Shown piece after piece: positions 1 to 64,000 of a DNA stretch of 64,000 nt. The notes under the pieces were generated by a model that made no database searches, was not told the DNA's origin, and saw nothing but the letters and a program-made list of their open reading frames with translations. Both the position numbers and the translations under genes were made by a program. How positions within the stretch are numbered: position 1 is the stretch's first letter; each line of letters begins with the position of its first letter. The DNA is taken from assembly GCA_904063045.1 (NCBI GenBank), contig CAJFCJ010000002.1, positions 2,006,422 to 2,070,421 on the forward strand. The letters are read 5' to 3'. This stretch comes from Dimorphilus gyrociliatus (taxonomy: Eukaryota; Animalia; Annelida).

Positions 1-3000
1 ATCTTTCAACCTCAATCATGACATCTTCGAGTTCACCTTGGAGCCTGACCTTAGCTTTGTCCAAGCTGGAAACTTTAGCCTGAGCAGTCTCTAAAGCTTG
101 TTCAGCCTCATTCAATTTGGCATTAAGTTTTCTCTTCATATCTTCCATCTCCTCGCTTCTAACACCACCTTCACCGGATTCGCACTTCCTTCTCCATTCA
201 GCAACTTCATTCTGGGCCTTAGTAAGGTGTCTTTGTAAATCACTTCTACCTTCTTGTTCTTCTTCAAATTGTTCTCTGAGAGCGTCTAAGTCGGCTTGCA
301 AGTTTCTAACCTCACCCTGCAATTTAGACTTAATTCTAGATTCATCTTCGAGATTAGCTTTGGTTTCTTCTAAGGTCTTGCTGAGGGTGGCTTTGGCTCG
401 GGTCAATTGTTTTATCTGTGACAGGAGTGAAAAAATATTACTAAATCATTTATGTATTATGCTAATTCTTACTTGACTTTCAGCTTCTTCTAATTGTCTT
501 AATAGTTCAGAAGATTCACTTTGTACACGGCTTTGTTGAGAGCTCATTTCGCTAATTTTTCTATCAGATTCTTCTAATTTAGCGTTGACTTCTCCCATTT
601 GTCCTTCGAGTTGTTTGCCCAACTTCTCGGCGGCTGTCTTGCTCTTGCTGACATGTTCTAATTGAGATTGTAGGTCTTCACATTCGGAACGGAACTTATT
701 TCTATCTTTCTCCATATTGGATTTAACCTTGGAAAGTTGATCTAATTGTTCAGTCAATTCATTAACGGCATCTTGTTGTTTCCTTCTAAGCTGAGCGGCG
801 GTTTGCTCGTGTTGGATCTGTTGTTCTTCTAGATCTCTTCTTAACTTTTGCAATTCCATCTCTCTCTTTTTATTAAGGTCTACTTGGGCCTGAGTTGCAC
901 CTCCAGCTTCATCCAAACGTTCAGACAATTCATCTAATTCCCTAGATAATTCGGCCCTCTGTTTTTCAACCTTGGACCTGGCAGCTCTCTCGGCTTCCAA
1001 CTCCTCTTCGAGTTCTTCAATTCTAGCTTGAAGAGCTTTGATTTTCTTTTGGAGTTGGGCAACAAGAGATTGCTCATCTTCTAACCTTGAGTTAAGGTTG
1101 GAGATCTCGCTATCCTTCTTTTTGATGTTTTCTTCTAAGGATCTCTTTACTCTGTCTAAGTCATCGACAGTTTCTTGGGTTTGTTTCAATTCGCCCTCTA
1201 GTTTTCTCTTAACCTTATCAACATCGGCTCTCATCTTCTTTTCTCGTTCTAGATTATCCTCGAGCTCATCAACTTGGTGCTCGAGCTTTTGTTTGAGCTT
1301 ATTCAGGTGGTTACATTTGTCTTCCTCCGCTGCTAGATCATCCTGAGTTTTCTTGAGGTTCTCATCTAGGTTCTTCTTCTCTTTATTCAGTTTAGCGATT
1401 TGCTCATCTTGAAGAGCCATCTCGTCATTCAAAGTTTTGATCTGATTATCCTTAGTTTGCTTATCTTGTTCGGCCTTTTGAAGATTCAATTCCAAATCTT
1501 CAACATCCTTTTTAAGATTTTCACACTCTTGCTCCATCTTTCTCTTTGTTTCTTCAAGAGCTTCGGCACCATCTTCCTCCTCTTGCAATCTTTCTTCCAT
1601 TTCTTTCAATTGGGACTCATGATCAGCCTTTTGGGTGATCAATTTTTGGATTGTCTCCTCTCTTTCTGTTAAAGTATCTTGCTCAGCTTGAAGTTGAAGG
1701 AAGAGATCATTCTTAGCTTGAAGTAGAGTTACGTTCTGTTCTTCCAACTCCTTCTTATGTTTTTCTAATTTCTCCAACAGCTCCTTAGCCTTTTCTAATT
1801 CTTCTTCCTTCTTCTTCATGTCATCTTCCTGTCTAGCAATAGACAACAAAGGCTTGACTCTTGTGTACAACTTCCACCATTGCCAATTTCTTAGAGTCAA
1901 CCACTTTCTGATGTTTCTCTGAATAACAGACAATCCAACACGTTGATCTTGGAGTTTCTTGTAATTCTTTCTCATCATATAACCACGGATGTGGGCTTGG
2001 AAGAGAGACAAGATCTTCGACAATTTATCGTCTCTCATATCCTCAAGTTGACCGAGGATACCAGCCCTGAAGAAAACTTTGGTATGACCCAATCTATAAT
2101 CATTTTCGCCAAGTTGAATGGCTGCCAAGACTTTTTCAGTAACAACTTTGCCATCAACGAACCCTTGAGGGACAGCGTTGGGAGCAAGGATAGAATAACG
2201 TTGTTTAAATTCAGAATAGATCATTCTGTTAGGAAAGCCTTTTCGGCAGATTCTGATGCCTTCCAACACACCGTTACATTGCAGTTGGTGAAGGATAAGT
2301 CCAGCATCAACCTCTCCTATTATCATTGAAGAATATTTAAAATTTTTAATAAGTGAGTAATAAAAATAATTAGATTTTCAAATATACGATAGGTGGAGTG
2401 TTATGTAAACGTGCTATGCGGTGCATATTTCCTTATATATACATCAGCTTAACAGCGCCACCTATGTATTTCAAAAAAGGATATGAACCTGGTTGTTTGT
2501 TTTCGTTCGGGATGATACAACGAACGAAATGAGGTTGTGTGCTCTTTAAGTTTGCCATCAATTTGTTCAAAGATTCCTGTAAAATAAGATCAGAGAATGA
2601 AATTCGATAAACTAACAAAATCTAGGGTAGTTATGTAAACTGACTCTGTGAACTGCAGAGATGGTTTGGTAAGCGCTACCCTTCTTCTTCTTCTTAGTAC
2701 CTCCTGCAGCATCGTCCTTTGGTTCAGCAAAGAAGAGTGATACTAAAGGTTCTTTAGATGCTTGCAACAATTGAACAACGGTGTCATTGATAGGATCCTT
2801 GTTCTTATCCAACCATCCAGCGATGTTGTATTGTACAGTTCCAGCATAATGGTACAATTCAAAGTGGGGCTCGTACTTAGCATTTTTGTTGGGTTTTGGT
2901 TTACCAAAGTTCTTAGATTTGCCCATATGATTTTCATACAATTTACCCAAGAAAGACTTGTCAGAAGCCTTGGGGAACATGCATTCTTCTTCCAAAATGG

Positions 3001-4077
3001 ACAAGATACCCATGGGTTTTTCAATCAAATCGATACATTGTTGCAAATCCATACCGAAATCGATAAATTCCCATTGGATACCTTCCTTCTTGTATTCTTC
3101 CTGTTCCAAAACGAACATGTGATGGTTGAAAAACTGTTGCAATCTTTCGTTGGTGTAGTTGATACACAATTGTTCAAATGTGTTATACTCGAAGATTTCA
3201 AAACCAGCAATATCGAGTACACCGATAAAGTATTGCCTCTTATTTTTGGTATCGAGAGTCTTGTTAACTCTAGCTACCAACCATTTAAACATACGATCGT
3301 ATAAGGCTTTAGCCAAAGCAGCAACAGCAAAGTTAACTTGGTTAAGATTTTGACCTTTGGTAACCATTTCGTTACCAACTTTAACCTTTGGCTTTAGCAA
3401 ACTCTTCAACAAATCACCAGCATTAACTCCGAGGAGGAAAGCAACTTTCTCAGCTTCACTGGTTCCATCAGCTTCGGCTTGTTCTTCACGAGGTCTCTGC
3501 TTGAATTTCATTTCACCGAACCACAAGATAGCACAAGTACACTTATACATTCCTATCAAATAATGAAAATACGTTAATTAGTATTATAGTCTATTAACGT
3601 AACTATAATTAAAATTTACCCATTTTTTCATCATCACTAAAGCCCAAAACCCCAAAACTCTCATCAGTAATCTTCATTTCCTCAACATCGTCCATATTAT
3701 CTACAGACAAGCATCCCTGGTTGATGTAATGGTACAAACCAGGATCCTGTGCAACAAGGAGTTTATCACATAACTCTTTAGAAAACTCGGATGTCAATTG
3801 ATAGTAGATGTGGTAGTTACGTTCCAAACCAGGTTGTTGGTAAGTTACTCTGGATTTCTCCAATAGATCTGTTTCATTAAAGAGACCATCAGTAAGCTTT
3901 TCTAAGATATAATAAATCAATGTGAAACAACACAGTTTGTTCAAATTAAGCAAACTTTTTTAACTGATGAACTTTACTCAAGTAACAAAAAACTGGATAA
4001 AACTGCTTTGTTTCTTTTTTTGTTCATAGCTATTATCAATTATGAATTATTTATATAGTACATAATTATTAATATAC

Positions 4078-4115
<38 letters not shown>

Positions 4116-5841
4116 CATGTACTGTATTTATAGTGCATTCTTGAAAATAAAACAAATCAGCTAAAAAGGAAATTGTAGGCAGCAGAAAGAGTAAAAGTTA
4201 TAAAAAAATAGGGTAAATTATAAATAACTAGGCGAACGTAGTACAAGCAACTTTTTTAACTTAGACAAAATTTATTCGCAGCGCTTATCGGCTCGCTAGC
4301 GCCACCTACCGTCTTCGGTGATCCCATGAGCCTTTTTTTGATATTAACTTTAATAACTTTTGTCATCTTCGCCTATCTATTGTGTACAGGGAAAGGGCTA
4401 AAGAGGGGTTTCTTCTTTTTTTACTGCAGCAGTATAGTTTAAAAAGTTCGGCATCTATAGGATACTGGGGGGATACGGTTCTTTCATTTAGGGAAAAAGG
4501 TGAAAAAAGGGAGAAAATTCTGAGGTTTCTTCTCAACTCACAAGTTTCAATATCCGCTCCAGCAATTTTTCCAGTTGTACCGAAATGGATTCTTACGAAT
4601 TTACCGAATCTTGAACTGTTGTTGTTACGTACAGTCTTGGCATTACCTGTTTGTATTTAAATAATAAACATAATAAGTAAATAATGAATAAATCATCAAA
4701 ATAAATGGATTAATAGAAGATATTGATTTAAAACTATATGCTAAAGTATATGTATAGATGTATGGGTAAAATAATCCAAAAATAATCTCAAGATAACTAG
4801 TCAGCGTACTTGACCTCAATAACGTTATGTTTACCTTTCTAAAAAAAGAATTCCCCCCCTATCGTTTATAGGTGGGGAAAGGAGGTATGCAAACGCCTGG
4901 GATATGTATTTCGGGTGTAAAATATGGGCTCCAGTTGTGTGCGATTACGTGTACGCTGGTAGGCTTTTTGTTAAATTTTTTTTTTGTTTGATCTGGTGAT
5001 AGAAGGGAGCGCATACCGTATGCTTCAAGTACAGGGTTAGCCTGTACGATTTGATCTTCTAGGGAAGCCTTCTTGCTTCCTTCTTCAGTCTTTGTGGACT
5101 GTCCAGCTGCAACAAGAGCAAAGTACGAAATAACTTTCTTGGTGTTTTCTGTCTTTCCGGCTCCAGATTCACCAGTGATCAACATAGATTGATTCTCTCT
5201 GTCCTATAAAAGCAATACAAAAGAAAAATTAATATATTTTATATCTCAAGAATAATGTTCCTTTTCATGGCTCAATCATTTTGAAAAGTTAACTTGCCTG
5301 AAGCATGTTATGGTAAGCGTTATCAGCGATGGAGAACAAATGAGGAGGCATTTCATTCCTTCTCTTTCCCTTGAATTTGTTTACAACTTGCATCGTATAA
5401 ATTGGCAATCTTCTGTATGGGTTGATGGCAACGCAGAACAAACCAGAATAGGTGTAAATTAGGCCAGATTGATATCTTGATTTCAAATTGTAAAGTACGC
5501 TGGCCTCGTTCAAATAAGTCATGTTAGCCATATCTTCGATTTTTTCGAATTTCGGAGGATTCATCTGTTGACATTGATCTTTCTTTACAGTTCTGGTTTC
5601 CATCTTTTCTGTCAAGACGGTGACGTCGTCTCCCTTTGTTGATTCGATATCGGCTCTGAGATAGCCATTTTTTCCGTCGGGTATCCATACGTTCTTCTTA
5701 CCTAAAGTTATTTGGAATTAAGTTGGCTAATTTAAATGAAAAAGTTACAAACTACAAACCGTCGTAAGGCAAAGCCTCTTCAAGAAGCTTCTTCTTGTCA
5801 ATAAAGAGAAAAGGATAATCAGGATCTTCAGGATTCGCCAT
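1..5841 (-). CDS. Mhc: Striated-muscle-type myosin II heavy chain, multi-exon, 3' part beyond the window edge
   Basis: ATG at 5841 ([13 protein letters not shown]). Spliced exons encode the SH3-like N-terminus (KKNVWIPD), P-loop [13 protein letters not shown], switch [10 protein letters not shown] (exon 4542-4646, not in the ORF track), switch II DIAGFE, relay [11 protein letters not shown]1/SH2 [20 protein letters not shown] motifs and heptad rod (446-2326, then 1-420). GT-AG junctions preserve the frame wherever I checked. Confidence 0.97.
4084..4113. repeat. (TA)n microsatellite in a myosin intron
   Basis: Direct dinucleotide run. Confidence 0.9.
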
Positions 5842-5878
5842 TTCGAAACGTTCAGCAACGAAAATTTCAAAGCCGGTC

Positions 5879-5888
5879 TTTTTATATA
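5879..5888 (-). promoter_or_regulatory. TATA box of the myosin gene
   Basis: Minus-strand TATATAAAAA about 40 nt upstream of the myosin ATG. Confidence 0.5.
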
Positions 5889-7070
5889 GAAAACGCCCCC
5901 TATGTACGGATAAGGAAACTGCATTGCAATTTGCTGAGCAAGGCTATTTTCGGACTGCAATTCTCTACTCCACACTTGCAGAGAGGCTGAAAAAAGACTG
6001 CAAAACAACACATGGCACGTGCCTGTGCAAAAATATCTTCTTTTTTCAAACACTAGCCATTCGTATAACCGCGTAAACTATGGAAGTTTGTTTATAATTG
6101 AAACTATCACTAATTAAATATAATCATAATTTAGAGAGAAATGAAACAATAAAAATTTTCAGATGTTTAAAAATAACTATTATAGAAAGTTAAATATTTA
6201 TATAACTAGATTAAATAAAATCTTCCTTGGTCCCGCCGAATCCAATCTCTCCTCCTAAGATTTATTGGAAATTTTTATTACAGTAATTAATTGTGTTGCG
6301 TTACTCTTTTATAAACTTTTTATTAGTATCATTCAACTCCTTCTATTTCATTTCATACACAGTTATTATTATTTTCGGCATTCGCTATAATTTCTACTCT
6401 CATATGAATGCCAACTATTTAGCTAAAAGAGACCTATACCTGTTTATACATAGCTATCTGTATCTAGGCCATATAAAACCACTATCTGTAGGTGGTTCTC
6501 AAAATAATTTTCTATATAAGTTGAGTTAATATGTAATTTCTAGACAAAATACGAAAATATCTACTTAGTTTGCTAAAAACAATACTCTTGAAGGTCCTTA
6601 ATATCATAATTGTTATTGTTAGGAAAGTGCAATTTTTCCTATCCTTTCCTTTCCAATTTCGAAAATTTTCCCTGCAAAAAAAACGTTAACTTGCATTTGA
6701 AATATTGTTTTAGAGATTTCCTTGATTTGGTTCTAATAATCACAGAAGCCAACAGGCCTATAAATATTGATAAAAAGTTATCAAAAGAGTTAAAAGGTCA
6801 AAAATTGATACTATAACAGTAATTCAACAGCTATTTATTAAACTTAAATAAAGACAAAAGTTTAAAAGTGAAGGAAATAAATAATTGAAAGACAGTGAAA
6901 TTGATTAACAATTAGCAATTATTTAACTGTATTCATTAGTGTAGTTCAGTTAAGGACAAATATTACTATACAATTATTTTAGTATAGATATTTCTTCAAC
7001 AAAATTTTGTGAACAACATTAAGAAAAGCAATAGACCAAGATTGAAACACCTAATTTACCTAGATCACCT

Positions 7071-8049
7071 TCAAAGTTCAATTTTTGGTTCAGCCTGCGA
7101 TGGAGAATCACCTTCTGACATGGTATTCGTTTCATCTACTGCCATAGGTGGTTCTTCAACATCGCCTTCTCCACCTTCCTCACCACCTTCCTCATCAGCT
7201 TCTTCATCGCCTTCTTGTTCAGCGGGTTCCTCGCTTGCCCTCAACTTTTCTTCCTCTTCCTGTCTTTTTTTCTCTTCTTCTTCTCTTTTTAATCTTTCCT
7301 CTTTAGCAGTTAAAGCTTCCTGCATAGCTACGGCATTTGCCATAGCAAATTTAGTTGGAGCATGAGAATCACAGGTTCCTATTAAATGATAAAATAGTGT
7401 AAAATTTCACCAAATTTATTGTTGAGTTTATATATCATACCTGTTTCTTTTACGCAAAATTCAACCATAACATCCTTATTGGGATCTTTGAATAATTTTA
7501 TCATATCATCTTCATCGTGCTCTTCTAAGAAATATTCACAGGCGCTTTTCATAGACTCTTCTGATTGTGTGTAGCTTTCTGCAGGAACCTCATCTCCAAG
7601 AAAAGTTTTTGTACGAATAAATGTGTCGGTATCATCATCTTTCGAGCTTGGTTTATAGTCCGATAGCTTACTGCATACAGATTCAAATACATCAGTTAAA
7701 TGAACATCCGATCGGGCAAAGGAAACCTATTCATAAGTTTGAAAATATAAATTTAGTGTATGATTTTATTAACTAGTAAAGTTACTTCTTGTAAATTTTG
7801 ATTTCCTTTTGAGTCAATTCTAAAACTTCCGATTTGAAGTTTTTCCTTAGGGTTTGCTTGCGAAATATCATGATTAACTTCATTGACAATGGCTAGACAA
7901 GCTGTTGCCGATCAAAATTAAGTACTTTATTGTATAACTTTTAAAAACTAACCTCCACACAGTGCCGATTTGCTCACTGCTCCATGTATAATCTTAATTA
8001 AACCACAGTTAACTAGTAGTATAACTTTGAAAAGATTTGAAACTTTCAT
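7071..8049 (-). CDS. CNPY2: Canopy (saposin-like, ER) protein, CNPY1/2 type, four exons, acidic C-terminal extension
   Basis: Signal-peptide-like start MKVSNLFKVILLVNCG; spliced LCGACLAIVNEVNHDISQANPKEKLQIGSFRIDSKGNQ...FARSDVHLTDVFESVC matches the Canopy core; ends in KDEL-like KIEL. Confidence 0.85.
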
Positions 8050-8556
8050 GATATAATAAATGCCAACAAATTCAAAAAAGAAAATGGAAAATTGATTTTG
8101 TTTAGGTAAAAATTTCAACAGTATTTTACAAACAAATCAAAAAATAAGGCGAACCGGAAATGAACTGTCATCTCGTTTGAGCAAAAGATTCCGAACGGGA
8201 TTTGTAAGTAGTTGATTTTGAAATAGTAGCCCGATTAAAGTAATGTCACGTGACCAAAATTGCTGGAAATTCGTGGCAATTTTACAAATGCAAATTAGAA
8301 ACAAGAGACGATTCTATAGTTCATTATTATCTGTAAATATTGAAGCGTTTAAAATGTCGTATTCTAACCTGTATATGACATAAAAGAAAGCCGTAATGTA
8401 TATTTCTCTGAAAAACAAAAGTCTCAAGTTGTTTGTACGCTAGATGGAAATATATAACTTGTTCTTGTTTGTAAGGAAATCAATCGCATATATTTGGATA
8501 GAATAATTATGCAAAGTACGTAATAACATATCTATAAGCTGATCTCTTCATTTGAT

Positions 8557-9867
<1,311 letters not shown>

Positions 9868-10635
9868 TTCAAATTTTTCAAGGCAGTGGCTACCAAATTT
9901 TGGTGAAAAAAGTGACTAAGCTTAAAAAAACTCAACAGACACGGTCACGGTCAAGGTTTTTGATTTTACTCAAATTAACTAAACACACCAACGCCATCTA
10001 ATTAATTAAAATGTTTTTTAAATATACAGTATATCAAAAAACAACTTATGCATTTATTGACTGCAGTTCGTTATTTTGTCAAATAATAACCGAACAAGCT
10101 TTACTTTCCATGTTTATTTAGATTTATAATACAGTTCATATTAAACTTCTTTTAAGAAAGCTTTGCTTTATCTAAATATCAGATGTCTTTTAGAAAAAAG
10201 AAGCAAACAACCTGTAAATATAACAATAAACTTTTATAAAATAATTCTGTAGCTACCAAATATAAAGCTTGTTTATAAAATCTGAAAATGATAAAAATAT
10301 TGTAAAAGGTAATAAAAATTAAATAAACAACGTACATTTAATATAATATTTAATATTAAGATTGTTTAGGAAGTATTTTTAAGTATAAATAATAAGGGGA
10401 AATAATTTACATTATTCCCTATTTGCCTTTGTTATCTCCTCTTTTGTGTACTCTTAAAAATATGATACAAAATCTTTTGTACAGTATATGGAAATATTAA
10501 CCATCTTGAGCTGTAAATATAATGTCTTTGTATCCGAGATGAACGAAGTTTTTACTTTTGTACTTAAGTATCAATCGAGCAAAATTTCTACCGAGAAGTG
10601 AAAATATCAGTATAGGTCTATTTTTAGCATATATT

Positions 10636-12363
10636 CTATTGTTTTATAAATTTAGCAATAAAAAAGCCTAATTGATTGTTCAACGGATTAAATCGTTGTA
10701 ACAACAGTCTATCTTCTTCTGATAACTTCTCAACTTCAATACCTCTATCGCCTAAATAGAATGGCTGTTCAATTAATTTTAAACTTGGATATTTTTCCAA
10801 AATCCATCCAACTTGATTTTCATTTTCTGATACAATAATGGTACAAGTGCTGTACACAAGTATTCCTCCTTTTTTTAACAGTTTTTCAGCCTGTAAATTA
10901 CCACAACTTAATATTCATTACTTAACGAAGAAAGAATGTACTACCACTGGAATTAATTTACGTTGATAAATAGCATGAGACTTGAGAGACTTAACGTTCG
11001 AATCACAATTTAGTAGAGGTCTCTGACCCAACGCACTACAAGGGGCATCCAATAAGATTTTATCGAAGGTTTCTGGCTCAAAAGGAGGTTCAAGCATATC
11101 ATTTTCACCTGGAAAAATTATGAAAATATATTAGGATATAAGCTATTAATTACAGAATTACAAAATTTACATTGATCTTTACATAATTTGCAACTATCGT
11201 ATTTGTAAACTTTTATATTGTCTAAACCCAAAGAGATGATGTTCTTGCGGGTTTTTTCCACTTTTGGTGTATTTTTATCTATTGCGATCACCTGACCCTA
11301 AAAAATCGGAAAGATTTACGTATTAAAATCTTGTTCATTTGCTAGTGACTACCTTTTGACGCATCAAAGTTGCAATATGAGTTGTCTTGCCTCCAGGAGC
11401 TGCACACATATCCAGAACAAGATCATCTTGTTGAGGATCTAATGCGTAAGAGCAAATAATTGAAGGAATATTTTGAGGAAATAGTATATCTGGGAGGACA
11501 TTATTCAAACTTGGTAATGCGTATATAGGCTCTGTCATACTAACACCAACCCCTCTGAAAATTATAGATTTTATGTTCAAATGAAAGCGTAAGCTTTATT
11601 ATTATTTAATTAACACACTGTATAGCTCTCCCGCTGAAGAAGTCGTCTCTATCAAATTGACTAACGCCATTCCCTAGGAATAGTTTCTTTCCTTGATAAC
11701 TCTTAAGGAAACCTTTAAGACATTTTCCTTCAAGATCAGCCCAAACTGAAACTAGATCGTTTTTCTTAATTCCTTTTCGAAAGCAAAAAAAACAAAAAAG
11801 TACTTGTAATGCTATTATTTTAGAGTTTAAGAAAATGTAACCTGGATGGCACCCGAGGACTCCCTGAGCGTAAACATCTGCACCTTTCATTACCGATGAC
11901 CCGCATCGAATATCAACAATTATTTCTTCTTCGTAACTTTGCCTATCAAAGGGACCTTCTCCATTTATACAAATAGTATCTTTAAGTATAGAATGTTGGT
12001 ATGGAACAAAATTTGTTCTTTTCTGGGCATTTTGCTATTAAGAATATAACTTTAGAATTTAGACCAATTAACATTTAATGTAAACCTTTTTCAAAATTTC
12101 TTCTAATAAGACTACAGCCTCTTCAGTTGAAATTTTTAAAGTGTTCACTCTTAGAGAAGTTAGGAGATATGGTCTTGATAGTTGATCCAAAAGACTATCT
12201 AATTCAACTTTGTAACTCTCTTCTTCAGCATTTTTAACAATCTTTAGAAAATAGATTTTAAAAATTAGTATCTCTACAATGACATTATTCGGTGAGAGGA
12301 AAAATTATTTACTTGCGAAAGATACTCATTATGTATAAAGGATTTAAATTCATTAGAAAACAT
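10636..12363 (-). CDS. NSUN6: tRNA m5C72 methyltransferase NSUN6-like (PUA domain plus RsmB/NOP2 methyltransferase domain), multi-exon
   Basis: CGSSVMKGADVYAQGVLG (PUA), PQNIPSIICSYALDP, VLDMCAAPGGKTTHIA, LLDAPCSALGQRP, VYSTCTI...ENE, GFFIAKFIK; ATG at 12363. Confidence 0.92.
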
Positions 12364-12932
12364 GATTGAAGATGCTACAGTACATATTATCGCTCACATG
12401 TGAGTTTAGAATTTGTTGGACAGTGTCCAATTTCCGCGGTAAATTTTTAAGAAAGCCTTCTATAAAACTTCTACTAGATATCCCACTGTGATCTACGTAG
12501 AATAACTTTGCACATTTCGTCTGTAACAAAGAGGAAGTTATTACGATATATCGTGTGTTTTTTTTATTTCGTTTTAAACATAAACGATGAGTAATAATCG
12601 TATATTCTATACCATAACAACTATACACATAATAAACAAAATAAAGTGTATAAACAATAGAATTACTCTGTAAAAAAACAAACAAGCAAACTTCAACTTC
12701 GTGCAAGAGATTTCTAACTATTCAATAATATAATAATGATAAAGTAAAAAATTTTTGTATGTTCGTTTAACAGTTCGTGACTTTCCTAAAACAGGAAGAA
12801 GATTAAAGGCCTATAGTCTTAAAAACTAGCTGACGTAGCTTTAATTTTCCATAGGCAGTTCTTGTAGAGTTTGAGAAACTGTTTAAAATATTTAAATTAG
12901 TTCATAACTTATGAATGATAATTATATCTTTT

Positions 12933-14150
12933 TTACTTACGATCTTTAAAAATTGCCAGTTTGAGAAGTTCACAAGAACTTAGCCGTCTCAATGGATCAA
13001 TTGATAAAGTAGCCAAAATAAAATCAAGTTCGTAGTTTTTCATATCTGCTAAAGATGATGAATATTTCATTAATTGCAGTTGTTCGTGTTCTCCCAATCT
13101 CATTTTAATTAGATCTTCGTGCATTTCATTATTTCCTACAATTTTTGAGAGCCGTCCTAATTGATAGAGGAATTGTAAGGGTTCCGTATATTCCTCTACA
13201 TGTAAATAGATGTATATAGATTTCGTTTTGGCAGTCAAGTATGATATGCCTAAAGACCAAATGTCATTTTTATAATCATAGGAACTCCTTGTGATTTTCT
13301 CGGGACTCCAAGATAGAAGGTTACCTCTGAATTTGCAAATGTCGTCTTGGAATCTTGAACAATTAAAATCTATAAGTTTCGCCTGAAGTTTTCCCTTAAC
13401 ATTCGCCACTAAAATATTTTCCAGTTTAATATCCTCGTGCTGTATCCCTTTACTATGCATAATGCATAGACATTCTGTTATGTCTTTAAAGATTGTCCTT
13501 AGTTCGTAAGTTGTTGGATTATAATCATGAACAAATGATCGAAGATCAACACAAAATGTTTGACCTTCGAACTGTTCCATAAAAACAGCGACTGTCGATG
13601 AGAAATAACAGAATGCATAGAAGGAAAGAAAATTATCGTACGACCCCAAAATTGATAAGACTTTTATTTCAGTCAAAACCATATCTAAATAGGTTTCTGT
13701 CACTTTATATTCTTTCAGAACAAATTTTTTCTTTGATTTTTTATCCTTTGCAAGAAGAACCCTTGCAAAAGCTCCTTCAGCAATGAATTGCGTCTTTTCA
13801 AAGCTAACGTTTTCATTATAATGACCGTTTTCTGGTACAAGAGGGTTCGACGGATTGCTTAAAAGAATCATAGTTCCAGGTTTATCCTTTTTTTGTAAAT
13901 CTATCCAATTTAAATTGCATATGTCAGTAAATCCTGTCTTTTCAAGAGAAGTAACCTTAAGGTCGCTAAAACTTAAGGACACTGTCCCAGTTCGAATATC
14001 GGTTGCGACATGTTTTTTAATATCCTTTCCTTGTTCGTTAATAGGAGCAGATAAGGGATGGCATGAAAGAACGCATTCTTCAGTAGGAGTTTCTAAACCT
14101 TGATTCTCGTTCTCCTCCTCAAAAGTCAAAGAATTTTCTGGAGTAGGCAT
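12933..14150 (-). CDS. Intronless Ser/Thr kinase, MAP3K8 (COT/Tpl2)-like, non-RD, DFN instead of DFG
   Basis: 405-aa ORF: ILLSNPSNPLVPENGHY...FIAEGAFARVLLAKDKKSKKKFVLK resembles the COT N-lobe; HEDIKLEN; DFN; WSPEK; DIWSLG. Confidence 0.8.
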   Translation of the reverse strand: MPTPENSLTFEEENENQGLETPTEECVLSCHPLSAPINEQGKDIKKHVATDIRTGTVSLSFSDLKVTSLEKTGFTDICNLNWIDLQKKDKPGTMILLSNPSNPLVPENGHYNENVSFEKTQFIAEGAFARVLLAKDKKSKKKFVLKEYKVTETYLDMVLTEIKVLSILGSYDNFLSFYAFCYFSSTVAVFMEQFEGQTFCVDLRSFVHDYNPTTYELRTIFKDITECLCIMHSKGIQHEDIKLENILVANVKGKLQAKLIDFNCSRFQDDICKFRGNLLSWSPEKITRSSYDYKNDIWSLGISYLTAKTKSIYIYLHVEEYTEPLQFLYQLGRLSKIVGNNEMHEDLIKMRLGEHEQLQLMKYSSSLADMKNYELDFILATLSIDPLRRLSSCELLKLAIFKDRK

Positions 14151-15211
14151 CCAAAGGAGTAAAAACTTCCCCTTTTTTTTCTTAATATCCTGTCAGAGTT
14201 GCACGTGACTTTCTTCTCTCAAATCAAATTGCACACTTTCTTCACTGTGCCAGCTACTGCAAATCAGCGTCGAATAATCCAGTTGTAAGAAATCGTAACA
14301 TTTGTATTATTTCAGGTAGAAAAGACAAGATTGATTTTACTGGTCAACGATATGGTTTAGAACTGCTGGTTATATTTTTGCAAGTGTTTCAACAGGCCGA
14401 TATTGATCGATGGGCCTGTCATGTAAAGCCCTCCGCAGAAAATTCTAAGGATAGGAATTAAAATATAGGACATTCATTATTTCAATAGTATATTCTTATA
14501 AGAATAGAAAAAAAGAGGTATTTTACCCTTTTATAGGCTAAGTTTAAAATTTAAAAATAGATCCTAAATTGCTCTGTGATTTAGAAAAATATTGAATATT
14601 TCCTTTGAAACTATCAAGAATTTCTTCCTATTAGAAAGCATTGCTAATTTGACAATCATAAATGACGCTAAAATCATTTATTCTTTAATAAAACAACGTA
14701 AAAAACAATAAAAATCTAAAAATCAATGTTGTTGTCACTTTTATAATGGCAAGGGACAAAGTTCTTAAAGTTGGCTAATATTGAGGACTTTCTTAAATAC
14801 TTTATTTAGATAAGCAGTTTAACTATATACTATGTATACGTTGTTTCTGCAAGGGTCTTACATAATATATATTTTAGGGAATATCATCCTTAAATGAAAA
14901 TATCTTTGTCTTCTGTTTTTTTCCAAAACAGAAATATTAAAGTCTTTACGAGGAAACTAGAGAACGTTATCCGCTTCTCTATTTTCCTTTAGATTTTATA
15001 TAGAAAAAGAGATGGTTACAGTATAAAAAGTCACTTGGACTATTAAATTGACATATATACATATACTATATATGTGTATATAAGTCAATTGTACTAATTT
15101 AAAGACAAATGGTAACTACTTGAAGGAATATGCTCTTTCTTTGTAATTAACGTTAATTACGAGGAAAATACTATAAAAAGAATCATAACAATTATATACA
15201 TTGCTAATTAG

Positions 15212-16273
15212 TTAATCATTTAAGCAATAGAATAGGTCCAATTGTAAAATTTCATTGGCAGATTTTCGTTTTGAAGGATCAATAGCTAAAGTAGCTTTAA
15301 GAAATTCAATTTCCATTTGATGTAAAGTTTGCAATTTAGGAAAATAGTTTAATATTGAAGAATTAACTGGACCTTCTTCTGAGCGAAATTTTTGCAAAGT
15401 TTCATAAATAGCATCATTATGAAGATTTCGCAATTGGCCTATATGAAGGAGACAATTAAACCTATTTGGCTCTTTTAATGGATAAATCAAGTTCGATCGT
15501 AATTTGGCCTGCAAGTAAGAAATTCCAATTGACCATATATCTAATTTATAGTTGCATCTCTCTCCTTTACAGTTTACTTTCTCTGGACTACTTGTTAGTA
15601 CGTTACCACTTTCGTAATATACTCTACGACAACATTCATATTGAGAGAGGCCAAAATCAATTAAGTGACCTTTGAACGAATGTTTACCTCCTCTAAAACA
15701 GCGTTCTATTACAATATTATCGGCTTTGATGTCCTCATGAACGATACCTTCCTTATGTAAGGAGGAAACTGCGGCTAATACATCACGAAAAATGCATCTC
15801 AATTGAAAAAAATTCAAATCCTTTTTATAGCAATAATTTTGTAGAGAATGTTCAATTTTTTTCATAAAAATACTAATATTATATTCACCAAACTTAATTG
15901 CATAAACATCTGGAAAAAAACTAGAGCTATTCATTCTGACTAATACGGAAATTTCCATTTCTGCTTCTGCTTTTTTACTATATTTATAAACTTTCTTAAT
16001 TATATCTTTATCATTTATCCTCATATTTTGAAGGAAAACAGAACTATTGGAATTATTTCCAAAATATTTCTTTGTTATTAAACTTTGTAAATCTAAAGAC
16101 GTACCATTTTTATCCAAAAATGGATTATTTTGAGACTTTAGTATAATTAAATCATTAATAATTAATATATCCCTTTCATCCAACGATTCCAAATAACTGA
16201 AGTTCAATAAGTATTTATTGTAATTTTCACCAAATTTCATACATTTTTTCAGCCTTTTCTTAACAGAACCCAT
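15212..16273 (-). CDS. Intronless divergent Ser/Thr kinase, paralogue of the 12933-14150 kinase
   Basis: 353-aa ORF: HEDIKADN, DFG, GNVLTSSPEK, DIWSIGISYL, ATLAIDPSKRKSANEIL; Gly-rich loop degenerate (FGNNSNSSVF). Confidence 0.8.
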   Translation of the reverse strand: MGSVKKRLKKCMKFGENYNKYLLNFSYLESLDERDILIINDLIILKSQNNPFLDKNGTSLDLQSLITKKYFGNNSNSSVFLQNMRINDKDIIKKVYKYSKKAEAEMEISVLVRMNSSSFFPDVYAIKFGEYNISIFMKKIEHSLQNYCYKKDLNFFQLRCIFRDVLAAVSSLHKEGIVHEDIKADNIVIERCFRGGKHSFKGHLIDFGLSQYECCRRVYYESGNVLTSSPEKVNCKGERCNYKLDIWSIGISYLQAKLRSNLIYPLKEPNRFNCLLHIGQLRNLHNDAIYETLQKFRSEEGPVNSSILNYFPKLQTLHQMEIEFLKATLAIDPSKRKSANEILQLDLFYCLND

Positions 16274-16583
16274 ATGTGCGATAAAGTTCTCTTACATTCT
16301 ATTTGTCAATTAATTTACCGCTCATTTTAACTTTTATACTATAATGATATAGGTCTACAAGTCACTAATAGTATGTCCTTTATCTAGATTGCATATATGG
16401 TTTTTTTCTTCTAATTGTATTTGTTAAGGTAAGAAAAATAAAATTTTATAATGGATTATATTGATATATTATATTGTATATTTTAAAATCATGTGTAAAT
16501 ATGGCATATCATCGGGTGGACAAGTTTAAAGTGCAGATTTAGATATTATATAAAAGATAAATAACATAATAATTGTGTTAAGA

Positions 16584-19500
16584 TTAGGGAGTTTGCTGGT
16601 CGTGTTTAATGTGCCCTTGTTCATCTAAGAACCATGAGTAGCTTCTATTCCAACGTTTCACCACAACAGTTCTTAGATCTCTATCGTCACTTGGATTTAC
16701 TTTCTCTCCAGGATCAATTAGTCTTCCACTATTGTTATAGCAGACTACAAATCGCCTTTTTTCTCCGTCTTCATGAAATTTATTCGCCATAAGTTTAAGA
16801 ATATTTGACCACGTTTCCATCCTACGAAGTCCATATTCCTTGTCTTCAGAACCTTCACAAATAAATTTTATAGTTGAGTCATTTTCTATAGATGACAGTT
16901 CCTTATCAAACCAATCCTAATTTGAAAAATCAGATAATTATTCAATTAACAAACAAATATGAAAATTTTATTACCACCTCAGGTTCATCCTCATTTATGT
17001 TGGAATCTATCGAATCTCTCTCTACACTGCTGTCATCGTCCCTTAGAGTCCCGAATTGGTTACTTCCGTCATCTATTACAGCTAAATCATTTCTCAAAAA
17101 ATCTTCAAATGCTAAACTGCTTATATTCGATTGATGGGTTGGTTTTTCAGGTTCAATTTCTGTGCTGCTCCCAGAATCATCAATCTCCCTGATATTCATA
17201 GAAAGCATAGGGTGTATTAGAGCCTCAAAATCGGGAAGTTGATCAGAATCAACTCTTTGTACCCCTTGGTTTATTTCTTGTTCTATGGACTTATTTTCAT
17301 CACACACAACTTGCGGAAGATTTTGAGCTGAGGGTCTACTAATATCTTGCTGTAAAACAGCTGGTAGTGGAGCCTGCCTATTAGGAGTTGCCATTCTATC
17401 TTGCTGTAAAGAAGCTGGTAGTGGAGCCTGCCTATTAGGAGTTGCCGCTCTTTCTTGCTGTAAAACAGCTGGTAGTGGAGCCTGCCTATTAGGAGTTGCC
17501 ATTCTATCTTGCTGTAAAGAAGCTGGTAGTGGAGCCTGCCTATTAGGAGTTGCCGCTCTTTCTTGCTGTAAAACAGCTGGTAGTGGAGCCTGCCTATTAG
17601 GAGTTGCCATTCTATCTTGCTGTAAAGAAGCTGGTAGTGGAGCCTGCCTATTAGGAGTTGCCGCTCTTTCTTGCTGTAAAACAGCTGGTAGTGGAGCCTG
17701 CCTATTAGGAGTTGCCATTCTATCTTGCTGTAAAGAAGCTGGTAGTGGAGCCTGCCTATTAGGAGTTGCCGCTCTTTCTTGCTGTAAAACAGCTGGTAGT
17801 GGAGCCTGTCTATAAGGAGTTGCCGCTCTTTCTTGCTGTAAAACAGCTGGTAGTGGAGCCTGTCTATCAGGAGTTGCCATTCTTTCTTGCTGTAAAAAAA
17901 CTGGAAGTGGAACCTGCTTATTGGGAATTAGCACTCTAGTTTGCTGTTGGCTTGGTCTTGTTGATCCAGCAACTTCCAATATAAAAGTTTCTAAGTGTTC
18001 AGGATCGGGATACGACTTCAAAAATTCTGTTAACAGTTTCATTTCCTCTAGACTATATAAGCTGTTTGAAACTTCCTCGGGAATACGGATGTGACTGATT
18101 CTATCCATTATGTTGAAGAATGTTGACGACATAATATCTTCATCCGGTACTGATGTGTCCATTGGTGAATTTTCATCACTAAACACGTTTAAATTTCTCG
18201 ATTTCTGTCGGGATCTTAATGTAGCAGGCATTGACATCTCGTCAGTGTAAGTAACTTCCCTAAATAAGGTATGTCTCAACAGATTATCTATCTCAATCCT
18301 TTTCTTGTGTTCGATTTCAAAAACTTTATCAAAAAAATCTTTCAGAGACCTCTTTGATGAAGTATATTTGCTTAATTTCTCCAGTATCGGAGGTCTCTTA
18401 CACATTCCTATGGTAAAGACAATTTCTCCTCGACAATCTGCCCAAGGTACTTCTCCAGTTATTACATGGGCAGCCATTATACCGATAGCCCAAATATCAG
18501 CTGCCTTATTGTATTCACCTCTTACTTTCTCTGGACTAAAAGCAAATATCGATCCTCTATAGCCCCTATGGTTTTCTGTTAGGAATCGTGACAGACCAAA
18601 ATCAACCAGCACCGGACGACCATTCCTTCGCCGAACCATGACGTTTGCAGCTGGATAGAAACACTTGTAGTATATAAATTAATTATAAACTGCATACCTT
18701 TAATATCTTCGTGAACAATGTTTAATTTATGGAGAACTGATAGTTGTTGGCAAACACCTTTAATGTAGAATATAGTTTGCTTAACGCTTAACTTTTTTGA
18801 AGTCTTTATCATAGACTCGAGGTCTTCCCCCTCAATGTACTCCATCAATAAATTTAATTTGTCATTTTCCTTAATCACACCATAAAATTGGACGATTTGG
18901 TCATCTTCCAGCGCAGCCTTGGCCCAAGTTTCGACTTCAGAGAGATTGTATTCTATATGTTTTGCCAGAACTTCCTACAGAGAGAATTGTAACTTGAAAA
19001 TGTAATATAAAAGTTAATAAAAAGTTTAGATATCTTACTTGCTTAATAGCAAAAATATAACCAGTTTCCAAATCTTTAACTTGATAGATTTTTCCTTGCC
19101 CTCCTTTATTGTTCCCCAAACCAGATAGCTGGGTATAATTTTCATTTAGTTTATATCCTCCGTTGAAAATGCTTATCTTCTTGCTCATTTTTTTCCATAT
19201 AAATCCTTCGTTACAGACTTGACTATTTGCTAAATTATCTTTAGAAATCAATAAAATTATAATATCTTACATTTATATATTTAACATCAATTTTACCTTG
19301 AAAGGACTTAAAATCTGAATATTTTGTTGTGTATCTTACTTTTCCAGGATTCCTTGTCAAACTGGAGGTGGTAAAACTTGAGGAAGAACACTCAAGTATC
19401 TCCCTTTTGAGTTCTTTTATACAGGTCTTTTCCTTATTTATTTGTTCTTCCATGTACTTCCTCAATCGGTCTTGAAATTTTGGCTTTTTGAGTCTGGAAA

Positions 19501-20956
19501 TAAAATTTATAATCTTAAATAAATGAACAAAATGATATAAATATTAAGAAATTATACGTTAGCATTGGATTATGTTTCCTTTGGAATTTGCTGTGATATT
19601 GTTGACACCAAACTATGTTGCATGTATCATAAAAACAGTTTTTCAAATGCTGAGCCAGGATTTCTAAGATAGCTTCGCACAATGCGCAAGATTCAAAATC
19701 CTTACAAGTGGTAAAATGTTTAACAGCAGCTCCGAGTGCCCCATCTATGGAAGGGTTTAACAGAAACTTGTTAATTTTTGCAATAATCTTAGGAGATAAC
19801 TGCTGGTAAGAGTCCATTCCCAAAAGAAAATTTTCTAACATTTGTTCATCTTCATCTGCTTCCTCATTATCATCCTATTTACAATAGAATTTTTTAAACC
19901 GACATACTTAATAAATAATTTACTCACTGGTTCCTTTGAAATATCGGTACGTCTTGGAGGATCTTCATCTCCTCCTCCTCCTCCACCTCCACCAAAACTA
20001 GAAAAATTAGAAAGAGTTATACTTCGTGCGTCGCTCCTTGGATTATCTTTCAAGATTGATTCCGGTTTAGTGTCGTGGACTGGATCGTTGTTTCCTTTCT
20101 CGTTAGGAGCTTGTCGTCCTATGGAACTTGCTTGTTTTAAGTTAAGAGACAAGACATATGATAAATTTTCGTTTGATTCTCGTATAGCCTCAATTACACA
20201 TATATACTGTGGAGCAGACTTCAACTTGTCATCGTAGTAACTAAAATCGCCGCTAAGTTCTGGTTTCAGTTTTACCAGGCTGTCATTATTCTCAAAATCA
20301 ATTGACTCATCATTCTGGGTTTCACCAGGCATTTCAAATGACAGCAGTAGGTTACCTTGGGTGCAACTATTACGTTGGGCAATAGTTTCTATATTGATCT
20401 TGATAGACTCTAGATCAGTTTGCTCTGTGTCTTCAATACCGCAACTTTTCGAACTAACATTATCCAAGAATGAAGAGGACCTCAAAATATATTTAGAATC
20501 ATTCTGTTTTGTACATAGCTCATTTAGAGGCGATCGCATATAGGATACACTATTACATTGTTTTTCCTTTTTCCCTTTAACCTCAACACAAAAATTGCTG
20601 TTTGTCAAAGATAGAATAGAGTTTTCGTCTAATATATTGTAAGTGGTTGACTTTCGGGTATCTATAGTTGAAATTTCGCAATGGGAATAATTAATTCTGT
20701 ACTTGTCATCTTTCCGAATGATCTCCGATTGAATATCATTTATGCATTCCGATTTTATGTCTTTATAACTTTCATAGTTAGAATGGTTCTGTTCAAGCCT
20801 CTCAAAACTTGAATACTCAACTTCTAGAACCTTAGTCGAAGAAGAAACTAAGTCAGTATCTTCGTCCATGAATCTCTTAAAAATCTCTGATTTTGTGTTC
20901 AAGGTTCCATGTGTATTTTCCGAATTGATAATTTTATCTGTTCCTCCGCCACGCAT
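16584..20956 (-). CDS. Multi-exon NIK/MAP3K14-COT family kinase with a partial TAZ zinc finger, an 18-aa repeat tract and a NIK-like C-terminal domain
   Basis: Reconstructed order: long acidic Ser-rich exon (probable ATG 20956, MRGGGTDK), exon 19558-19874 (Cys/His cluster), NEGFIW...NGGYKL, GGQGKIYQVKDLETGYIFAIKQ, IVQFYGVIKE...LLMEYIEG, HEDIKAANV, PVLVDFGLS, FSPEK, DIWAIG, repeats, last exon ending YSWFLDEQGHIKHDQQTP. The start codon is less certain than the rest. Confidence 0.8.
17346..17930 (-). repeat. 54-bp coding minisatellite, 10 full units plus one degenerate, with a 108-bp higher-order dimer
   Basis: CTTGCTG recurs every 54 nt from 17346 to 17886; encodes QQ[ED]R[AM]ATP[NYD]RQAPLPA[VS]L. 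Confidence 0.97.
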
Positions 20957-21451
20957 TGTCTCTCTTGAAAAATCTGAAATAAAAGTGAAATTTATAATTT
21001 TTATTTGCCTATTTGCCACTGTTTTGGTTCCGATTCTCTATAGCCAACTTACAGAAACACTTTTGAGCTTCCTGAAAGCATTCTTGATCAGTTGTTGATC
21101 AGTCCCATCAAGACAACAGTCATTTTTTATATTAAAATGTGCAGTTTATTTAATTATATATACAGAGTTAAAATAATTACCGATAAACCACTTTTAATCA
21201 AAAAATTCGAGAAATATTTCGGATAGTGAGCAGAACTGTTCACGTGATCGCGTAGTAATACACCAAACGAAACTAGCAATAATATCAGTCTTTTAGATAT
21301 AAATTTAATTTGTTATACATATTAGTTGTCTTTAGGTTGACAATTGGACATATTTTTGAAAAAGTTTTTGTAACATATTTTTTATCGTAATCTAAAATTT
21401 TACAGAAAAAATAGTTCTGTTTTTTCCCTTTTGGCAAAAGCCGGTCGAGAA

Positions 21452-21471
21452 TTGGCGGGAATTCGCGGGAA
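21452..21471. promoter_or_regulatory. Tandem E2F-like sites in the divergent kinase/GALNT intergenic region
   Basis: TTGGCGGGAA followed directly by TTCGCGGGAA in otherwise very AT-rich sequence. Confidence 0.35.
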
Positions 21472-22212
21472 ATATTCCATATTACAAATATATAAATTTA
21501 TATATCTATATTTATATATGTATTGATTCTACAGAATGAGACTATTTTCAATAATAAGACGTTTGACTAAATAATAACAAAGTAGATTATATAGACTACA
21601 GACGAATAGAAGTTACCTGCAAACATATGTGACCATTATATTGAACTAATTCGCGATGATTCATCTATATCTATAAGCTCAGCTAAAATTTCCTAAACAT
21701 TCCAACAGCTTTTACTTTAATCGTTCCACTTATTAGCTCTTTATCATAAGTCGACAACTGATAAAATATTACAATAAAAAAAATTATTTACTAAGATGAT
21801 TTAACTTGAAAAGTGTCGATGTTATTTTATCAAGTTAAGATAAGAAAATCGTAATGTAGAACAAAGTGACATCTTCGGATGCGAAAACAAAGATAATAAT
21901 TGGTTTTATTTTCATTTATTTCCATTTATATATAATAAAAAAAATGGCAACGAAACAAAACAATTCACCAAAAATTTCTCTAGGCATTCAATGCTATTTA
22001 AATATCACTGATAGAAAGTAGTATTGAATCGCTTAGAGAAAGACTTATTTTAAGAGAGTCATTGAAGCGTTTAGGCCTCATTCTATGTTAAATTTACTGT
22101 TTAATACCTTTATACCACGTAGGAGAATCGTCACGCTGCACGAGAATGATCATTAGCCGCATTGAATTTTAGCATTTTTTTTGATTTCATCGCCCCAAAG
22201 TAAAAGTTAAAT

Positions 22213-24736
22213 ATGCAATTTAGACTTGGCGGAGGAGTTTTTAAGATTAAACATCCACAAACTATTGTCTTAGTGATCGTTTTGACTGTTTTAACAGTTT
22301 TCATGGTCTTTAGCTTTCATGATCGAATTGACTTGCCTACATACGATGATTTACAACTTGAAAAGAGGCAGATGTTAAAGAATAAAAATTTAAATGAAAA
22401 GGATGTATATATGGATTTTGATGCAGATGGAGCCGGAGACGATAAAGAACTTTTACTTGATTATCCATTTCGAAAGAAAAATGATAATAAGCCACCTATC
22501 GAAGGAAATAAGGAATCTGTAAATGAAGGAACTATGCCAAAAAATAAAAATACTTTAAATACTGATATTAAAGAAGAAGACACATTTCCTAAACAACAAG
22601 GTTATTATATTAAAAGTAACATTGATTTATGACAAAAACGGAAGAAAATAAAATTATTTTTATTTTTTTAGAGCTAAAGATAACTTTTTTTTTCTCCAGA
22701 GAAAAGTAATATAGAGTATTCCCAACCTGCTATGAAGCCAGCTTATAAGGATAGACATAAGATTAGAAGAAAATTACAAGAAATTCTTACATATGCAGCT
22801 CCGCTTAGACCAAATGATGAACACTATAATATAAATGTTACATTGAGTGATAGAACATCTATGGATAGACAAATTAGGGATACCAGGCCAGAAGTCTGTA
22901 AAACTAAACAGTATGATGCTAAGACCCTTCCAACTGTTGCTGTTATCATACCATTTTTCAACGAAGCATTGTCAATGCTTATTCGTACTGTCCATTCAAT
23001 TTTAAACAGGTCACCTGATATGCTACTTGACGAGGTTTGATATATAAGAATTATGATCTCTTTACTGAAAGGAAAATACTAACTTATATTCTTTTTTTTG
23101 TAAAGATTATTCTTGTTGACGATAAAAGCACGGAAATATGGCTTCAAAAGCCATTAACCGAGTACATGAAATTGTTACCTAAAGTAAGAGTTATTCGTAA
23201 CACAAAACGAATGGGTCTAATAAGAAGTAGGATGGTTGGTCACAGAGCAGCTTTAGGTAATTTTGACAAACTTTAAGATGAATTTTATTTAATCAGTTAT
23301 TTTATTAATTACAGCTGACGTTTCAATATTTTTGGATGCTCATTGCGAGGCTAACGAAGGTTGGCTCGAACCAATGTTAGCTTACCTGCAAAAATATCCG
23401 AAAGCTGTCGTTCAACCTTACGTTGATGGTATTGATACTGGTACAATTGAATACTTGCCGGCTACAGAACACCTTCACGTTGGTGCATTCAACTGGGAAC
23501 TTAGGTATTGTTTGTAACACTTGCTATCAATTTTCTTATCTCAGAATTTGGTGCATCCTTTTTGCTCTATCTATGAAATAGGTATACATGGTTGAAAGTA
23601 CCAGATCATAAGACTATATTTCACCTAAATACGGGAGAAGCTATAGATAGTCCAACATTAGTCGGTTGTGCAATAGCAGTAACAAGATCGTTCTTTGATG
23701 AAATTGGCGGATTTGACGAAGGTCTTGAAATATGGGGTGGAGAAAATTTGGAGTTGGGCTTTAGGGCTTGGCAATGCGGAGGGACAGTTGTAACTCTTTT
23801 ATGCTCCAGAGTCGGTCATGTGTTCAAGAATTTTCCATACAAATTTGATGGAAATAGAGAACAGGTGAAGTATTTTTTTCAGTTCTTTCAATTTTCTCTA
23901 TTGTTTTCATATGAAAATTTTAGGTTGTAACAAAAAATCTCATGAGAGTTGCTGATGTTTGGATGGATGGTTATAAGAAATTCTTTTATGCATCTACTTT
24001 CATTTATGAGATTAAAAATACAACTTTCAATATGGCAGAGCTACAATCAATTGAAAGGTGGAAAGAGCATAGAAAGCATTTGAAATGCAAAAACTTTGAA
24101 TGGTATATGCATAACATTGTTCCAGAAATGGAGACGCCGCCAAGAGATGCTCATTTCTACGGCGAAATAATGAATGTAAGATCCAAAGCTTGTTTTGAGC
24201 TATACAACGACTATTATATTGGTATGAATTATATTTGCTACGAGCATAAGGTTATCCCATACAATTTCTTCTCAATATCTAACGCCGGATTATTAAGATG
24301 GAAAGATAAATGTATAAAAGTTCTCTTCCCAAGTCCTGCTCTTAGATTAGTTGACTGCCCTCCAATAGACGCAAATACCTCAGCTTTATACGATTTTGGA
24401 ATTTTTAAAGTAAAACTTATAGGTAATACATTATATTTATTCGCCAACTACACTTCAAATAATCCACGTTAAATCTATTTATCTTACTATTAAGGTCATA
24501 CCTGGGGTCAGCTTCGATATTATGTTAGAAATCCGAGCACTAAGAATATAGATAAATACTGTGTTGTTCAAGTTACAAATGTCTTACCCGAACATGAAAA
24601 AGAGCAGATGCCACAGATAGGAGGGTGTAGAGAAAACGATAATTTCCAAGTATGGTCTTTTACTCATCGTTTTGACTTTAATCTTTATGCTAATACCGAT
24701 TTTGCAACGAATATGACATATAAACATAAGCAATAA
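22213..24736 (+). CDS. Polypeptide N-acetylgalactosaminyltransferase (GT27), type II membrane protein with a ricin-type lectin domain, multi-exon
   Basis: N-terminal TM (TIVLVIVLTVLTVFMVF), LPTVAVIIPFFNEALSMLIRTVHSILNR, ILVDD, GLIRSR, DAHCE (DxH), DEGLEIWGGENLELGFRAWQCGG, C-terminal Cys-containing lectin repeats ending QVWSFTHRFD...; TAA at 24734-24736. Confidence 0.93.
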
Positions 24737-25392
24737 CAAGTGAAAATTTCTCTAGGAAATAGGGAAATCTGGAAGTAATAAAAAAAGTTAAACAAAGGAT
24801 GGATATATTAGAATGATATACAGTATATATAAATTTATATATATATATATATATACAGTATATTAATATATACTGTATAATTACTGTTCGTTTTCTGTTT
24901 AAAATATTGTAATTAGCAGTAAATTGATACAAATATATTTTGAAGTATCTAAGAGAAATGTTGTGAAAAATATAAATAATTCATGATTTACAGTAATTAT
25001 TCTATTTGTAAAAAGTATTAAAAAAATACTTAACGTATATCATAGAATAATCATTAGTTATTTTTACATAAAGAAAAAGCTTTTTACTTCTTTTTCTTCT
25101 TTTGCTTTATGTTGTTTTTTTGTTTATGAATATGCAAATTAGATTTTATGTTTTAATATTGCCGTTTCCCTATTTTATTTATATGAAATCCGTTTTTTTT
25201 TTATTGGCGCTAAGCCTAATTATATATTAAAACGATTTAGAACAGTTAGTCAAAGAGTCAAAGTTACAGATAATAAGTATTTAGACAACTATTCGATTCA
25301 GTGAATTCAAATACATAAAAGGCAATATTCTATGTTTTTAATACATAATTTATTATATCTTTTGAGGTCGACTAGATATTTTAGTTATCAAT

Positions 25393-26118
25393 TCAATAAT
25401 AATCTGATTGGCTACTGCGTAAACTTACACTACTTGACGCTCTATTTATTCTGAGGGTACTAGCATCCAATGATCTTTTGACAAGACGAACTCTTCTATC
25501 CATTTCATAATCTTGCTGAATTTTCATTTTCTTATAATCCATCCTTCTAGGACTAGCTGTACAATCGTCAAGTAACTTTCTCCTGACTTTGCTATCAGAA
25601 AGATAGCGAAATGTAAATTGATTGTCCCACTGATTTGGTTCCTCTGGAGGAGGACTAATTTTGATATCTGCTCCGTTGGCCTTTTCTATCGCTTCTTCGA
25701 CAGATAAAGACATATTTTTTGTTGTATCTGATTTCTTCCATTTCGGAGTTGCTAGCCTTACATGTTTTAAACGTTCTGTCGTTCGTAGTTGCCGAATTTC
25801 CTTCATTCTTTGATCGAATTCTAACATTGTTAAGGATCTAGCTCTATTAGCTGGCATAAACATAAACATATCCGGTTCTTTGGTTAATCTTGGGAGAGTA
25901 TCTGCAGCGAAAAGACCTCTCTTCTCCTGATTTAAAACTTTTAATTCCCTATCAATTCTTTTCCAATCTGTAAAAAAGTTCTCTTTTCTTAGCTTTTCTT
26001 CTCTGTCCAAATTTTCAAGCCTAGCATACAGAAGACGTTGAATATTCGTATTCCTACAGCGAGCGGCTTCCATAGCTTCGCTTTCATAGAACAGGCTTTC
26101 TGCTTGAAATCCATCCAT
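25393..26118 (-). CDS. Uncharacterised 241-aa protein with a predicted N-terminal coiled coil
   Basis: Single-exon ORF in locally GC-richer sequence; upstream GT/AG-bounded non-coding segments; no family recognised. Confidence 0.65.
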   Translation of the reverse strand: MDGFQAESLFYESEAMEAARCRNTNIQRLLYARLENLDREEKLRKENFFTDWKRIDRELKVLNQEKRGLFAADTLPRLTKEPDMFMFMPANRARSLTMLEFDQRMKEIRQLRTTERLKHVRLATPKWKKSDTTKNMSLSVEEAIEKANGADIKISPPPEEPNQWDNQFTFRYLSDSKVRRKLLDDCTASPRRMDYKKMKIQQDYEMDRRVRLVKRSLDASTLRINRASSSVSLRSSQSDYY

Positions 26119-26554
26119 ATTTGTTTTTTTTCCAGTTATAAAAGGAATTAGTTACCTGTACCTGATTGCTTTTTTACACTACCCAGTTGTTTCATATCAG
26201 CTGAAATTAAAAGAGCAAAGAACTTTAGATGATATCCCATAATTCTTAGTAATTACTAAATTCCTAACAATCTAAATAATACTGTAATTGATGCTGTTTA
26301 AATTATTGAATTACACCTATACTAATAAGTTTTTATATTATTTCTTTTCCTTCGATAATTATTCATAATATATTCTAAGCCTATTAAATAGCTATTTAAC
26401 AAAATATTCATTTATTAAATAATAATTGTATAGACATTTGAGAAGCGAAAAGAGGATATTATCGATTCTTTTCTTTTACCATTCAGTTCCCGCCAACTTT
26501 AACCAATGGGGTGGGATTAATTGAAGAGGGATACAACGAAAGAGACAGATACAG

Positions 26555-26556
<2 letters not shown>

Positions 26557-26594
<38 letters not shown>
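26557..26594. repeat. (TA)n microsatellite followed by a GA-rich tract
   Basis: Direct run. Confidence 0.9.
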
Positions 26595-26597
<3 letters not shown>

Positions 26598-27692
26598 TAT
26601 ATTTATAAACATTTATAGTGAGAGAGACAGAGAGAGAGAGAGAGAGGGAGAAAAGAGAGCAAACTAACAAGAAAACATAGATATATACAAAAAAGAACTT
26701 ACTTCGGAGAAGTAATCGGTTAGACTGTTGTGTTGATTATTTTTGTGGTTTGTTTTCAAGAAATATAATAATCAACTTAACATATTCGTCGGGTCTTGTC
26801 AAAATGCAAACACAAATTTTTACGATGTGTGGAAAACGTGCTGTAGAAAGAATATAACCGGTTTATTAGTTCGAGTAAGTTTATTGATATGTCTTTATAT
26901 GTATTTTTCTCACTAATTATCTTATTATAGAATTTATATGATGAAAAAAAAAGGGAAAAGATTAATCCATTCCTCCTCTTTCTCTCTATTTCAGCATAGA
27001 TCCGTTTTAGGTTCTTCTAAACCTTTAATACATACTGTAATTCTATTTTTTTCTTGAAACATTCACCCCAAGATGATAATGCTGGTATGTGAATGTTTCC
27101 TGCATATTTTGTTTATAAATTGTATAAGGTATGCAGTTTTTTTTGTCTCAAGTGCATTTTTGGATTAACTGTATTAGTTTTTTCTTATATTTTATACTTT
27201 ATCAAGTTATAAAACCTATTGTTTAATCAATTTTTCCCATACACACTTAAACTATAAAATTATATTTGAAAAGAAGAGCAAACTATCTTATAAGAGTCTG
27301 TTTATATTAAAAAATTATATGTTAGATACCAACGATAAATTACTTATACACGACTAGATTATGACTATAATCTAGGATACTATCTTTGTTAAGTAAAATA
27401 TATCAATTAATGATAAGAACAACGAATTGGTATACTGTATGTAATAAAAAAGTGGGTAAAATTTATTGACTTCTAGATTGTCAATAGTATAAATCACGTG
27501 ATCATGAATCTAAGGAATCATTTTGAGGGTGCTAATTGATAGATATACGATTAATTTTTTATTTCATATTGTCGTCATCTAACAGTTGAATTACTATTGG
27601 GGGTTTTGTTTGAACAGGCGAGAGAAAAGGGGAGAGAGTAAATTGACTTTGAACGAGCAGTCTTTAACTAGATCACGAACTGGCTTGACAAC

Positions 27693-28943
27693 ATGACAGC
27701 ACAAATAATGGATCCAATTTATTTTCAATCGAATGGTGACCGATTCTATTACTATCCTGATTCGGAGGAACGAAGGGCGATGCTGAATCAGCAAAGAGAA
27801 CTTTTTAAACCGTGGAGGCAATTTAGCCCAATTCAGAAACGTAATAACAATGGAACTTTCTATCAAGATCTCAACAAAGTGACATCAGACATTGCAGAAT
27901 CGGTTCGAATGATGAAATATTGGGCGATGTACTTGCCTAAAAGACCTATCAATGGTCTTTTAAAGTCTCGAAAGAGAGTTCCAAGATATCACAGTCAACT
28001 TCCAACGAATAAAGTCGTCTCTCGATGTGAAGGTGTTCATTTTTCCGAAGACCAAGTTACACCTCTGGAACCTAATGAAGGCACAAAAAAGCCCTTTTAC
28101 ACAGCAACTTTAGAAAAGAATAGTATTCCTGATCATCTTCGACAGAAGGAGGTCTCTGTTTTATGCCTTTACAAAGCAAGACGTTCAAAATACTATTTGG
28201 AACAAAGGAAAAAAGAAGAAGAGATAAGAAAGAATAGAAGACCTGTCTGGCAAACGGTTGATTTCAATGGATTAATTAAACTAAGAGACAAAGATAAATT
28301 TAAATCTGCTTCTAATTATCTTCCATCTAAAAAGGATGATCAAAAGAACAAATCTCTTAGGTCAAAGAGTGTTGTCGAAGTAAGCCGAAAAACCTTTACT
28401 TTGCCACAGGAAGCCTCCATTCAAAGACACGAGAAAGGCGAACTTCTGAAAGGTAGTAAAACAATTAGATCAAGTCCGAGACCTCAATCGAAAGGATCTC
28501 GTGAACAATCTCCAGTTTTATCATTCTTCAACAAAAACATCCAATCAATTCCTATAATCGAAAAATCGAAGAGCTTTCACAAGCTAATACCATCTCAAAA
28601 TTCTTTTACGGTACCCAATCAAAGAAAACCTTACTTGATTCAACCATTAGAAAAATCCAAAACTGAATTACCGACAATAAACTCAAAGAAAACGGTAGAA
28701 AATAATAACTCGGCTAATAATAACCAGTTTTCGGTTCAAAAACAAGGAACATCTTCTTGTACAAAATTGAATTTAAGCTTGAAACCATCAAATTCAAATC
28801 TGGAGAAGAAAATTACTGAAAATATTGACAAAAAGCAAGGCGACGAATTATACAATAATTTTCAACATGTCAAATTTAATAAAAAACAGATAAAAGAGAA
28901 TAAAAAGCATAAGAAATCAAATAATGATAAAGAAAAAGAATGA
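27693..28943 (+). CDS. Uncharacterised 416-aa Lys/Ser/Asn-rich basic protein
   Basis: A 1251-nt ORF is unlikely by chance at this AT content; aromatic-rich N-terminal ~200 aa, low-complexity C-terminal half; no family recognised. Confidence 0.7.
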   Translation: MTAQIMDPIYFQSNGDRFYYYPDSEERRAMLNQQRELFKPWRQFSPIQKRNNNGTFYQDLNKVTSDIAESVRMMKYWAMYLPKRPINGLLKSRKRVPRYHSQLPTNKVVSRCEGVHFSEDQVTPLEPNEGTKKPFYTATLEKNSIPDHLRQKEVSVLCLYKARRSKYYLEQRKKEEEIRKNRRPVWQTVDFNGLIKLRDKDKFKSASNYLPSKKDDQKNKSLRSKSVVEVSRKTFTLPQEASIQRHEKGELLKGSKTIRSSPRPQSKGSREQSPVLSFFNKNIQSIPIIEKSKSFHKLIPSQNSFTVPNQRKPYLIQPLEKSKTELPTINSKKTVENNNSANNNQFSVQKQGTSSCTKLNLSLKPSNSNLEKKITENIDKKQGDELYNNFQHVKFNKKQIKENKKHKKSNNDKEKE

Positions 28944-29414
28944 TAACTATGACAATGTATTTTATAGTTGCAACATTAACGAATGTAAAAGAATGAATCT
29001 ATAAATTTTAATGATTAGTCTTTTTGTATTACTTTCATGATCCTTTTGTTTTTTTATACTTTAATTAATAATAATATATTCTTTGGCTGCTTGTTCTTAA
29101 TATTTTCAGGTCATGTGACATACAGTTTATGTATATAAGTACATCTTACTGTTTAGTGATATATATATATATATATATCTTGAACAAATGCTTCTTCCCA
29201 TAAGTTGCACGAAAGCTTGACACAGTCCAGGAAAATTATCTACAAAAGTACCATTAAATTCATAAAATAGGGCCATTTTATGTGCTTTATATAACTTATA
29301 ATGTAAGTCTTTATATCTTTTCACAACTTTATTCATATATTAAATAATCTTATAGTTTGAAAGATGAATATTGAATTTATATTTTAATTAGTTACACTAT
29401 TTTAAAGACAAGAT

Positions 29415-31386
29415 ATGATTCTTTCTAAGAGATATTTTGTCAACTTGCTCGGACCATTTGTATTCTTAGTCATGATTATCTTCCTATTGAAGGATGATCT
29501 CCACGGAGATGACCGTGTTTTGTATACAAAAGGTATATTTATATAGAAATTATCATTTCTTATCAAGCTAAAGTTGTTTCTTTTTCTTTAATAAGATCAT
29601 GATATACAATGGAAATATATTTCTTCACTAAACCTATCTATTTATAGTGCTTTTTATGATAATAGAACGTCATTGGGTACATGGCCATCTATTAAGATCA
29701 TTGTAATGGCTAAAGCCAAAGAGATTAATAAATTGCCACCTTTCTGTCACATTCACTTTACTCTTGGTAGAAATTTAACAGTTCAATCAATTCCAATGGA
29801 ATTGAGTACTACCCAAAATTATTTTGACAGAGGATTCTATAAAAGTTATATTATAAATTGCCCTATTGGAAGCTATAAAATACCTGTAAATGTTGGCCTA
29901 TCAACAGCAGTTGACATCAAACCGAACTATTATCAGAAAATATTATTACCTGAAAGCCCTGATATCAAACAAGTAGACACTGATGACGATAATTGATTCA
30001 ATAAAATTATAATACTAACGAAATACAGAATTTTGATCTCTGTATTGAAAACTCTTTTGGAAAGTTTCATCCAATTCAAGTAATCGGATATATCGAACTG
30101 TAAAAACTATTAGGAGTTTCAAAAGTTTTTGTTTACAATAGTGGATATGATTTTTATACAGTCACGATAATAAGTAATTAGTACAAAGAAAAAAGGTTTT
30201 ATAAGGTGATTATTTGGTGTTATATAATTTTTGATTTGCCTTATCATGATATTAAATCTGTACGTGAAGTCTTGGTTGAAAAACTGTAAAAGTTAGTTAG
30301 TTTACTTCCTTTTTAGAGTTGGATTTTAGAAGGGCCTATTTTTCAACTCTTCCATTTCAACTTGTATTTGCATAAAACCTTTTTGACATCAGACAATGAT
30401 ATCTGAATAGGCACAGTATAGTTTTGTAAAATTTCTTGTTCTGTCCAGTTGGTTTAAATCTTCTTTTTATTGTAATCTAAAATTCCATTTTTCTTGTTAT
30501 TATTTGTGATCTATGATCTCTTAATTGTAACGTCATAGCAACTGTGTTAAAATTACTTGATAGCTTAGGAAATCATCTAGACCATAAGCATATTTTGGTC
30601 GTCAAAAAATTCACATGTTTAAAATTTTTTATCCCTTGTTATAATTACTTATTATCGTGACTGTACTTTACAGATTCTTAAAAATTACCAGGAAGAGGGT
30701 ATAATTCAATTAACAGATTTTAGAACCGAATACTTCTCAACGCTGTATTCTCCATCCGTCGCTTATCGATCACAGGTAAACTATTATGAATAATAATTTC
30801 AAAATAATAACAACTGTTAACCAACAGAAGTCTTCTGACGTTAACGATTGTCTCTATAGGAATATGTATATATTTAAAAAGTTAATTATCTTGAACTTTG
30901 ACAAATTAATCATCCCTGATAAAAATGAAAACTTGGAATTCCTATTAGAATATTTAGATTCTATTTTCAAGACAAATCATCCTAAAAGGTCTTATCAGTT
31001 TATCAATTCCTATTTTTTCAGTCAATTCAAAGTAGATGAATCATTTCCATGGAATATTAACTTTCTTAAAAGATTTTATAGAATCCCTACCAGAGACGAT
31101 GATAAAACAATAAACTCTATTATTGATCCTATGGCCAGTTAAATTAAAAATTGTGAACGGAAATAGATGTAAAGATTTTACGAAACTATACGATATCAGA
31201 GGAAAAGTTTTAGATGTACCATGGAATATTACTAGAACTCATTGTTATAAAAAATGCCGTTTGAAACAAAACATTTGTTCCCATTTATCGAAGAATGCAA
31301 CAAAGGATGAAAGTATTCTAAAGTTCAAAAGGCATCTTTTACAAATTATTAAGAAAAAAGCTTCAAATTTCGATTTTCCTCTTTAA
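29415..31386 (+). pseudogene. Glycosyltransferase family 92 (galt-1-like) pseudogene
   Basis: TM anchor, then IYSAFYDNR, FDLCIE, IEL*KLLGVSKVFVYN (in-frame TAA 30101-30103), LKNYQEEGII, VNDCLYRNMY, NFDKLIIP (degenerate DxD region), SIIDP, frameshift near 31140, then HCYKKC...KDESILKFK. Intact introns at 29533-29595, 29973-30028 and 30776-30827. Interrupted by a MITE. Confidence 0.85.
30159..30663. mobile_element. Non-autonomous Tc1/mariner-type MITE, 505 bp
   Basis: Perfect 22-bp terminal inverted repeats CAGTCACGATAATAAGTAATTA / TAATTACTTATTATCGTGACTG flanked by TA on both sides (30157-58, 30664-65); removing it restores the host reading frame. Confidence 0.92.
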
Positions 31387-33066
31387 CAGTTTTCATCAAA
31401 AATTGAAAACTTTAACGTTCAATAGACTTTTTACCAATTAATAGACATTCTTTAATAACAGTTCACTTTTACACTTTTTCTTCATGATAATACGTCAAAA
31501 TCCTTTAATTCTTAATTATAAAATATTAATCATCAGTAATTGTTAAAACTTAAGAGAGCTTTAAGATTTTAAATAATAAAGAGTAAAGAAATAGTGTTGC
31601 TATATTTATATGTTTAAACTATCGGGAAATGCCTAAAACATGGAGGAAAAAACACCTGGTGGAGGGTAGACAAATTATCCAGGTGCGTCAGACATTACCA
31701 CACGGCAGTTAGAGTTTCCGAAATACTTTTGCTTTGGCGGTATTTATTTATTGTCAGGAGCATGGTTTACTTAATTACATTATTTTAAAATCGTACTTGG
31801 ATATAAGATACAAGCAAATATTGAACGGAAGTAGGTTTGCTTTGCTCTTTTTTACAGTAATTTAGCTGACACTAGCACTATTTCATGTCTTTATAAAAAA
31901 TGATAAATATTCTTGAAACGAATTGCTATGACCATGAATCATCGTCTCTGTGAAATCTATTTATAGTTAAATACTATTGTTCGTTTTTTCGTTTGCATGG
32001 TGTATTAAATTAAGGAAGTAAAGTAGGCAAAATAAATGTTCTACTGATTCTTTATAATTTGTTTCTTTTATTATTTAACTATATATATAGTATGACCTAT
32101 TAAATTATTCAATAAAGTCTCTTCCATGTAGCCATATGCTAATAATTTCCAATAGTAGTTTTCTCTTCACATTTTCCACTTATTTCATTATAATTTTATT
32201 TGTTTTTATATATAAAAAAAAAGCCTTAAATGTTACGAGATATCGAAGACTGCTAATACTTAATTAGTTGACACACTTATCGATTTAAAGGCAAGCTAAT
32301 TGAAAAGCCCGCCTCTTTACTCAGAAAAGCCAATGACCGTCAGACTATGTTAGTTATATCTAACTGTTAATATTAAGCTATTAAACCAATCAATGAAAAG
32401 ATATAGAAAAGTTACGCATAAAGGTATCATAAACAAGGTATGTTTTAAATTGATATGATAAATATTATTTCTTTTAAAATATCGGTTCCAATTCGTTTTA
32501 ATTGTTTTTCTAATAGTGATAACGGCATTCAAACTAGCCAAATTTTAACGAATCTATTATATCGATTTTGTTATCTTCTGATAGAGGTGTATATATATAA
32601 AAGTATATATATATAAATATATTTGTATAATATACAAGAACAATGATTTAGCAGGCTTCGATCAACAGACAGTTTTATATTATATAGCACAATAACCATG
32701 CTACGCCTCAAAATACGAAATAACTTTTCTTTACAATTACGTTATAGTTACGACTTCAAATTAAGTTTAAATATTATAGATTAAGTGTCTTTAAAGATAA
32801 TATTTTTATAATATTCAACCATTTTCATAAAAACTTTGAATACTATTCCAAATATAGAGTTTTCATTTTTATTCAACTTAAAATATAGCATTTTCGTATT
32901 TTTTCAATGACCAAGGCCTTGCGATAAGTTATCGAATTTCTTATAGCCATAGATAAGATTTGTACTTGTTCGTATTATTTAGTTGTTGTCGCCACATCTT
33001 CCGCCATATGCCTTTATATTTTTATAAAAAAAGACTGTGTTTTAGCTCTAATATTCCAACGAAAAA

Positions 33067-34580
33067 ATGAACTTGGAGGGAAATAATCCAATCATCATCC
33101 TACCACGCAGAAAAAAAGACTTATTAGAGGCATATATTCTAGCTATACCGGCGGGCCTTGTGGGCGCTCATCACTACTATCTACGCAATTATGGACGAGG
33201 AGTTCTCTATACATTGACTTTAGGACTACTAGGAATGGGATGGCTTATGGACATATTCCGAATGTCGATTCTAGTCAAAAGAGCCAACTTGAAATTAGAA
33301 GAACCAGAAAATATTGAATGTAAACAGAAATATATTGGAGATGCCTATACATTTTGGCTCCCATTTGGATTATTGGGTAATTTCTTAAAACATTCTAAAT
33401 AATGATATTACGCTCACTTGTGTTATTTTATTACGGCTATTGATTTGCTTATTAGTAGTAATGATATCAATGTTTATTTCTCTCCTTAGAGACAGTTTAC
33501 AATCACGTAGACAAAAGTTATTCATTTTTTATTTATAGGATTTCATCAATATTATTTAAGAAGATGGTCGTGGGGAATAGCTTATTCTTTAACGTTTGGG
33601 CTTCTTGGTATCGGTTGGCTAGTGGACGGATGTCGAATGTATAAATTAGTTAGAAAATACAATACAGATATGGCTATCCGATTGGAAAATTCTCCAAACT
33701 ATAAAGAAAAACAATTGTTGGATACTTACATTATAGCAATAACACCTGCGGGTATTTTTGGAATGCATCATTTCTATTTGGGTAGATGTTGTTGGGGATT
33801 TCTCTATCTCTTTACCTTTGGATTATGTGGACTTGGTTGGTTGTCAGACCTAATAAGATTATCAATGATAGTTAAAAGAACAAATGAAAGCAAGAGATCT
33901 AAGCCCGACTATCCTATCAAATATGTCGATGAAGCTTACACACTTATTTTACCACCACTTGGTCTTTTAGGCTTACATCATTACTATTTGAGACGCTACG
34001 GTTGGGGTGTTGCTTATACATGTACTTTCGGTTGTTTCGGTGTTGGTTGGATTTTTGATTTATTTCGATTGTCCAAATTAGTACATCAGGTTAATGCCAG
34101 GTAAGATAATGAAAAATTCACTTGAAAGATCGTAACTAATTTCAAATCTGTCATAGGGCAAAACAAAAAAAGTCTATTCGAGATCTTGTTCAGTCGTACG
34201 TGAATGAGCATCAAGCCGGTCCCCAGCATATTGTTCCACCTCCAACTACACATTCTTGTACTGAATTGGAAGCGCCTCCTTCATATGAAATTGCAATGGC
34301 GACATCGGCTAGACAGCCCTCTCCTTTGCCTCCTCCACGACCTCCACCTCCAAGAGACTTCCACAGTTTGGCGATGGAAAGTTCTTCAGAACTAGGTGGA
34401 TTCAACAATATCGCTAACGAACAGAAGCGAATGGTTATCGAAGCTCATCAAAGGGCAGCAGCAGCAGAACAAGCACAGCCTGAACCAGCAGAAAATTCAA
34501 CATTAGGAGGGTTTGAAACGATAGCCTTAGAACAAAAGCGAATGGTCGAAGAGGCCAATAGAAGTCAACAACTCGTTTAG
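33067..34580 (+). CDS. Membrane protein with four tandem TM2 domains and a Pro-rich PPxY tail, three exons
   Basis: Four repeats of AY-x(4-6)-G-x-x-G-x-H-x-(Y/F)YL-x(4)-G-x-x-Y-x-x-T-x-G-x-x-G-x-GW-x-x-D; exons 33067-33376, 33539-34100, 34157-34580. Confidence 0.88.
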
Positions 34581-35648
34581 AGGAAGATAAAGAACCAAGT
34601 TTATAGTACTCATAAATGACGAGGAACTTTTTAGATGTAATTTTTATACATACTCTATAAACATAATCAAAATTTTTAACACAATATTCTTATCCAGAAC
34701 TTTTTACACTAAGATTTGTAATCTAACCTATTTGAATGTTGTGCATCTTATCTAATATCAATACCTTCATTCGTCCAATATTCAAATATAAGACAAAGTT
34801 ATCATCACTCTCAAAAGATGGAAGAAGACCGACAAGTGAAGAGAAGTTTTTTTTTGTATTTAACTACATACACTGTATATGTATCGTTTTGTTTATACAA
34901 TTTGCAGTAGAACATATACTGTATATTTTCCTATAGTTTGTCAATATGTAAATAGCGAAAATTATAAAATAAAAATCTTTTCCAATTATTAATTAGCTTG
35001 ATATTGAAAATATAAAAGAATAATAAAACTGAGGAAGTTAAAATAAATAAAATTCGTGAACTTTAGCCAAAAAAAGAATTAAGGCTATTTTATTATAAGT
35101 TTTTTAGAAAATATCACAAAGTTTGTCAAACACATGTAACATGCACAAACGAGGATGTCCTATTATGCATTAAAAAAAAAAAAACTCCACAGTGAACAAA
35201 CTTTTTTTTTGTTTCAAGTACGATTAAAAGCATAAATCGAACTGTTTAATAGGCTACTGTAATTTTTATAAGATGCAAAAAAAAAAAGAAGAAAATAGAA
35301 AAATAAATACTATAAATGGTATAAATTATATATACATAATAAAGCATGTATATATAATTATATATGATTTATATATTTATATAGTGTATATATTTTTCAA
35401 ATATTCAAATGTTCTTGTGGATGGGAAGAGGGAGAGTACTTAATAAGCGGGACAGGGAGGGGATGAGGGGTAGGGAGGGAAGGAGACAGAATTCAAAGTG
35501 CTTATTTTTTTTTTCGTACTAAATTTTACTAAACTTACTTTCATACAATGCAGAAAATCCAGCATAAAAAATAAATAAATGAAGTCATTCTCTCGATGTT
35601 AATAGCAAGCACATGATCAACAGAGATAACGACTTTCATGACTTAAGC

Positions 35649-40330
<4,682 letters not shown>

Positions 40331-40762
40331 TTTACACTATGAAGATAAGTTAAAATGAGTGAGAAGAATTGTTTCAATATGGGATTAATAGTTAATTTTG
40401 ACAGATTGCAGTTGAGAAGCTGAAATTCTGTGCCAAAACAGCCTTTTTCAAGCCGACATCTTTGAATTTTTGTTGTTTAAGACATTGTCGAATAAATTTT
40501 TTCAAATCGTATTTATTTATGTTATATCAAATAAAAAAATATTTTTAATCATTCAAAATGGCCAAAGACTATTAAAATAAATTTTATACGAAAATCCTGG
40601 TATCTTGAAAAAAAATGTTCAATTCTCGCGAGACTTCTGGTCTTATACTGAAGTCTCGAGCAACTGCCGCCAATTCGTTAATTTGAATGTATCAAAGCCC
40701 ATTCCTGATAGGTCAATAAATATGCCATCTCTTTGACAATGAATGAGATTTTAAGCTCTTAA

Positions 40763-43186
40763 CTATTTATTTATTATAACCAAAACAATCGAGAACAGGG
40801 AGACTAAAACAAATTCGATTCCAACATATAAGAATTTAGGCGCAAACACTGTCCAGACGAACAAATGATAACGATTAATAACTGTACCAACCGAGAACAC
40901 ACAAAATTCTAGAGAAAACAATACCAAATTTAAATTAACATCTAAATCGGATCGTAATCGAGAAACTAAAGCGGTAAACCAATTGACTGGGCCGCTATAC
41001 GTGCACAAAAACATATTAAATGCGGCAATTGCTGGAACATTTTCAGTTAGACCAACAAAAGCCGAAGCAAGATCAACAGTAGAGAGTTTATTAGAATTAC
41101 CTAAGTAAAAAAATGAACTCTTACCGAATATATAGTATGCCAAAGAAATATCGACAGGCTTTAATCCTGTTGATAGCTTGAATAAGAGAATCTCTTGTAA
41201 ATACAAAATACTAAGAGCTGGAGCGTGTCTAGGCCTGAGAAGTAACAATGAAAAAATACATAAAGAATGTCTCCAGTTCCTATAGTATATACCTAATAAT
41301 AGACTTATTACAATCGCTGTTCTTGCATAAAACACTTGCACAACAAAGTATTTACTAACTCCTGCAAAAATTAGTCCTATTATAAACCATAAAAAAGCTG
41401 TATCTTTTGATAAAAAGCACCAAGCTATAACCAAGTTGGATATAAGGAAGATTACCACTAAATGGGTCTCGTTCTCATCCAAAAAATCGCCAACATCGGG
41501 TAAATGAGACCATTTGTCACCAGAAGAAGTCCAAATCCTTTGTAATCTACACAGTATACAAATAGCGACTGTTAACAGGCATGTTTGAAGCTTGGTTTTT
41601 GGACATTTTAAAATTGAATCTCTACACATTAAGACCACTATTGTTACAGAAAAAAGATAAAAGCATTGGTGTTCTTCTTCAATAAAACTTGTCGAAAGAA
41701 GAGAAAGAGAGTGTAAAATAAGCAAAAAGTAGTATTTTGGGAAAGGATGTCGAAGTGGTGAATTAGCTAATCCATAAACCATAATACATACTGTTAAAAG
41801 ACCAACCAAATTCACTATAATAGAAATACTAGAGAAAGCTGGTGATGTAGTTCTTCCTGTGGAAAATACTAATAAGCTTAACGATAAGAATCCAAATATT
41901 ATCCAAAAACTATAAGTTTTTGGAAATATTATTTCCTTTACAAACAGTAAATGCATGGTAGATACAACAACTATAATGACACCATACCATAGACCGAATG
42001 AGTCAAATTCAATAAAGTTATTCTTTTTATCATTACTTATTTTTTGTATGGCCGCTCTATAACTTTCAACTGCTTTCTTATAATGTTTCATTGAATTTGA
42101 AGTTAGAAATGTTTCATGAGAATGATAAGCTGCTTTTAGCATAAACGATGTTTCATCTGTTGCGAATATGGAAATTTGTTGGGCATTTGAGTGAAAACAT
42201 TTTAAAACATCTCTTGGAGAGAGAATATCTTCAACAGCTTCTCGTATAACAATCCCCAAGTTATTTTTGGGTATTGCTAAAGCAAACAGGCACGAAAGCG
42301 TTGGAACAGAATCAATTTGATTAACTTCAATATAATTCTTTCTTTTTCCATGGAATTGTTTTGAAAGCAGTATAAATGGAGTTTTTACTTCGGATTGTGA
42401 CGCTCCGCCGTGACTTCCAGCGTCATTCATTCCGTGATCTCCACAAACAACAATCAATGCTTTATCATCAAGATTATTGGAAATTAATTTTACGATGTCA
42501 CTCATCTCTTGTAGTTTAGGTGGGACCAAATGGCTTCTAGGACCAATTAAGTGGCCAATATGATCCAGACCGAGGTAGTGAAGAATCATTATTGACCAAT
42601 CCTTCTTATATATTTCGACTTTTACGTTTCTAGTAACATTTTGGTCAACCTCGGTATAATCGTTTACGAAAAATGATGTTGTTCCTTCTTCACGAGCAAA
42701 TTTGTCAGGAAAGAGTTTAATCCAAGTATCGTCACCGTAAAAAGTTATTTTATGATTGCTTTCCTTCAGTTGATAAATTATATTATCATATTGCAGTTCA
42801 GGGGAAGCTAAGTTTACGATTACATCAATAAAAACCGATACATCTCCTGTTGTTAGAGCCTTGATTCTCGGTAAAGTAACCGTTGGTATGTTAGCTTCAG
42901 CCTCAAACACTCTAGCTTGCCCATTATACATCAAGTCACGTATGAAAGGTATTTGTTCAACATGATCCATTCGTAAAGCATCAATAACAACAAAAACGAG
43001 TCTACTAAATGATTTTTCAGGTGGGGATGACACATTATTAGACGGTTCCCAAGCAACTTTTTTTACATCGTTGTAGCCGGTAATAGAGACTTTTGGAGGT
43101 AGATAACACTTAAATATTAAACAGATACCTATGAGATGAGTAAAAATAGCTAATAAAGATAATTTGGAAGTTATATTCATTGTCAT
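40763..43186 (-). CDS. PIGG: GPI ethanolamine phosphate transferase 2, single exon
   Basis: 807-aa ORF: VFVVIDALR, PTVTLPRIKALTTG, FYGDDTWIKLFP, HYLGLDHIGH, CGDHGMNDAGSHGG, multi-TM C-terminus with GNSNKLSTVDL and HLFVWTVFAPKFLY. Confidence 0.93.
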   Translation of the reverse strand: MTMNITSKLSLLAIFTHLIGICLIFKCYLPPKVSITGYNDVKKVAWEPSNNVSSPPEKSFSRLVFVVIDALRMDHVEQIPFIRDLMYNGQARVFEAEANIPTVTLPRIKALTTGDVSVFIDVIVNLASPELQYDNIIYQLKESNHKITFYGDDTWIKLFPDKFAREEGTTSFFVNDYTEVDQNVTRNVKVEIYKKDWSIMILHYLGLDHIGHLIGPRSHLVPPKLQEMSDIVKLISNNLDDKALIVVCGDHGMNDAGSHGGASQSEVKTPFILLSKQFHGKRKNYIEVNQIDSVPTLSCLFALAIPKNNLGIVIREAVEDILSPRDVLKCFHSNAQQISIFATDETSFMLKAAYHSHETFLTSNSMKHYKKAVESYRAAIQKISNDKKNNFIEFDSFGLWYGVIIVVVSTMHLLFVKEIIFPKTYSFWIIFGFLSLSLLVFSTGRTTSPAFSSISIIVNLVGLLTVCIMVYGLANSPLRHPFPKYYFLLILHSLSLLSTSFIEEEHQCFYLFSVTIVVLMCRDSILKCPKTKLQTCLLTVAICILCRLQRIWTSSGDKWSHLPDVGDFLDENETHLVVIFLISNLVIAWCFLSKDTAFLWFIIGLIFAGVSKYFVVQVFYARTAIVISLLLGIYYRNWRHSLCIFSLLLLRPRHAPALSILYLQEILLFKLSTGLKPVDISLAYYIFGKSSFFYLGNSNKLSTVDLASAFVGLTENVPAIAAFNMFLCTYSGPVNWFTALVSRLRSDLDVNLNLVLFSLEFCVFSVGTVINRYHLFVWTVFAPKFLYVGIEFVLVSLFSIVLVIINK

Positions 43187-43438
43187 TGACTGTCAATTAA
43201 AACTTTTAAGGATATTTATCATGTTTGTTTCGGTACTATGAAAATTGGAATCATAGGCCTGTAATTCAACATGGTTCCGATTTTTCAAAGAAGTGTCCAT
43301 TTATGCCCCGCATACAAATTTTTTAATTTTTAAAATTATTTAATATAAAATAAATAAGTAATAGCATATTTTAAGACTGTAAATAAAGAAATATACAGAG
43401 CGGAAATAAATTGATTTAATAAATGCGGAGCTAGCCAA

Positions 43439-43449
43439 CTTCCTTTTCC
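43439..43449 (+). promoter_or_regulatory. 5'-TOP/TCT-type pyrimidine tract at the RPS7 start
   Basis: CTTCCTTTTCC starting a short non-coding exon whose donor (AG|GTAGGG, 43468) splices to the AG immediately before the ATG. Confidence 0.6.
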
Positions 43450-43656
43450 GCCGCACGTTCAACGAAGGTAGGGAAATGCTGTTTTTTTGTAGAAAACCCT
43501 CATATTTTAGCCATATAAAAGACCTTATAAACCTTTTACCATTGGATATATATAGATCGATATATACTCCTGTATTCCCAAGTGTTATATAATTCTGATT
43601 GTATTTATTTGTCAAGATAATTTGGGATTTAATATGTGACATATTTGGCCTTTCAG

Positions 43657-44654
43657 ATGTATTCGGCAAGTGCGAAAATCTTAAAGCCTTCGGGCGTAAA
43701 GCCAGATGATTTTGAATCAAGCATCTCTCAAGCTTTGTTGGAACTCGAGATGAATAGTGACCTCAAAGCTCAACTCCGTGAATTGTACATCATCGGAGCC
43801 AAGGTAATTTTCTTTATCTACACAAGGCCAAGAAACTGCGAACAGCCGTTAATTCTTAGTAGTTTACTCTTGAATTAGATAAACGCAGTATTAGTGCTAC
43901 ATACTCATAACAAAATATTCTGTAATTAAATGTCTGAGTAATAAGTGCTTTGGCGGACAAAAGACTAACATGTTAATAGAGTTCAATCGAACAATCCTTT
44001 CTTCTAGATATCTAAAAATTCGTCTAACATTTAAGTTTTGACCATATGAAATTTACCCTTCAGGAAATTGACGCTGGAAGTAAGAAGGCGATCGTAATCA
44101 GCGTACCTGTTCCTCAGCTAAGATCCTATCAAAAAATTCAGAGTCGTCTTGTGCGTGAACTCGAGAAGAAGTTTAGTGGAAAACACGTCGTTATTGTAGC
44201 AAATAGGCGTATTCTTCCTAAACCATCAAGGAAAATGAGGAATAAAATGAAGCAAAAGAGACCACGTAGCAGAACGTTGATGGCGGTACATGATGCCATT
44301 TTGGAAGATATTTGCTTTCCTGGCGAAATTATCGGCAAGAGAATCCGCGTCAAGTTGGATGGTTCGAAGTTAATAAAAGTACATTTGGATAAGAACCAAC
44401 AAACCAATGTTGAACACAAGGTATGAATAAACATTTATTTTATCCAAAGTGTTGAGAACGCTGACAATCAATTTTTATTGTCTCGATAATTAAACTTTGG
44501 AAAATAAATTACGAGAGCATTTTTTACCTACTGAAAGTAAGATTCAATAGACTGATTGCTTTCGTATGCATTCCAGGTGGATACTTTCCAACACGTCTAC
44601 AAGAAACTAACTGGAAAAGATGTTGTGTTCGAATTTCCGGAGAATGTTCTTTAA
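43657..44654 (+). CDS. RPS7: 40S ribosomal protein S7 (eS7)
   Basis: [37 protein letters not shown]; [16 protein letters not shown]; KRPRSRTL; coding exons 43657-43803, 44064-44420, 44577-44654. Confidence 0.97.
44443..44570 (+). ncRNA. Candidate intronic box H/ACA snoRNA in the last RPS7 intron
   Basis: Two hairpins (TCCAAAGT/ACTTTGGA; TACGAGAGCA/TGCTTTCGTA) separated by an ANANNA hinge; the terminal ACA box is not canonical. Confidence 0.45.
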
Positions 44655-44754
44655 AGACCGATAAAGAAATAGAATAAAATACTTTATATGACGTGAATTA
44701 TTTTATTTAGTCAGATCTAGCATTCACAGTAAAAACATTTGTAGAGGAAATTGA

Positions 44755-45212
44755 CTATTGAGTGGTGGCGTTTGCCTGAGCTTCTTTTATTAGCCAGGCA
44801 GTCTCCATGAATTTTGTCATTTCTGACATCTTTGTAGGATGATGGAGTCGTTTGTCTGTCACATCTTTGTCAATCAACGGTTGAGTAATCCACCCGTATT
44901 CTTGATTTGTAGTTTGAGGATTTAGATACTTTCTTGTAGGTTCTTGTTGAGCTCGCTTCATAATACTGACAAAATGCTCATCTTCTTCTCCATCAACGTC
45001 ATGTAATGAATTAGGCTTTGGCGCAATAGTATGAACTGTAAATAATATGTTAACTCTCGAAGTTTAGGCGTTAATCGCTTACTTTTATGAAAAGGATTTA
45101 CGCTGTAATTAGTATACAGCTTCTGAGTTCTTGTCTCCTTCCTGATTGTCTCGACAAGGATGGCATTTTGATGTACTGGATTTTTAGGTACTCTTTCAGG
45201 TTTTTGAGTCAT
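44755..45212 (-). CDS. CFAP144: Cilia- and flagella-associated protein 144 (FAM183 family), two exons
   Basis: VHQNAILVETIRKE...YSVNPF, then EPTRKYLNPQTTNQEYGWITQPL...HHP..MSEMTKFM. Confidence 0.8.
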
Positions 45213-45586
45213 GGCAAGTATTTACTCGAAGTCTGCTTCTTCGTTTGATCACGTGTTAGACGGTTGCTAAACAAAACGCTTTCTTCGTACAAAGATAAAT
45301 AAATATCTCTTTATAATTACGTCTAAGTATAAGAAAATATCTTAAATTGGTTGGTACCTGACATTTTAGGAGAACTCTCAACTAAGAAAATTTGTACGAA
45401 AATATGTACATGCTGCTTCCGCTTCCTGTTTACCACTTGTGGATTTGATTGTGGTAGCCGGCGCGTACACGGGTAATATTCGTAATTTTAAGATACAACA
45501 TCACTTTTTGCTTTTATTTTACATGGTAAGGTTATAGAAAATGAAATTTTAACTTTACAGTTTCTAATAGAATCGATTATTGGTAG

Positions 45587-46321
45587 ATGAACTTCCAATC
45601 AAATGAACCAATGGTTATGGGTTCACCCCCATCTCCTCAAGCCTACTTGCCGAGTTACCTCTTAGGAGACACGAGCCTTACACAAAAAGATTCACTATCT
45701 CCTAAGTCCCCTTTACAAACAACAACTCCGTCAAAAAGAAAATCCTTAAATGTTTCATTTGCAACACCAGCAGCAACGGAAGTTCGTCAAACACCATCTT
45801 CATCGATTTTAAGTAAAGAAAAGGCTTCAAAGACATCTAAGCCACCAACAGTTGGTTTAATAGACGATGTAAGATCACCAATGAACGCTTCAATGTCATT
45901 TGTCGACAACAAAGACACTTCACTAAGTGAATCTTCATCTGATTTATGTGTCACCGTGTTTGGCTTTGCTCCTGCTTCGGCTTCCTCAGTTCTTCAGCAT
46001 ATGGCCCAGTACGGAAGTATAGTTCGTCAAGAATGTCCTCCCAATAAAAATTGGATGCATTTGCAATATCAAAATAAGATGCAAGCTAACCGAGCTTTAT
46101 CCAAAAACGCTAGAAAGATTGAGATGAATTTAATGATTGGGGTGACCCCATGCGTTGATGGCTCATTTTGCGAAAATAATCAGGTGCAGTCGACAATGAG
46201 ACCGCTTAACGCTGCCTACGAAACTGTAACAAAAGACACAGCTGTCTTTCAAGTGGCTGGAACTCCTACGAAATCAGATTCGATAGTCGGAAAGGCAATG
46301 GAATACTTTCTGGGATGGTAA
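45587..46321 (+). CDS. NUP35: Nucleoporin Nup35/Nup53, single coding exon
   Basis: EPMVMGSP...YLPSYLLGD, KPPTVGL, RRM-like VTVFGFAP...NWMHLQY...ALSKN...MIGVTPC, C-terminal amphipathic IVGKAMEYFLGW. Confidence 0.93.
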   Translation: MNFQSNEPMVMGSPPSPQAYLPSYLLGDTSLTQKDSLSPKSPLQTTTPSKRKSLNVSFATPAATEVRQTPSSSILSKEKASKTSKPPTVGLIDDVRSPMNASMSFVDNKDTSLSESSSDLCVTVFGFAPASASSVLQHMAQYGSIVRQECPPNKNWMHLQYQNKMQANRALSKNARKIEMNLMIGVTPCVDGSFCENNQVQSTMRPLNAAYETVTKDTAVFQVAGTPTKSDSIVGKAMEYFLGW

Positions 46322-46667
46322 ATGTTTCTCTTTTGTTCAAGAAAAAAAATATTCATTCTAGAGAGTAAATATGAAAAGAGATTGCATTTTAAGAAACGAG
46401 ATCTCTATAAAGATTTTATAAAAAACCGCGTGTTTTTTCTTATTTGTTACGATTACAAACTGATGTTTTAAAAATTTGTTGATAAAAAGCAGATAACTGT
46501 TGAGATCTCGTATCTTTTTACATTACAGTTGTTAATAGTATTCATAATACATTAATAAACACCTAAACCTAACAAAAAAAACGATTTTTTCAAGTGCTTA
46601 TTTAACAGCTAGAACAACAAGGAAAAATTTGCAAAAGTGTCTTTGATGTTATTTATGCAGTATCATT

Positions 46668-63468
<16,801 letters not shown>

Positions 63469-63630
63469 ATTGATAATCTCCCTTTTTTACGGTTAAATTC
63501 TAAAAGACAATTCCATAATGATGCAGAAAACAAACCTTACAGATCCGTTTTAGTCGGCCAGAGAATGCCAACTGCAAACTGGTCGCTGCGGCGTCTCTTT
63601 ATTATTCATGTAGATGGCTCACGCCAGTTG

Positions 63631-63638
63631 TGACGTCA
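63631..63638. promoter_or_regulatory. Palindromic CRE (TGACGTCA) upstream of otoferlin
   Basis: Perfect CREB/ATF consensus about 160 nt upstream of the otoferlin ATG. Confidence 0.4.
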
Positions 63639-63966
63639 CTATTCAACTTTAGCTTGTCGTTCGTACAAAACATCGCATCTTATGTTACACTCACTACACT
63701 CTTTATTCGTAACAGTCATTAAAAAAAATAATAAAACATATATCATAAAAAAATGAAAGAGGGCACTTTTTTTATCAATTAATTTTAGAATGCAAGATAC
63801 GTTTTAAAATCCTAAATCGCAAATAAAAAGCAGTTAGCGGTTACTTTTAACATCAAGGAACGACTTTGAGCTAAAATTTCATCTTGGACTTAGTGTCTCC
63901 TGAGGATCGTATAATTCTGTTGCTAATCAAACGTTGCACCGTTGTGCCGTATGTATTTTCTTTCCT

Positions 63967-63989
63967 CTTCTTCTTCTTCTTCTTCTTCT
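63967..63989. repeat. (CTT)n microsatellite
   Basis: Direct run. Confidence 0.85.
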
Positions 63990-64000
63990 GCTTGCTCATT

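Follow-up and report, generated by a model that had tools for sequence, protein, structure and literature searches.

The Dimorphilus gyrociliatus gene DgyrCDS1393 encodes a protein of 1342 amino acids, entered in the database without a functional name, in which one exon upstream of a protein kinase domain probably specifies a TAZ-derived module that has two of the three zinc sites. The best explanation, given a probability of about 0.6, is that this two-zinc module is an obligatory part of the protein and would most likely bring the kinase together with a partner or substrate or, alternatively, act as a latch in cis. The textbook function of TAZ fingers is to dock disordered activation domains, and to our knowledge they occur almost exclusively in CBP/p300 and the plant BTB-TAZ proteins.

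Gene structure and transcript

The gene lies on the minus strand of the window, which is the whole 64-kb stretch of DNA that was analysed. With about 30-35% G+C, the window is rich in A and T; its genes are densely packed and their introns very short. The public gene model, P0001, is identical to the model built here. Its features, in window coordinates and in the order of transcription, are as follows.

19928..20956, minus strand: exon 1, coding part; open reading frame from the first ATG at 20956 to the donor CCA/GTGAGT
19558..19874, minus strand: exon 2, with the Cys/His pattern; 317 nt, entry phase 0, exit phase 2; residues 344-448 of P0001
19803..19874, minus strand: acidic stretch with the amphipathic motif DDNEEADEDEQMLENFLLGMDSYQ; by composition 10 D/E and no K/R
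19677..19718, minus strand: putative Zn2-equivalent zinc site, H396-x3-C400-x5-C406-x2-C409, from the pattern, the PDB alignment and the ligand list of PMC11328122
19605..19649, minus strand: putative Zn3-equivalent zinc site, H419-x3-C423-x4-C428-x4-C433, from the pattern, the PDB alignment and PMC11328122
19297..19493, minus strand: exon 3; basic linker from zinc module to kinase, P0001 residues 449-514, pI 9.8
19039..19238, minus strand: exon 4; start of the kinase domain, with the Gly-rich loop and the AIK lysine K580
18698..18974, minus strand: exon 5; kinase helix C to the non-RD catalytic loop HEDIK, within the Pfam Pkinase match
16975..18650, minus strand: exon 6; kinase C-lobe (DFG 690, SPEK 712), then a long tail
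17343..17947, minus strand: tandem repeats of a 54-nt unit in about 11 copies, or, read as a 108-nt double unit, in 5.6 copies
16584..16916, minus strand: exon 7; the last 110 amino acids, with the stop at 16586-16584; placed by P0001 mapping, with a loose contig end at 16977

Exons 1 to 6 are separated by five introns of 53, 64, 58, 64 and 47 nt, all of them GT-AG. A 2810-nt transcript contig (run X2) aligns to 17838-20933 and has all five predicted introns removed exactly; the N-terminal, Cys/His and kinase exons are therefore in one mRNA. Exon 2 is bounded by an acceptor AG directly before 19874 and a donor GT at 19557-19556, and its joint with exon 1 is at 19927/19873. The first-pass annotation had predicted from the letters that the Cys/His exon enters in phase 0, leaves in phase 2 and splices in frame into the kinase exons, and the joints in the contig match that prediction exactly. 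Because the exon is 317 nt long with these phases, skipping it would shift the frame of the kinase.

The joint 18650/18698 was also found in a coral-tank metatranscriptome run. A 2024 "coral metagenome" metatranscriptome (run X1) contains spliced contigs that are 90-100% identical to the window at 18606-18893 and 19308-19493. The coral-sample sequence departs from the window at 19420 and 19453. The coral sample seems to harbour D. gyrociliatus or one of its close relatives.

Exon 1 specifies an acidic, disordered N-terminus of 343 amino acids rich in Ser, Asn, Asp and Glu (pI 4.8), beginning with MRGGG and closing with a run of eight glycines, with no credible domain. A match to the restriction endonuclease family RE_AlwI in this region (P0001 66-159; 20479-20760, minus strand; 23.7 bits against a cutoff of 23.1) covers Ser/Asn/Ile-rich low-complexity sequence and is most likely a compositional artefact. 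The Gly8 run is followed by the acidic amphipathic segment EDEQMLENFLLGMD, the two-zinc module (pI 8.6), the basic helical linker, the kinase, a set of 18-residue repeats and the C-terminal 110 residues. The linker forms a long helix in a low-confidence AlphaFold2 model.

The repeats of the C-terminal tail are near-identical, with the 18-residue sequences RQAPLPAVLQQERAATPN and RQAPLPASLQQDRMATPN. Transcript contigs break up within them, and the copy number may be uncertain. Exon 6 closes with a tandem donor, GAG/GTG/GTAATA (16973-16980, minus strand); the gene model keeps Val1232, and the run X2 contig uses the donor 3 nt upstream, ending at 16978 and dropping Val1232. The exon 7 region (DWFDKELSS...HIKHDQQTP) gave no Pfam match at E <= 0.01, and these 110 residues may form an undescribed small domain.

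The putative two-zinc module

Exon 2, read from 19874 to 19558, is a 105-codon open frame whose translation is DDNEEADEDEQMLENFLLGMDSYQQLSPKIIAKINKFLLNPSIDGALGAAVKHFTTCKDFESCALCEAILEILAQHLKNCFYDTCNIVWCQQYHSKFQRKHNPML. The peptide AVKHFTTCKDFESCALCEAILEILAQHLKNCFYDTCNIVWC, which had been quoted for this exon at the outset, is contained in that frame; the plus-strand reading was ruled out, since its translation is interrupted by many stops. The Cys/His pattern is H-x3-C-x5-C-x2-C-x9-H-x3-C-x4-C-x4-C, with the eight candidate ligands at H396, C400, C406, C409, H419, C423, C428 and C433. In the six-frame translation of the window a relaxed double-HCCC pattern occurs once, in exon 2, and it was found in none of 200 shuffled windows, so a chance origin of the pattern is negligible.

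The defining features of a TAZ domain are four amphipathic helices, packed around zinc at helix-loop-helix junctions, and three zinc sites of the HCCC type (PMC11328122). In p300 TAZ2 these sites are Zn1, H1744/C1748/C1753/C1758; Zn2, H1767/C1771/C1779/C1782; and Zn3, H1792/C1796/C1801/C1806 (PMC11328122). A HMMER alignment of the exon to p300 TAZ2 pairs all eight ligands with those of Zn2 and Zn3, as had been proposed, with a two-residue gap in the first loop (x5 in the worm module, x7 in TAZ2) and about 26% identity overall. The remaining spacings (x3, x2, the nine-residue spacer between the sites, x3, x4 and x4) are exactly those of TAZ2. Retention of eight out of eight ligands at about 26% identity suggests that zinc binding is under constraint. 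Other features that are probably shared are the placement of the HCCC sites at predicted helix ends, as in both TAZ2 and TAZ1, the hydrophobic pattern of helix 3 and, beyond the last Cys, a predicted long helix.

The worm module departs from TAZ2 in lacking Zn1. The 52 residues of the exon that precede H396 contain neither His nor Cys, which agrees with the earlier reading that site 1 is absent, and an ungapped projection would place I373, I377, L382 and D387 at the four Zn1 ligand positions. The module is also mildly basic and belongs to a kinase rather than an acetyltransferase.

Profile searches gave the same family at marginal scores. Exon 2 alone matched Pfam zf-TAZ (PF02135) with an E value of 8.8e-5 and 23.3 bits; the score was 23.4 bits for residues 385-470, 22.4 for residues 344-520, 20.1 for the whole protein and 26.5 for a 51-residue core. 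The gathering cutoff is 25 bits, and the core alone exceeds it. P0001 393-433 is the matched region, and on the profile side the match always spans positions 34-72 of 72; sites 2 and 3 are in this half. The expected Pfam match was thus obtained in part: zf-TAZ is the sole zinc-finger family reported, even at E <= 10, but in context the score is below the cutoff and only half of the profile is covered. A phmmer search of the exon against PDB sequences gave weak matches (best E 0.054), and 11 of the 11 are TAZ2 domains of p300 or CBP. The nearest clusters in the features of a protein language model (ESM) are zf-TAZ clusters, at 0.89, 0.89 and 0.85 for the exon, and zf-TAZ was again nearest for residues 385-455.

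Structure prediction was less informative. AlphaFold2 was run without an alignment because the exon has no homologues to align, and the confidence was low (pLDDT 45 for residues 344-500 and 54 for 352-452). The weak model has helices at 386-398, 403-419 and 430-444, which coincide with TAZ2 helices 2 to 4. A helix is also predicted, at low confidence, in the acidic stretch at 19803-19874. This stretch looks like an activation-domain peptide in its composition; it could either act as a cis ligand or be what is left of helix 1. When the low-pLDDT models were searched by Foldseek against PDB, by VIA-align wide and by the Atlas shape search, the matches were helical bundles of a generic kind, with no TAZ domain among them; this outcome is taken as uninformative rather than as evidence against TAZ.

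Relatives of the exon

When the exon was compared exhaustively by phmmer with 1.84 billion cluster representatives at E <= 1e-3, the only matches were P0001 and one spurious repeat protein (P0002). In a database that large, a genuine TAZ relation of 17-25 bits would not pass. With no further match, there is no recognisable orthologue or paralogue that contains exon 2, nor is the exon a recent copy of the TAZ2 of the worm's own CBP. Among the 73 kinases matched in word searches, PF02135 is listed for none. In the parts of the literature that were searched, zf-TAZ appears in CBP/p300, plant HAC or BTB-TAZ proteins and transcription-factor catalogues; no fusion to a kinase is described in these sources, and in the one paper naming both zf-TAZ and Pkinase, so far as its available text goes, TAZ is a comparison domain only. 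The suggestion that the architecture is undescribed therefore stands for the literature and protein collections covered. The TAZ-kinase architecture looks unique to the D. gyrociliatus lineage, and it is possible that a TAZ-kinase fusion exists elsewhere with unrelated sequence.

TAZ domains have been reused as docking modules outside CBP/p300, in the plant BTB-TAZ proteins (BT1-5) and in small TAZ-only proteins such as those of nematode clusters. The small TAZ-only clusters are the nearest neighbours of the worm exon in ESM features. Unlike the worm module, all these proteins have the full three-site TAZ and score above the Pfam cutoff; a kinase domain is attached to none of them in the literature searched or the clusters returned.

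The absence of relatives at E <= 1e-3 among 1.84 billion proteins, the sub-cutoff Pfam score in context, the tendency of Cys-rich sequences to inflate HMM scores and the failure of the structure searches to confirm TAZ with low-confidence models would all fit a chance or convergent resemblance, the exon being a lineage-specific, Cys/His-rich helical stretch, zinc-binding or not, with no homology to TAZ. Such an origin is decidedly improbable. It would have to account for the match of every ligand and of all but one spacing, for the agreement of three independent methods (Pfam, PDB sequences and language-model features) on one family, which is also the only zinc-finger family reported, and for the absence of the double-HCCC pattern from the shuffled windows. 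A TAZ-derived module with two zinc sites is the reading that these observations favor.

The kinase domain

The kinase domain gives a Pfam Pkinase (PF00069) match of 141.6 bits, above the cutoff, over residues 559-803 (window 19107-18262, including introns). Its motifs are intact, with AIK at 578-580, HEDIK at 669, DFG at 690 and SPEK at 712, and the kinase is probably active. The best-scoring solved kinase domains are of the STE-group MAP3K/STE20 type, at 75-88 bits: in a phmmer search of PDB, MAP3K2 scored 88 bits, MST1 80, ASK1 77 and NIK 75. With these kinases it shares the HxDIKxxN catalytic loop, DFG and a DIWS-type motif, and it differs from them in the HED loop, an atypical Gly-rich loop and SPEK in place of APE. 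It has no clear orthology to any single one of them, and the identity to any database match is at most 34%.

It had been proposed that the kinase belongs to the NIK/COT family. In its fuller form this would make DgyrCDS1393 an invertebrate orthologue of NIK (MAP3K14) or COT (MAP3K8), with the TAZ finger docking NF-kB/Rel-type activation domains. The catalytic loops of NIK (HGD) and COT (HHD) are non-RD, as is the HED loop here; the SPEK motif is reminiscent of the SPE of COT, and NIK structures are among the better PDB matches. A non-RD loop, however, occurs in many other kinases and does not define the NIK/COT family. MAP3K2, MST1/2 and ASK1 score at least as well as NIK, and COT is outside the best 60 PDB matches. 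A profile built from the three tandem paralogues scores best against STE20-type kinases, ULK1 and ASK1, with both NIK and COT outside the best 60, and word searches started from residues 344-810 or from the kinase by itself returned generic kinases at 23-34% identity, none of them named NIK or COT. Flanking features of NIK and COT were not seen. The family label was dropped, and NIK or COT orthology is very improbable. The description that fits the domain best is that of a divergent, fast-evolving STE-like kinase, lineage-specific and non-RD (HED).

DgyrCDS1393 is the upstream member of three tandem kinase genes on the minus strand (12933-14150, 15212-16273 and 16584-20956). The other two are intronless single ORFs of 405 and 353 amino acids, and both are only 27% identical to the TAZ-bearing kinase; the HEDIK loop and the SPEK motif are common to all three. 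The Cys/His exon is confined to the upstream gene. The genes neighboring the tandem kinases look ordinary. They include a GMP reductase/IMPDH-family gene (8557-9692, minus strand), an NSUN-type RNA methyltransferase-like gene recognised by eye from the motif DAPCSALG (10636-11890, minus strand) and a glycosyltransferase family 2 gene with a weak Glycos_transf_2 match (22213-24472, plus strand), which in our own reading of the sequence is polypeptide GalNAc-transferase-like.

Proposed functional model

In the preferred model, the helical, TAZ-derived module, with the eight ligands of sites 2 and 3 kept and site 1 lost, would bind two zinc ions at its helix-loop-helix junctions. By analogy to TAZ1 and TAZ2, it may present a surface for short acidic amphipathic peptides. 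Since TAZ1 and TAZ2 bind acidic amphipathic peptides of activation domains, its most likely role would be to dock on the kinase either a partner or a substrate. Another possibility is that it binds in cis to the acidic ENFLLGM motif immediately preceding it and so serves as a regulatory latch. A docking function of either kind is suggested by the known TAZ domains. The activation domains of NF-kB/Rel, STAT or p53 type that were first proposed as docking targets are speculative candidates.

A zinc module placed N-terminal to a kinase has a precedent in design. The C1 domains of Raf/KSR and PKC are small Cys/His zinc modules N-terminal to a Ser/Thr kinase, with functions in recruitment or autoinhibition. 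The C1 domain differs from the worm module in fold and ligand pattern (HC3-type, beta-rich, binding lipid or Ras), and the two have no sequence relation, the zinc-finger match of the worm module in Pfam being to zf-TAZ only.

A TAZ-derived module need not dock activation domains. Together with the basic linker, which directly adjoins it and is predicted to be helical, it may have a structural, dimerising or nucleic-acid-binding role, setting the position of the kinase or activating it. The loss of Zn1 takes away part of the canonical peptide-binding scaffold, and CBP TAZ2 also binds DNA, which makes a nucleic-acid-binding role conceivable. Peptide docking, on the other hand, is the best-known function of TAZ, and nothing was found that points to nuclear localisation, DNA binding or dimerisation. 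A role of this kind is considered unlikely, and recruitment or latching by the two-zinc module remains the preferred reading.

A bolder version of docking is distinctly unlikely. The two-zinc finger would tether a MAP3K-like kinase directly to the acidic activation domains of transcription factors, or, by binding the protein's own activation-domain-like ENFLLGM motif, would keep the kinase closed until a competing activation domain took the motif's place. If true, this would be a new signalling device that links the activity of the kinase to the docking of transcription factors, an arrangement not known for any kinase.

Significance

These findings carry limited weight: they concern one orphan gene of a single species, for which no conserved relatives were found. 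The TAZ match is absent from the precomputed Pfam annotation of P0001, which means that sub-threshold fusions of this kind are invisible to surveys of domain architecture. A TAZ-like module that occurs naturally with just two of three zinc sites would reveal what share of the TAZ fold is dispensable. The TAZ-kinase fusion would be a new case of domain shuffling, in which a docking surface for transcription factors is combined with a signalling enzyme.
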